Shown: one piece after another, positions 1 through 64,000 of the stretch
Position numbering within the stretch: position 1 is the first letter of the stretch
How the letters are laid out: each line of letters begins with the position of its first letter
Source of the DNA: Mobula hypostoma
Taxonomy: Eukaryota
Assembly (NCBI RefSeq): GCF_963921235.1
Contig: NC_086108.1
Coordinates: forward strand, 10,168,001 to 10,232,000
Length of the DNA stretch: 64,000 bases
Direction: 5' to 3'
The notes under the pieces: generated by a model
What the model saw: the letters and a program-made list of their open reading frames with translations, nothing else
Databases searched by the model: none
Told to the model about the DNA's origin: nothing
Translations under genes and position numbers: made by a program

Positions 1-116
1 CGGAGGAAACCCACGTGGTCACGGGGAGAACGTACAAACTCCTTACAGACAGCGGCGGGAATTGAACCAGGGTCACCTGTACTGTAAAGCGTTGTGCTAA
101 CCACTACGCTATTGCG
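1..116 (-). mobile_element. tRNA-derived SINE, 5' part (continues past window start)
   Basis: Minus strand GGCGCAATAGCGTAGTGGTTAGC (box A) ... GGTTCAATTCC (box B) ... GGAGTTTGTACGTTCTCCCCGTG; related copies at ~21785-21900 and ~62270-62360. Confidence 0.75.
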
Positions 117-607
117 CCAAAGGACATGGGACAGTACATCACAGCACAGTACAGGTCCTTTGGCCCACGATGTTGTGGCAACCCTTGAACCTACTCTGAG
201 ATCAAATGAAACCTTCCCTCCCACATAGCCCCCCCGCTTTACTCACCCCTCTCAAATGAAATACGTTTCCTATGTTGCTACCTCATGTTCACAAGCTTCT
301 ACTCCAGCTGACTAAACTGTTCACTGAATCTCCATTTTCATAAATAAAGCAGCATTTAAAAGTACCTAATTAATTTAGCCTGCAATTCTCAGAAGAGATC
401 GCTGATTAGTGAGAGCGGTAAAGTACCCTGTAATTGTGTCCTCCCACACTTTGATGCTCTGCCAGTTACAAGGTTTTCATTGCTTGCAGGATATTTCTGG
501 ATGTTGCAGCTTCTGAGGGCTGCCTGCAGCCAGAGGGCTTGGGAGGCCCGTGTGGGGATGGTGTTGTGGACTTACCCACCGAGGAAGGCTAAACCAGATT
601 TCCAATT

Positions 608-1225
608 GAGGTTTGATAAGGCATTGGTCAGATGGCACTTGGAGTATTGTGAGCAGTTTTGGGCCCCTTGTTGAAGCAAAGACGTGCTGCCACTTGAGAG
701 GGTCCAGGGGTGGTTCATAAGAATGATCCAGGGAATGAAACAGTTAACGTATCAGGAGTGTTTGAAGGCTCTGGACCTGCAGCTTAGAAGAATAACGGGG
801 AAACCTACCAAATATTGAAAGGCTAAGATAAAGTGGGTGTAGAGATAATGTTTCCTATAGTGGGGGAGTCTGGGATCAGAGGGCACAACTTCACCACAGA
901 AAAGGGATTCCCAATAATTTTTATGCCATGGACCTACACCATTAACCAAGGGATCCGTGGAGCTCGGGTTGGGAACACCTGGAATGGAGGGAATTCTATT
1001 CAGAACAGAGAAGAGGAGGAATTTCTTTAGACAGACGGTGGTGAATCTGTGGAATTTGTTGCCACAGACAGCTGTGGAGGCCAAGTTATTGGGTATACTT
1101 AAAGTGGAGGTTGATAGGTTCTTAGGTTGATAGGTTACGGAGAGAAGGCAGGAGAATGGGGTTGAGAAGGATAATAAATCAGCCATGATGGAATAGCGGA
1201 GCAGACCTGACAGGACGAATGTCCC
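608..1225 (+). mobile_element. CR1-clade LINE 3' fragment
   Basis: LVRWHLEYCEQFWAP motif and the CR1 3' tail repeated many times in the window. Confidence 0.75.
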
Positions 1226-1491
1226 CAGCACATCCTCAAGTGAGCTTGTTATTAACACAAATGACACATTTCACCAAATGTCTTGATGCACAATAAATTT
1301 ATATTTGAATCGGAATTCGAATTTCAACTGTCGATGTTCCGGCTGAGACCCTTCATCGGGAATGGAAAGGAAAGGGGCAGATATTAGAAGGGCAAACACG
1401 AGGAAATCTGCAGATGCTGGAATTTCAAGCAACACACATAAAAATTGCTGGTGAACGCAGCAGGCCAGGCAGCATCTCTCGGAAGAGGTAC

Positions 1492-1527
1492 AGTTGACGT
1501 TTCAGGCCGAGACCCTTCGTCAGGACT
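1492..1527 (-). ncRNA. Minimal type I hammerhead ribozyme (PLE), one helix I mismatch
   Basis: Minus strand AGTC-CTGACGA-AGGGTCTCGGCCT-GAAAC-GTC-AACT. Confidence 0.65.
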
Positions 1528-1822
1528 AACTGAAGGAAGAGTGAGTAAGGGATTTGAAAGTGGGAGGGGGAGGGGGAGATCCAAAATGATAGGAGAAGAC
1601 AGGAGGGGGAGGGATGGAGCCAAGAGCTGGACAGGTGATAGGCAAAAGGGGATACGAGAGGATCATGGGACAGGAGGTCCGGGAAGAAAGACAAGGGGGG
1701 GGGTGACCCAGAGGATGGGCAAGAGGTATATTCAGAGGGACAGAGGGAGAAAAAGGAGAGTGAGAGAAAGAATGTGTGTATAAAAATAAGTAACAGCTGG
1801 GGTACGAGGGGGAGGTGGGGCC

Positions 1823-2045
1823 TTAGCGGAAGTTAGAGAAGTCGATGTTCATGCCATCAGGTTGGAGGCTACCCAGACGGAATATAAAGTGTTGTTCCTC
1901 CAACCTGAGTGTGGCTTCATCTTTACAGTAGAGGAGGCCGTGGATAGACATGTCAGAATGGGAATGGGATGTGGAATTAAAATGTGTGGCCACTGGGAGA
2001 TCCTGCTTTCTCTGGCGGACAGAGCGTAGGTGTTCAGCAAAACGA
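1823..2045 (-). pseudogene. Penelope GIY-YIG endonuclease C-terminal fragment
   Basis: RFAEHLRSVRQRKQDLPVATHFNSTSHSHSDMSIHGL...LEEQHFIFRLGSLQPDGMNIDF; the preceding CGLLYIGETRRRLGDRF segment lies inverted on + at ~2045-2095. Confidence 0.85.
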
Positions 2046-2321
2046 TGTGGCCTTCTATATATTGGCGAGACCCGACGCAGACTGGGAGATCGTTTCTCCA
2101 TCTGTCCCTCTCACTATACCCCTTGCCCATCCTCTGGGTCCCCCCCCCCCACCGCTTGTCTTTCTTCCCGGACCTCCTGTCCCATGATCCTCTCGTATCC
2201 CTTTTGCCAATCACCTGTCCAGCTCTTGGCTCCATCCCTCCCCCTCCTGTCTTCTCCTATCATTTTGGATCTCCCCCTCCCCCTCCAGCTTTCAAATCCC
2301 TTACTCACTCTTCCTTCAGTT

Positions 2322-2357
2322 AGTCCTGACGAAGGGTCTCGGCCTGAAACGTCGACT
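2322..2357 (+). ncRNA. Minimal type I hammerhead ribozyme (PLE pseudo-LTR)
   Basis: AGTC-CTGACGA-AGG(GTCTCGG)CCT-GAAAC-GTC^-GACT: intact CUGANGA and GAAA core, helix I AGTC/GACT, helix II AGG/CCT, loopless palindromic ACGT helix III. Confidence 0.8.
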
Positions 2358-3758
2358 GTACCTCTTCCTAGAGATGCTGCCTGGCCTGCTGCGTTCACCA
2401 GCAACTTTTATGTGTGTTGCTAGATATTAGAAGGGTCTCAGACTGAAACGTGGGCTGTTCATTCCCCTCCATAGATGCAGCCTGACCTGCTGAGTTCCTC
2501 CAGCATTTTGTGTGTGTTGCTCTGCATCTTCAGCATCTACAGAATTTCTCATGCCTTTAGGAAATGTCTCTGGCTGCCGGCTGCAGTGAACACACCACTA
2601 ATAGTGCTTTATATCCTCACCATAGCGATTTGAAAGTGGCTCTGGGGGAAGTGTTGGATCTTTGTAAAGGCTGTGTCTACGCTTCCTTACTGTCTGCACC
2701 TTACACCCAGATTGAAATCAGCCAGTGGAGAGAATGGGGCAATAACCAAAAGCAGTAAAGATCAGCCGCTCGAGGTAACACACCTCTCTCCAGTGGAGGA
2801 AGGGGAATTGGTCAGTGATGGAGGGAATGTAGAGAAGGCAGTCCCACCAGCATTTTGTGTGTGGCAGGTTCTTGTTGTGAATTGTGACCTGTTTGGTGCC
2901 GGAGGATTCCAACGTCCTGGCTCACACCAGGAGAGACTTTGGATAGTTGCTGAGGAGTTATTCCTCCTCTGTTGTGTGGTCTGATCCTGATTCTTCAGCC
3001 AGAGGGTGATGTATCTGTGGAATTCATTGCCACTGACAGCTGTAGAGGCCAAATCATTGGGTATATTTTAAATGGAGGTTAATAGGTTCTGGATTAATCA
3101 GGACATCAAAGGTAATGAGGAGAAGGCAGAAGAATGGGGATGAGAGGGTTAATAAATCAGCCACGATGGAATGACAGAACAGACTTGAAGGGCTGAATGG
3201 CCTAGTTCTGCCTCTCTCTGCCTTATGGTCTTATTATAGTAGTTGCCAGTTCCTGAATCAGAACAGGCAGATTTACAAGCTGCACACCCAGTACTCGGTT
3301 TGAACACTGTCAGATGATTTAATTATCCCTGAGATGTGCAGTGGGGATGCTTACTGCCCATTACCTGCTCTGAAGGTGACAGCAGATCACCTTGACCAGC
3401 TACCACCTGCCCCTACTGCCGTAATTTCCCTTGGCCGATCAGCAGAAGATTCATTATTTCACACATTTGCTCATTGCCATTCAGTGCACTGTGTGCTCAA
3501 AGTTCCACTACTGCAGGGAGTGTGCTGGCTTCATCCAGGTAGGGGGCGCTGATGCAGTCTTCGATTGGCACAGTCTCCACTCATTTGATCTTTGACGCAG
3601 TCAGTATACCACTGCAGGAGGTCAGTGGAGGCAGTCAGGTGGTTCTTCCGTGACACTGCAGGACACGAAGGAACTTTGCAAAACACAAATTAGGAACAAG
3701 AATGACTAATGTTACATCTGGAGCCATGGGAGCGCAGAGCAAAGGTCAGGAAAGGACA

Positions 3759-3760
<2 letters not shown>

Positions 3761-3797
<37 letters not shown>
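3761..3797. repeat. (AG)n microsatellite
   Basis: Perfect AG run. Confidence 0.95.
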
Positions 3798-3801
<4 letters not shown>

Positions 3802-4378
3802 TTCCAAAACACAAGAGATTCTGCAGATGCTGGAAATGATGAGGCACACTCACATGGCATCAGGCAGGAAGTACAAGAGCCTCAGGACTCACACCATCAG
3901 GTTCAGGAACAATTATTACCCTTCAACTATCAGGCTCACGTGCCAGTGGGAATAACTTCACTCACTAGGACCCTGAACTGAACTACAGAATCACTTTCAA
4001 GGACTTTTCATTTCATGTTCTTGATATTTAGTGCTTATTTATTTCTTATTTTTCTTTTTCTTTTTGTATTTGCATAGTTTGTTCTCTCATGTACATTGTC
4101 CGTCTTGTTGTGTGCAGTCTTTCATTGATTCCATTGTGCTTCCTTGTATTTGCTGTGAATGCCACCAAGAGAATGAATGGAGTCTTCAGTGACAGATCGA
4201 TCCTCTCAAACTCACAATGAGATATAGCTGCTGTTCTGCCTTCTTCGTATTTGCAACAATACGTTGAGCCTGGGATGGATCTTTAGAAATGTTGTCACCC
4301 AGGAATCTGCTGGTCCCTCAGTGAGGACTGATCTGTGTTCCGCAATCTCCCCTGCTTGAAGTCCACAATCAACTCCTT

Positions 4379-5117
4379 CAGCGGTCCCCAACCACCGGGC
4401 CGCAAAGCATGTGCTACTGGGCCGTGAGGAAACGATACGAGTCAGCTGCACCTTTCCTCATTCCCTGTCACGCACTGTTGAACTTGAACATAGGGTTGCC
4501 AACTGTCCCGTATTTGCCGGGACATCCCGTATATTGGTCTAAATTGGTTTGTCCTGTATTTCCCCTGCTAAGGTAAAGCGTTCCAATGAAACCTTTTGTG
4601 CCGAAATGGCATAAAGCAAAGAAACAATTACCATTAATTTATATAGGAAAAATTTTTGAGCGTTCCCAGACCCAAAAAATAACCTAACAAATCATACCAA
4701 ATAACACATAAACCAAAAATAAATAACACTAACATATAGTAAAAGCAGGAATGCTATGATAAATACACAGCCTATATAAAGTAGAAATAATGTATGTACA
4801 GTATAGTTGGGAAGATGAAGGCAAAACCGATTTGTGGGGAAAAAAAATCGGCACGTACGCGTATGCGCACATAGGTGCCCACGCAAGGCTTCATGGTCAT
4901 GGTAGTCTTTCCTGGGGTAAAGTGTCCCGGGATTTGACTGCTACTTTTGTCCCATATCTGGGAGTGAGAAAGTTGGCAACCCTAACTGTAAAATACATGT
5001 TGAGGTGAGTTTAACCCTACTTGAACAGCTACCCCCCGCCACCCCAGGTCGGCCGATCCGCAAGAATACTATCAATAATAAACCGGTCCGCGGTGCAAAA
5101 AAGGTTGGGCACCCCTG
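4379..5117. mobile_element. Non-autonomous hAT (Charlie-like) element
   Basis: Termini CAGCGGTCCCCAACC ... GGTTGGGCACCCCTG; no clear TSD. Confidence 0.65.
4491..5019. mobile_element. Nested non-autonomous hAT-type element
   Basis: TIR TAGGGTTGCCAACT (4491) / AGTTGGCAACCCTA (ends 4984); 8-bp TSD CTTGAACA at 4483-4490 and 5020-5027. Confidence 0.75.
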
Positions 5118-5371
5118 ATCTTACTGACGCTGAGTGCAAGATTTAAAGTTTTCTGGAAGATTGTCCCCTGTAGCAGGTCCCTGCTGCAACTGTGGCCTGC
5201 CTGAAGTTCAAGGTCAAGTTTAGTTGTCATTCAACTATACATGACTATCCATGACTGCAACCAAACAAAGCAGTGTTACTCCAGGGCCAAGGTGCTAAAC
5301 ACAACACCAACAGTCACACACAGCACAAGGCACATATAGCACATCTAAGATAGAAAACACATACAAGATAT

Positions 5372-5745
5372 CAATGATAAGAGATACATCCCTGAAAGAA
5401 GTGACTTCCTTTGCCTAACTTGGAAGCATTGATTTTATATATGCTGGAACAGATGAGGATGTCAAAATCAGGATGCAAATATGTAAACGGAAGTGGAAGT
5501 GGATCGGGGAAGCCAACCAACAACAGCACCAGGCAGGTATTAACATGGAATCCCCGGGGGAAGTGGGAAAAAGGCATGACTGAAGAACACATGGAAAAGA
5601 GACGTCGAGGCTGAAATTAGACAAGGGGACGCTCCTGGTCTGCCCCTGAGAAACTGACTGAGGCCAGAGGACGATGGAGAAGGGAGGTCGTCAATGGCCT
5701 CTGCTCTACTCGGAGCTAAGGGCCCAGGTAGAAAAGGAAGAAGAA
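5372..5745 (+). mobile_element. RTE-clade LINE 3' fragment, internally deleted
   Basis: KPTNNSTRQVLTWNPRGK motif typical of RTE C-termini; GAA-rich tail. Confidence 0.6.
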
Positions 5746-5935
5746 AATACAGTCACAAAAACAAGTCAACAGTGCTGGATACTCCTCTTCAAGCCAAACT
5801 CCCTGCTGCTGTCAAGTAAACATGATGATTAACAGAACATCTGAGCTTCCTTTCACCTGACTTTGCCCACTTCCATTTTGAGATGAATATTGTTCTCTCA
5901 CCTCCCTTTTAGGAAGCTCCGTCTATCTCTCATCT

Positions 5936-6480
5936 AGCACCTCCACTCCATCGGAGAAAAGTAAAACTACCCAGTGGTCGAACATTTTGATTCTGAATCG
6001 CATTCCCATTCTGAGGTGTTGATCCATGGCCTCCTCAAGATGAGGCCACGCTCAGGTTGGAGGAGCGACTCCTTACAATCCATCTGGGTACCCTCCAACC
6101 TGATGGCATGAATATTAATTTCTCCTTCCACTAAAAAAATCCCCCCCTTTCCTCTTCCTCTATTCCCCACTCTGGTCTCTTACCTCTTCTCACCTGCCTA
6201 TCACTTCCCCTTTATCTCCTTCTCCTTCCCTTTCTCCTATGGTCCACTCTCCTCTCCTGTCAGATTTCTTCCTCTCCAGCCTTTGACCTTTCCCACCCAC
6301 CTGGTTTCACCTATCACCTTCTAGCTAGTCCTTCCCCTTCCTCCACCTTCTTATTATGGCATCCTCCACCTTCCTTTCCAGTCCTGAAGAAGGGTCTTGG
6401 CCCAAAATGTCAACTGTTTATGTATTTCTAGAGATGCTGCCTGACCTGCTGTGTTCCTCCAGCATTCTGTGTGGGTTGCT
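5936..6480 (+). mobile_element. Penelope 3' fragment (GIY-YIG end plus pseudo-LTR, decayed hammerhead at ~6380-6416)
   Basis: Homologous to the element at 1393-2421; CCTGAAGAAGGGTCTTGGCCCAAAATGTCAACTG. Confidence 0.75.
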
Positions 6481-9420
6481 TCATCTCTTCCTCAGTTTAT
6501 TGGAAGTCCTACATTGGACCATGTTGTGATAGCAGAACGATATCCAGATAACCTGCCTTCCTTCCACTGATGGAAGTTATTAAACTTCAGAAAACAAGAG
6601 CCATCTGGAACAGAATTCCTAATTTCAATCTAATTTCTTAATTTAACACTTGGTTAAGCAGACGGGAAGGCAGAGCCATTAAACTGCAGAAAAAATTCTT
6701 CACACCTTCAGTGAAGACATCTTCTGTTGTTGTTTTAATACTTTGACAGGATTGAAGATAAATAATAATTCCGCACTAGTTCAGGAACCATCGCACAACC
6801 AGGTCTTCGCTGTTTTCAAGATTTAAAGTTTGAAAGTACATTAATTATCAAAGATTGTATAAATTATACAACCTTGAGATTTGTCTGCTTACAGCAGCTG
6901 CAAAGCAAGAAACTCGAAAGAACCCAATTAAAAAATAATAATGACCAACTCCCAATGTGCAGAGAAAGAGGAAAAACAACAGAAATCATGTAAACTGTAG
7001 AAGCAAGCAGCAACAACATTCCGAACCAAATTGACCCCTTGGATCCAAATCCACGGAGCAGCCTGGAGCAGGCCCAAAGCCTCGGTCTCAGTTCATCAGA
7101 TTAGCCAGGTAAATCACCGTGAAGCTCGCAGACACCAAACCCAGCAGCTGGGGCAGTCTCACAGCCTCAGCGTCACGGAGAGAGGAGTGAACATCGCGGG
7201 GGCAGTGAGCGAAATCGGACCGACTCTCGACACCCTCCCTATCTGGGCCGGCGTTTAAATTGGTCAGTCAGTAGATCAAACCTCATGTTAGGACTTGGCT
7301 TCCACCGCACCGAATCGCTCTGGGCCGAGAACACATCACCACCAATTCATTTTGGGCCTACACTTTTTTGCTGCCAAAGAAGCCGTTCTCAACCTCTCCA
7401 AGTTGGCTCAGTGCTTAGAGCAATCGACCCTTGCACCCGGGTTAGTTGGATGGACATCAGAGCTCCTCTGCCTCAACTTCTCCTCTCTGAATCACTTACT
7501 GATGATATTTCATTTCTTTTCCCACTCGGCCATTTGAGGTCTATGTCCTTACCTCTCCTAATTCAGATTCTTGATTAGTTAGGGCATGAAGGGATTATGC
7601 GGAGAAGGCAGAAGACTGGGACTGAGAGGGGAAATAGATCAGCCATGATGAAATGGTGGAGCAGACTTGATGGCCAAAACCCTCTCTGGCTAAAGAAATT
7701 TCTCCACTTCTCTGTTCTAAATAAAATCCTTATATTCTAAGGTTGTAGCCTCTGGCCCTAGACTACCCCAGTATAGGAAACACCTTTCCACTTCTCTCTA
7801 TTTATGGTATAGAGGGAGTCCATTTTGCCCATTGACCACAAAATGCAGCAACTTAAGTCACGTGATTCCACTGTTCTTGATCTGGGAATGTGGTGCGTCA
7901 TCCAGGCTGGAGTCAGTGCTGCCCCCTAGTGTTTGCTTGGCAGAAGTCAAGTTGTTTTGTGGTCGACTGCAGATTTCTGCAGCATTCATGGACTCAGGAT
8001 CTGGATTATTTTGTTTTGCGTGGCTGTATTTTACTGATATCTTACTCATGCTTGCTATCTTGTATGTTCTATGTGGGCTTTGTGCTGTGTGAGACAGATG
8101 CCTTGCCTGAAGCGTCGCAGGAGATTGAAACATCGAGTGCGCGAGCGTAGTTGTCAGAGGCTTCTGCACTCGAGCAATCTCTCTCTCTCTGCCCTTCTCT
8201 CTCGATGGTGAGTAAGAATCTACGGTTCTCGAGTCGGGGCAATAGCAAGATGTTGGTCTCCTCTCTCGCTGTGGCAGGAGTGACACCTCCCTCTCTCTCT
8301 CTTGTCAGCAAAAGACAGAAGCCTGTAGCGGGTCGAACTGTTTGGTGAACAGTGGTTTTCAATGGACTGTAGATCGTGGCATCTCTTTAGGGCTTTGCGG
8401 CTGCTTGCATGGTGGGTGGGGGGTTTACTGGAGCAAGTGGGGGCAGGGCAGGGGGACGGGAGAGTTGTGTGTTCTTGCACCAAACTGCTTGTGTGTGGGA
8501 GGGGGAGGGGCCTTTGGGGTTCTAACGTTTTTCTGTCTTTCATTCTTTGCTTCCCCCCCCCCCCGTTTTATGGATGTCTGTGAAGAGTAAGAATTTCAGG
8601 TTGCATACCAAATGCATTCTTTGGTATTAAATTGAACCATTGAAGCATCGGTATTTTGTTTTACTTCTTGGCTCTGGAGTAACACTGTCTCGTTTGGCTG
8701 TATTCATGAGTATTCATGTGTGGTTGCATGACAATTAAACTTGAATTGAACTAAATTGAATTGTGTGTTCATGCACCAAGCCAATATCTAGACAAAACCC
8801 AATCATACTGATGGTATCTGCCTCCTTCATCCCTTCAGGCATTGAGTCCGAGATAATTATCAGTGTTCAAAGTAAATTTATAACCAAAGTACAGATATGT
8901 CACCATGATCAACTCCGGGATTCATTTTCCTGAAGGCATTCCCAGTTGAACAGAGAAATACAATAGAATTTATGAAAAACTATACATAAACAACGACTGA
9001 CAAATAATGTGCAAAGGAAGACAAATTATGCAAATAAATAAATAAATAATGAACACGAGTTACAGAGTCTGCGAAAGTGAGTCTGTAGTTTGTGGAATCA
9101 GTTCAGTGTTGAAGTGATTTAATTAAGTTATCCACACCGGTTCAGAAGCCTAATAGTTGAAGGGTAATAATTGGGTTTCAGCCCGAAACATCGACTGTTT
9201 ATTCATTTCCATAGTTGTTGCCTGCCCTGGTGAGATCCTCCAGCGTTTTGCATGTATTACTTTGGATTTCCAGCACTGCAGAATCTCCTGTGTTTATGAA
9301 TAACCTCTAATCAGCATTTGGATGAAAAGATCCTTTTCTCAAAGATTTGGGATGTAGATTTTTTTTTGTTTTAGTGATACAGCATGGTGACAGGCTGTTC
9401 CAGTTCAACAAGCCCACATT

Positions 9421-9616
9421 GTCCCATTACACCCATTAGTCCATTAGTCCTTCCATGGACTCTGTCTACACTTCCCATTATACCCATGTTGTCCCAGTAC
9501 ACCCATTAGTCCATTAGACCTTCCGTGGACTCTGTCTACACTTCCCATTATACCGATGTTGTTCCAGTACACCCATTAGTCCATTAGTCCTTCTGTGGAC
9601 TCTGTCTACACTTCCC
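9421..9616. repeat. 70-bp minisatellite, ~2.8 copies
   Basis: Units start at 9421, 9491 and 9561 (GTCCCATTACACCCATTAGTCCATTAGTCC...). Confidence 0.9.
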
Positions 9617-10159
9617 GCTCCGTCATTAAAGCAGCCAGCATCATCAGTTCCCACCCCTGTCTATAAGGAGTTTATATGTTCTTTCTTGACCCTATGGCTT
9701 TCCTCCAGAAGCTTTGGTTTTCTCCCACAGACCGAAGACCTACCGGTTAAGAGGCTAATTGGTCATTGCAAATTGTCCCATGATTAAACTAGGGTTAAGT
9801 CAAGTGATTGTTGGATGTTGTGGTTCCAAGGGTTGGAACAACCTAGTCTGTGCTATTATCTCAAGTAAATAAATAAACAGACAAAAAGACCCCATCTACC
9901 CCAAACGTTCTCTGTCTCTCCTCTCCCATTGGGTAGAAGATACAAAAGACTGAATGACCATACCAAGGGCTCAGGGACTTGCCCACTGGTTTACTCCTGA
10001 ACCACTATATTCACATTTAATGATCTTCAATCTTCAATCTCGACACTCAATGAACTGCAGATGCTGGGATCTGGAACAACACATCAGACGCTGGAGGAAC
10101 TCAGTGGGGTAGGCAGTATTTCTCGAGGGAAATGGACAGTGGATATTTTGTGTCTGAAC

Positions 10160-10830
10160 CGAGTAATCACATTTTCAAGTTTTCCAACGACACGACGATG
10201 GTGGGGCTCATCACCAGCAACAATGAGACGGCCCACAGAGAGGAGTTGGAAGAGCTCAATGCCTGGTACCAGGAAAATAACCTCTTCCTCAATGTCAACA
10301 AGACAAATGAGATGGTTGTTGACTTCAGGAGGATTTGCACCACTCACACTCCCCTTTACATCGGCAGCAAAGCAGTGGAAAATGCAAGGACCTTCAAACT
10401 CCAGGGAGTGTACATCTTGTACAAGCTCTCATGGTCCCAGAACACATCCTACAGAGTCAAGAAAGCTCATCATGCCTCCTACTTTCTGAGGAGGCTGACG
10501 AGAGCTGGACTTTACACATCTATACTCATGTCGTTTTAAATAGGTGCAGTAGAGAGCATCCTAACAAGCTGCGTCACTGCACGGTATGGAAACTGTACTA
10601 CAGCAGACAGGAAGGCTCGACAACAGGTAGTCAAAACTGCCCAATGCACCACCATCAAGGACGTAGGTGCAAAGAAGTGCTGGGAAAGGGCCAGTAACAT
10701 CATGAAGGATCCACTCTGTTTATGGACTTTGTCCCACACCCATCAGGGAGGAGGCTACGTAGCATCCACACCAGGACCACCAGACTTGAAAACAGTTACT
10801 CTCCCCAAGCAGTAAGGCTGATCAACACCT
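10160..10830 (+). mobile_element. Rex1/Babar-type LINE RT 3' fragment
   Basis: KFSNDTTMVGLITSNNETAHREELEELNAWYQENNLFLNVNKTNEMVVDFRR. Confidence 0.8.
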
Positions 10831-12009
10831 CCATCCAATAACCCACCCTCCACATCCCCAACCACCACTACGTAATCACCTCCTGTCAGAATCAATTCAT
10901 GTATAGACACTCCTGTGCCTAGCGTCACTTTATGGACATACAATCAATCTATATACATAAGCTAGCTTATGTCTTTATATTTTAATTATTTTTTATTATT
11001 ATGTTCTTTGTATTATTGTGCTGTGTCAGATTCAGAGTAACAACAGTCCTACTCATCTATCACCTTGTTATCATCCTTCTCTTCTCCTCATCTTTTTATT
11101 CTGAACTTCATAGTTCAAAGTTCAAAGTAAAATTTATTATCAGAGTAAATATATGTCATCACATACAACCCTGAGATTATTTTTTTCTGCGGGCATACTC
11201 AGCAAATCTATAGAATAGTAACTATAACAGGATCAATGAAAGATCAACCAGAGTGCAGAAGACAGCAAACTGTAAATGCAAATATAAATAAATAGCGATA
11301 AATGGCGAGGACATGACATAATGCGATAAAGAGTCCTTAAAGTGAGATCATTGGTTGTGGTAACATTTCAATGGATTGGCAAGTGAGTGGAGTTATTCCC
11401 TTTTGTTCAAGAGCCTGATAGGTGAGGGTAGTAACTGTCCCTGAACCTGGTGGTGCAAGTCCTGAGGCTCTTGTATCTTCTGCCTGACGGCAGCAGCGAG
11501 AGAAGAGCATGTTCAGGATGCTGGTGATCTCTGACGATGGATGCTGCTTTCCTGTGACAACATTTCATGTAGATGTGTTCAATGGTTGGGAAGGCTTCAC
11601 TGGGCTGAATTCACTACCTTTTGTAAGATTTTTCGTTCAAAGGCAGTGGTGTATCCATACCAGGCTGTAATGTGGCCAGTCAATACAATCTCCACTACGC
11701 ATCCATAGAAGTTTAAGAGTTTTTGATGATGTCTTCCCCCGTCCTTTCCAGCCCTGAAAAGTCAACTGTTTATTCATTTCCATAGATGACGACAGACCTG
11801 CTGAGTTCCTCCAGCATCTTATGTGTGATGCTAACAATTATTTCATACCCCTTTACATTGTGACATTATCCAATCTTGAATCTTGATCCTTGAATCCCTC
11901 TGAGTTCCTGTAACAGCTGTTCTTTCAGTCCCATCTTCAGCTGCTGCTGAATGTTTCTGATGAAGGGTCTTAGCCCGAAATGCCAACTGTTTATTCCCCT
12001 TCTCAGCCG

Positions 12010-12430
12010 CTTTCCTCCAAGAGGACGACAACCTTGCCATGGTTTGGAGACTTACATACCCCTATGACCCGGAGAGTGATGTTGGCTCGAGTCAGCGCTT
12101 TATGCCTAAGTTTTTGTTAGGGTCACCCATGCCAAACAGGTCAAAGCGTAGAAGCCAGGCTGAAAGTGGTCCACCGGTCCTCTAGGTTTGGAGGTTCAAC
12201 TCAGGGCTAACAACCCTGACTAGCCAAAGAAAATTGTTATGGAAACAGCAATGAAGAATCGTTCCACATCCGAATGTGATGGTATTCCTGAGTCTCCACC
12301 TGGGACTTGTATGACTGACAGTAGAGAAAACCAAGAGGAAGTGACTGACACGATGAAGGAAGCCCACCAGAGATGGAGGACCTTCATTGCTGCCCCGATT
12401 GCCAGTGATGTAATGGGCTGTAAGTTAAGT
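12010..12430 (+). mobile_element. Short non-autonomous retroelement, probably RTE-derived
   Basis: Second copy at ~54085-54415; TAAG-repeat tail. Confidence 0.5.
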
Positions 12431-13855
12431 TAATGTACACCTTCATATCTCCAGACACCGAATGAAGCCTGTCCCTCGAAGAATCCCAGTGTGTGGGAAT
12501 GTTAACAGGAAGGTGAAAATGGTGATACCGTATAAGCTGATATTGAAAATGTCACACAGCTGTTCAAAACAGGATCTTATTCTTAATGGGTTCTTGCCAA
12601 AGAGTGTGTTAATTAGAAAATTAAACCTTGGTGCATTTGCTTCCAATTACTGTGACCTAACAATAGGAAAGCTGTGTTTTGTAAAGGGGTCAGTTAATTA
12701 ATGGTGATATGTTAAAACTCCAAGCAATTATCATGACAATTTCAATGTGAAAACAGCTGAGGTAAGCGATACAAAAATTCCACAACTTTGCGTCCTTGGA
12801 GCGGATTGCTGGAATGAGTGTGACGAGTGGGCGTTGCGGTATTGCACGCTGCTGTTACCTCTGGGGCATCAGAGTTCAGAGTGCAATTTGATGTCCCTGC
12901 ACATCCTCCCTGTGGAATGCGTGGGTTTTCCTGAAGAAGGGACTCGGCCCGAAGTGTTGACTGTTTACTGTTACAGGCAGCGTCTAGGAAGAGTACAGTC
13001 GACGTTACGGCCTGAAAAGTCCACTGTGCTCTTTTCCTAGATGCTGCCTGGCCTGCTGAGTTCTTCCAGCATTTTGTGTTGTGTTGCTCGGATTTCCAGC
13101 ATCTGCAGATTGTCTCTTGTTTGTGACTATTTAATCTTGCTGCCTGACCTGTTGAGTTCCTCCGGCATTTTGTGTGGCTTTCCTCCGGGTGCTCCAGTTT
13201 CCTCCCACAGTCCAAAGACGGCTGGTAGGTTAACCAGTCGTTGTAATTTATCTCGTGATTAGGCTAGGGTTAAACTGGGGGATTGCAGGGCAACGTGGCT
13301 CGAAGGGCTGGAAGGGCCTCTTCCCTACTGTCTATCGCAATAATAAATATATAAATTAAAGTGAGAGGTTAAAGTCTGACAGACTGGTAGTGCCATAGAC
13401 AAAGTACTGGAAAAACAGCAGGTCAGAAAGCATCCGTGGAGAAGGATAAAGTCGATGTTTTGGGATGAGACCCATCATCAGGACCGGAAAGGAAGGGGGC
13501 AGAATGGGTGGGGGTTGGGGAAGAAGTACAAACTAGGAGGTGAGACCAGGTGAGGGGGAAGGTGGGTGGATGGGGGAGAGGGGATGAAGTTGGAAGCTGG
13601 GAGATGATAGGTGGAGGGAGTAAAGGACTGAAGAAGAAAGAACCTGATAGGAAAGGAGAGTGGACCATGGAAAAAGGGAAGGAGGAGGGGCGCCGGGGGG
13701 AGGGTGATAGGCATGTGAGGAGAAGAGAAGGGGTGAGAAGGAAGTCGGAATGGGAAATGACTGATGCCACACTTCTGTCCCTAACGTTCTCTCTCTCGCG
13801 ACACAAGAGATCCCACGGTTGCTTTAAATCTTGAGCAACACACACCAAGTGCTGG

Positions 13856-16690
13856 AGCAACACTTAACGATCAAGTGCTAACCATTCTGTTTACTGTGAT
13901 CCTGACTGCAGTTTACATACCACCTCCGGCTGACTGTAATCAGGCGCTTGAGAGACTGCATGTTGCCATCACCAAACAAGAAACGGTCCATCCCAAATGC
14001 AATTCAAATGATAGTCAGAGATTTCAACCAGGCTTGTTTGAAGAAATCTCTGCCCCGTTATCATCAGCATATAATGTGCAGCACCAGGTGTCCCAACACA
14101 CTAAACTGCTGCTATACTATGATAATGAATGCCTACCGTTCGCTGGCCAGGATATATTTCAGGAAACCTGATCTCTTCTCCCACCTGCTGACAGGCAGAG
14201 GCTAAAGAGCAAAGCACAAAGAGTGGTCGTGCGAGGCAAAGGGGCAGCTGTGGGATTGCTTTGAGTCGATGGACTGGGCTGTGTTCAAGGGCTCACCAGT
14301 GCATCTGAATGAAGTCGCTGACTTTATAAAAGCAGTCTTAGATGGAAGTGTCCCCACAAAATCTTTCAGGGCCTCCCCTAGCCTGAAGCCCTTGATGAAC
14401 CATCGTCTGCTGAGGGCCAGATCAATGAAATTCAGGTCAGGCATCCAAGTAAGATACAAGAATTCCAGGTACAGAGGAGGTTTACTAAAACGTTGCCTGG
14501 GTTTCATCTCCTGAGTTACAAAGAAAGGTTGAACAAGTTAGGTCTTTATTCTTTGGAGCGTAGAAGGTTGAGGGGGGACTTGATAGAGGTGTTTAAAATT
14601 ATGAGGGGGATTGATAGAGATGATGTGGATAGGCTTTTCCCATTGAGAATGGGGGAGATTCAAACAAGAGGACATGAGTTGAGAGTTAAAGGGCAAAAGT
14701 TTAGGGGTAACATGGGGGGGAACTTCTTTACTCAGAGAGTGGTAGCTGTGTGGAACGAGCTTCCAGCAGAAGTGGTTGAGGCAGGTTCGATGTTGTCAGT
14801 TAAAGTTAAATTGGATAGGAAAAGAATGGAGGGTTATGGGCTGAGTGCAGGTCGGTGGGACTAGGTGAGAGTAAGAGTTCGGCACGGACTAGAAGGGCTG
14901 AGATGGCCTGTTTCCGTGCTGTAATTGTTATATGGTTATATTTTATATGGTTACAATCTCTGGAAAGCCAGCTCACATGTGAAGTGGCGATTCTGGACCA
15001 AACTTGACTCACTGAATGCTGCTTGATAGCTGTGGCAGGAGCTTGAATACTATTACCTCTTACAAAGTGGAATCAAGTGACACAGGTGACAACCAGGCTT
15101 TGCTTCCAGATGAGCTCAGTGTCTTCTCTGCTCGCTTTGACCATCAAAACATGGAGGAGCCTTCACAAACTACCAAACCCTGACAACCCTGTGATTTCAG
15201 TCTCTGAGCTCGACGTGAGAACATCCTTCAGGAGGGTGGATCCACTGAAAATATCCAGCCTAGATGGGGTACCAGGCCGAGAACTAAGGACCTGTGCTGA
15301 TCAATTAACAGTCTCCTAGATCGGCTGCAGCGAGGACTGGCCTCATGGCTGTGAACTCACTTTCATGGACTTCAGTTCTGAATATTATTTGCCTACTGTT
15401 TATTGCTTACACAATTTGTTTTTTTTTTCTACACGGGATGCTCGATGGTCTTCTTTTTCAATGGGTTCTTCTGAATTTTTTTTGTGGCTGTCTGTCAGGA
15501 GATGAATCTCAACATTATATATAGTACACACACTTCGTTAATAAATATATTTTGAACTTTGAATTGGCTGGAGTGTTCACTGACATCTCCAACCCCTTGC
15601 TTCAGCAGGGGGAGCTACCCACTTATTTCTGGCTGGACCCAATCATACTGGTGCCTAAGAAGAACATGATAATCTGCCTCAGTGTCTACTGTCCAGTAGC
15701 ACTTACATCCAACGTGATGAGGCAACACTTAACCATCAAGTGCAAACCATTCTGTTTACCAAGGGCGTTCTTCTCAGTGATCCTGACTGCAGTTTACATA
15801 CCACCTCCGGCCGAGAGGTTAGTGATGAAACATATTAACTCCTGCCTGAGAAGCGACTTGGATCTGCTCCAGTTTGCCTACCGGCACCACAGGCCCACAG
15901 CAGATGCCTTTTCATTGGCTTTTCACTAAGCCCTGGAGCAGCTGGACGGCAAGGGTGCATGCATCTGGATGCTCTTTATCGACTACAGCTTAGCATTCAA
16001 TATTATTATCCCCTCAGAACTAATAAGTAAACTTCAAGACGTTGACCTCAATAACTCTTTGTGCAATTTGATCCTTGATTTCCTCACTTGCAGATCCCAG
16101 TCAGTTTGGATTCCCCACCACAATCTCCCTCACCACAGGTGTACCACATAGCTGTGTGTTTAGCCCCCTGCTCTTCTCACTTTACAGTTATGACTGCGTG
16201 GCTAAGCACAGCTCCCATGCCCTGTTTTAGTTTGCTGATGACACCACTGTCGCTGGCTGAATCAAAGGCGGTGACGAATCAGATATAGGAGGGAGATTGA
16301 AAATATGGCTGAATGGTGCCATAACAACAAACTCTTACTCAATTTCAGCAAGACCAAGAAGGTGATTATTGACTTCAGGAGGAGGAAACTGGACATCCAT
16401 GAGCCAGACCTCATCGAGGAGCGAAGGTAGAGAGGATCAGTAAATTTAACTTCCTCAGTGTTGTCATTTCAAAGGACCTGTCCTCAACTTGGCACATAGA
16501 GAAGTTATGAAGAAAGCATGGCAGCGCCTCTACTTCCTTAGAAGTTTGTGAAGGTTCGACATGATATCTAACATTTTGACAAACTTCTATAGATGTGCGG
16601 TGGAGAGTATATTGACTGGCTGCTTCACAGCCTGGTATGGAAACGCCAATTCCCTTGAACAGAAAATCCCACGAAGTGTAATGGATACAT
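13856..16690 (+). mobile_element. Decayed Rex1/Babar-type LINE (APE + RT) mosaic with nested insertions
   Basis: VILTAVYIPPPAD, DFNQACLK, CPVALTS, LQFAYR and [14 protein letters not shown] motifs with many frameshifts. Confidence 0.75.
14470..14952 (+). mobile_element. CR1 3' end, well preserved
   Basis: LSYKERLNKLGLYSLERRRLRGDLIEVFKIMRG...FFTQRVVAVWNELP; ATATGGTT repeat tail. Confidence 0.85.
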
Positions 16691-18054
16691 CACAGTCTGC
16701 TTGGATTTGCTGAGTATGCCCACAAGAAAATGAATCTCAGGGTTGTATATGGAGAGATGTATGCACTTTGATAATAAATTTACTTTAAACCCTGAACTTT
16801 GAGCTCAACATGTCAAGCAGCATCCATGGAGGGGAAGATCGAGGCTCGATGGCCAAAGCTTAAAGATTGAAAATCTCTGTGAGAACGCTGGAGATCTCCG
16901 CCAGTCTGCTGGAGGCTGGAGGTCAATGAGGATATCTGTCCTGGGGTTGACGGGCTAAGAACATAAGACATAAGAGCATAATTAGGCCATAGATTCTGTT
17001 CTGCCATTCTATCATGGCTGATTTATTATCCCTCCCAACCCCATTCTCCTGCCTTCTCCCTGTAAGTATTGATGCTCTGATTGGTTGAAAATAATTCTGG
17101 GATTGAAAGACTTGTCATATGAGGAGCTTTTGATGGTTTTTGATAGCTCAGGGCCCGTATATACTGGAATTCAGAAGAGTTTAGAAAGGCCTTGATAGAG
17201 TGGATGTAGAGAGGACGTTTCCAACGGAGGGAGCGTCTAAGACCAGAGGACACAACCTCAGAATAGAGGAATGTCCATTTAGAATGGAGATGAGGAGGAA
17301 ATTCTTTATCTAGATGGCGGTGACTCTCTGGAATTCATTGCCACTGACGGCTGTGGAGGCCAAGTCATTGGGTGTATTTAAGGCAGAGGGTGATGGATAC
17401 TTGATTAGTCAGGGCATGAAGTGATATGTGGAGAAGGCAGGAGATTTGGACTGAAAGAAAAATGGCGGAGCAGACTCAATGGGTCAGGCGGCTAAATTCT
17501 GTTCCTATATCTCATGGTCTAATCAATAACCTATCAATCTCTATGTATGGATGTGGGTGGGTGGGAGGGAGGAAATTTCAACTTGTTGTTTTGTTGTTTG
17601 GTTCTATGTCGCTCTGCTGGGCTTGGTGAGCATATTGAGTTGTTTCTGGAAATGTGTGGTGACACTTGTGGGCTGCTCCAGGCACAATCACAGAGTCATA
17701 GAAAAGTACAGCACAGGAGCAGGCCCTTCACCCCATCTAGTCTGTGCTGAACCATTTAAAATGCTTACTTCAACCTGCATCAGGACCATAGCCCTCCATA
17801 CCCCTACCATCCGTGTACCTATCCAAACTTCTCCCAGATGTTGAAATTGAGCTCACATGCACCACTTGTGTTGGCAGCTCATTCCACACTCTCACCACCC
17901 TCTGAGTGAAGAAGTTTCCTCTCATGTTCACCTTTATCCTTTCAGCTTTCACTATTAACCCATGACCTCTGGTTGTAGTCCCACCCAACCTCACTGGAAA
18001 AAGCCTGCTTGCATTTACCCTCTCTATATCCATTATAATTTTGTACACCTCTAT

Positions 18055-18720
18055 CTCAATCTCACCTGGTCCAGGAACACCACTGGGATTGTGAAACGGG
18101 CCCAGCAGAGATTGCAGCTTCTGAGGAAGCTTAAACAAGCATCACTCCCCACTAACATCTTAACTACATTCTACAGAGGCGTGGTTGAGAGTGTGCTGAC
18201 CTTTTGCATCACAACCTGGTACTCCAGCTGCAGTGCTGTCGACAAAAAAGCCTTGCAGAGGGTGGTTAGGGGAGCAGAGAAGGTTATTGGGGTCTCCCTA
18301 CCTTCTGTCCAAGACCCCTTTCAGAGTCAATGCCTCCAGAAGACACGGTACATCATTAAAGACCCCTCACACCCTCTCCATGAACTGTTTGTTCTTCTGC
18401 CATCAGGCAAACGTTACAGGAGCATCGAAACTAAAACCACAAGGCTACTAAACAGCTTCCTCCCACAGGCAGTCAGACTGCTAAATAGCTGCTCCACCTG
18501 ACTCTACTTTGGACACTTTTAACTTGCACTGGACACTTATAACTGATTTTAACCGACATGTGGCTGTTGCGTTTTACTATTTATTGTTATGTTTATTATT
18601 TAGTGTTGCGTTTGTTATGTTATGATTGCACTGCTCCTGGGAAATGCTGTCTCATTCTGCCCCGCAGAGCTGATGTACGGTTAGAATGACAATAAAGTTT
18701 TTTGAATCTTTGAAACTTTG
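18055..18720 (+). mobile_element. Rex1/Babar 3' end nested in an antisense CR1 fragment (17700-18990)
   Basis: LTWSRNTTGIVKRAQQRLQLLRKLK...HPLHELFVLLPSGKRYRSI...NSFLPQAVRLLN; AATAAA near the end. Confidence 0.85.
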
Positions 18721-18999
18721 AAATCTCCTCTCAATCTTCTACGTTCCGAGGAATACAGTCCTAACCTATTCAATCTTTCCTTATAACTCAGGTCCTCCAG
18801 ACCTGGCAACATCCTTGTATATTTCCTTTGTACTCTTTCAACGTTATTTACATCTTTCCTGTAGGTACGTGACCAAAACTGCACACAACACTCAAAATTA
18901 GGCCTTACCAACATCTTATACAATTTCAACATAATATTCTGTCTCCTGTACTCAGTACTTTGATTTATGAAGGCCAACGTGCCAAAAGCTTTCTTTATG

Positions 19000-19975
19000 A
19001 ATTGAATTTAAATCTTACATCCATCCCACAACATGAGGGAGTAAAAATCTTTGTGTTACGGCTCCATCACAATGTACAGACATGTGAATTTATAAATCTA
19101 ATGGCTTGTAGAAAGAAGCTGTCCCTAGCCTGTTGGTCCTGGCTTTAATGCTGGGGTAGCATTTGCCAGATGGAAGCAGTTGAAACAGTTTATGGTCGGG
19201 GTGACTGGAGTCTCTGATGATCTTCCAGGCCTTCTTTCTGTACCTGCTGCTATAAGTGACCTCAATGGAGGGAATTTCACATTCACAGATGCGCTGGGCT
19301 GTCCATACCACTCTCTGCAGTGCCCAGTGATCAAGGTTGGGTCAGTTCCTCTACCAGGCGGTGATACAGCCAATCAGGGTGCTCTCAATGATGCCCCTAT
19401 AGCAGGTCTTGAGGATTTGGACATTGAGGGAGAGGTTGCTATCCTGACATTATGGTGTCAGGGGGTCAGCCTCTCCTCTGTAGGCTGTCTCATTACCGCT
19501 GGAAACAAGGCTGATTAAAGCTGTGACATCTGCAGATTTGATCAGCAGGTTGGAGCTGTGTGTGGCAGTACAGTCGTGGGTGTAAAGGGAGTAAGGCGGG
19601 GTGCAGGCCGAGGTCTCTGAGCTTCCTGTCAAGCCTAAACGGAATTATGGTGTTGAATGCTGAACTGTAGTCCCCAAACAGCGTTCTGGCGTATGCATCC
19701 CTCTTCTTCAGGTGAGTGAAGATGGTGTATATTGCTGTGGCTAGGACATCATCGGTAGACCAGTTCTGTCTGTAGGCAAATTGTAGGGGGCCAGTGTGTG
19801 TGGTAGCATGCTGCAGATGTCACCTTTAACCAGCCTTGCAAAGCATTTGCGTATAATTGAGGTGAGTGTGACAGAGCGCCAATCGTTCAGGCATGCTACA
19901 TTAGTTTTCTGAGGTACAGGGACAATGCTGGACGATTTGGAACAGGAGGGCACTACACACTGGGAGAGGGAGAGA
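19000..19975 (-). mobile_element. Rex1/Babar-type LINE fragment
   Basis: VPSCSKSSSIVPVPQK...CLNDWRSVTLTS and HPDHKLFQLLPSGK motifs. Confidence 0.75.
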
Positions 19976-20095
19976 TTAAAAATGGCCCTACCTACCTGTG
20001 ACATCCTTGGGTTATGTTGGTTGTTAATGCAAACAACGTTTTGACAAACACGTGATGAATAAATCTGAATCTGAATCTGAGCCATGGATGCTTTG

Positions 20096-20790
20096 AGCTG
20101 AGACCCTTCATCAGGAATGGAAAGGAAAGGGGCAGATATTAGAAGGGTCTCAGACTGAAACGTGGACTGTTCATTCCCCTCCATAGATGCAGCCTGACCT
20201 GCTGAGTTCCTCCAGCATTTTGTGTGTGTTGCTCTGCATCTTCAGCATCTGCAGAATTTCTCATGCCTTCAGGAAATGTCTCTGGCTGCTGGCTGCAGTG
20301 AACCCACCACTAATGGTGCTTTATATCCTCACCATACTGATTTGAAAGTGGCTCTGGGGGAAGTGTCGGATCTTTGTAAAGGCTGTGTCTACGCTTCCTT
20401 ACTGTCTGCACCTTACACCCAGATTGAAATCAGCCAGTGGAGAGAATGGGGCAATAACCAAAAGCAGTAAAGATCAGCTGCTCGAGGTAACACACCTCTC
20501 TCCAGTGGAGGAAGGGGAATTGGTCAGTGATGGAGGTAATGTAGAGAAGGCAGTCCCACCAGCATTTTGTGTGTGGCAGGTTCTTGTTGTGAATTGTGAC
20601 CTGTTTGGTGCCGGAGGATTCCAGCATCCTGACTGGCTCCATCTTCTTACATCAGGAGAGACTTTGGACGGTTGTTGAGGTTGCTGTTGTGTGGTCTGAT
20701 CCTGATTCTTCAGCCAGAGGGTGGTGTATCTGTGGGATTCATTGCCACTGACAGCTATAGAGGCCAAATCATTGAGTATATTTAAAGCAG
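20096..20790 (+). repeat. Local duplication, copy 2 (empty PLE site)
   Basis: Single AGATATTAGAAGGG at ~20134-20147, then sequence matching 2436-3070. Confidence 0.9.
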
Positions 20791-20814
20791 AGGTTGATAG
20801 TTTCTTGATTAGTT

Positions 20815-21195
20815 CATTTGTCTGTCATCTGTTGTGCCGTATGACGTGGGCAATCGTGGTCTTTGCATGACCATCATTGTTCTTGGCGAATATTTTTATG
20901 GAAGTGGTTTGCCTTTGCCTTCTCCTGGGCAGCGTCTTTACAAGACAGGTGACCCCAACCATTAGCAATACTCTTTAGAAACTGTCTGCCTGGCGTCAGT
21001 TGTCACATAACCAGGACTTGTGATCTGCACCGGCTGCTCATACGACCATCCCATGGCTTCACATGACCTCGATTCGGTGGGGGGGGGGCGCTAAGCAGGT
21101 GCTACACCCTTGCCTAAGGGTGACCTGCAGGTTAGTGGAGGGAAGGAGTGCCATACACCCCCTTTGGTAGAGGCACATCTCCACCCCATCACCCA
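20815..21195 (-). mobile_element. Short non-autonomous retroelement with RTE/BovB-like 3' end
   Basis: Second copy at 54658-55026 flanked by AGCTCAAAT TSD; minus strand GGCAAACCACTTC...GCCAAGAACAA. Confidence 0.55.
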
Positions 21196-22592
21196 TCTTG
21201 TTTAGTAAGGGCATTGAAAGTTACAGGGAGAAGGCAGGAGCATGGGGTTGAGAGGGATACTAAGTCAGCCATGATGGAATGTTGGAGCAGACTTATTGGG
21301 TGAAATGGTCAAACGCTGCTCCCTTGTCCTGTGGTCTGAAACTGAGAGTTGAGGTTGGATGGCTCTTATCGTGTGTGTTATTCCTGTGTGTAAACAGCAC
21401 GTCATACACACAACAACCTCTCCAACGCCACCCCAGTCCCTCTCTCTGCAACCACCTCAGTCCCCATAGTTCTCTGAGATCTCTGCACCATTCGATCTCT
21501 TGCATTTCTGCTGCAATCTGCCACAGCGAAATGCTTCCTCTCCTTCACACTGCAGCCCCACTCCCTAAGAAATAAACAGGCAGGGTGTAAAACCAGGAAT
21601 GACCTTCCCTTTACCTGTTGCTTTTTGATTTTCAGATAGATTAAAATTAGTTCTAAAATAATAATGAATTTCTTCCTTAGGCAGTTAATCTGATCAACCA
21701 TTCTTGTTAGCCTCCCTGGCCTCCTCTATGACTGTATAGCAAACACTTTAAATTATTTTTTATAATGCTGCTTACATTGTACTGGGCAGCTGGCAGCATA
21801 GTGGTTAGCAAAATACGGTACAGTACATGTTCGTTTTGACCTGGGTTCAATTCCCACCACTGCCAGTAAGGAGTTTGTACGTTCCTCCTGTGACTGCATG
21901 GGAAATGTGTAGGCAGAAGGGAATTAGTTTAACTTGGCACCATCGTCAGCACAGATGCGATGGGCTGAAGGGCCTGCTCCCCAACAGTACTAGTATAAGT
22001 TTACTGTATTAAAGTGTGGACTTATGCAAATCTGCTGGGTTGTTTGATATGCTGAGCTTTTCTCTGTAAATTTGCCTAGGGAAAGTCAGAAACAGGTATT
22101 AAATTGAACGCTGAGGCATCACCTTACTATGTTGAAGATTTCTCAGATTTTGACAGCCTAAAATTCATTTATAGTTTAGCTGAGCCCTTCAAATATGCAC
22201 AGTTCTTCCTCTGGGAGTGATAGATCTTTTTTATTTTGTATCTTTTAAGAGCTGTATCTGAGATTCCAGCTGCTTTGCCCGGGTCTGGATGGCAGCATCA
22301 GTCTTTGTGCACGTCTCTATTAAACATTGAAACATGGCTTGTTAGGCTGGTCTATTGTACTGGTAGAGTGTGAACATCAATAGGCAATGAAGGCCTACTG
22401 GCTCTTAGCTTGGCAGTGAGGTTCATACCTTTGTTCTCTTTCTGTTCATTAAAGGACTCCAGTGCATTATCCTTGAACTGACTCTGCTCCAGGCTACTGA
22501 TTCCACCAGTGTAGGTGTAGCTCCCTTTGTTTCTGAAGGGCTTCCTCACCATTCAGCAAATGTTATTCTGCAGAGAGTTGTAAAATTAGTCA

Positions 22593-22797
22593 ACACACAC
22601 AAAATGCGGGAGGAACACAGCAGGCCAGGCAGCATCAATGGAAATGAATAAACAATCGACGTTTTGGGCTGAGACCCTTCCATTTTGAAATGTCGACTGT
22701 TTACTCTTTTCCATAGATGCTACCTGGCCTGCTGAGTTCCTCCAGCATTTTGCGTGTGTTGCTCGGATTTCTATCCCAGCACCTGCAGAATTTCTGG
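22593..22797. mobile_element. Miniature fold-back PLE insertion
   Basis: Inverted pseudo-LTR arms; TSD TGTAAAATTAGTCA (22579-22592) / TGTAAAATCAGTCA (22798-22811). Confidence 0.8.
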
Positions 22798-22920
22798 TGT
22801 AAAATCAGTCAGCTCCATCATGGGCACGAGCCTCCATTGTATCCATGACATCTTCAAGGAGTGGCATCCATCATTAAGGACCCCATCACCCAGGACATGC
22901 CCTCCTCTCATTGCTACCAT

Positions 22921-23258
22921 CTGACGGTGATGTCTGAAAAGAGGATGCTGTCTAAGTTGCATGCCATCTTGGTCGATGTCTCCCATCCACTACATAATGT
23001 ACTGGGTGGGCACAGGAGTACATTCAGCCAGAGACTCATTCCACCGAGATGCAACACAGAGCGTCATAGGAAGTCATTCCTGCCTGTGGCCATCAAACTT
23101 TACAACTCCTCCCTTGGAGGGTCAGACACCCTGAGCCAAAAGGCTGGTCCTGGACTTATTTCCTGGCATAATTTACATATTACTATTTAATTATTTATGG
23201 TGCAACTGTAATGAAAACCAGTTTCCCCCGGGATCAATGAAGTATGACTATGACTATG
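22921..23258 (+). mobile_element. Young Rex1-like 3' end
   Basis: LTVMSEKRMLSKLHAILVDVSHPLH...RKSFLPVAIKLYN; (ACTATG)n tail; near-identical to part of 36470-37060. Confidence 0.85.
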
Positions 23259-24039
23259 AAGGAGGTACAGGAGCCTGAAGACACACACTCAGCTGTTTCT
23301 TTGCCTCTGCGATCTGATTTCTGAATAGACACTGAACCCATGAGCACTACCTCTACTTTTTTATTTTTATTTTTGCCCACTTATTTAATTTAACTATTTA
23401 ATATATATATACTTAGGTAATTCAGTTTTTTTTCCTCTCTATTATCATGTATTGCATTGTACTGCTGCCGGAAAGTTAACAAACTTCACAACACATGCCA
23501 GCGATATTAAACATGATTTTGATTCACTGAAATTACTCCTGGTGTGGGTACCTGGTATCTCTGGTAACATTGAGGTAAACGATCACTGCAAACAATGGAG
23601 AGGTGGGTGGAAGTGAAGGAGAGTCAAGGGTCAAAGTGAGCAGGTACGAGGCGAAGTTGAGGCATATTTGAGTCGAGTGGAGGCGTGGAAGAGTCGAGGC
23701 TATTCGGCCGATGCTGAGAGGAAGGAGAGAGCAGAGGTTTGTTTGATCTAAGTGCCAGGTCGATTTGGAAAGGTCGGGTACAGGCGGAAATGTGGCAGTG
23801 GGGTCCAGGCCCAGAGTGTATCGAAGCGACAGGGCCTGGGATCCTAGAGCAAGGAACAACCCGATGTTTGAGCCATTTAAACACTGGGCCAGATTGAAAA
23901 GGCATTGTTGGGACCAGGGGTGAGGACTGGGCCCATTCTGCACACTGCTCTGTGATATTTACTTGGCTTTGTGCTAAATGCTGAACTGATGCTAAGGCTG
24001 TGGCCCACTCTGGCCTCTTAATCTACTCTAAGGTCAATC

Positions 24040-24449
24040 TAACCCTTCCATCCTACATAGCCCACCATTTTTCTTTCATCCATGTGCCTATCTAAGAGTT
24101 TCTTAAATGCCGCTAATGTATCTGCCTCTACCACCACTCCTGGCAGGGTGTCCCACTCTCTGTAAAAAAAACTACCTCTAATATCTCCTCTGAACTTTCT
24201 TCCAATTACCTTTAGAGTATGTCCTCTCATATTAGCCATTGCTGTCCTGGGAAAAGGCGCTGGTTATCCACTCAATCTACGCCTCTTATCATCTTATAGA
24301 TCTCAATCAAGTCACCTCTCATCTTCTTTCACTCCAAAGAGACAGGCCCTAGCTCACTCAATCTATCCTCATAAGACATGCCCTCCAATCCAGGCAGCAT
24401 TCTGGTAAATCTCTTCTGCACCCTCTCTAAAGCTTCCACATCCTTCCTA
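24040..24449 (-). mobile_element. CR1 fragment, split by the full-length CR1; resumes at ~28630-29110
   Basis: RKDVEALERVQKRFTRMLPGLEGMSYEDRL; the upstream continuation follows 28630. Confidence 0.75.
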
Positions 24450-24725
24450 GCCAGAGGCATCGGGAGCAGCGGAAGGCAGGCGGAGCACCGCCAAACACGG
24501 TGAGTTCCATCTCCATGCATGGGGGTTTTTCTTATTTTGTTAAACCATAAAAGAGAGATAGGGTCTAGCGGAGTGGCTACCATCGGAACGGGGGCTAGAG
24601 TCAGAGTGGGAACCTGGAGGCTTTGACGAGAAGAGGCTGAGGCCAAAGAAACGGGAAGAAGGGTAAGTTTTTCCTTTTGTTATTGCTGATTTGGTCTTGG
24701 TTGCCCATGGTTCAGTGCAGGCAGG

Positions 24726-25650
24726 ATGGCAGATATGGCAGTGGAATGCTCCTCCTGTAGGATGTGGGAATTTGTCGAAGCTGATCGTCTCCCTGGTGAC
24801 CACACCTGCGAGAATAGAGCCAACTCCAGCTCCTGAAAGACATCATTAAGGAGCTGGAGCTGGATGAGCTAAGGATCATCCGGGAGGCAGAACAATTGAT
24901 AAATAAGACATCTGAGCATGTAGTTACACCCAGAGCACAGAATTCAGGGAGTAGGTGGGTGAACACCGAGAGAGTGAAGGGAGAAGGAAGTCAGTACAAG
25001 GTTCCCCTGTGGCCATTCCCCTCAGTAACAGCTATACCCCTTTGGATACTGCTGAGGGGGATGACCTATCCGGGCAGGGCAGCAGCAGCCACACCAATAG
25101 CACTGTGGTCGGCTCTGAGCCTTGGAAAGGTAGGGTGAAGTCAGGTGGAACAATAGTCATAGGGGACTTGATAGTTAGGGGGACAGATAGGGGATTCTGC
25201 GGCAGTAAAAGAGACACCAGAATAATGTGTTGCCTCCTAGGTGCTAGAGTCCAGGATGTCTCTGAGCAGTTGCAGAATATTCTGGAAGGGGAGGGTGAGC
25301 AACCAGAGGTCGTGGTACACGTTGGTACCAAAGACATAAGCAGGAGACGGGTAGAGGTTCTGCGCAGTGAGTTTAGGGAGTTAGGAAGGAGACTGAAGTG
25401 TAGGACCTCCAAGGTGGTAACCCCCGGATTACTCCCAGTGTAATGAGCGAGTGAAGGTCAGAACAGGAAGATAGCACAGACGAATGTGAGGCTGAGGAGA
25501 TGGAGGAGGGGACAGGGTTTCAAGTTCTTGGATCATGGGAACCTTTTCTGAGGAAGGGGTGATCTGTACGAGTGGGACATGTTGCACCTGAACTGGAGGG
25601 GAACCAATATCCTGGGAGATAGGTTTGCTAATGCTATTGGGGAGGGTTTA
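24726..25650 (+). pseudogene. CR1 ORF1 with SGNH/GDSL esterase domain, frameshifted
   Basis: MADMAVECSSCRMWEF; IVIGDLIVRG (GDS degenerate); CCLLGARVQDV; VVVHVGTKDI (GTND degenerate). Confidence 0.85.
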
Positions 25651-25769
25651 AACTAGATTTGCAGGGGGGGTCAGAACTGCAGAGGATGGGGCGGTTGACC
25701 CACAAGTAGAGACAGCTTGAAGGGAGTTTGTGAGGAAGGACAGGCAGATGATAGATACACTCAGCCAGA

Positions 25770-28520
25770 TGGTTTGAGATGTGTCTATTTGAGATGCTTA
25801 AGGAGTATCATAAACAAGGTGGATGAACTTAGAGCATGGATCAATACGTGGAACTATGATGTGGCTATTACAGAGACTTGGATGTCTCAGGGGCAGGAAT
25901 GGCTGCTAAGTGTGCCGGGCTTTAGATGTTTCAAAAAGGACAGGGAGGGAGGCAAAAGAGGTGGGGGTGTGGGATTACTAATCATGGACAATATCACGGC
26001 TGTAGTAAAGGAGGAAGTCATGGATGGATTATCTACTGAATCAGTGTGGGTGGAAGACAGAAACAGAGAGGGGGCAATAGCTCTACTAGGTGTTTTTTAT
26101 AACCCCCCCAATACTTACAGAGAGGAGCAGACAGGGAGGCAGATACTGGAACGGTGCAATAATAATAGGGTTGTTGTGATGGGTGATTTTAACTTTCCTA
26201 ATATTGACTGGGATCTCCTTAGAGCAAGGGGTTTGGATGGGGTGGAGTTTGTTAGGTGTGCTCAGGAAGGTTTCCTGATGCAATATGTAGATAAGTCAAC
26301 TCGAGGAGAGGCTGTACTTGATCTGGTATCTGGAAATGAACCTGGTCAGGTGTCAGATCTCTCGGTGGGAGAGCATTTTGGAGACAGTGATCACAACTTT
26401 ATCTTCTTTACCATAGCACTGGAGAGGGATAGAAGCAGACAATTTGGGAAAGCATTTAATTGGGGTAGGGGAAATATGATACTATTAGGCAGAAATTTGG
26501 GAGCATTAATTGGGAGCAAATGTTTTCAGGGAAATGCATGGCATTCTGCATAGGTATATTCCATTGAGGCAAGGAAAGGATGGTAGGATAAAAGAACCAT
26601 GGTGTACAAAGGATGTAGAAAATCTAGTTAAGAAGAAAAGAAAAGGTTATGAAAGGTTCAAGAAACTAGGTACAGTTGGAGCTCTAGAAAATTACAAGGT
26701 TGCAAGGAAGGAGATTAAGAATGAAATTAGGAGAGCTGGAAGGGGCCACGAGAAAGCCTTGGTGAGCAGAATTAAGGAAAACTCCAAGGCATTCTACAGT
26801 TATGTGAAAAGCAAGAGGATGAACCGTGTGAAAATAGGACCAATTAGGTGTGATTGTGGAAACGTGTGCATGGAGTTGGAGAAGGTAGCGGAGGTACTTA
26901 ATAAATACTTTGCTTCAGTAATCACCAGGGAAAAGGATCTTGGCAATTGTGGGGATGTCTTACAGTGGACTGAAACACTTGAGCATATAGACGTTAAGAA
27001 AGAGGGTGTGCTGGAGCTTTTGAAAAGCATTAAGTTAGATAAGTCACCAGGTCCATTAGAGATATACCCCAGGCTACTGTGGGAAGTTAGAGAGGGGATT
27101 TCTCAGCCTATGGCGATGATCTTTGCATCACCAAGAGGGATGGGAGAAGTACCAGAGGATTAGAAGGTTGCAAATGTTGTCCTCTTGTTCAAGAAAGGGT
27201 CGAGAGATAACCCAGGAAATTATAGACCAGTGAGTCTTACTTCAGTAGTGGGCAAGTTTTTGGAGAAGATCCTGAGGGGCAGGATTTACGAACATTTAGA
27301 GAGGCATAATATGGTTAGGAATACTCAGCATGGCTTTGTCAAAGGCAGGTTATGCCTTATAAGCCTGATTGAATTATTTGAGGAAGTAACAAAACACATT
27401 GATGAAGGTAGAGCAGTGGATGTAGTGTATATGGATTTCAGTAAGGCATCTGATAAGGTTCCTCATGCAAAACTCATTCAGAAAGTAATGAGGCAGGGGA
27501 TCCAAGGAGATCTTGCTTTGTGGATCCAGAACTGGCTTGGCCTAGAAGGTAAAGGGAGGCTGTAGATGGTTTGTATTCTGCATGGAGGTCAGTGACCAGT
27601 GGTGTTCCACAGGGATCTGTTCAGGGATCCCTCCTCTTTGTGATTTTTATAAATAACCTGGATGAACAAGTGGAAGGGTGGGTTAGTAAGTTTGCTGATG
27701 ACACAAAAGCCTGGGGTGTTGTGGATAGTCTGGAGGGTTGTCAGAGGTTACAGCAGGACATCGATAAGATGCAGAACTGGGCTGAGAAGTGGCAGATGGA
27801 GTTCAACCCAGATAAGTGTGAAGTGGTTCATTTTGGTAGGTCAAATATGATGACAGAATATAATATTAATGGTAAGACTCTTGGCAGTGTGGAGGATCAG
27901 AGAGATCTTTGGGTCCATGCCCAGAGGACATTGGAGGATCAGAGAGATCTTTGGGTCCATGCCCAGAGGACATGGAAAGCTGCTGCACAGGTTGACAGTG
28001 TTGTTAAGAAGTTGTATGGTGTTGGCCTTCATCAACTGTGGGATTGAGTTCAAGAGCCATGAGGTAATGTTACAGCTATGTAAGACCTTGGTTAGACCCC
28101 ACGTGGAGTATTGTGTTCGGTTCTGGTCCCCTCGCTACAGGAAGGATGTGCAGATACTATAGAGAGGGTGCAGAGGAGATTTACAAGGATCTTGCCTGGA
28201 ATGGAGAGCGTGCCTTATGAGAACAGGTTGAGTGAACTTGGCCTTTTCTCCTTGGAGCGATGGAGGATGGGAGTTTAATTGGTAGAGGTGTATAAGATGA
28301 TGAGAGGCATTGATCGTGTGGACAGCCAAAGGCTTTTTCCCAGGGCTGAAATGGCTAATAGGAGGGAGCATAGTTTTAAGGTGCTTGGAAGTAGATACAG
28401 GGGGAATGTCAGAGGTAAGTTTCTCACACAGGGTGGTGGGTGTGTGGAATCCTCTGCCAGCGATGGTGGTAGAGGTGGATACAATAGGGTCTTTTAAGAG
28501 ACTCTTAGATAGGTACATAC
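25770..28520 (+). pseudogene. CR1 ORF2 (APE endonuclease + reverse transcriptase), disrupted
   Basis: VAITETW, VMGDFNFP, GDSDH, NYRPVSLTS, YMDFSKA, SGVPQGSV and KFADDTK motifs; 42-bp in-frame tandem duplication 27890-27973. Confidence 0.92.
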
Positions 28521-29649
28521 AGGGCTAGGTGGTAGGGAAATTCTAGGCAGCTTCTAGAGCAGACTACATGGTAGGCACAACATTGTGGACCAAAAGGCCT
28601 GTAATGTACTGTAGATGTCTATGTTCTGTAAAGATGCAATCAGAACTGGACACAATACTCCAGGTGTGGTCTAACGCGGATTTTATAGATCTGTAACATT
28701 CCCTTGCAGTTCCTGAACTCAATCCTCTTACTCATGAAGGTCACATATCTTCTTAGCCTCCTTACCAACTTGTATGGGAACTTTGATGGCTCTCTGGACA
28801 TAGACACTAAGATCCCTCTATTCCTCCACCGTGCAGAATCCTGCTGTTAACCTCATACTCTGCCTTCAAGTTTGACCTTCCAAAGTGAATCACTTCACAT
28901 ATTTCCAGAATACGCTCGATGTGCCACTTCTCAGCCCAGTTCTGCATCCCGTCAATGTCGATGACAACCTTTTACACTATTCACAACTCCATCAACCTTC
29001 ATGTCATCTGCAAATATACTAACCCACCCTTATAATTGCCATCCAGGTCATATATAAACATTACAAAGGGAAGCGGGGTCACAGAACAGATCCCTGCAGT
29101 ACACCTGAACATCTCTCTTTCGGACTGGGAGGTTCCAACCCATAAGACCATAAGGTATAGGTGCAGAGTTAGGCCATTTGGCCCATTGGGTCTGCTCTGC
29201 CATTTGATTGTGGATGATCCATTTCCTTCTCAGCTCCAGTTTCCTGCCTTCTCCACACATCCCCTCATGCCCAGACTAATCTTGAATCTATCACCCTCTA
29301 CCTTAAATATACATAAAGACTTGGCCTCTACCGCTGACTGCGGCAAAGAATTCCACAGATTCACCACCCTCTGGTAAAAGAAATTCCTCCTCATCTCCGT
29401 TCTGAATGGACGCTCTCTATTCTGAGGCTGTGTCCTCTGGTCTCAGGCACTTCTACCATAGGAAACATCCTGGCCCCTCTGAGCAACACTCAAGATTGTC
29501 TGTTGCTCAGACTTCAGAGTTATTGGCTGCAGATTTGTCAATCATTGAATCTCACAAATAGGAGATGAGTCCATGAATCTATAAATCAGCAAAAGTATGA
29601 ATAAAGATCACACGGTCAAGGTTTAAGATTTAAGATTAAAAATTCAAGA

Positions 29650-31060
29650 CCATAAGACCAGATATAGGAGTAGAATGAGGCCATTTGGCCCATCGAGTCT
29701 GTTTTGCCATTTCGTCATGGCTGATCCGATTTTCCTCTCTGCCCCAGACTCCTGTCTTCACCCTATATCCCTTCATGCCCTGACCAAACCAGAATCTATC
29801 AAACTCTGCCTTAAATATATACAAAGATTTGGCCTCCACAGCCGCATGTGGCAAAGAGTTAGACTGATTCATCACTCTATTATGAAAGAAATTCCTCCTC
29901 ATCTCCATTCTAAAAGGACACCCCTCTCTTCGAAGGCTGTGTCCTCTGGTTTTAGACTCTCCCTCCATAGGAAACGTCCTCTACACATCCACTCTATCAA
30001 GGCCTTTCAGAATTCGATGGCTTTCAATGAGATTCCCCCTTCATTCTTTTGAATTCCAGTGGGTACAGGTCCAGAGCAATCAAACATTCCTTATATAATA
30101 AGTGATTCAATCCTGGAATCATTTTCGTGAAACTTCTTTGAACTATCCTAGTTTCAGCACATCTTTTCAAAGGTAAGGGGCCTAAAAAATGCTCACAATA
30201 CTCCAAGTGAGGCCTCACCAGTGCTTCATAAAGTTTCAACATTACATCCTTGCTTTTATATTCTAGTCCTTTTGAAACGAATGCTAACATTGCATGTGCC
30301 TTCCTCACCACAGACTCAACCTGCAAATTAATCTTCTGTGAATCCTGCACATGGGCTCCCAAATCCCTTTACACTGCAGTTTTGTGTATTTTCTCTCTAT
30401 TTAGAAAATTGTCAATCCTTTCATTTCTTCTACCAAAGTGCATGACCATAGACTTCCAGAAACTGTATTCCATCTGCCATTTCTTTGTCCATTTTCCTAA
30501 TCTGTCTAAGTCCTTCTGTAGCCTCTCTAATTCCTGAAAACTACCTGCCCCTCCAGCTATCTTCATATCATCTACAAACTTTGAAACAAAGCTATCTATT
30601 CTATCATCCAAATCATTGAGATATAATGTAAAAAGAATCTGTCCCAACACAGACCCCTGTGAAACACTACTAGTGACTGGCAACCAGCCAGAAAAGGCTC
30701 CCTCTATTCTCACTCTTGGTCTCCTGCCAATCAGCCACTGCTTTATCCATGCTAGAATCTTTCCTGTAATACCATGGGCTCATAGCTTGTTAAGCAGCCT
30801 CATATGTGGCACCTTGTCAAAGCCCTTCTGAAAATCCAAGTACACAACATCAGCTGATTTGTTTTTGTCTATTCTGCTTGTAACTTCCTCAAAGAATTCC
30901 AACAGATTTGTCAGGCAAGATTTTCACTTGAGGAAACCATACTGACTATGGACTATGTTATCATGTGCCTCCAAGTACAATGATACCTCATCTTTCATAA
31001 TCGGCTGCAACATCTTCCCAACCACCGACGTCAGATTAACTGGCTGATAGTTTCCTTTCT
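29650..31060 (-). mobile_element. 5'-truncated CR1
   Basis: NYQPVNLTSVVGK, SQGSVLG, KFVDDMK and LVRPHLEYC motifs. Confidence 0.85.
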
Positions 31061-31719
31061 TGAAGAGTGGAATAACTTTCTTCCTTCCCCTCCCCCCAAT
31101 GGCATCTCCTCCCTTCCTTTCTAGTTCAGCAGAAAGGTCTCGGCCCAAAATGCTGACTGCTTATTCATTTCCATACATGCTGCCTGGCCTGCTGAGTTCC
31201 TCCAGCATTTTGTGTGTATTGCTTTTGAGAGAGAGTGTTAGTGCTGGCTTGTTTAAACCCACTGTCTCTCCATCACACTAATGTCAGGTTTGTTTGCGTA
31301 TTTAAGAGAAGTCAAGCATTCAGTTCAAATACCATCATCTCAAGCGGCCTTTGTTTAAATACATTTAATTAGTCCCTCACGCTGGGCTGCCAAGAAGCCT
31401 TTGCTTATCCCTGCCAAGTTCAGCAAGGCATTTTCTGTCCTCTCAAAGGTTCAAAGTCTCAGTTTATTGTCAAAGTATACACGCACAATACAACTCTGAT
31501 ACTTGCCTACTCCAGATAGCCACGGAATACAGAAAGACCATGGCAGCTGATGAAAGAAAAGCCATCAACTCCCTCCTCCACTGGCACGAAAAAGAAAAGA
31601 AATAAAACTCATAGACCCCAAAATCCTGCAGAAAAGAACAGTGACAATAGTATCAAATCCCTCAACCCTTCCCCGCATAAAAAAACAGTGACGAAAGCAA
31701 TCCCCCACCCCCTCACTCA

Positions 31720-32550
31720 CTGACGACAATACATTGATTGGCCTTATATCAAATAATAATGAGGCAGCCTACAGAGAAGTCATTACCCTGACACAGTGGT
31801 GTCAAGAAAACAATCTCTCCCTCAATTTTACAAAAGCAAAGGAGCTGGTTGTGGACTATAAGAGGAATGGAGACAGGCTAACCTCTATAAACATCAGTGA
31901 ATCTGGGGTTAAGAGGGTGAACAGCTTTAAGTTTCTTGGTATACACATCACTGAGGATCTCATGTGGTCTGTACATACCGGCTGTATAGTGAAAAAGGCA
32001 CAACGCCTCTTTCACCTCAGACGGTTGAAGAAGTTTAGTATAGGCCCCCAAATCCTGAGTATTTTCTACAGGGGCACAATTGAGATCATCCTGACTGACT
32101 GCATCACTGCCTGGTATGGGAATTATACTTCCCTCAATCGTAGGACTCTGCAGAGAGTGGTGTGGACAGCCCAGCGCAACTGTAGTTGTGAACTTCCCAC
32201 TATTCAGAACATTTACAAGGTCTAAAAAGGGCCCAGAGGATCATTGGGGACCTGAGTCGCCCCAACCACAAACTGTTCCAGCTGCTGTCATTGGGAAACC
32301 GAACCGTAACATAAATGCCAGGACCAACAGGCTCCGGGACAGCTTCTTCCACCAGGCCATCAGACTGATTAATTCATGCTGATACAATTATATTTCTACG
32401 TTATATTGACTGTCCTGTTGTACATACTATTTATTACAAATTACTATAAATTTAATATTGCACATTTAGACAGAGATGTAACGTAAAGATTTTTACACCT
32501 CATGGATATGAAGGATGTAAGAAATAAAGTCAACACAATTCAATTCTATT
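31720..32550 (+). mobile_element. Rex1/Babar 3' fragment
   Basis: IGLISNNNEAAYRE...FKFLGIHITEDL...DSFFHQAIRLIN. Confidence 0.85.
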
Positions 32551-35500
32551 AAAAAAATCAACGACAATAACTATCTCTGACCCCCTCACTTGCAGAAAAT
32601 AACAGCGATGGTAGCATCAAAACTCCCAAACGCTCGCTGCACAGAAAAAAATTAAGAGATCACCCACCCGCTAATTGGCCACAAGAAAGAAAACACTGAA
32701 AAAGTGAAGGAGATCAATATAAAGTACAGTCCAATAATCACATAAATCTCAGGATATCAGAAACATCTCCTTCAACAGCTTATATATTTACCTCGAGGTG
32801 GCTGGACCCAGAGGCTGAGAGCAGCGCCAGTCTAATGCTTGGGGTGCCTACATTTTGCCCAGTCCATGCTCCTGTTTGTGTGGTTCTTTCTGTGTGGAGT
32901 TTGCACGTTCTCCCGGTGCCTTGCTGGATTTTCTAGTTTCGTCCCATGTTTGAACAATGTGTGGGTGGAAGTTCAAAGTTCAAAGTTCAGACAACACTGA
33001 TTATCAAAGTACGGGAAAACTATGCAATTTTGAGATTCATCTCCTTACAGGCAGCCACAAAACAAAGAAACCCGGAAGAACCTATAAATGAAAACTTGAC
33101 AAACACCACATGTTTAGATCATGTAAACAATAAAAGCAAGCGAATAACATTTAGAATGAAAGTGAGTCCTCAGACACAAAGGCCAGGGTAGCTACAGCAT
33201 ACCCAAAGCCTTAGCCTCAGTTCAGCACATAGCGGAGAAAATGTCGCGGGGCAGTGAGAAAACCGGATTGACCTTCAGCTCCAGTCCCAACACCCCGCCT
33301 TTTCATTCCATCTGGCCCGACATTTAAAAAGTCCATACTTCTGGTCGTTCCTCGTTCGAAGACCTGGGCCCCGTCGCACCGATATGTTCTGGGCCTGGAC
33401 CCTGCACCACGTTTTAGCCTCGTTATTCCGTGGTGGAGGCCGATGGGCGTTTATGAGAGAGAATAGGCCCCCAGGGATGTTGCGAGTCGAACTGGTGATG
33501 CTGATCTACTAGGAACTGGGATGGATCTGTTGGCCAAACGGTTTTATAGAGTCATAGGACACTGCAGCACAGAAACAGGCCCTTTGGCCCATCTAGTCCA
33601 TGCCGAGCTACTATTCTGCCGAGTCTCACCAACCTGCACCATAGCCCAACATTGCTCCCTTCCATGTACTTATCCAAACTTTTTCTAAAAGTTGAAATTG
33701 AAACTGCGTGCACCACTTCCGCACCGAGCACTCTCAGCACCACGCGTGAAGAAGGTCCCCCTCAACTTCCCCTTAAACATTTCGCCTTTCACCCCTGACC
33801 CATGATCTTTAGTTCTAATCTCACCCACAATTAGTGGGAAAAGCCTGCTTGCATTTACCCCATCTATACCTCTCAAAATTTTGTATATCTCTTTCATAAC
33901 CTAGTTCGGCAGAAGACAAGCTGTATTGCAGTTGACGGCAGATTTCTGCGGCATTCATAAACTCAGAGTCCGGATGTATTTTTTTTGTGTGGCTGTATTT
34001 TACTGATATTGTACATGTGCTTGCTATCATGGCGTGTTGTGTGTGCTTTGTGCTGTGTGTGACTGTTGGTATTGTGTTTTGCACCTTGGCAACACTATCT
34101 CATTTGGCTGTATTCATGGGTATTCATGTATAGTTGAATGAAAATTGAACCGAATTGAGTTGAATAATCATCATGTGCCGAGTCATATGATGTGAGTGAT
34201 CATGGGCTCATAAATATGATTGTTCTTAGCAAACTTTGGAGTATTGTGAGCAGTTTTGGGTCCCTTGTGTAAGAAAAAGAGGTACTGACATTGGACACTG
34301 TTCAAAGGAGGTTCACAAAAATGATTCCGGGATTGAAAGGCTTGTCATATGAAGAGCGTTTGTAGTCTCTGGGCCTGAACTCACTGGAGTTTAGAAGCAC
34401 TCCGGGGGGTATCTAATTGAAACCTTTCGAATGTTGAAAGACCTTGATAGAGTGGATGTGGTGAGGATGTTTCCTATCATGAGGGGGGTCTAAAACCAGA
34501 GGACACGGCCTCAGAACAGAGAGACATCATTTTAGAACAAGATGAGGATGAATTCCTTTAGCCAGAGGGTGGTGAATCAGTGGAATTTGTTGCCACAGGC
34601 AGCTGTGGAGACCAAGTCATTGGGTATAGGTGGGGTGTGTTGGGGGTGGGAGGAGATTGGGGCTGAGAAAGAAAATGGATCAGCCATGATGAAATGAAAT
34701 GAGCCAAAAGACCTAATTCTGCTCTTATATCTTATGGTCTTATAATACTTCTACCCCACCACCTATAATTGAGTTTGGGGATCAGTGGAACAGAAGCTAT
34801 CCTTGTGCCTGGCGGCATGTGCTTTCAGGCTTTTTGTATTTTCTGCCTGATGGAACAGATAAGATCAGTAAAATACAGCCATGCAGAAAAACTAGTCCAG
34901 GCCCTGAGTCCATGAATGCTGCAAAAATCTGCAGTTCACCACAGCACAGCTTGTCTTCTGCCATGCAAACACTGGGAGGGTGGCAGCCCGGACACTGTGC
35001 CATGCTGCCCTTGTGGAGTGCACTGGCCCCGACATCTCTCACCTGACAGTTGTAAGCAGGTGACATCGTGGCGTGAGACCCTGCGTCCATGCACGCTGCA
35101 AACATCTGCAATCGATTACAATGCAGGGTGTCTTCTGCAGACCGAACACTGGGGGCAGCACTGACTCCAGCCTAGATGCCGCATCGCACCACCCCCGGTG
35201 GCGCGCACCGGCTCCAATGCCTCTCTCCTGGGCGACTGTAAACAGGCGACACAGCGGCATGAGGCCCAGGAGGCCATGCAACTCCCCTACCATCCGCCCC
35301 TCTACTCTATCAATAAATCAGTGAACTGGACCTGCAGAATTCCACATCAACAATGCCCAAGCGGGTCTTGTGATCACAAGAAAAGCGACCAAGACAGTCA
35401 CTCTTAGCCTCCTGTGGAAGGAGAGGTGTCGGAGAGCTTTCTTGGCCTTGAACTCAGTGTGGTTGGAACAGGGCAGGCCATTGAGGTAATGAGCCAGAGC

Positions 35501-36469
35501 AAAACTTGGCTGTAGTGTTGGAGAATGAGACCAAATGGTTCAATTAAATAGGAACGTTGGAACCATTGTGGGATTTTAGTGAAAGTTACAGCAACTCAAT
35601 AACTGGTCCTCTAATGAGCTGTAGATAAACAGACCACTGCTGTGAGAACCCAAGCAGTGCTGTGACCTTCTGATTTATAATTCACCCTTTCACAGCCAAT
35701 GGCTTTTTGCAGGTTAACTGTCAGCAACCAATCAGTGCACAGTGATTCAAAGATTCAAAGTATATTTATCATCAAACTATGTATGCAACATACAACTCTG
35801 AGATGCATCTTTCCTACAGACAGCCAAAACAAAGAAACACCATGGAACCCGTTCAAAGAAAAAGATCAAACCGCCAATGCACAAAAAAAATCAAACTCCA
35901 ACCCACAGAGTCATTGAAAGAATCCAGGCATATTCAGCTCAGTTCAACCTAGTGCAATGTCAGACGTTAGCTTCAGGCCGCAAAGCCAGTCCATCCAGAT
36001 CAAAATCGCACAATATCACAGCAAAAAACAGGTGCAATCAGAAACAAGAAACAATTGATAACATAAACTAAAGAGTCCAATCCACAAACTGCGTCAATTA
36101 AACCTTGCCCAACAACCAGGACTCCGGCACCATCATCCGACAGCATCGAGCGAGAGGGAGAGAGAGACTGTTTGCATGCAGACACCTTCCTCTGGGAGCA
36201 GTGAGTGAGTGGTGGCAGCGAGAGACCGTCACATGCAGTCACCTTCCACCAGGAGCAGCAAGTGAGAGGGAGAGAGAAACTGCTCATCTTCCACTCTCGT
36301 CCTTGATGACTTTCCATCTTCCTTGACGCGAATCTTCAATTGGCGAGATCAGTGAGAAATGGAGTCAATCATGGGCTCGTGCCCCGCCCCGTCTCCAGGC
36401 TTCTTGACCTCAATGCAGCACACTCCGCTCGGAGTGCAAAGAGGCGGGTTCCAGATGTTAAAGGACCTC

Positions 36470-37060
36470 CTGGGGAGACTGAGGTCCTTTAACATTTGCC
36501 GGACGATGCTGAGGATGTTCTACGAGTGTGTGGTGGCCAGTGTGATCATGTTTGCTGTTGTGTGCTGGGGCAGCAGGCTGAGGGTAGCAGACACCAACAG
36601 AATCAACAAACTCATTCGTGAGGCCAGTGATGCTGTGGGGATGGAACTGGACTCTCTGACGGTGGTGTCTGAAAAGAGGATGCTGTCCAAGTTGCATGCC
36701 ATCTTGGTCAATGTCTCCCATCCACTACATAATGTACTGGGTGGGCACAGGAGTACATTCAGCCAGAGACTCATTCCACCGAGATGCAACACAGAGTGTC
36801 ATAGGACGTCATTTCTGCCTGTGGCCATCAAACTTTACAACTCCTCCCTTGGAGGGTCAGACACCCTGAGCCAATAGGCTGGTCTTGGACTTATTTCATA
36901 ATTTACTAGTATAATTTACATATTATTATTTAACTATTTATGGTTCTATTACTATTTATTATTTACGGTGCAACTGTAACGAAAACCAATTTCCCCCTGG
37001 GATCAATAAAGAATGACTGTGACTATGACTATGACTATGATTATGATTATGACTATGACT
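36470..37060 (+). mobile_element. Young Rex1-like 3' end with (ACTATG)n tail
   Basis: RLRSFNICRTMLRMFYECVVASV...SFLPVAIKLYN. Confidence 0.85.
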
Positions 37061-37774
37061 TGATGGAAAGACCTGCACAAATCAACTCCTGGAACAGATC
37101 GTCTCACTGAAACCTGGCGGGATTCCCCTTGATCATAATGTCAGTGGGCTCTGTGATTTATCGGGCAATTGCTGGGCCTGGTATTGGGCAGAATTACTCC
37201 TGCTCAATCCCTGGCTGCAATTTCCAATCTAGGCCCTTGGTCAAGACCTTCCCTGATATTCGATTCTGGTCACCACATTAAGCAAAGCATTTGGAGGGTT
37301 CAAAGAGGGTGCGAAAGAGGTTTTGCCAGGATGCTGTTTGGATTGGGGTGCATGTGCTATAAGGAGAGGTTGGACAAAATCGGGCTGTTTTCTCTGGAGG
37401 CTGAGTTAAGACCTAATAGAAGTTCGTTCAAATTTCAAAGTTCAAATTAAATTTTATTATCAAAGTACACATATGTCACTACGTACAACCCTGAGATTCA
37501 TTTTCCTGCGGGCACTCTCAGCAAATCTATCGAATAGTAACTATAACAGGATCAATGAAAGATCAACCAGGAGACTACAAACTGTGCAGATACAAACATA
37601 AATAAATAGAAATAAATAATAACAATATGAGATATTGAGATAATGAATCCTTAAAAGTGGTTTGTAGGAACATTTCAATGGATGGGCAAGTGAGTGTGGT
37701 TATCTCTTTTTGTTCAAGAGCCTGATGGTTGTGGTAAGTGTTCTTGAACACGGTGGTGTTATGTTACTGCTGTT

Positions 37775-37858
37775 TAACTGTGTAATCTCTTTTTCATGCT
37801 GAGACTTCATCATTTCAATATTACTTCTCAATTCCTTCACTTGTGCTTTCACTTCTTC
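37775..37858 (-). pseudogene. SH3KBP1: Captured CIN85/CD2AP-family C-terminal coiled-coil fragment (28 codons)
   Basis: EEVKAQVKELRSNIEMMKSQHEKEITQL vs recalled human CIN85 [28 protein letters not shown]. Confidence 0.65.
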
Positions 37859-38134
37859 CTTATACTGTGCCCACTGTGAGCGTTCTTGCTCTAGACGGTG
37901 ATGAAACTGAACCTCATATTCTCTCAGTATCCCTTTCATTATCGCCTGCATTGAAGCAACCTTCTCCTGCCATTGCTTTTTCACATCAGCAATTGCCTCC
38001 TGTTTGGTCGTCTCAGACACTGCAGCTGGGGCTTTTATATTCACCATGTCAGCATTTGCCGCCATGAGCTGGAGCTGCAGTCGAGTGACATCACCTTCTG
38101 CCGACTGTAATGCAACATTCCGTCGCTTCAGCTC
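37856..38134 (-). pseudogene. RABEP1: Captured Rabaptin-5 N-terminal coiled-coil fragment (93 codons)
   Basis: NIKAPAAVSETTKQEAIADVKKQWQEKVASMQAIMK...QFHHRLEQERSQWAQYKE aligns ungapped to recalled human RABEP1 NIKAIATVSENTKQEAIDEVKRQWREEVASLQAVMK...QFHLRLEQERTQWAQYRE. Confidence 0.88.
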
Positions 38135-39308
38135 TGGGTCACTATCCAGGACAAAAATTCTTTTCACCAAATTAAGTCTTTCATAGGCAGATAAACCCAG
38201 AATTGACTCTACATTTTTTGGCACGACCACAACTGAAAGCGTATGCACAATATTTTTGTGTGATACCTTTGCTATGCATGTTCCTTTAACTGGAATGTCT
38301 GCTCCTGAATACCCGGTCACTTTTATATTTGTCTGATGCAACTTCGGTCTTGGCTTTAAAGCATTAAACTAGGATTCTGCAAGAACATTTACTTGCACTC
38401 CAGTATCACGGTTAAACAGAATATTGTCTTGATTCACTTGCAACAGAATAGTCCAGTCATTCTAACTTAGTTTATTTTCACAAAGCACATCTATATAAAA
38501 TTCCTCACGTTCATCTTCAAGCACAGCATTTACTTGTTTCATTTTATTTTCCTTCTTTCTACTTCTACAACAGAGTGAAAAATGATTAATCTTACCGCAG
38601 CCATTGCAAATTTTGCCATATGCGGGACACTGATTTGGACGATGTTCCCGCGCACAGCCATCACATGACTTTTTTCTTTCCAATACTGTCTTGCTCTCTG
38701 TCAGTTTCGTCGACGTATTATTATATTTCTCGATGTATTCGCGCTTTTTTACAGCGTTTACATTGCAGTTTTCGGCAAAAAGCTCCTCAGCCTGCAACGT
38801 CACGGTCTCAGAAGCTTTGCAAAGCACCAAAGCTTTCTCAAAATTTAAACCTTTCTCTCAACAGCCTTTCTCTCAGAGCATTACCTCGAATACCACAAAC
38901 CAGTCTATCTTTAATGAGAGAATCCGTGAGCAATCCAAACTCACATGTTCTACTATGCTTTCTTAACTCAGTAACATACTGATCAATTGTTTCAGCGGCT
39001 CTCTGCGCACATGCGAAGAATTTATATCGCTCATACATTAAATTACGCTTAGGTATACAAAATACTTCAAATCTGCCCATTATCGACTTTAAATTGAAAT
39101 TATCTCCATCTTCAAAGACAAAATTATTATATACCTCTACTGCGAAATTCCCAATTACGTGGAGCAAAAGCGTGGCTTTGGTTTTTTCTGATTTTTCTTC
39201 ATAATCGATCACCGATAAGTACAGTTGAAACTGTTGTTTGTATATCCTCCAATTCTCAGCTACATTGCCAGTCAGCTGAAGTTTTGGTGGGGGTCGTAAA
39301 CCTTCCAT
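38135..39308 (-). pseudogene. Gypsy gag plus aspartic protease, disrupted
   Basis: MEGLRPPPKLQLTGNVAENW; IKDRLVCGI...LRERLL; knuckles CDGCAREH..CPAYGKICNGCGKINHF; protease RDTGVQVNVL; stops and frameshifts. Confidence 0.9.
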
Positions 39309-39396
39309 TTTACCGTTTACAGTTCGAACACTTTTCTTCTTTTTTTTTGTCTCGATTATCTCCGATTCTCTATTCTCCCGTATTATTCGTCTAGAA

Positions 39397-39411
39397 CCAC
39401 TTCTGACACCG
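39397..39411 (-). promoter_or_regulatory. Primer binding site (tRNA-Leu type)
   Basis: CGGTGTCAGAAGTGG right after the LTR, one mismatch from TGGTGTCAGAAGTGG. Confidence 0.7.
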
Positions 39412-39611
39412 TGTTATGTTACTTTTGTTTAAATGTACCGTGGGTTAACAGTAAAGAATTATATTCTTGAAGAATTAGAGAACTTTTATTTACAGTAATA
39501 AACAAACACGTCTTAACCGAGCCACGTGCTGGAACGTTCTGGCAATCCCGCGCGTGCTCAGTGCTCTGTCCAATCATGTACTGGCACATCAGTGCACGTG
39601 ATATCACCACA
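39412..39611 (-). repeat. 5' LTR (200 bp) of the chimeric element
   Basis: Minus strand TGTGGTGATAT...AACATAACA; its last ~21 bp recur at 37757-37777. Confidence 0.85.
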
Positions 39612-39896
39612 GGTGGTGGGAGTCCTGAGGCATAGATGAGTGAACAGCTGCTATTTTCAGCCCAGGTCCCAAATGTGTAATACTAGAAGGCATGTTGCTA
39701 AGTTCACAAGAGATATCCAAGTTCAACTTCAAGTTCAAGGTCAAGTGTATTGTCAATTAACCATATACACGTATACTGCCAAACAAAACACTGTTCCTCT
39801 GGGCCAAGGTGCACTACACAGTACATATACCTCACACACCACATGTAAAGTAATATTACCACAAATGAATTAACAAATGATAAGGTGCATTTGTGG

Positions 39897-40112
39897 TGGG
39901 CACGGGGCCAAGTGGTTAGGGCATTCCTCTAGTGATCCGAAGGTCGCTAGTTCGAGCCTCAGCTGTGGCAGCGTGTTTGTGTCCTTGAGCAAGGCACTTA
40001 ATCATACATTGCTCTAGTGTCTGAGCGAGGAGTGGCGCCCCACACAGACTTCCAATCTGCACCTTGTAAGGCATGAAAATGCCCGACGCAGGTCTCTCAT
40101 GTTCTGAGTCGA
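39897..40112 (+). mobile_element. tRNA-derived SINE with CORE-like segment
   Basis: GGCCAAGTGG (box A), AGTTCGAGCC (box B), GTGTCCTTGAGCAAGGCACTTAA. Confidence 0.65.
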
Positions 40113-40169
40113 CATTTCCTCCTATGACACAAGTTAAAAAGTAAACCATATAACACTACTGGCACTTCA

Positions 40170-40860
40170 TACATGATGAGATCTGAGCGTGGCAAGGAAT
40201 TCAGTCCTCTTACAGCCTGGGGGATGAAGCTGTTTCCCATCCTAACAGACCTTGCCCTAATGCCACGGTACAACCTGTCTGAACATAGGGAGTCAAAGAG
40301 ATTGTTGGACGGATGGGAGGGATCTTTGACAATGCTAAGGGCCCTGCGTGTGCAACATTCCTGATAAATACCTCAGATGGATGGAAGAGAGATCCTCTCA
40401 GCAGTCATTGCAATGCTTTGTAGGGACTTGTGGTCAATTGCCTTCCAGTTCCCATACCAGACAGTGTTACAGCTGCTGAGCACAGTCTCGATGGTGCTCC
40501 TGTAAAAATTGATTAAGGGCCTTGCTCCCCTCAATCTCCTCAGGACGTGGAGATGCTGCTGTGCTTTCTTGGCTAATGTGGTGGTATTGAGGGTCCAGGT
40601 GAGATGGTCTGCTGTGTATACTCCCAGAAACTTGGTGCTCCTAACTGTCTCCGTAGAAGAGCCATGTCTGTTGAGTGGTCAGCCTGTGCATTCCTAAAGT
40701 TCACAGTCATGTTTTCAGTCTTGTCCATGTTCACGCTCAAGTTGTGGTATTCACACCATTCTGACAGACGCTCTTCCTCCTCTCTGTACACTGTCTCGTC
40801 ATCGTTGTTGACGAGGCCAACCACGGCTGCGTCATCAGCGAACTTGATGATCCAATTTGA
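40170..40860 (-). mobile_element. Rex1/Babar RT fragment
   Basis: KFADDAAVVGLVNNDDETVYREEEERLSEWC. Confidence 0.8.
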
Positions 40861-41145
40861 GTGTTAGAGCCCGGAATGCGCCTAAGACTTTTGCACAGTA
40901 CTGTATTTGTCAACGTGGAGCAGAGAATGAGTTTGTAAATCTGGCAGGAGCAAAGGATGTTGGGAATAGTGAGGGAGGGATGTGGCACGGATGCAGATGC
41001 ACCTGGACCCGAGACTCCAGGCAAGGAGCTGTGAATGATAAGTACCAGGGGCAAAGCAGGAACAGATTCCTGGTGTGCCTCTACACCAGCGCACCATGAG
41101 TGCCTTCATGGTGGAAGCGGAGACCAGCAGCGATGACAGCTAGTT

Positions 41146-43980
41146 GGACCATAAAGGTGGTAATCTCTGGATTACTACCTGAGCCACATGCAAATTGGCA
41201 TAGGGTCAAGAAGATTAGAGAGACAAATGTGTGGCTCAAGGATTGGTGTGGGAGAAGTGGGTTTGAATTTATGGGAAATTGGTACCAGTAGTGGGGAAGG
41301 AGGGAGCTGTACCAATGGGACGGACTCCACCTGAACTGTGATCGGACCTGGATCCTAATGAATCGCACAACTAGGGCTGTAGATAGGGCTTCAAAATAAA
41401 TAGTATGAGGTGGGTTCAACAGATTGGAGAAGTATGGATAAAGTAAAAGAGAAAAGTGTGGATAAAAATAAAGTAAAAGCAAAGGATAAAAAAACAGAGG
41501 AGTAAGAACCGAGTGCAGAAAAGTCAAGTGCAAAAGAGTAAAAGATTACAAGATTTTAAAAGCACAATGAGTGTAAGGGCACTTTATTTGAATGCCTGTA
41601 GTATTCGAAACACGGCCAGTGAACTTGTGGCACAAATCAGTACAAAGGGGTATGATTCAGTGGCCATTACAGAGACATGGTTTCAGGGTGGAGAGGACTG
41701 GAATTAAATATCCAGGGATACCAGGTAATACGGAAGGATAGGCAGGAAGGTAAGGGAGGTGGGAAAGCGCTCTTAATTAAGGATGAGATCAGAGCGATAG
41801 TGAGAGATGATATGAGATCTAGGGAGCAGAATGTTGAATCCATCTGGGTAGAGGAATAGTAAAGGGAAAAAGGCATCGGTGGGAGTTGTCTATCGGCCAC
41901 CGAATAATAACATTACACTGGCACAGGCAATAAACAGGGAAATATCTGAGGCATGTAAGAATGGGACAGCAGTTGTCATCGGAGACTTTAACTTGCACAT
42001 AGATTGGGTGAATCAAGTTGGTCGAGGCAGTCTTGAGGAGGACTTCATAGAATGCATCTGTGACGGCTTTCTTGAACATCATGTTACTGAACCTACAAGG
42101 GAACATGCTATCTTAGATCTGGTGCTGCGCAATGAGACAAGTAAAATTAGTGATCTTGTAGTTATGGATCCTCTCGGAAAGAGTGATCACAGTATGACTG
42201 AGTTTCTCATACAAATGGAGGGTACAATAGTTCAATCTAAAACCAGTGTATTATGCCTAAACAATGGAGACTACAATGGGACGAGGGAGGATTTGGCTGG
42301 TGTAGGCTGGGAACACAGGCTATATGGTGGGACAGTTGAGGAACAATGGAAGACTTTCAAAGAGATTTTTCACGCTGCTCAACAAAAGTTTATTCCATTT
42401 AAAAGCAAGGACAGTAAGGGTAGGAAGAGCCAGCCTTGAATAACTAAGGAAATAAAAGAAGGTATCAAACTAAAAGCTTGTGCATACAAAGTTGGCAAGA
42501 GTAGTGGGAAACTAGAAGATTGGGAAAACTTTAAAAAGCAACAAAGAACCCAAGTGAGCAATAAAGAAAGGGAAGCTGGGTTATGAAAATAAACCAGCAC
42601 GAAATATAAAAATGGACAGCAAAAGTTTTTATAATTATATAAAGCAGAAAAGGGTGGCTAAAGTGAACATGGGTCCCTTGGAGGATGAGAAGGGGGAAAA
42701 TGATATTGGCAAAATGAGGAAATGGCCGAGGCTTTGAATGACTATATTGTGTCAGTCTGCACGGTGAAGGACATGTCTAACATGCCAAAGAGAGATGTTA
42801 TGGATGTGATGGGAGGTGAGGATCTTGATACAACAGCTATCACTAAAGGGGTAGTGCTGAGCAAACTTGTGGGCCTGAAGACAGGCAAGTCCCCTGGTCC
42901 TGTTGGAATGCACCCCAGGGTACTGAAAGAAATGGCAGAAGTTATAGTAGAGGCTTTGGTGATGACTTACCAAAGTTCCCTGGACTCTGCTCAGGTCCTG
43001 GTGGATTGGAAGACGGCGAATGTCACGCCACTGTTCAAAACATGATGTAGGCAAAAGGCAAGTAACTACAGGCCGGTTAATTTAACATCTGTAGTTGGGA
43101 AAATGCTTGAAGCTATCATTAAAGAAGAAATAGCGAGGCATCTGGAAAGGAATGGCTCCATCAGGCAGACACAGCATGGATCCTGCAAAGGCAGGTCCTG
43201 TTTGACAAACTTACCAGAGTTCTTTGAGGATACAGCGAGTGCAATGGATAGAGGGGAACAGATGGACGTTATTTACTTGGATTTCCAGAAGGCGCCACGT
43301 AAAAGACATCCATAAGATAAGGATGAATTAGCATGGGTAGAGGATTAGTTAACTAATAGGAAGCAGAGAGTTGGGATACATGGGTGTTACTCTGGTTGGC
43401 AATCAGTGATGAGCGGTGTGCCACAGAGGTCGGTGTTGGGCCCGCAACTTTTCATGATATACATTAACACTCTGGAAGAGGGGACCAAGTGTAGTGCTTC
43501 TACGTTTGTGGATGATACTAAATTGAGTGGAAAACCAAATTGTGCAGAAGGTACGGAGAGCCTGCAGAGAGATATAGATAGGTTAAGTGAGCGTGCAATG
43601 GGTCTGGCAGATGGAGTACAATTTTGGTAAATGCAAGGTCATCCATTTGGAAGGAAAAACGAAAGAGCAGATTATTATCTTAAATGGTAAGAAAATCGCA
43701 GCATGCTGCTGTGCAGAGGGACTTGGGAGTGCTTGTGCATGAATCGCAGAAGATTGGTTTGCAGGTGCAGCAGGCTATCAAGAAGGCAAATGGAATTTTG
43801 GCTTTCATTACTAGAGGGATTGAACTTAAGAGCAGGGAGGTTATGTTGTAACTGTACAGGGTACTGGTGAGTCCGCATCTGGAGAACTGCATGCAGTTCC
43901 GGTCTCCTTACTTGAGGAAAGATATGCTGGCTTTGGAGGTGGTGCAGAGAAGGTTCACCAGGTTGATTCCAGAGAAGAGG
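41146..43980 (+). mobile_element. 5'-truncated CR1 (ORF1 end plus disrupted ORF2)
   Basis: KVVISGLLPEP; LYLNACSI; VAITETW; GDFN; SDH; YLDFQKA; SGVPQRSVLGP; FVDDTK. Confidence 0.88.
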
Positions 43981-43984
43981 GGGC

Positions 43985-44620
43985 CTTCTATTGTGTCCTG
44001 ATGCAGCCTCCTTTACATTAGTGAAATCCCATGCTTTGTTGAGCACCTCCACTCCATCTGCCGTAAGTGGGACTGCCCAATAGCCAAACATTTTAATTCC
44101 TAATCCCATTCCTGTTCTGATGTATAATTCATGGTCCCTTTTTGTGCCAAGATGAGGCCACCCTCAGGGTGGAGAAGCAACACCTTATACTCCATCTGGG
44201 TAGCCTCCAACCTGATGGTATGAATATAAATTTCTCCTTCAGGTAGAAAAATTTCCTCATCACCTCCCTCCTCTATTCTCCACTCAGATCTTTCACTTCT
44301 TCTCACCTGCCTATTACCTCCCCCGGGTCCTCTCCTCCTTCCCTTTCTCCTATGGTCCAATCTTCTATCCTATCAGATTCCTTCCTCTCCAGCCCTTCGC
44401 CTTTCCCACCCATCTGGTTTCACCTATCTCCCTTCCCCTCCCTCCCATCTTTTTACTCTGGCATCTTCCTCATTCCTTCTTGGTCCTGCAGAAGAGTGTC
44501 TGGCTGAATCTTCGACTGCTTATTAATTTCCATAGATGCTGCTTGAGCTGCTGAGTTTCTGGAACATTTTTGTTTGTGTTGCTTTGGATTTCCATTCTAT
44601 CATCTGCAAACTCTCTTGTG
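43985..44620 (+). mobile_element. Penelope 3' fragment
   Basis: Homologous to 5936-6480 and 1393-2421; decayed hammerhead at ~44480-44518. Confidence 0.75.
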
Positions 44621-44914
44621 ATCATGTTCTTAATACCATATATATATACAGTGGCATGCAAACATTTGGGCACCCCTGGTCAAAATTTCTGTTACTGTGA
44701 ATAGTTAAGTGAGTAGAAGATGAACTGATCTCCAAAAGTCATAAAGTTAAAGACAAAACATTCTTTTCAACACTTAAGCAAGATTAGTGTATTATTTTTC
44801 TTTTGTACAATTTTATAGTGAAGAAATGAAAGGAGAACCATGCAGAAGTTCGGGCACCCCAAGAGATTTGCGCTCTCAGATAACTTTTACTAAGGTCTCA
44901 GACCTTAGTTAGCT

Positions 44915-45126
44915 AGCTGGTGGTGTAGTGACATCAGCGCCGGACTTCAGAGCGAAGACTCCCGAGTTCGAATCCAGCCAGCTCCCTTACACGCTTTCCA
45001 TCTGTGCTGGGTTGAGCATCGAGCTAGCAACTCAGCCTCATAAAAATAAGAAAGCCTGCTAAAAAAATGCCATCATGACAGCGTCCTGATGACTCCACCC
45101 GGAGTTAAGGGCTTTCTTCTTCTTCT
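44915..45126 (+). mobile_element. tRNA-derived SINE nested in Tc1
   Basis: Box A TGGTGTAGTG, box B GAGTTCGAATCC, (TTC)n tail, 17-bp TSD TCAGACCTTA[G/A]TTAGCT. Confidence 0.85.
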
Positions 45127-45251
45127 TCAGACCTTAATTAGCTTGTTAGGGCTATGGCTTGTTCACAGTCATCATTAGGAAAGGCCAGGTGATGCAAATT
45201 TCAAAGCTTTATAAATACCCTGATTCCTCAGACCTTGTCCCAACAATCAGC

Positions 45252-46272
45252 ATAGGCTCCTCTAAGCAGCTACCTAGCACTCTGAAAGTTAACATAAATG
45301 ATGCCCACAAAGCAGGAGAAGGCTATAAGAAGATAGCAAAGCATTTTCAGGTAGCCGTTTTCTCAGTTCATAATGTAATTAAGAAATGGCAGTTAACAGG
45401 AACGGTGGAGGTCAAGTTGAGGTCTGGAAGACCAAGAAAACTTTCCTAGAGAACTGCTCATAGGATTGCTAGAAAGGCAAATCAAAACCCCCCTTTGACT
45501 GCAAAAGACCTTCAGGAAGATTTAGCAGACCCTGGAGTGGTGGTGCACTGTTATACTGTGCAGCGACACCTGCACAAATATGACCTTCATGGAAGAGTCA
45601 TCAGAAGAAAACCTTCCCTGCGTCCTCACCACAAAATTCAGCATCAGAAGTTTGTGAAGGAACATCTAAACAAGCCTGATGCATTTTGGAAACAAGTCCT
45701 GTGGACTGATGAAGTTAAAATAGAACTTTTTGGCCGCAATGAGCAAAGGTATGTTTGGAGAAAAAAGGGTGCAGAATTTTATGAAAAGAACACCTCTCCA
45801 ACTGTTAAGCACAGAGGTGGATCGATCATGCTTTGGGCTTGTGTTGCAGCCAGTGGCACGGGGAACATTTCACTGGTAGAGGGAAGAATGAATTCAATTA
45901 AATACCAGCAAATTCTGGAAGCAAACATCACACTGTCTGTAAAAAAGCTGAAGATGAAAAGAGGATGGCTTCTACAACAGGATAATGATCCTAAGCACAC
46001 CTCAAAATCCACAATGGACTACCTCAAGAGGCACAAGCTGAAGGTTTTGCCATGGCCCTCACAGTCCCCTGACCTAAACATCATCGAAAATCTGTGGATA
46101 GACCTCAAAAGGACAGTGCATGCAAGATGGCCCAAGAATCTCACAGAACTGGAAGACTTTTGCAAGGAAGAATGGGCAAAAATCCTCCAAACAAGAATTG
46201 AAAGACTTAGCTGGCTACAGAAAGCATTTACAAGCTGTGATACCTGCCAAAGGGGGTGTTACTAAGTACTGA
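45252..46272 (+). pseudogene. Tc1 DD34E transposase, inactivated
   Basis: GRPRK, WTDE, QQDNDPKH and SPDLNIIENLW; probable start mutated to ATA, TAG at 45447, frameshift near 46207. Confidence 0.93.
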
Positions 46273-48486
46273 CCATGCAGGGTGCCCAAACTTTTGCTTT
46301 GGGACCTTTTCCTTTTATGTTATTTTGGAACTGTAAAAGATGGAAATAAAAAAGTAATCTTGCTTAAAATATTAAAGAAATATGTCATCTTTAACTTCAT
46401 GCCTTTTGGAAATCAGGTCATCTTTTACTCGCTTAGCCATTCACAGTAACAGAAATTTTGACCGGGGTGCCCAAACTTTTGCATGCCACTGTGTGTATAT
46501 ATATATACACACACACCCACACAAATTGTCTTCTTTTGTGCATTTATTATTTGTCAGCTTTTATGTATGTATAATTTTTCATGGGGGGCGCGGGTGAGGT
46601 CTGGGCCTGACGTCCCGCTCACCCAGGGAAAGTGTATGTGCAATACATCGCCTCTCCTTTCCCAGTGTAGTGATCGCCGCATGGTCACTGTCTGGTTTGC
46701 TAGGCAGGAGGCCACTGCAAACGGCCTCTCCTACATTACTGTGTCCGTAGCAACACCTTCTTGTTGGTGCCCCCCCCCGCCACCCGTTCCCACCGAGCTT
46801 GCTACATCATGGCGCAACTGAGTGTCCGGTGGTATAACTGGATGGGTAGGGTGGGGTCGTTAGCCTTGGTTTGCAGCCGGCCTAAGAGAAGGACAACTCT
46901 GAATCCAAACCCGGGCAGGTGGGGCTCGTTAGCCTCGTCAGGCCATCCACCTCGGAGAAGGACACTCCGACGTAAATCCTACCACCCGAGGACCTCGTTG
47001 TCACCGTCCCAGCTTGCTGGGCTATGGCAGATGAACCCCAGGTGTAAAGGGTGGGGCTAGTACCGCGCACACCGCACTCCACCTAAAATACCATTGCGCA
47101 GGCAGAAGGACACGCCCACGTCTGCGACCATCCTCCCTGACCACTCATCAAGCTCTGCAGAGATGGGAAAGGGGCGAAAACAGAAGGTGGAAGATGACAC
47201 TGGAAGCCGCAGTTCCGATCCTGCGTGCAGGTGGTTCAGGTGTATGGGTCGTCTGACGCTGACCCCGAAGACGACGATATCATTCGGCAGCACCCTGAAT
47301 GACCAAACAGGCTTCTCTAGGGACAGTAGTGCTTTCTCCACATGGAGAGGGGCCTAGGAAAGGTGGCCTAACCAAAGCTCATTTCCATTTCCCCCAGTTG
47401 GCTAGCTGCGGTCAACGGGCATCCTCAAATGCGGTCGAACAACAACAAAAAAGAAAAGGTCCACACCTGCCTCACAAGGAGTGCAAGGACTAAAGCTCGC
47501 ATGCTGGAACATCAGAACCATGCTCGATACAGCAGACAGTGGTCGCCCAGAACGATGATCTGCTCTAGTTGTGTACAAACTTTCAAGACGGAATGTCGAC
47601 ATCACTGCTCTTAGTGAAGTCTGCTTTCCAGAGGAAGGCAACTTTCAAGAACATGGCGCCGGCTACACCCTCTACTGGTCAGGCAAGCCAGAGACTGAGA
47701 GACGCCTTTCTGGCATTGGCTTTATGGTCAGGAACTCCATTGCCTCCAAACCTGAAAAATTGCCAACGGGTCACTCTGACTGCATCATCTCCATGCGCCT
47801 CCCACTTCGAACCAAGCAGCATGCCACAGTCTTCAGCGTCAGCGTGTACTCTTCAATCAGATCCTGCAGAAAAGGACAAGTTTTACACTGATCTGAGCAA
47901 CCTAGTACGGAACGCCCCTGCAGACGACAAGGTCTTCATCCTTGGCGACTTCGATGCCAGAGCAGGCCAAGATTCAGAAGTCTGGAAAGGAGTACTTGGC
48001 AAACATGGTGCTGGAAACTGCAACGATAATGGGTGCCTTCTGTTAGAGTTTTGTGCAAAGCAGCAATTCACTATCACTAACACCATTTTCCAGCAGAAAG
48101 ACAGTCTGAAGACAACCTGGATGCATCCTCGGTCCAAGCATTGGCACCTCAGACTACATCTTGGTACGCCAGAGAGACCCTTGGGACGCCTTACTCACCC
48201 GAGAGATGCCCAGCGCAGAGTGTCATATGGACCATCGCCTTGTCCGCTGCAAACTCAGTCTCCATTTCAAACCCAAGCCAAAGAGAGGAGGTGCTCCAAG
48301 GAAGAAGTTTCAGGTTGGCAACCTCCAGTCAGCTGAAGTGAAAACTGACTTTCAGACAAATCTTCAGTCGAGGATTCAGGATCCCAGTTTCCCTACAGAC
48401 TCCTCTCCAGAAGTACTTTGGGAACACCTAAAAACCACCATCCTGCAAACCTCTGAAGAAGCCCTAGGGTTTTCCACAAAGAAGAG

Positions 48487-49186
48487 TGTAAGGGGGTTTC
48501 GATTTTTATGTTACTGCGGAGGCTAATTAAAATGGCGTCTTTGTTATGTTAATCTGGGGAATGCGACTTTGTTGTGTTAAATGCTGAGAAAGTTTGCGCT
48601 AGCAGCTTGTTTTTGCTTTAGAGGGTGATAAGAGAGTGCTATTAACCAATTGGGATAGTTGTTATGGTTTTGGTGTATTTGAAGATACTGTATGCGCGGG
48701 CTTTTGGGGCAGAAGGCGGGAGAGCGAGACAGAGGATGGACGAGGTGCTGTGAGTCCGCTAACGGGGTCGGACCCCGAGCGGGACGTTCGGCGAGGAGAC
48801 GGAGACGGACTCGTGTGGAGCGTCTGGTCGACCACCGTTGTTGGTCCCAGGCGGCCGGTCGAGGTGGTCCGAGGGGTCGCAGGCTGAAGAAGAAGGTCCT
48901 TGAGCTCCAACGGTTTTTGTGCACGAAGAGATTGAACTTTGATAAGTGTGGCGCCTTTTATTTTCCTTTTATATTTTATTCTCTTTTAATTATATAGTTC
49001 CAGTAACATCTATAAACTGTAAATCATTTAATTGCATCTGGTGTATTGTCTGTTATTTGGGCGGGGTGGGGTACCTCACACAGCATCCACACAAATGAAT
49101 TTATCCAGTTTGGCGGGGCCGAGGCTGTTTCCCTAGACCTCAGTGAGCCGAGCGACCCTGAGGGTGGCCGGGGGGGGGGGGCTACA
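48487..49186. mobile_element. Solo LTR (700 bp) inserted in the RTE
   Basis: TGTA...TACA termini; 4-bp TSD AGAG; removal restores GFSTKKSKDWFDEN. Confidence 0.85.
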
Positions 49187-50036
49187 AGAGCAAGGACTGG
49201 TTTGATGAAAACAACCAGGAGATCCAAGAATTGCTGGCGAAGAAGAGATCCGCTCACCAGGCGCACCTTGCTCAGCTGTCTTATCCTGATGAGAAAGCAG
49301 CCTTCCGCCTTGTATGTAGCAACATCCAGCGCAAGTTTCGAGAGATTCAGAACGTGTGGTGGATCAACCCTGCAAAGAGGACTCAGCTTTGCGCAGACAC
49401 CGGTGACTACAGAGGGTTTTATGAAGCCCTGAGAGTGGTGTACGGCCCTTCGCAACAGGTCCAGAGTCCCTTGCGCAGTGCAGACGGTCAGGCAATCTTC
49501 ACAGACAAGGCGTCCATCCTGAACCAGGGGTCGGAACATTCCCAGACTCCCTTCAGCGCCAACCACATGGTCCAAGACTCAGCAATTCATCACATCCCAC
49601 AACAGCCAGAGAAAACAGAACTGGACAAGATTCCAACCCTACAAGAGACAATCGAGGCCATAGAGCAGCTGAAAGGTGGCAAGGCAGCGGGAGTTGATGG
49701 AATCCCACCTGAGATTTGGAAGCATGGGGGCCCAGCGTTACACACCAAACTCCATGAGTTCTTTGTCTGCTGCTGGGAACAAGGCAAACTACTACAGGAC
49801 CTCCGAGATGCAGTCATCATCGCGGAACAAGGGAGAAAAGTTCGACTGCTCCAACTACCGGGGGGATAACTCTTCTCTTTATCGCAGGAAAAATCCTCGC
49901 AGGAGTACTCCTGAACAGATTGGTGCCCATCATTGCAGAAGAACACCTCCCAGAGAGCCAGTGTGGCTTCAGAGCCAACAGGAGCACCGCCGACATGGTA
50001 TTTGTTCTCAGGCAGCTCCAAGAGAAATGCAGGGAA

Positions 50037-50407
50037 TGCTACAATCCCTTACTTTCAGCTTTTTTTGTGTAAGTTTTACAGTTTTTTGTTGTGAATTACA
50101 TTATATTTTTGGTAGTCGGCATAATATTTTCTTTTTTCTAATATATATTTACAGCTCTGTGTGGTTGAATGCTCTGATTAATTTTTTTCTTTTATACACA
50201 GAAATGGTTGGCCTGGGTTTTTTTTCAGTGGGAGGTTGGGGTGGATACTAATCTTACACAATTTTATTTTCGGTGCTTTTTTTATTGCTATGAACTATAT
50301 ATTGGACTTGTTTGTTTTGCACTGTATAAATCTCCATTTTGTTGATGGTTTTTTTCTGTAGCTCTATTGCAGCAATGCATAAAAAAATTAATAAAAAGAT
50401 TAAAAAA
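50037..50407 (+). mobile_element. Polyadenylated retroposed fragment (L1/Tx1-like 3'UTR)
   Basis: T-rich body, AATAAA plus A tail, 16-bp TSD AGAGAAATG[C/T]AGGGAA. Confidence 0.75.
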
Positions 50408-52959
50408 AGAGAAATGTAGGGAACAGAACAAGGGATTGTACGTGACGTTTGTCGACCTTACCAAAGTGTTCGACACCGTGAGCTGGGAAGGTCTGTGGCA
50501 AATCATGGAACGACTGGGATGCCCCCAAAGTTCCTCAGCATGGTCATCCAGCTACACGAAGATCAGCGTGGCCAAGTCAGACACAATAATGATCTCTCAG
50601 CACCCTTTCCAATAGGCAACAGCGTCCAGGCTGCATCCTCGCGCTGACTCTCTTCACCATCTTCTTCAGCATGAAGCTCGGAACGTCCACAGAAGACCTT
50701 GATGAAGAGGACGGTGTCTACATCCGATACTGCACCGATAGCAGCCTGTTCAACCTGAGGCGACTACAGTCGCACACCAAGACACTGGAGCAACTCATCG
50801 GAGAGCTACTCTTCGCCGATGATGCTGCCCTTGTTGCCCACACAGAGACAGCCCTGCAGCGTACAACATCCTGCCTCTCAGAGGCTGCCGAGCTCTTCGA
50901 ACTGGAAGTCAGCTTGAAGAAGACAGAAGTTCTCCATCAGCCCGCACCTCAGGAAGATTACCACCCTCCCTGCATCACCATTCGTGAGGTAGAGCTGAAG
51001 ACAGTCCACCAGTTCAGCTACCTGCGGTGCACCATCTCGTCAGATGCCAAGATCGACAGAGATTGACAACAGACTGCCAAAGGCAAACAGCACATTCGGC
51101 AGGCTGTACAAAAGAGTCTGGAACAACAAGCATTTGAAGAAAGGCACAAAGATCAGCGTGTACAGAGCCGTTGTACTGACCACCCTCCTGTACGGCTCCG
51201 AGTCGTGGGTCACCTACCGTCACCTCCCACGACTGCTTGAGTGTTTCCACCAGCGCTGCCTCCACACCATCCTCAGCATCCACTGGAGTGACTTCATCAC
51301 CAACATCGAAGTCCTCGAACAGGCAGAGGTCACCAGCATTGAGGCCATGCTGTTGAAGACCCAGCTGTGCTGTGCTGGGCACATCTCCAGGATGGAGGAT
51401 CATCGCCTGGCCAAGATTGTGCTGTATGGTGAACTCTCTACTGGCCACCCTGACAGAGGGGCACCGAAGTAGAGGTACAAGGACTCTCTGAAAAAATCCC
51501 TTGGTGCTTGTCACATTGATCATCGCCAGTGGGCTAATCTAGCCTCCAATCGCGAGGCCTGGCGACACACCATTCACCAGTCTGTCTCCTCTTTCGAGAA
51601 CACACGCAGGGCTGGCATTGAGGACAAAAGGAGAAGGAGGAAGAACCGTGACACAGCAGCACCACACCCAGAACAGAATTTCCCTTGCAGCCACTGTGGT
51701 CGGGCCTGCCTGACCCGTATTGGCCTCGTCAGCCACCAGCGAGCCTGCAGCAGACGTGGGCAGCCTCCTTCCTAAATCTTCATTCGCGAAGTCAAGCCAA
51801 GCCATGACAGACCGATAATTTTTCATAAATTCTATTGCATTTCTTTGTTCTTCTGTAAATGCCTGCAAGAAAATGAATGTCAGGATAGTATATAGTGACA
51901 CTTATGTACTGTGATAGTAAATGTATTTTGACTACTACATTATCAGTGCAGGTATGGTCTCAACATCCCTTTTGCCCTCCTAATACACAACTGGATTGAA
52001 AAGGCAGCGTGTCGGGACCAGAAGTGAGGGGTGGACCAGGTCTGCTCTCGGCTCCACAACACTTACTCTGCTCTGCGCTGCGCTGAACTGAGGCTGAGGC
52101 TGTGGGGCCGGCTTCAGTCCTCTCTCCTTTCCCCTCTCAGTCCTGATACAGGGTTTCAACCCAAAGTGCTGATATTTTTTCTCCCCTCTCACAGAAGCTG
52201 TTCGATTTGCTGAGTTCCTCCAGCAGATTGTGAGTTGCTCTAGATTCCAGCATTTGCGCTCTCTGATGCCCCCTAAGTACTGTCTCAGCGCACTCGCGCA
52301 TGGTGAGTATGAGCTGAGGGTTTGGGTGAGTGCTCCCACTGCCTGCTGCTTGCCAGTTTCCACTGTAGACTGACCTTCGGCTCACAGGCAGCCCTGCGCT
52401 GAGATGCGCTCGCTGCGGAAGAGTTCTCTCTTTCCCCGTAGTTTCCCACCTGGAATCAGATTTCCTTCCACCGCCCCACTTGTAAATCTCTGGAAGGTGT
52501 TTTGGCACTGGATGGACCCTCGACCCCAGCCCAGCAGCCAGGGCCTCCTACCAGTGACGTCTTGGTGGCTGTTGGGACACTAGCTGGAGGGTGGTGGGAC
52601 TCTGACAGCTGGTCTGGGCGCAGGGTCCGACCTTTAGAACATAGAATAGTCCAGCACGACACAGGCCCTCAGACCTACGAATTAACTCCAAGATCAATCT
52701 AACCCTTGCCTCTCACGTAACCCTCCATTTTCCTATCATCCATGCACTTATCTAAGAGTCTCTGAGACCTCAGAATCAGTATCAGGTTTAATATCACCGG
52801 CATACATCATGAAATGCGCTAGCTTTTGTGGCAGCAGCACAATGCAATACACGAGAAATGTAGAAGAAAAGAATTGCGGTAAGCATATATATCAGCAGTG
52901 CAAAAACAGAAATAAAAGAAAGATAGTGAGGTGGTGTTCATGGGTTCACTGATCAACCG

Positions 52960-53375
52960 GAGGGGAAGAAGCTGTTCCTGAATCACTGAGTGTGTGCCTT
53001 CAGGCTCCTGTACCTCCTTTCGGACAGTAACAATGAGAAGAAGACATGTCCTGTGTGATGGGAGTTCTTAGTCCTTTATGAGCCATCACTCCTTGAAGAT
53101 GTCCTGGATACTATGGTGGCTAGTGGCCATGACGGATCTGACTGAGTTTACACCTCTCTGCAGCTTGTTTTGATCCTGTGCTGCAGCCCCCCCGACCCCA
53201 TACCAGACGGTGATGCAGCCAGTTAGAATTCTCCCCACAGTACATCTGCAGAAATTTGTGAGTGTCTTTGGTGACATACCAAATCTCCTTAAACTCCTCA
53301 TGAAATATAGCCTCTGCCATGCCTTCTTTGTAACTACATCGATATGTTGGGCCCAGGATAGAGATGTTGACAGCC
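52960..53375 (-). mobile_element. Rex1/Babar fragment
   Basis: RSLRRFGMSPKTLTNFCRCTVGRILTGCITVWYG. Confidence 0.75.
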
Positions 53376-54019
53376 CTATAGGGTCCTAACCACCCTGTCA
53401 ACTTGTACGGTAGCCTCCGGGGATCTGTGAACTTGGGTCTCTCTGTTCCTCCTTGAAAGGGGAAGCGTGCAGAGAGCTGTGCTTTTCCAGCCACAGGCAA
53501 GTCTGCCTGTAACGTTTGGACAGATTGCCCCATCTGCTTACAGCACGCTTTGCTTGGTTTTCAATGCAGCCGCAGATTGCAATCGATAGATTTGAACTAA
53601 CGCATAACTGAATTAATGTGCCTCATTTGATAACCTTAACCACAGCTTATGAAGACCATGTTTCTTGCAAATATTTATAAAACCTTGCCTTGGGATTAAT
53701 AACAGAGGCATTCTGTGCTGTCACTGCAGTTTGCATTTTGTAGGAATTTGCTTCCCCAAATCTCACAATTGATTCATAGCCTCATTAGTCCTTCATCCAT
53801 CCAGGACAGCAAACTGAGTGATCCAATCAGATCTCTCTAAACTGAACCATTTACTTCCATTAATTTATCTTGGCATTCACCTCAAGGTTTAATGCAAATC
53901 AGCCTGTCACTATCTTTCAGCACTGACCTCTCTTTCTTATTTCCTGTCTTCATTCCTGAGGCAATTAGCCTACTGTCTGAATAGGTCTATCCTAGATGTG
54001 ATCTCCACTCTGCCTTGGA

Positions 54020-55930
54020 CCTCCTGCAATAGCTAGTCAGGCTGCTGTTTACTGATTACAGCTCAGCGTTCAACACCATCGCCCTCCGATAGGACCACAA
54101 CCTCGTCATTGGGTTTGGAGGCTTGCATGCCTCAGTGACCAGAGAGCTATGTCGGCTGGAGTCAGGGCTTTATGCTTTGGCTCTTGGTAGGGTCACCCAT
54201 GACAAACAGGTCAAAGGATAGAGGCCAGACTGAGAGTGGTCCACCGGTCCTCCAGGTTCGGAGGTTCAGCTCAGGGCTAACAAACCTGACTAGTAAAACA
54301 AAACTGTTACAGAAACAGCAATGAAGAATCCTTCTGCATCTGAGTGGCCAAGGACAGAGAACGAGGACGCTCATTGCTGTCCTAAACACTCGCAACAGAA
54401 AGGACAGTAAGTAAGAAAAGAAGTTCAACTCCATCGTCCCCTTAGTTCTAATCGACAAGTTTCAAAACCTAGGCCTCTGTACCTCCCTCTGCAACTGGAT
54501 CCTTGACTTCCTCAATGGGAGACCACAGTCAGTGCAGACTGGAGATAGCACCTCCTCCTCGCTGACAATCAATGCAGGTACACCTTAAGGATGTGTGCTT
54601 AACCCACCACTCTACACTCTCTACACCCATGAATATGTGGCTAGGCATAGCTCAAATCATCACCATCATTACGTGCTGTGTTGTATGACGTAGGTAATCG
54701 TGGTGACCATGATTGTCCTTGACAAATTTTTCTACAGAAGTGGTTTGTCATTACCTTCATCTGAGCAGTGTCCTTACAAGATGGGTGACCCCAGCCATTA
54801 TCAATACTCTTCAGAGATTGTCTGCCTGGTGTCAGTGGTCATATAACCAGGATTTGTGATCTGCACCGGCTGCTCATACGACCATCCACCACAATGTGAA
54901 CCTGATCTTGGGGGCAGAGGCTAAACAGATGCTACACCTTGCCCAAGGGTGACCTGTAGGCTAGCAGAGGGAAGGAGCGCTTTACACCTCCTTTGGTAGA
55001 GGCGTATCTCCACCTTGCAACCCAACAGCTCAAATTTGCCGATCTCACAACTGTTGCTGATGGAATCTCAGATGGTGACGAGCAGGCATACAGGAGCAAG
55101 ATAGATCAGCTCGTTGAGTGGTGTTGCAACGACGACCTTACACTCAACATCAGTAAGACCAAAGAAGTACTTGTGGAATTCAGGAAGGGGAAGTCGAGGG
55201 AACACACACCGGTCCTCATAGTAGGACCAGCAGTGGAAAGGATGAGTGACCTCAAGTTCCTTGGTGTCAACATCTCTGAGAATCTATCCTGGGTCCAACA
55301 TATCAATGCAGTCACAAAGAAGGGACAACAATGATTATATTTCGTTAGGAGATTGAGGAGATTTGGTATATCACCGAAGGCACTCACAAATTTCTACACA
55401 AACAAGAGAAAATCTGCAGATGGTGGAAATCCGAGCCATACACACAAAATGCTGGAGGAACTCAGCAGGCCAGGCAGCATCTATGGAAAAAAATACAGTC
55501 GACATTTCGGGCTGAAACCACTCCCTACCTTTTTTTTCTCCAATGTTGCCGAAGAATTTCCATAGATGCTGCCTGGCCTGCTGAGTTCCTGCAGCATTTT
55601 CTGTGTGTTGCACAAATTTCTACAGATGTACTGGGGAGTATTCTAACTGGTTGTATCACCGTCTGGTACGGGAGGGGGACTACACAAGATCAAAGTAAGC
55701 TGCAGAGACTCAGCTCTGTCATGGGCACGAGCCTCAAGAGGCATCCAGGACATCTTCAAGGAGCGATGCCTCAAAAAGGCAGCACCCATCATTAAGGACC
55801 CCCACCACCCAGGTCATGCCTTGTTCTCATTGCTACCATCAGGGAGGAGTTACAGGAGCCTGAAGACACACACTCAGTGATTCAGGAACAGCTTCTTCTC
55901 CTCTGCCATCCGATTTCTGAATGCACATTG
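54020..55930 (+). mobile_element. Rex1/Babar RT region with three nested insertions
   Basis: [29 protein letters not shown] and KFLGVNISENLSW motifs. Confidence 0.8.
55399..55610. mobile_element. Miniature fold-back PLE insertion
   Basis: Inverted pseudo-LTR arms; perfect 14-bp TSD CACAAATTTCTACA (55385-55398, 55611-55624). Confidence 0.85.
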
Positions 55931-56119
55931 AACCCATGAACACTACCTCACTGCTTATTTTAACGCAACTTATTTAATTTAACTAATATATATGTACATA
56001 CTTTGTGTATACTTGCTGTAATTCAGTTTTTATTATTAAGTGTAGCAATGTACTTCTACCTATAACAACAAATTTCATGACATATGCTAGTGATATTAAA
56101 CTTCCGGTCAAGATGGCGC

Positions 56120-56346
56120 TGAAGCACCTTCAATAACTCCAAAAGACTGAGGTTTGGTAAAATACTGAAAGGCTTTTATTCGCTGTACAATACGACTTCC
56201 ACGGTGAGTGTCTGCCCCCGGACTGAGGGGGAGGGGCAAGGCGAACACCTTTATACAGGACTCTGTGGGAGGAGCCACAGGGGCAGTCAGCAGAGGGGTG
56301 TGTCCAGACAGGTAACCGAGTTACAACATATATATGGTTTACCACA
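56120..56346 (-). repeat. Gypsy 3' LTR
   Basis: TG...CA; about 7 substitutions plus a 2-bp indel versus the 5' LTR. Confidence 0.95.
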
Positions 56347-56412
56347 TTCACCCCTCCTTTTTTTAAAAGAGTCCCGCGGGCTGAAGTGACTGACAATATT
56401 TACAAGAAGTAT

Positions 56413-59300
56413 ATTTACAGGTTAAGTCTATCAGGCGGTCGAGTCCGTCGCTGTGATCTACGTAGCACCGGCGATGGCGGTTGTGCTGGCTCCGGCCTGA
56501 CTTCAGGTTTCAGCACGTTAGGCATTGTTAATCCCTCGTGCGTGTGCGTCGCGCCGGGTATGGGAGTGTCGTGTGGTGTCTGTATAGGGTTTGGGGTGCA
56601 CAGTGTGTCGTAGGTACATACATTGGTGGGTACGGGGTCAATAGTCACCACGGAGTGTTCAGGGTAGGGGCCCGGAGCTCCTGCGGGTGCCAGGTCGCAG
56701 ATGGAGACCGTGTCCTCTCACCCATCAGGTAAAACCACGTAGGCATACTGGGGGTTCGCATGAAGTAAGTGAACCCTCTCGACTATCCGGGAGTATTTAT
56801 GGCTCCTCGCATGTTTCCAGAGCAGCACTGACCCCGGGGACGTCAGCCAAGATGGTAGGGTGGTTCCAGTGGTCCATTTTCTGGGAAAAGAAAAGAGCCG
56901 CTCATGAGGGGTGGCATTGGTGGCTGTGCATAACAGGGAGCGGATGGAGTGGAGTGCCTCGGGAAGGACCTCCTGCCAGCGGGAGACCGGCAGTCCCTTT
57001 GACCTGAGGGCTAAGAGTGTGGCTTTCCACACCATGGCATTCTCCTTCTCCACCTGTCCATTCCCCCGGGGATTATAGCTCGTGGTCCTACTGATTGCAA
57101 TTCCCCTAGCCAGTAGATATTGGCGCAGCTCGTCACTCGTAAACGAGGACCCTCTGTCACTGTGGATATAGCATGGGTATCCGAACAGAGTGAAGAGCTT
57201 GTGCAGGGCTTTTATAACTGACGTGGTAGTGGTATCGGAGTAGAGGATGGCGAAGGGGAACCACGAGTACTCGTCAATTACGTTAAGAAAGTACACATTG
57301 CGGTCGGTGGAGGGAAGGGGGCCCTTAAAATCAACACTCAGTCGCTCAAAGGGGCGGGTGGCCTTGATGAGTGGTGCCTTTTCGGGTCGGTAGAAGTGTG
57401 GTTTGCACTCTGCGCAGACTTGGCAGTCCCTGGTCATCGTCTTGATCTCCTCAAGGGAGTAAGGCAGGTTCTGGGCTTTCACGAAGTGGAAAAGCCGGGT
57501 GACTCCCGGGTGGCAAAGGTCTACATGTAGGGCATATAGCCGGTCGATCTGCGCACTGGCGCATGTTCCCCGGGATAGGGCATTGGAGGGCTCGTTGAGC
57601 TTCCCAGGCCTGTACATGATGTCATAGTTGTAGGTGGAGAGTTCGATTCTCCACCTCAGAATTTTATCACTTTTGATTTTGCTCTGCTGCTGATTATTAA
57701 ACATGAATGCGACTGAGTGCTGGTCAGTTAGCAGGGTGAACCTTTTGCCGGCAAGATAGTGCCTCCAGTGCCTTATAGCTTCCACTATGGCCTGGGCCTC
57801 TTTCTCTACCACAGAGTGCCGAATTTCAGGGCCTTGAAGGGTACGGGAGAAGAACGCCACCGGTCTTCCTGCCTGGTTGAGGGTAGCAGCCAGCGCAAAG
57901 TCGGAGGCGTCACTCTCTACTTGGAAGGGAATGGCCTCATCTACCGCATGCATTGCTGCTTTGGCAATGTCCCCTTTTATGCGGCTGAAGGCCGCGCGGG
58001 CCTCGGCAGGGAGGGGGTGGGCCTTGTCTGCATACTTAGAGACCCATTGGGCGTAATATGAAAAGAAGCCCAGGCACCTTTTGAGGGCTCTGAGGGTATT
58101 GGGAGGAGGGAGTTCCAACAAGGGGCGCATACAGTCGGGGTCAGGGCCAATGACTCCATTCTCCACGACACACCCAAGGATAGCAAGTCGGGTGGTTCTG
58201 AACACACACTTGTCCTTGTTATAGGTGAGATTGAAAGCTTTGGCCGCTTGGAGAAATTTTTGGAGGTTGTTGTCGTGATCCTGCTGGTCGTGACCGCAGA
58301 TGGTGATGTTATCCAGATATGGGAACGTTGCTTCAGTTGGCACTGGTCCACCATCCGGTCCATTGCCCTCTGGAAGACAGATACACCATTCATGACACCA
58401 AAGGGGACGCGCAGGAACTGATAAAGCCTGCCATCCGCCTCGAAGGTGGTGTACGGGTGGTCCTCCCGGCGGATGGGGAGCTGATGGTAAGCGGATTTTA
58501 GGTCTATGGTCGAGTACACCTTGCACTGTGCTATCTGATTGACCATATCCGCGATGCGGGGTAGAGGGTATGCGTCGAGCTGCGTGAACCTATTGGTCTG
58601 GCTATAGTCCACGACCATCCTATTCTTCTCCCCGTTCCGAACAACCACCACCTGCGCCCTCCAAGGACTTGTGCTTGCCTCAATGACCCCCTCCCTGAGC
58701 AGCCGCTGCACCTCTGACTTAATGAAAGCTCTGTCCCCCGCGCTGTACCTCCTGCTTTTAGTTGTCACGGGTTTACAGTCGGGGGTCAGGTTGGCGAACA
58801 GCGGTGGGGGAGGGATCCTGAGGGTGGAGAGGCCGCAAGTGGTGTCGGTAGTGTGGCAGTTGGCATGGTGTTGGGTGGGATGCGCGGGTCGGTGTGTGTG
58901 TGTGTGGTCAGTAGCGGGGTACGTGACATATCTCTACAAAACTGGTGATTTATGACAGTAATTGGCGGGAGGGGCCCATCATACTCCATTGTCACGCTTT
59001 TCAGGTGGCTCTGGAAGTCCAACCCCAACAGCACAGGGGCACACAGTTGAGGCAAGACCAGTAACGTAAAGTCCCGATACTCTGTGCCCTGCACCACTAG
59101 TGTCGCTACACAACCCCCCGGATGTCTGTTGTATGCGATCTGGAGGCCATGGTGACCCTCTGACTTACCGGCCGTATCATGAGTCCACAATGCTGCACCG
59201 TGGCCGGGTGGATAAAACTCTCCGTGCTGCCTGTGTCAAACAGGCAGCTTGTCCTGTGCCCCTCCACCAGGATGTCCATCATTGACCTTGCAAGCTGGTG
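56413..59300 (-). pseudogene. Gypsy pol (PR-RT-RNaseH-IN), frameshifted
   Basis: LFDTGS, IDLKSAYHQL, VPFGV, YLDN, ESDASD, TDQHS, H-HPG-C--C, SVDFKGP, HSDRGSSF, GNGQVE. Confidence 0.95.
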
Positions 59301-59404
59301 GGGAGCGCTTTGGTCGAGGGTCACGGAAGCCAGGGTGGGGTCGCTGTCTTGGTCCGGCGTGGTGGGGTGCCCCGTGAGCACCCGTTGGTCGTAGGCGGTG
59401 CCGA

Positions 59405-59642
59405 CCAAGATGGCCGCCCCATGTCTCGCATGTGGTGGTGGCGTGCAGGGAAGATGGCGGCAGGCAAGATGGCGACCCCCACGTCTCGCACGTGGTGGCA
59501 GTGTGCAGGGGAGATGGCGATCCCCATGTCTCGCACGTGGTGGCAGTGTGCAGGGAAGATGGCGGCAGGGAAGATGGCGATCCCCATGTCTCGCACGTGG
59601 TGGCAATGTGCAGGGAAGATGGCGACCCCCACGTCTCGCACA
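59405..59642. repeat. Coding minisatellite in the gag-protease linker
   Basis: About five 45-60 bp units reading (T)ATTCETWGSPSSL. Confidence 0.85.
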
Positions 59643-59649
59643 CAGCGCT

Positions 59650-60402
59650 GCTCAATCGCGCTCGCGGTTTTGACTTACAGACCTTGGCGAAGTGGCCCTT
59701 CTTTCTGCAGCTGGAGCAGGTAGCTTGTCGGGCCGGGCAGCGTTTCCGGGGGGGCTTCTCCAGTCTGCAGAAGTAGCACTTCGCGGACTCACGACTGGCG
59801 GCAGCCGAGGTCGATTCGCCGGCAGGTTGCGGGGTCTGCGGCACGCATGAGGCCGTCGGGGGATCGTGTGCCTGGAGAGCCTCGGAGTTATGCAGAGCGG
59901 CCTCCAACGTATCAGCCAGCTCCATCGCTGAACTTAGGGTAAGATTGGCTTTTTCCAGCAGCCGCTGGTGCACGTACACTGACCTGGTCCCCGTAACGAA
60001 GGCGTCTCTCACTAGGAGTTCTGCATGCTGCGCCGCCGTCAGCTCCTGGCAATTGCAGGCCCGCACGAGTGTCTATAGGGCCCGGACAAACTCAGCACTC
60101 GATTCCCCGGGGTGTTGTTGCCATGTTGCTAAATGGTGCCGAGCATAGAAGCTGTTTATCGGCCGCAGGTATTGTCTTTTGAGTGCGTTCTTTGCGCCGT
60201 CGTAGTTCGGCTGGTCTCTGATCAGCGAATAGACCCGTGAACTGACTCTGGAGAGTAGAACTCTGCACTTCGCTACGGGGTCGGTCGCTTTAATCTCCTC
60301 TGGGTACGCTTCGAAGCAGGCCAGCCAGAGTTCGAAAGCATTTCCAGCTTCAGGTGTCTGGAGATCCAGGTCTAATTTGTCTGATCTCAGTGCATGTTCC
60401 AT
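59650..60402 (-). pseudogene. Gypsy gag with zinc knuckles, disrupted
   Basis: MEHALRSDKLDLD...WLACFEAY; LVRDAFVTG; CYFC..CPARQATCSSCRKKGHFAKVC. Confidence 0.88.
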
Positions 60403-60428
60403 GCTTTAAGATGTACAGCGAATAAAAT

Positions 60429-60657
60429 TGAAGCACCTTCAATAAATTCAAAAGACTGAGGCTTGGTAAAATACTGAAAGGCTTTTATTCGCTGTACAAT
60501 ACGACCTCCACAGTGAGTGTCTGCCCCCGGACTGAGGGGGAGGGGCAAGGCGAATACCTTTATACAGGACTCTGTGGGAGGAGCCACAGGGGCAGTCAGC
60601 AGAGGGGTGTGTCCAGACAGGTAACCCAGTTACAACATATATACATGGTTTACCACA
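60429..60657 (-). repeat. Gypsy 5' LTR
   Basis: TG...CA; TATAAA and AATAAA on the minus strand. Confidence 0.95.
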
Positions 60658-62569
60658 GGCGCCAGAGTACAATGCTCCCTTGATTAACATCTTTCAGAGA
60701 GCCCACGAAACTGCCTTTTTTACTTCTTTTACATCTGTTTTTTCACCTTCAATGTGTTTCTGGGACTGTTAGAGCCTGCAATTTACAGTTCGGAGATCCA
60801 CTGAGCTTTGCTGTCGCTGAGAAGATTCCAGGAAGCGAGTGTGTACTCGGGCGGCCTTGAGACAAAGGAAGTTTGAGATGGGGCGTGAGCCGATGTTCGA
60901 TTCCACTTCGCCATTTAAAGTGTCCATTAATCACGGATTAAGGTGTCAAGGAAAATTGAGATGTCGAGGTGAATTTTGGAAGGCGAGCGTGAGTTCAGTG
61001 TCGACTGCCTTCCTTTTGATCGCTGCATTACTGCCATAGGGCAACAGATTCCACGCGATAAGTCAGTGATGATAAACATGACACTATTCTGATCCCTACA
61101 TTTGCAGATGGCCTGTTTTGTGTCAATCCGAGGAAGCCAGGCCCTTTCCGTTCCCATTTGGAAAAGTCAGTTCGGGCTGAAATGTGGCAGTGGGGTCCAG
61201 GCCCAGAGCTCATCGGCGTGACAGGCCCAGGCCCTCGAGTGAGGAATGACCAGTGTTTGGATAATTTAAACTCGGGGCAGACGGATTGCAAAGGCAGGGT
61301 GTCCGAACCAGAGGCAAGAGTTAGGCTGGTTCTGCTTGTGATGTTTATTCTGCTCTTTGCTGCACTGCAGCTGAGGCTGTGGGCCTGCCTCAGCTACTCC
61401 AGGCTTCGTGTTGCTGTTGGTTGCTGTCATTTTCATGATTTATGTTTTCTTTCTCTCTCTGCACACTGGGTGTTTCTTGATCTTTTTTTGATTGGGTTCT
61501 TTTGGATTTCTTGTTTTGTGGCTGATGAAGTTCAAGGGTAAATAGTGTATACATACATTGATGACCTTTGAACTTTGAATTATTAACTTTGAAATTATAC
61601 CACCTCCTGGTCTCAGGAGCCTACCTCATAAAGGGAGAGCTCCCTCAAGCTGGGAGTTTGGCTCTGATTTCTCAGGAGGAGACAGTTACCTCCTGGTGCT
61701 GGGAGATTTTCTCAGAAATGGAGAGCTCCCCCAGTCCGATTCCTCAGGAGGAGACCAATATGCGCACCCGCCCCCCGCCCCAGCGTTGTGTATTGAAGGT
61801 GGGGAATGAGGGAAGTGTTCTCAGGGACAAGACTCCAGCTGTTGAGAGAAAGGTTAGGTCCCGTCGAGGAGGGCGCTGGGTCCCACATCCTTGCAATCAC
61901 ACCTCCCAATCATAAGTGAGATGTTGACTGTTGTCAGCAGAGCCAGTGTTCCTATCTTGGCACGTTAGCTACAGTGACACATATTGATTCAACACTTTCC
62001 TTCTGCTGAGACCAGTAATAATTTTAGACCTGCCAAAACGCGACTGAAACGAAATGTTCAACTGAGAAACCAATTAACCCTTTGATTTCTGGCACTGGTA
62101 GGACCTGATTGGCAGGGTAAATGCTATTTATGCCTCTCTTCGTTTCTTTACACAATCTCTGTTTACCTGCCCTGGAGGTTGGGAGAGTGCTACCTTCTCG
62201 AGCCGCTGCAGTTCACATGGTCGAAGTCCTCCCACGGTGCTGTTCAGGAGAGTGCCGGGGACGATGTCGAGATAGTGTAGTGATTAGCGTAGCATTTCAC
62301 AGCGCCAATGACCTGGGTTTAATTCCTGCCACTGTCTGTAAGGATCTTTTATATTCTCCACAGGGCAGTGTGTATTTAATATTGCAGTAATATTTGAATA
62401 ATTTTCTATATATATTGCTTAATTAAGCATTCTTGTTCATTTAAATACTCACTGTTTGGGTTATATGTAAAAATACATGAATTGCATACATCATCAGAAT
62501 AACATGTGACACATGTGCGCCTCGCTTAAAGCAAACTCGAAGTCAGTCCTGCATTTTGGACTCCACGTA

Positions 62570-62715
62570 AGAGAGAGTGGGATACGGAGGGGAGAGAGAG
62601 ACGGGGAGTGGGATATGGAGGAAAGGGAGTGAGGGCCAGTGGGATATAGAGGAGAGGGAATGAAAGAGAGGTGGATATGGAGGAGAGAGAGTGTGGGAGA
62701 GTGGGATTGGAGGAA
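62570..62715. repeat. Purine-rich degenerate tandem repeat
   Basis: Recurrent GTGGGATA(T/C)GGAGGAGAG units. Confidence 0.6.
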
Positions 62716-63059
62716 AAGGTGTGAGCAAGATGTATTTGGAAGTGCCTCCTGTCTCTAGCTGCCTGAGAAGATTAACTGATCCACATTCCAGTGTAAAAGA
62801 ATTAATTTACCAGGCTAATGTCAACAGTAACGTCAGTAAAAATGCAAGACATAAGATCTGCAAATATGATTTGTCCCTCTGCAATGCTGAGAAGATGATT
62901 TGAAATTTATCTGACCTCTCGCGGGCAGCCCTCTATGGGAAAGAATGATTCTATTTGTAGAAGACAGCTGAGCGAGAGTTTACTGTTTTGCTCAACATAC
63001 TGTACCTATAGAGAGGTAGTTTGGCAGAATTATCTGTCCTGTCTGACTCTTTCCATGTG

Positions 63060-63820
63060 AATGGGTGAAGAAGTGGCAGATGGAATACAATGTTGGGGAG
63101 TGTATGGTAGAAGATATAAAAGCAAGACTAGTTTCTAAGTGGTGAGAAAATTCAAAAGTCTGAGGTACAAAGCCCCAGGAGTCCTTGTGCAGGATTCCTT
63201 AAAAGTCAATACGCAGGTTGAGACTTTGGTGGGGAAGGCAAATGCAATGTTAGCATTCATTTCGAGAGGACTAGAATATAAAAGCAAAGATGAGGCTTTA
63301 TAAAGAACTGGTGAGGCCTCACTTGGAATATGAGATCAGTTTTGGACCACTTATCTATGATACTGGAGTGGGCTCAAAAGGGGTTGATGTAAATGATTTG
63401 TAGATTGAGAGGCTTCTGATACGAGGAGCATTTGATGGCTCTGGGCCTGTACTAAAAGGAATTCAGAAGAATGAGCGGTGACTTCATTGAAAGGCCTCAA
63501 CAGAGTGTTTGTGGAGAGGATGTATCCTGTGGTGGGGGAGTGTAAGACCAGAGGACACAGCCTCAAAATACAGTTACGTCCTTTTAGAAGAGAAATGTGA
63601 AGGAATTTCTTCAACCAGAGAGTGGTCTGAGGAATTCAAGCTGTGGAGACCAAGTCACTGGGTGTATTTAAGGTGTTCTTGATTAGTCAGGGCATGAAGG
63701 GATACGGGGAGAACGCAGGAGATTGGGGCTGAGAGGGAAATGGATCAGCCATGATGGAATGTCGGAGCAGACTCGATGGGCCAAATGGCCTAATTCTGCT
63801 CCTATATCATATGGTCTTAT
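63060..63820 (+). mobile_element. CR1 3' fragment
   Basis: Homologous to other CR1 3' ends (GGTGAGGCCTCACTTGGAATA, tail TATGGTCTTATG). Confidence 0.75.
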
Positions 63821-64000
63821 GAATTTTTGCATGATGCACGGGGTCTGTGAGAGACCAAGAGTGAAGTGACCATTGAACGGACACAGTGAGCTGGAAGTCA
63901 CCAGATTGAAAAACAGTTCCTTTCTGTAAGCAGTAAATCTGATCACCTCCACCCATTAACTCATCACTCCACACCCCCAACCACCACTACTTTATCACTT

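What the first reader, a model, noticed from the sequence alone, without database searches (positions are those of the whole stretch)
37757..39611. LTR retroelement that captured two host mRNA pieces (RABEP1 + SH3KBP1-like) in frame with its protease
Seen: a TG..CA element with GGTGG TSDs, a 200-bp LTR, PBS, gag and protease. Where RT should begin, the frame continues without a stop (..NLVKRIFVLDSDP|ELKRRNVALQ..QWAQYKE|EVKAQVKELRSNIEMMKSQHEKEITQL). Recalled knowledge: the first 93 codons align ungapped to the Rabaptin-5 N-terminal coiled coil (roughly 60% identity by eye to human), and the next 28 to the CIN85/CD2AP C-terminal coiled coil. Both are endocytic adaptors from unrelated genes. Inference: serial template switching onto co-packaged mRNAs made a gag-PR-RABEP1-CIN85 chimera with both junctions in frame, resembling retroviral gene transduction. 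This copy has stops in gag/PR.
Basis: partly seen in the sequence, partly recalled or inferred. Interest (0 to 1): 0.92.

Follow-up and report, generated by a model that had tools for sequence, protein, structure and literature searches.

The report
Jumping gene carrying stolen host coils
A defective virus-like jumping gene in a ray genome replaced its copying enzymes with spliced pieces of two host trafficking genes, fused in frame, and then spread to well over a hundred copies.

Summary
Window 37757-39610 (minus strand) is one decayed copy of a non-autonomous Ty3/Gypsy-type LTR retrotransposon.

**What replaced RT-RNaseH-IN**
- Intron-free RABEP1 codons 61-153 follow the protease in frame.
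- SH3KBP1 coiled-coil codons come next, also in frame.
- Both pieces match the genome's own multi-exon genes: 263 of 279 nt for RABEP1 and 79 of 82 nt for SH3KBP1.

**The window copy is 3'-truncated.** Nineteen other copies examined show the full design:
- gag, PR, RABEP1(61-153), SH3KBP1(617-662), RABEP1(157-171), the integrase C-terminal tail, a stop, PPT and a 3' LTR.
- The SH3KBP1 coil therefore sits inside the RABEP1 piece.

**Spread and relatives**
- The RABEP1|SH3KBP1 junction occurs 136 times across the genome.
- Sampled copies have their own 5-bp target duplications.
- Sister forms also exist: RABEP1 only, and SH3KBP1 only (about 110 matches).
- Every junction has 4-9 nt of microhomology and keeps the reading frame.
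- Stingray gene models carry the same junctions.

**Verdict.** This is LTR-mediated retroposition and exon shuffling, a known mechanism (Tan 2016), at unusually high copy number in a vertebrate. All copies examined are broken. I found no evidence that the coil has a function.

The parts
39611..39615 (.). Target-site duplication, GGTGG, on the 5' side of the minus-strand element.
   Evidence: Read directly. The same 5 bases occur at 37752-37756.
39412..39610 (-). 5' LTR, 199 bp, TG..CA.
   Evidence: It matches the LTRs of 19 of 19 other loci at 83-93%. In the family it is paired with a 3' LTR.
39394..39411 (-). Primer-binding-site-like run directly after the LTR: CGGTGTCAGAAGTGGTTC. In other copies it reads TGGTGTCAGAAGTGG.
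   Evidence: 6 of 6 other copies that were printed start with TGG. The primer tRNA was not identified.
38838..39308 (-). gag, N-terminal part, from the ATG at 39308. It ends early because of a frameshift in this copy.
   Evidence: ORF list. The protein is collinear with gag of relatives L041-L043. Pfam gave no hit.
38462..38857 (-). gag C-terminal part with a CX2CX4HX4C zinc knuckle (CNGCGKINHFSLCC). It ends at an in-frame TAG.
   Evidence: the motif was read by eye. The segment is collinear with relatives.
38135..38461 (-). Aspartic protease region with a DTG motif. It is broken by an in-frame TAG at 38369-38371.
   Evidence: In relatives the same region hits Pfam gag-asp_proteas at E 6.4e-9.
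37856..38134 (-). RABEP1 codons 61-153, intron-free. The exon 3|exon 4 boundary lies at 37933|37932. The junction with the protease shares AGAG (38132-38135).
   Evidence: Pfam Rabaptin E 4e-38. 263 of 279 nt and 83 of 93 aa identical to the genome's own RABEP1 exons.
37774..37855 (-). SH3KBP1 (CIN85) C-terminal coiled-coil codons 617-644, intron-free. The exon boundary lies at 37794|37793. It joins RABEP1 at a shared GAAG (37855-37858).
   Evidence: PDB 5abs and 2n64, E 0.0015. 79 of 82 nt identical to the genome's own SH3KBP1 exons.
37757..37773 (-). Last 17 nt of the 3' LTR, joined to the SH3KBP1 piece at a shared TTAA (37774-37777). About 480 bp are missing here: the rest of the coil, the integrase tail, the stop, the PPT and most of the LTR.
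   Evidence: Direct repeat D3. All 19 other loci carry a further 240-415 nt before a full 3' LTR. None of the 39 other scored copies matches these 17 nt.
37752..37756 (.). Target-site duplication, GGTGG, on the 3' side.

Best explanation
**What it is.** The window holds one dead copy of a non-autonomous Ty3/Gypsy-type LTR retrotransposon family, which I call family B.

**How it arose (inferred).**
1. During reverse transcription inside virus-like particles, the enzyme switched templates at short shared sequences. It went from the element's RNA onto spliced host RABEP1 mRNA and back.
2. That replaced almost all of RT-RNaseH-IN with RABEP1 codons 61-171, joined in frame to the last ~50 codons of integrase. 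This is form B0, which still keeps 53 RT codons.
3. Later switches or deletions, again at microhomologies, removed the RT remnant and a further 27 nt of the integrase tail.
4. They also inserted 46 codons of the SH3KBP1 coiled coil in place of RABEP1 codons 154-156.
5. The SH3KBP1 piece probably came from co-packaged RNA of a sister chimeric family (A) that already carried SH3KBP1. This step is inferred and remains open.

**How it spread.**
- The chimera kept its LTRs, PBS, PPT and gag-PR.
- It could therefore be transcribed, packaged, reverse-transcribed and integrated by enzymes supplied in trans by RT/IN-bearing relatives.
- It spread to at least 136 places.

**This copy and the coil.**
- The window copy later lost about 480 bp at its 3' end through a TTAA-mediated deletion, and it has decayed.
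- The coiled-coil module is most likely a passenger.
- The consistent in-frame junctions suggest that only variants with one continuous ORF ending near the 3' LTR amplified well. One possible reason is that they avoid RNA decay triggered by an early stop. This is inference.
For: **Shown: the inserts are host-derived and spliced.**
- Pfam Rabaptin, E 4e-38. PDB SH3KBP1 coil, E 3.1e-14.
- Named ray RABEP1 and SH3KBP1 proteins.
- Both parental genes were located in the same genome, with GT-AG introns of about 9 kb, 1.1 kb and 2 kb that the element lacks.
- Window copy against the parents: 263 of 279 nt and 79 of 82 nt.

**Shown: it is a family.**
- The first look found 457 candidates. All 40 that were scored matched at 90-100%.
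- Junction pattern counts, with a reversed-pattern control of 0 in every case:

| Junction | Matches |
|---|---|
| RABEP1\|SH3KBP1 | 136 |
| PR\|RABEP1 | 53 |
| RABEP1\|IN | 69 |
| B0 (RT\|RABEP1) | 9 |
| Family A (RT\|SH3KBP1) | 111, including the host gene itself |

**Shown: integration was by integrase.**
- The 5-bp target duplication is perfect in the window copy and in 4 of 8 full copies, and 4 of 5 bases match in one more.
- PPT plus a full 3' LTR are present in 4 of 4 copies printed.

**Shown: RT/IN-bearing relatives exist.**
- L042 has PR, RT, RNase H, an H2C2 zinc domain and an integrase core in that order.
- By my count, about 70 of the 150 scored matches are RT-only.

**Shown: the tail is the integrase C-terminus**.

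**Shown: intermediate forms exist** (L045, L046, L047, L041).

**Shown: microhomology of 4-9 nt at all 8 junctions**.

**Shown: the same junctions occur in gene models that a source names from two stingray species** (P0003, P0018).

**Mechanism precedent.** Tan et al. 2016, PMC5131818 (passages read).
Against: - No RT/IN-bearing partner with LTRs close to family B's was identified. The three relatives fetched are only 76-78% identical over gag-PR, and L042 is itself degraded.
- The source of the SH3KBP1 piece is unresolved. The 7 family A copies carry no shared difference from the host gene over those 138 nt.
- The RABEP1 5' junction lies one base inside exon 3. That could hint at a splicing-based origin instead.
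- Nothing shows current activity:
  - LTR pairs differ by 7-12%.
  - The longest ORFs are 116-370 codons in 8 full copies, against about 595 expected.
  - 0 of 15 delimited host modules are open.
- The frame argument has an ascertainment problem. Family A was found through an annotated protein. The null in-frame share of shared words is already 0.43-0.54.
Confidence: 0.88

Rival explanations
1. Classical retroviral-type transduction. An element sat upstream of, or in intron 2 of, RABEP1. A read-through transcript was spliced onto exon 3, and only the 3' junction arose by template switching.
For: In both B0 and B the RABEP1 sequence starts one base inside exon 3. If breakpoints were random, that would be a roughly 1-in-25 coincidence (my estimate).
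Against: - The first exon base is missing.
- The element side has no GT donor at the join.
- The join sits on a 6-nt shared AGAGCT (B0) or on AGAG (B), like the other seven junctions.
Confidence: 0.07
2. The SH3KBP1 coil in family B was copied directly from host SH3KBP1 mRNA in a second, independent capture, not from sister family A.
For: - The 138-nt piece in B is almost identical to the host cDNA.
- Its end points (E617 to E662) differ from those of family A (aa 541-667).
Against: - Two separate captures of the same host gene by one element clade is unparsimonious.
- Element RNAs are the RNAs normally co-packaged (general knowledge of retroelements).
- Family A is abundant, with about 110 matches.
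- No diagnostic site tells the two sources apart.
Confidence: 0.35
3. Capture at the DNA level, or an assembly artefact: a segmental duplication or a misjoin that put gene fragments next to an LTR element.
For: None found.
Against: - Three introns are precisely absent.
- There are 136 dispersed junction matches on many contigs, with 0 in the controls.
- Copies have their own target duplications.
- The same junctions occur in proteins named from other species.
Confidence: 0.01
4. One or more copies are domesticated host genes that encode a useful Gag-PR-coiled-coil protein.
For: - A source lists stingray gene models built on such copies (P0003, P0018, P0004).
- Some sister copies keep ORFs of 300-450 codons.
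Against: - Across the 20 family B copies examined there are 18 stop codons in the host-derived parts, and 8 copies have frameshifts in the RABEP1 part.
- 0 of 15 host modules are open.
- Difference rates at replacement sites are about 3%, similar in all three host pieces.
Confidence: 0.03

Closest known systems
LTR-mediated retroposition chimeras in animals (Tan et al. 2016, Genome Res, PMC5131818; passages read)
   Same: - Spliced host mRNA pieces replace part of the internal ORF of an LTR retrotransposon.
- Both LTRs are kept.
- There is microsimilarity at the switch points (median 6 bp in that paper, 4-9 nt here).
- Chimeras can combine two or more parental genes.
- The loci can be retroposed again as non-autonomous elements.
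   Different: - Copy number. In the passages I read, two fly retrocopies had more than one insertion site. Here one junction occurs 136 times, and sister forms occur about 110 and 9 times.
- A graded series of intermediates survives in one genome.
- All junctions keep the frame with gag-PR and with the integrase tail.
- The host is a cartilaginous fish.
Maize Bs1 (Elrouby and Bureau 2001, 2010, as described in PMC5131818; the original papers were not read)
   Same: An LTR retrotransposon whose interior combines exon pieces of several unlinked host genes. [quoted passage not shown]
   Different: - It is a plant element with 1-5 copies.
- One of its three host pieces is out of frame.
Acutely transforming retroviruses with gag-onc fusions (recalled knowledge; Swain and Coffin 1992 is cited within PMC5131818)
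   Same: Host cDNA replaces the replication genes and is fused in frame behind gag. The product is defective and depends on a helper.
   Different: - This is a germline element with no env. In relative L042 the integrase ORF ends 11 nt before the 3' LTR.
- The captured pieces are coiled-coil fragments of endocytic adaptors, not growth-control genes.
- The 5' junction shows microhomology rather than a read-through or splice signature.
Host domains captured by bird endogenous retroviruses (He et al. 2025, Mol Biol Evol, PMC12287698; abstract and section 11 read)
   Same: Vertebrate retroelements carry domains of cellular origin. [quoted passage not shown]
   Different: - Those are mostly additions to otherwise complete ERVs, found by a domain search.
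- The section I read does not describe junction anatomy, intron loss or amplification as a defective family.

Membership tests
LTR retrotransposon, Ty3/Gypsy type (non-autonomous derivative) | Direct long terminal repeats bounded by TG..CA at both ends | tested here: met
   8 of 19 fetched loci hold both LTRs, 87.7-92.6% identical within an element. The window copy keeps the 5' LTR and only 17 nt of the 3' LTR.
LTR retrotransposon, Ty3/Gypsy type (non-autonomous derivative) | Short target-site duplication made by integrase | tested here: met
   The window has GGTGG on both sides. The 5-bp duplication is perfect in 4 of 8 full copies, matches at 4 of 5 bases in one, and is weaker in three.
LTR retrotransposon, Ty3/Gypsy type (non-autonomous derivative) | tRNA primer-binding site next to the 5' LTR | tested here: inconclusive
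   TGGTGTCAGAAGTGG directly follows the LTR in 6 of 6 printed copies and in 3 relatives. No matching tRNA was sought or found.
LTR retrotransposon, Ty3/Gypsy type (non-autonomous derivative) | Polypurine tract before the 3' LTR | tested here: met
   A purine run (AAGGAAAGGAAGA, or a variant one base different) abuts the 3' LTR in 4 of 4 full copies printed. It is deleted in the window copy.
LTR retrotransposon, Ty3/Gypsy type (non-autonomous derivative) | pol order PR-RT-RNaseH-IN in autonomous relatives | tested here: met
   L042 ORFs: gag-asp_proteas 6.4e-9, RVT_1 1.2e-5, RT_RNaseH_2 9.2e-26, Integrase_H2C2 3.8e-14, rve 0.0047. BEL/Pao-type elements share this order and were not formally excluded.
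LTR retrotransposon, Ty3/Gypsy type (non-autonomous derivative) | Own reverse transcriptase and integrase | tested here: not met
   Family B has none apart from the last ~50 integrase codons. That is why it is called non-autonomous.
LTR-mediated retrocopy / chimeric retrogene (sensu Tan et al. 2016) | Host insert is intron-free and lies between the two LTRs, replacing internal ORF sequence | tested here: met
LTR-mediated retrocopy / chimeric retrogene (sensu Tan et al. 2016) | Microsimilarity at the switch points | tested here: met
   Shared runs at the junctions: AGAGCT 6 nt, AGAG 4, GAAG 4, AGTGGAA 7, CAAGGAGA 8, ATGAAAGAG 9, GTCATAAA 8 or more, AGAAAGC 7. The element side was read from relatives, not from the true parent.
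LTR-mediated retrocopy / chimeric retrogene (sensu Tan et al. 2016) | Secondary retroposition of the chimera | tested here: met
   136, 53 and 69 dispersed matches to three junction patterns, with controls of 0.
Rabaptin (RABEP1) protein family | Full architecture with the C-terminal Rab5-binding domain (PF09311) | tested here: not met
   Only codons 61-153 and 157-171 of 828 are present. Pfam finds only PF03528, profile positions 48-160 of 486. This is a fragment, not a member gene.
SH3KBP1 / CIN85 family | SH3 domains plus the C-terminal coiled coil | tested here: not met
   Only the coiled coil is present: codons 617-662 of 671 in full copies and 617-644 in the window. There is no SH3 domain.
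Transducing retrovirus | env gene or infectious retrovirus backbone, with a 5' junction made by read-through or splicing | tested here: not met
   Relative L042 has no room for env. The 5' junction shows microhomology and no donor site.

The most novel reading that the evidence does not exclude
The coiled-coil module is not a mere passenger. Variants were filtered for one continuous gag-PR-coil-integrase-tail ORF because the fusion protein itself helps the defective element. That protein would be a Gag-protease carrying self-associating coils from two endocytic adaptors, including part of the Rabaptin N-terminal region that binds Rab4 and Rab8. It might force multimerisation in place of the lost pol domains. 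It might instead steer assembly to endosomal membranes, so that the parasite out-competes its helper.
Probability: 0.12. Interest if true: 0.8.

Novelty: new member of a known kind. Interest (0 to 1): 0.5.

Why it matters
- **Scale.** It shows LTR-mediated exon shuffling in a vertebrate at a scale I found no report of: hundreds of copies rather than a handful.
- **A preserved series.** The stepwise intermediates survive in one genome. That gives a natural record of reverse-transcriptase template switching, with its microhomologies.
- **A testable idea.** The unbroken run of in-frame junctions suggests that non-autonomous LTR elements are constrained to keep one long ORF.
- **Annotation.** Copies of this family are annotated as "RABEP1-like" or uncharacterized genes in stingray genomes. 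They will inflate gene counts and confuse orthology for RABEP1 and SH3KBP1 in rays.

Tried and rejected
- **RNA evidence.** No RNA holder was listed.
- **Complex prediction.** I wanted to test whether the coil module self-associates. The job was never accepted because the queue was full, so I dropped it.
- **Earlier findings of this scan.** Nothing on this family. One unrelated note supplied a paper lead.
- **Source of the SH3KBP1 piece.** A comparison of 7 family A copies, 19 family B copies and the host cDNA was uninformative.
  - Family A has no shared difference from the host.
  - Family B shares only one, T to A (F to I), in 17 of 19 copies.
- **dN/dS of copies against the parental cDNA.** Values were 0.41, 1.28 and 0.13 for the three pieces.
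  - I rejected this as a test of selection.
  - Shared synonymous changes on the host-gene lineage are counted 20 times over.
  - Private decay dominates the rest.
- **A supposed "RT9|RABEP1 exon 4" family.** I thought L041 defined one, but its junction pattern occurs once only.
- **Conservation of the RABEP1 module.** I suspected it was far better conserved between lineages than the backbone.
  - Region-by-region comparison showed the adjacent protease region at 88-92% and the module at 91-100%, over only 46-70 nt.
  - That is not a clear anomaly.
- **gag.** Pfam did not recognise it.
- **Literature.** I found no paper linking RABEP1 or SH3KBP1 with retrotransposon capture (1 irrelevant hit). 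A second search gave nothing relevant (7 papers held all terms, 5 listed).
Full report
**Observation**

The element lies on the minus strand of window 37757-39610.
- It is flanked by GGTGG at 37752-37756 and 39611-39615.
- From its 5' end it has a 199-bp LTR (39412-39610, TG..CA).
- Next comes a PBS-like run, CGGTGTCAGAAGTGGTTC. It reads TGGTGTCAGAAGTGG in 6 of 6 other copies that my script could print, and in three relatives.
- gag runs from the ATG at 39308.
- There is a frameshift near 38840-38857, then a zinc-knuckle ORF (38462-38857).
- The protease region carries two in-frame TAG stops (38462-38464 and 38369-38371).
- A 222-codon open frame (37700-38368) runs out of the protease into foreign sequence.
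- The only "second LTR" is a 26-nt direct repeat of the LTR's last bases.

Yes.
- Pfam Rabaptin (PF03528) hits the 126-codon stretch at E 4e-38, residues 1-115 on profile positions 48-160 of 486.
- The profile match runs over the second piece as well, so Pfam alone could not separate the two.
- The PDB search found the SH3KBP1 coiled coil (5abs, 2n64) at E 0.0015 on residues 91-122.
- A search of longer proteins with a fuller copy returned 75 proteins.
  - Nearly all are named SH3KBP1 or RABEP1, from rays, sharks and other vertebrates.
  - With that copy the PDB match rises to E 3.1e-14.
- The all-against-all HMMER search gave 138 proteins at E up to 0.001. The top two are short stingray proteins that are themselves copies of this chimera.

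**The parental genes are in the same genome**

- Using parts of the named ray proteins, I located RABEP1 on contig C71 (minus strand) and SH3KBP1 on C18 (plus strand).
- I then fetched 100 kb next to each.
- The exons match proteins that a source names from a devil ray at 98-100%, apart from alignment overhang at exon ends. The genome is therefore that ray or a close relative.
- RABEP1 exon 3 encodes aa 60-127 and ends AIMK. Exon 4 starts ETLREY. They are separated by about 9 kb and have GT-AG ends.
- The last SH3KBP1 exons are separated by about 1.1 and 2.0 kb.
- The window copy is ungapped against the spliced sequences:
  - RABEP1 aa 61-153: 83 of 93 residues, 263 of 279 nt.
  - SH3KBP1 from aa 617: 25 of 28 residues, 79 of 82 nt.
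- Capture was therefore from processed mRNA, or from RNA already derived from it.

**It is a family, and the window copy is truncated**

- The 378-nt host-like stretch found 457 candidates in the 3.48-Gb assembly. All 40 that were scored matched.
- The 39 others are 90-94% identical, and their matches end at base 359-361 of the query.
- In all 19 loci fetched, the alignment to the window stops at 37774. A full 200-bp LTR follows 240-415 nt further on.
- Four full copies show what the window lacks:
  - the SH3KBP1 coil continues to ...LQMEVE (aa 662);
  - RABEP1 then resumes: RELTDLRRRLSEGQG, aa 157-171;
  - about 50 more codons follow, then a stop, a purine run (AAGGAAAGGAAGA or a one-base variant) and the 3' LTR.
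- The SH3KBP1 piece (46 codons) therefore sits inside the RABEP1 piece and replaces its codons AVE (154-156).
- The window copy lost about 480 bp between a TTAA in the coil and a TTAA near the LTR end. It kept 17 nt of LTR and both target duplications.
- I cannot tell whether the loss came before or after integration.

**Evidence for integration and age**

- Eight of the 19 loci hold both LTRs. The elements are about 2.3 kb long.
- LTR pairs within an element are 87.7-92.6% identical.
- Target duplications are perfect in 4 of 8, match at 4 of 5 bases in one, and are weaker in three.
- The copies are old and dead:
  - the longest ORFs are 116-370 codons, where about 595 would be intact;
  - 0 of 15 delimited host modules (of 19 copies) are open;
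  - across 20 copies the host parts hold 18 stops, and 8 copies have frameshifts in the RABEP1 part.
- If the neutral rate is near 1e-9 per site per year, the LTR divergence means tens of millions of years. That rate is recalled, not measured here.

**Copy numbers by junction**

Patterns of 24-31 nt were searched with up to 2-3 mismatches. The reversed-pattern control was 0 every time. Mismatch limits and CpG decay make these counts lower bounds.

| Junction | Matches |
|---|---|
| RABEP1\|SH3KBP1 | 136 |
| PR\|RABEP1 | 53 |
| RABEP1\|integrase tail | 69 |

**Relatives and the route to the chimera**

- *RT/IN-bearing relative.* L042 has gag, protease, RT, RNase H, the H2C2 zinc domain and the integrase core in that order. 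That is the Ty3/Gypsy arrangement.
- *Origin of the tail.* L042's integrase C-terminus (…GDEVRIQDKMNTW…RSYMVQTEEGAVLRRN…) is the source of family B's tail. Family B's tail is 27 nt shorter.
- *Copies without the SH3KBP1 insert.* Using RABEP1 exon 4 as a DNA query, 24 places besides the gene match straight across the site where family B carries the insert. I fetched five of them:
  - L045 and L046 (form B0) read gag-PR-53 RT codons-RABEP1 61-171-integrase tail. Their junction pattern occurs 9 times.
  - L047 joins RT codon 9 to RABEP1 N92.
  - L041 joins RT codon 9 to RABEP1 T129. Its junction is unique.
  - L044 is 5'-truncated.
  - All share the same RABEP1|integrase junction, which suggests a single original capture.
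- *From B0 to B.* Family B differs from B0 in three ways:
  - a 159-nt in-frame loss of the RT remnant between two ACAGAG repeats;
  - the SH3KBP1 insert;
  - the 27-nt loss in the tail.
- *Family A.* This separate family reads gag-PR-about 65 RT codons-SH3KBP1 aa 541-667 (four exons, spliced)-integrase tail.
  - It is represented by L043 and by a stingray gene model, P0004.
  - Its 5' pattern occurs 111 times, including the host gene itself.
- *Breakdown.* Of the 150 scored matches, my reading of the table gives:
  - 15 that span both the RT part and the SH3KBP1 part;
  - about 60 that hold the SH3KBP1 part with less RT;
  - 1 that is the host gene;
  - about 70 that are RT-only.

**Junction anatomy**

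Every junction sits on a short shared sequence. The element side was read from relatives, not from the true parents.

| Junction | Shared sequence | Length (nt) |
|---|---|---|
| RT\|RABEP1 in B0 | AGAGCT | 6 |
| PR\|RABEP1 in B | AGAG | 4 |
| RABEP1\|SH3KBP1 | GAAG | 4 (10 of 12 alike) |
| SH3KBP1\|RABEP1 | AGTGGAA | 7 |
| RABEP1\|integrase | CAAGGAGA | 8 |
| L041 | ATGAAAGAG | 9 |
| RT\|SH3KBP1 in A | GTCATAAA | 8 or more |
| SH3KBP1\|integrase in A | AGAAAGC | 7 |

This matches the microsimilarity-dependent template switching described for LTR-mediated retroposition. That paper reports a median of 6 bp, multi-parent chimeras and secondary retroposition (PMC5131818, passages read).

**Frame**

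- All ten rearrangements preserve the native reading frames on both sides. They comprise seven of the junctions tabulated above, the L047 junction and two internal deletions. The PR|RABEP1 junction of B counts as one of the two deletions.
- As a null, I counted words shared between the relative's pol ORFs and the two host cDNAs. The in-frame share is 0.43 (5-mers) to 0.54 (8-mers), not one third.
- Ten of ten is still unlikely by chance, at roughly 1 in 1000 if the share is 0.5.
- Caveats:
  - family A was found through an annotated ORF;
  - one junction is a singleton;
  - the events may not be fully independent.
- I read this as a filter for a continuous ORF during amplification. It is not proof that the coil has a function.
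- One point weighs against a designed coil. The insert adds a net 43 residues, which is not a multiple of seven.

**Other species and public reads**

- A protein that a source names from red stingray (P0003) has all four family B junctions.
- A protein named from Atlantic stingray (P0018) has the first two before a frameshift.
- The chimera is therefore shared with another ray family, either by descent or by transfer.
- Four public runs of unrecorded kind were laid on the window.
  - They hold long contigs that continue from the RABEP1 part into RABEP1 exon 2 and further into exon 4. They also hold contigs that continue from the SH3KBP1 part into upstream SH3KBP1 exon sequence. These are the spliced parental messages.
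  - One 287-nt contig (X7, record 26) bridges the PR|RABEP1 junction, with 62 nt on the protease side.
  - That shows the junction exists in that run's organism. It does not show transcription.

**What is known, and the verdict**

- The mechanism and its main features are already described in animals (PMC5131818).
- Bird ERVs are reported to carry many host domains (PMC12287698, abstract and section 11 read).
- The Rabaptin-5 N-terminal region binds Rab4 and Rab8 (PMC4102244, passages read).
- I found no report of RABEP1 or SH3KBP1 capture.
- This is a new member of a known kind. Its notable features are:
  - its copy number;
  - the nested two-gene coil;
  - the preserved intermediates;
  - the unbroken frame.
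Supplements of the cited papers were not opened.

Noticed in passing
P0003, P0018, P0004 (proteins returned): Gene models that a source names "rab GTPase-binding effector protein 1-like" or "uncharacterized protein" in two stingray species are copies of these chimeric retrotransposons. They contain zinc knuckle and protease remnants followed by host coils. They are probably annotation artefacts rather than genes.
   Followed up: partly
window 40373-40863 (minus) and 36356-36877 (plus): Remnants of other retroelements flank the insertion. One ORF has a weak RVT_1 match (E 0.0088). The next ORF matches Pfam ALKBH8_N (E 2.8e-12). The 173-codon ORF at 36356-36877 has no Pfam hit.
   Followed up: partly
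window 37013-37060: A short tandem array of ATGACT/ATGATT-type units, seen as three 24-nt copies spaced 12 nt apart (family D1).
   Followed up: no
window 57570-57660: ARAGORN calls a 91-nt tRNA-Gly(CCC)-like sequence, the only one in the window. Its length suggests a tRNA-derived repeat rather than a working gene. This was not tested.
   Followed up: no
G000 places listed (PR|RABEP1 junction pattern): The CGA codon for RABEP1 R64 sits on a CpG. By my count of the 53 junction matches it reads TGA (stop) in about 16 and CAA in about 8. The excess of TGA over CAA could be chance, or it could mark a subfamily that spread with a stop at the very start of the host module. The second reading would argue against any need to translate the coil.
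   Followed up: no
L042 (G000:C1:231933100-231939300, minus strand): The RT/IN-bearing relative is only about 4.2 kb from LTR to LTR. It has several frameshifts and a shortened integrase. The integrase ORF ends 11 nt before the 3' LTR, which leaves no room for an env gene.
   Followed up: partly
table: About 60 of the 150 scored matches to the RT-SH3KBP1 query begin at query residues 15-70. That suggests several further deletion variants of family A with shorter RT remnants.
   Followed up: no

Follow-up and report, generated by a model that had tools for sequence, protein, structure and literature searches.

A chromodomain-less Ty3/Gypsy group of animals probably primes reverse transcription with a stretch of its own LTR

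We analysed a window of 64,000 nucleotides from Mobula hypostoma (NC_086108.1, positions 10,168,001 to 10,232,000) and found on its minus strand a 4.5-kb Gypsy element whose primer-binding position lacks TGG and is perfectly complementary to a stretch inside its own LTR. Corresponding sites, each complementary to the LTR of its own element, were recovered in most of the distant relatives tested. By analogy with Tf1, we conclude that this group likely primes reverse transcription in cis with its own LTR stretch and not with a tRNA (probability roughly three in four). Counted along the window, the element comprises the following features:

60658..60662, minus strand: target-site duplication, 5' copy (5 bp), identical to the 5 bases after the 3' LTR
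60429..60657, minus strand: 5' LTR, 229 nt, TG..CA, with 220 of 227 aligned bases matching the 3' LTR
60559..60564, minus strand: TATA-like box, TATAAA, a motif of putative function
60529..60535, minus strand: initiator-like motif, predicted start at about 60533, 31 nt past the TATA box
60483..60498, minus strand: predicted self-primer, 16 nt, perfect complement of 60427-60412 and backed by covariation, predicted 3' end at 60483
60489-60484, minus strand: AATAAA of the 5' LTR, within the self-primer stretch
60433..60482, minus strand: hairpin predicted by folding, beginning directly at the primer 3' end
60412..60427, minus strand: primer-binding position, no TGG, one base (60428, A) past the 5' LTR
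56415..60402, minus strand: gag-pol frame with gag, protease, RT (YLDN), RNase H and integrase, no chromodomain (sequence and Pfam)
56347..56366, minus strand: polypurine tract region, before the 3' LTR
56120..56346, minus strand: 3' LTR, 227 nt, whose AATAAA (56180-56175) has no downstream partner
56115..56119, minus strand: target-site duplication, 3' copy, the same 5 bases as the 5' copy

The element has the hallmarks of Ty3/Gypsy: LTRs bounded by TG and CA, a polypurine tract, a target duplication and, as identified by Pfam, the Gypsy arrangement of protease, RT, RNase H and integrase; its nearest solved relative is Ty3. The window copy is decayed, its gag-pol frame being disrupted by stops and frameshifts; the family counts 1,255 candidates in the host genome (40 of them scored), and in some of these copies the frame runs on for about 1,300 residues without interruption. 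The ends of the 5' LTR are also marked by loose contig ends from related animals. Among named proteins the nearest are those of rays, and Pol relatives at 52-61% were recovered from cnidarians, Trichinella, insects and a cephalopod as well as from numerous metagenome contigs. The gag zinc knuckle is separated from the protease by a 45-nt tandem repeat (window 59417-59626), the length of which differs among copies.

A preliminary description, made from the window alone, had proposed that the element lacks a TGG-type site and carries a perfect 16-bp complement inside its LTR, downstream of the TATA box and overlapping the poly(A) signal. All of this was borne out: the site starts one base after the CA of the 5' LTR without TGG, the 16 nt of minus strand 60427-60412 reverse-complement 60498-60483 without a mismatch (the flanking base on each side no longer pairing), and AATAAA lies inside the paired stretch, downstream of TATAAA. 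When the LTR was shuffled 20,000 times preserving dinucleotides, no complement to the 25 nt past the LTR was longer than 12 nt (0 reached 13 nt). For the 146-nt leader the predicted fold has -44.4 kcal/mol (z = -3.9), a value equalled by none of 200 shuffles.

Priming by a host tRNA, a tRNA half or some other small RNA, with the LTR match being secondary, is very unlikely, even though some Ty1/copia lineages are primed by tRNA halves, as described in PMC6317226. The host tRNA set that we compared consists of 88 sequences of four isotypes (Lys, Tyr, Leu and Cys), among which none complements the site: the best match is 9 nt long, and matches anchored at the tRNA 3' end reach at most 3 nt. The comparison with tRNA 3' ends, which had been suggested as a check on the proposal, gave no refuting tRNA within this set. 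The best tRNA duplex is predicted at -12.3 kcal/mol, whereas the self duplex reaches -21.4 kcal/mol, TGG is absent from the site, and the site tracks the LTR of each family, something impossible for a fixed host RNA.

Within the Mobula hypostoma genome, all 30 close copies retain the site with 11-16 perfect pairs, and the survey of sister subfamilies covered 50 new loci, parsed or tried, besides these 30 copies (8 were not parsed). In one sister subfamily, position 11 of the LTR stretch, counted from the primer 3' end, carries T in place of A; of the 67 junctions recovered (counted by eye), 65 were readable, and 64 of these show the matching T>A change in the primer-binding site. The combination of LTR A and site T occurs in at least 559 junctions of the host genome (446+58+55), the mismatched combination of LTR A and site A in 3. 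The change at position 11 is not of the CpG type, and paired changes were also seen in sister subfamilies at positions 8, 9 and 15; at the distal position 15 pairing fails in several copies, a mismatch being tolerated there. Since the 64 copies share one inherited change, they are not independent events, and the covariation in this genome amounts to about four events, not dozens. An apparent covariation at CpG positions within the family (12 double versus 36 and 58 single changes, Fisher p = 0.012) was rejected and taken as decay after insertion: nine of the 12 double-change copies had a second LTR, in which the change was shared in 2, absent in 6 and unread in 1, and the proportion is no higher than in the non-compensatory class, where it was shared in 2 of the 6 copies with a second LTR (7 in total). 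Further families in the host genome were sought with a loose motif; with 34 matches compared with 18 in the control, this search was likewise dropped.

Scans of metagenome and MAG contigs yielded 76 loci, of which 37 had no gag start, two had too little upstream DNA and 37 could be tested; presumably, the true hosts of these relatives are animals that the samples contained. Among the 37 tested relatives, 31 form 11 or more perfect pairs with the LTR of the same element, and in 26 of these 31 the pairing begins exactly one base after CA. The remaining six fall below 11 nt (L115, 7; L119, 5; L135, 10; L139, 5; L145, 5; L151, 10). In the wrap-around contigs L110, L111 and L153 the site was located at the contig tails, and L153, the deepest branch with an RT 44% identical, also carries the self-complementarity. 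In a cross-match of 12 families, each site matched its own LTR over 12-18 nt and the LTR of another family over 10 nt at most. An alignment of 18 rows (hand-chosen family representatives, with the register optimised per row and three rows being near kin) has 213 of 216 positions paired, different pair types occurring at positions 4-12, and at positions 6-12 the count of 123 of 126 compares with a mean of 66 and a maximum of 91 after permutation. One relative (L122:1243-1372) has a primer ending in AGA and a site with TCT, a paired change in an otherwise near-fixed A-run. Several of the contigs come from bacterial MAGs (L148-L158) and probably represent eukaryotic contamination; among viral contigs, 21 pattern matches contained no relative of the element.

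Loss of the complementarity in related elements, named beforehand as one of the results that would speak against self-priming, was therefore not the pattern in most of the tested relatives, and the compensatory changes that had been called for were found both in the genome and across distant families. Hardly credible, then, is the view that the match arose by chance or by a one-off inverted duplication and is functionless. Within the family, the CpG changes do not covary by inheritance, as this view would have it; the shuffles, however, never produced such a match, and pairing is kept with changed letters down to the deepest branch, so that cross-family covariation refutes it. Covariation points to a pairing that is selected or copied and is by itself no proof of priming. 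Taken together with the fixed register one base past the LTR and the missing TGG, the compensatory changes nevertheless support the proposal that the family self-primes, and the clade-wide feature most likely serves self-priming in a widespread group of compact, chromodomain-less animal Gypsy elements having an LTR-complementary primer site.

Covariation is also blind to whether the pairing takes place in cis or in trans. The same primer might act in trans, as the R copy at the 3' end, from the second packaged RNA, or as a trimmed short transcript ending at the poly(A) site of the 5' LTR, and the 3' LTR indeed has the same 16 nt and the start of the hairpin. We regard this as unlikely, because the cis fold of the leader is strongly favoured (z = -3.9, as given above), the paired arms lie just 31-87 nt apart in all 18 rows, and Tf1 primes in cis (PMC7175516).

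The geometry of the duplex bears on its use. Its proximal edge is sharp, usually AAA followed by RCC, and its distal edge is ragged. A hairpin beginning at RCC is predicted in 15 of the 18 rows (second base paired, P>0.8) and not in the other three, so that the primer duplex together with one stacked hairpin is predicted in 15 of the 18. A primer requires such a sharp edge at one base's distance from the LTR end; masking alone would not. The rival reading, that the duplex is there for hiding the 5' poly(A) signal or for regulating gag translation and that another primer is used, can point to AATAAA lying inside the duplex here, to a duplex that is possible only at the 5' LTR, and to a site that ends 0-30 nt upstream of the gag ATG. 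It is improbable all the same: a start exactly one base after CA would not be required, a different primer would be shut out by the duplex and lacks a site to bind, and in 15 of the 31 complementary relatives AATAAA or ATTAAA is absent from the paired stretch, some of them having their poly(A) signal elsewhere. Because the signal lies in the paired stretch of only 16 of the 31 relatives, masking is not the rule. The suggestion in the preliminary description that the same duplex masks the 5' poly(A) signal is thus plausible for the window family, and does not belong to the conserved core; masking is likely a side benefit of the duplex.

Under self-priming, which we prefer, the leader RNA would fold back in cis, its LTR stretch pairing with the site as in Tf1. 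The RNase H of the element would then cut at the junction of duplex and hairpin, after the A-run and before RCC, i.e., after 60483, and the freed 3' end would be extended across U5. A poly(A) site typically lies 10-30 nt after AATAAA, and the stretch from the cut up to that site could be used for the first strand transfer. In the window family and about half of the relatives the primer would include the poly(A) signal, so that the duplex would hide the 5' copy and leave the 3' copy free. In the window copy the TATA box and the initiator-like motif, both sequence motifs only, lie 66 nt and 37 nt upstream of the duplex and place the start about 35 nt before it; the primer would therefore be internal, at a predicted position some 35 nt inside the transcript. 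The prediction of an internal primer draws mainly on the window family, since TATA-like boxes precede the primer in only 3 of 12 LTRs. Eight sequencing runs consist of contigs only, and the contigs revealed neither a start nor a cleavage or poly(A) end. In a single contig of run X7, 103 nt that span the whole duplex (window 60411-60513) are missing, without GT-AG ends, which may be a deletion or a template switch at the hairpin base.

Gypsy self-priming has been described for the Tf1/sushi chromoviruses (PMC7175516 and bioRxiv 2022.12.06.519325), and the mechanism suggested here is a variant of that known one. In Tf1, the RNA's initial 11 bases pair with the site and are cut free by RNase H (PMC7175516), and a structure of three duplexes is common to the chromodomain-bearing Tf1/sushi group (bioRxiv 2022.12.06.519325). 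Tf1 and Tf2 of S. pombe, Tj1 of S. japonicus and the Tf1/sushi group resemble the window group in being Ty3/Gypsy elements without a tRNA site and with an LTR-complementary site directly after the 5' LTR, and the extra helices beside the primer duplex of Tf1/sushi elements have a counterpart in the hairpin predicted here (for the Tf1/sushi side, PMC7175516, PMC4600332 and bioRxiv 2022.12.06.519325). However, the primer of Tf1 is located at the 5' end of its RNA, whereas that of the window family is predicted about 35 nt in, and the Tf1/sushi group has a chromodomain, which the window group lacks. The window element would thus work like Tf1/sushi, yet it is not a member, having no chromodomain and forming a separate branch.

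A search for chromodomains at E<=0.01 was negative in all 13 proteins, including the 100-aa tail of the window copy (some of the others are incomplete), and none appeared among the 120 homologues listed; with that Pfam family, 150 scored copies are detected in other parts of the host genome. In a tree of RT-RNase H (21 of 73 extracted segments used, besides a quick tree of 48 rows), 14 self-complementary rows separated from five chromodomain rows at 100/99, the tree being unrooted, carrying a long-branch warning and including no named Tf1/sushi element; the RT of the window copy is 26-29% identical to the chromodomain rows. The trees demonstrate separation from chromoviruses, not independent origin. 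Of the placement among self-primed Gypsy groups that had been suggested as a check, the split from the chromodomain rows of the host genome was obtained. Of 14 chromodomain copies fetched from the host genome, 10 had an LTR pair. Among the chromodomain copies, L324, L328 and L330-L332 have no tRNA-type start at the LTR end and show a decayed self-complementarity of 7-10 nt; in the decayed copies L330-L332 the match, of 7-10 nt and remote from the LTR end, follows a TATA-like motif by about 30 nt, which is the layout of Tf1, the matches being weak. These copies likely represent a Tf1/sushi-type group in the same genome.

Self-priming predicted from complementarity between LTR and primer-binding site is also reported for the plant elements TAR (Houba, Osr-1) and Tcn1 (PMC6317226); TAR belongs to Ty1/copia and Tcn1 to the chromoviruses, in contrast to the window group, which is an animal Gypsy group with the order RT-RNase H-integrase. 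On the evidence of TAR, self-priming arose outside chromoviruses. Skipper of dictyostelids has likewise lost the TGG site and has a pyrimidine-rich stretch after its LTR; it differs in having a chromodomain and in that no complementary stretch was found in its LTRs, as stated in PMC5006619. The clades Mag A/B/C, CsRN1, Cigr-1, Tor and MolGy1-16 are, like the window group, non-chromovirus animal Gypsy elements (PMC6238403), and the window group is probably one of them or close to one. Labelled clade reference sequences were absent from the supplementary files inspected (four of five of PMC6238403 and 11 of 14 of PMC8556966), and the literature covered yielded no description of self-priming in the Mag, CsRN1, Cigr-1, Tor or MolGy clades.

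We found no published description of self-priming in non-chromovirus animal Gypsy elements in the literature covered, Repbase, subscription journals and some supplements lying outside the search. Some Repbase entries reportedly mention self-priming palindromes. At a little under even odds, we tentatively consider that the group represents a second origin of self-priming in Gypsy, animal-wide, undescribed and independent of Tf1/sushi, in which the primer would be cut inside R at a conserved AAA|RCC junction of duplex and hairpin, and in many families one helix would both hide the 5' poly(A) signal and supply the primer. If so, tRNA-free priming would be widespread among animals and would have evolved repeatedly, the group having relatives in rays, sharks, cnidarians, nematodes, insects and a cephalopod; these elements might lie beyond control by tRNA fragments at the primer site, and it would be explained why annotation tools based on primer-binding sites miss or misfile such elements. 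A precise cut site is predicted, and the duplex suggests a simple way for a short LTR to ignore its 5' poly(A) signal.

Elsewhere in the window, two pairs of repeats are 97% identical (2422-2721/20134-20433 and 22920-23162/36655-36897), and many copies of short interspersed repeats are scattered across its whole length.
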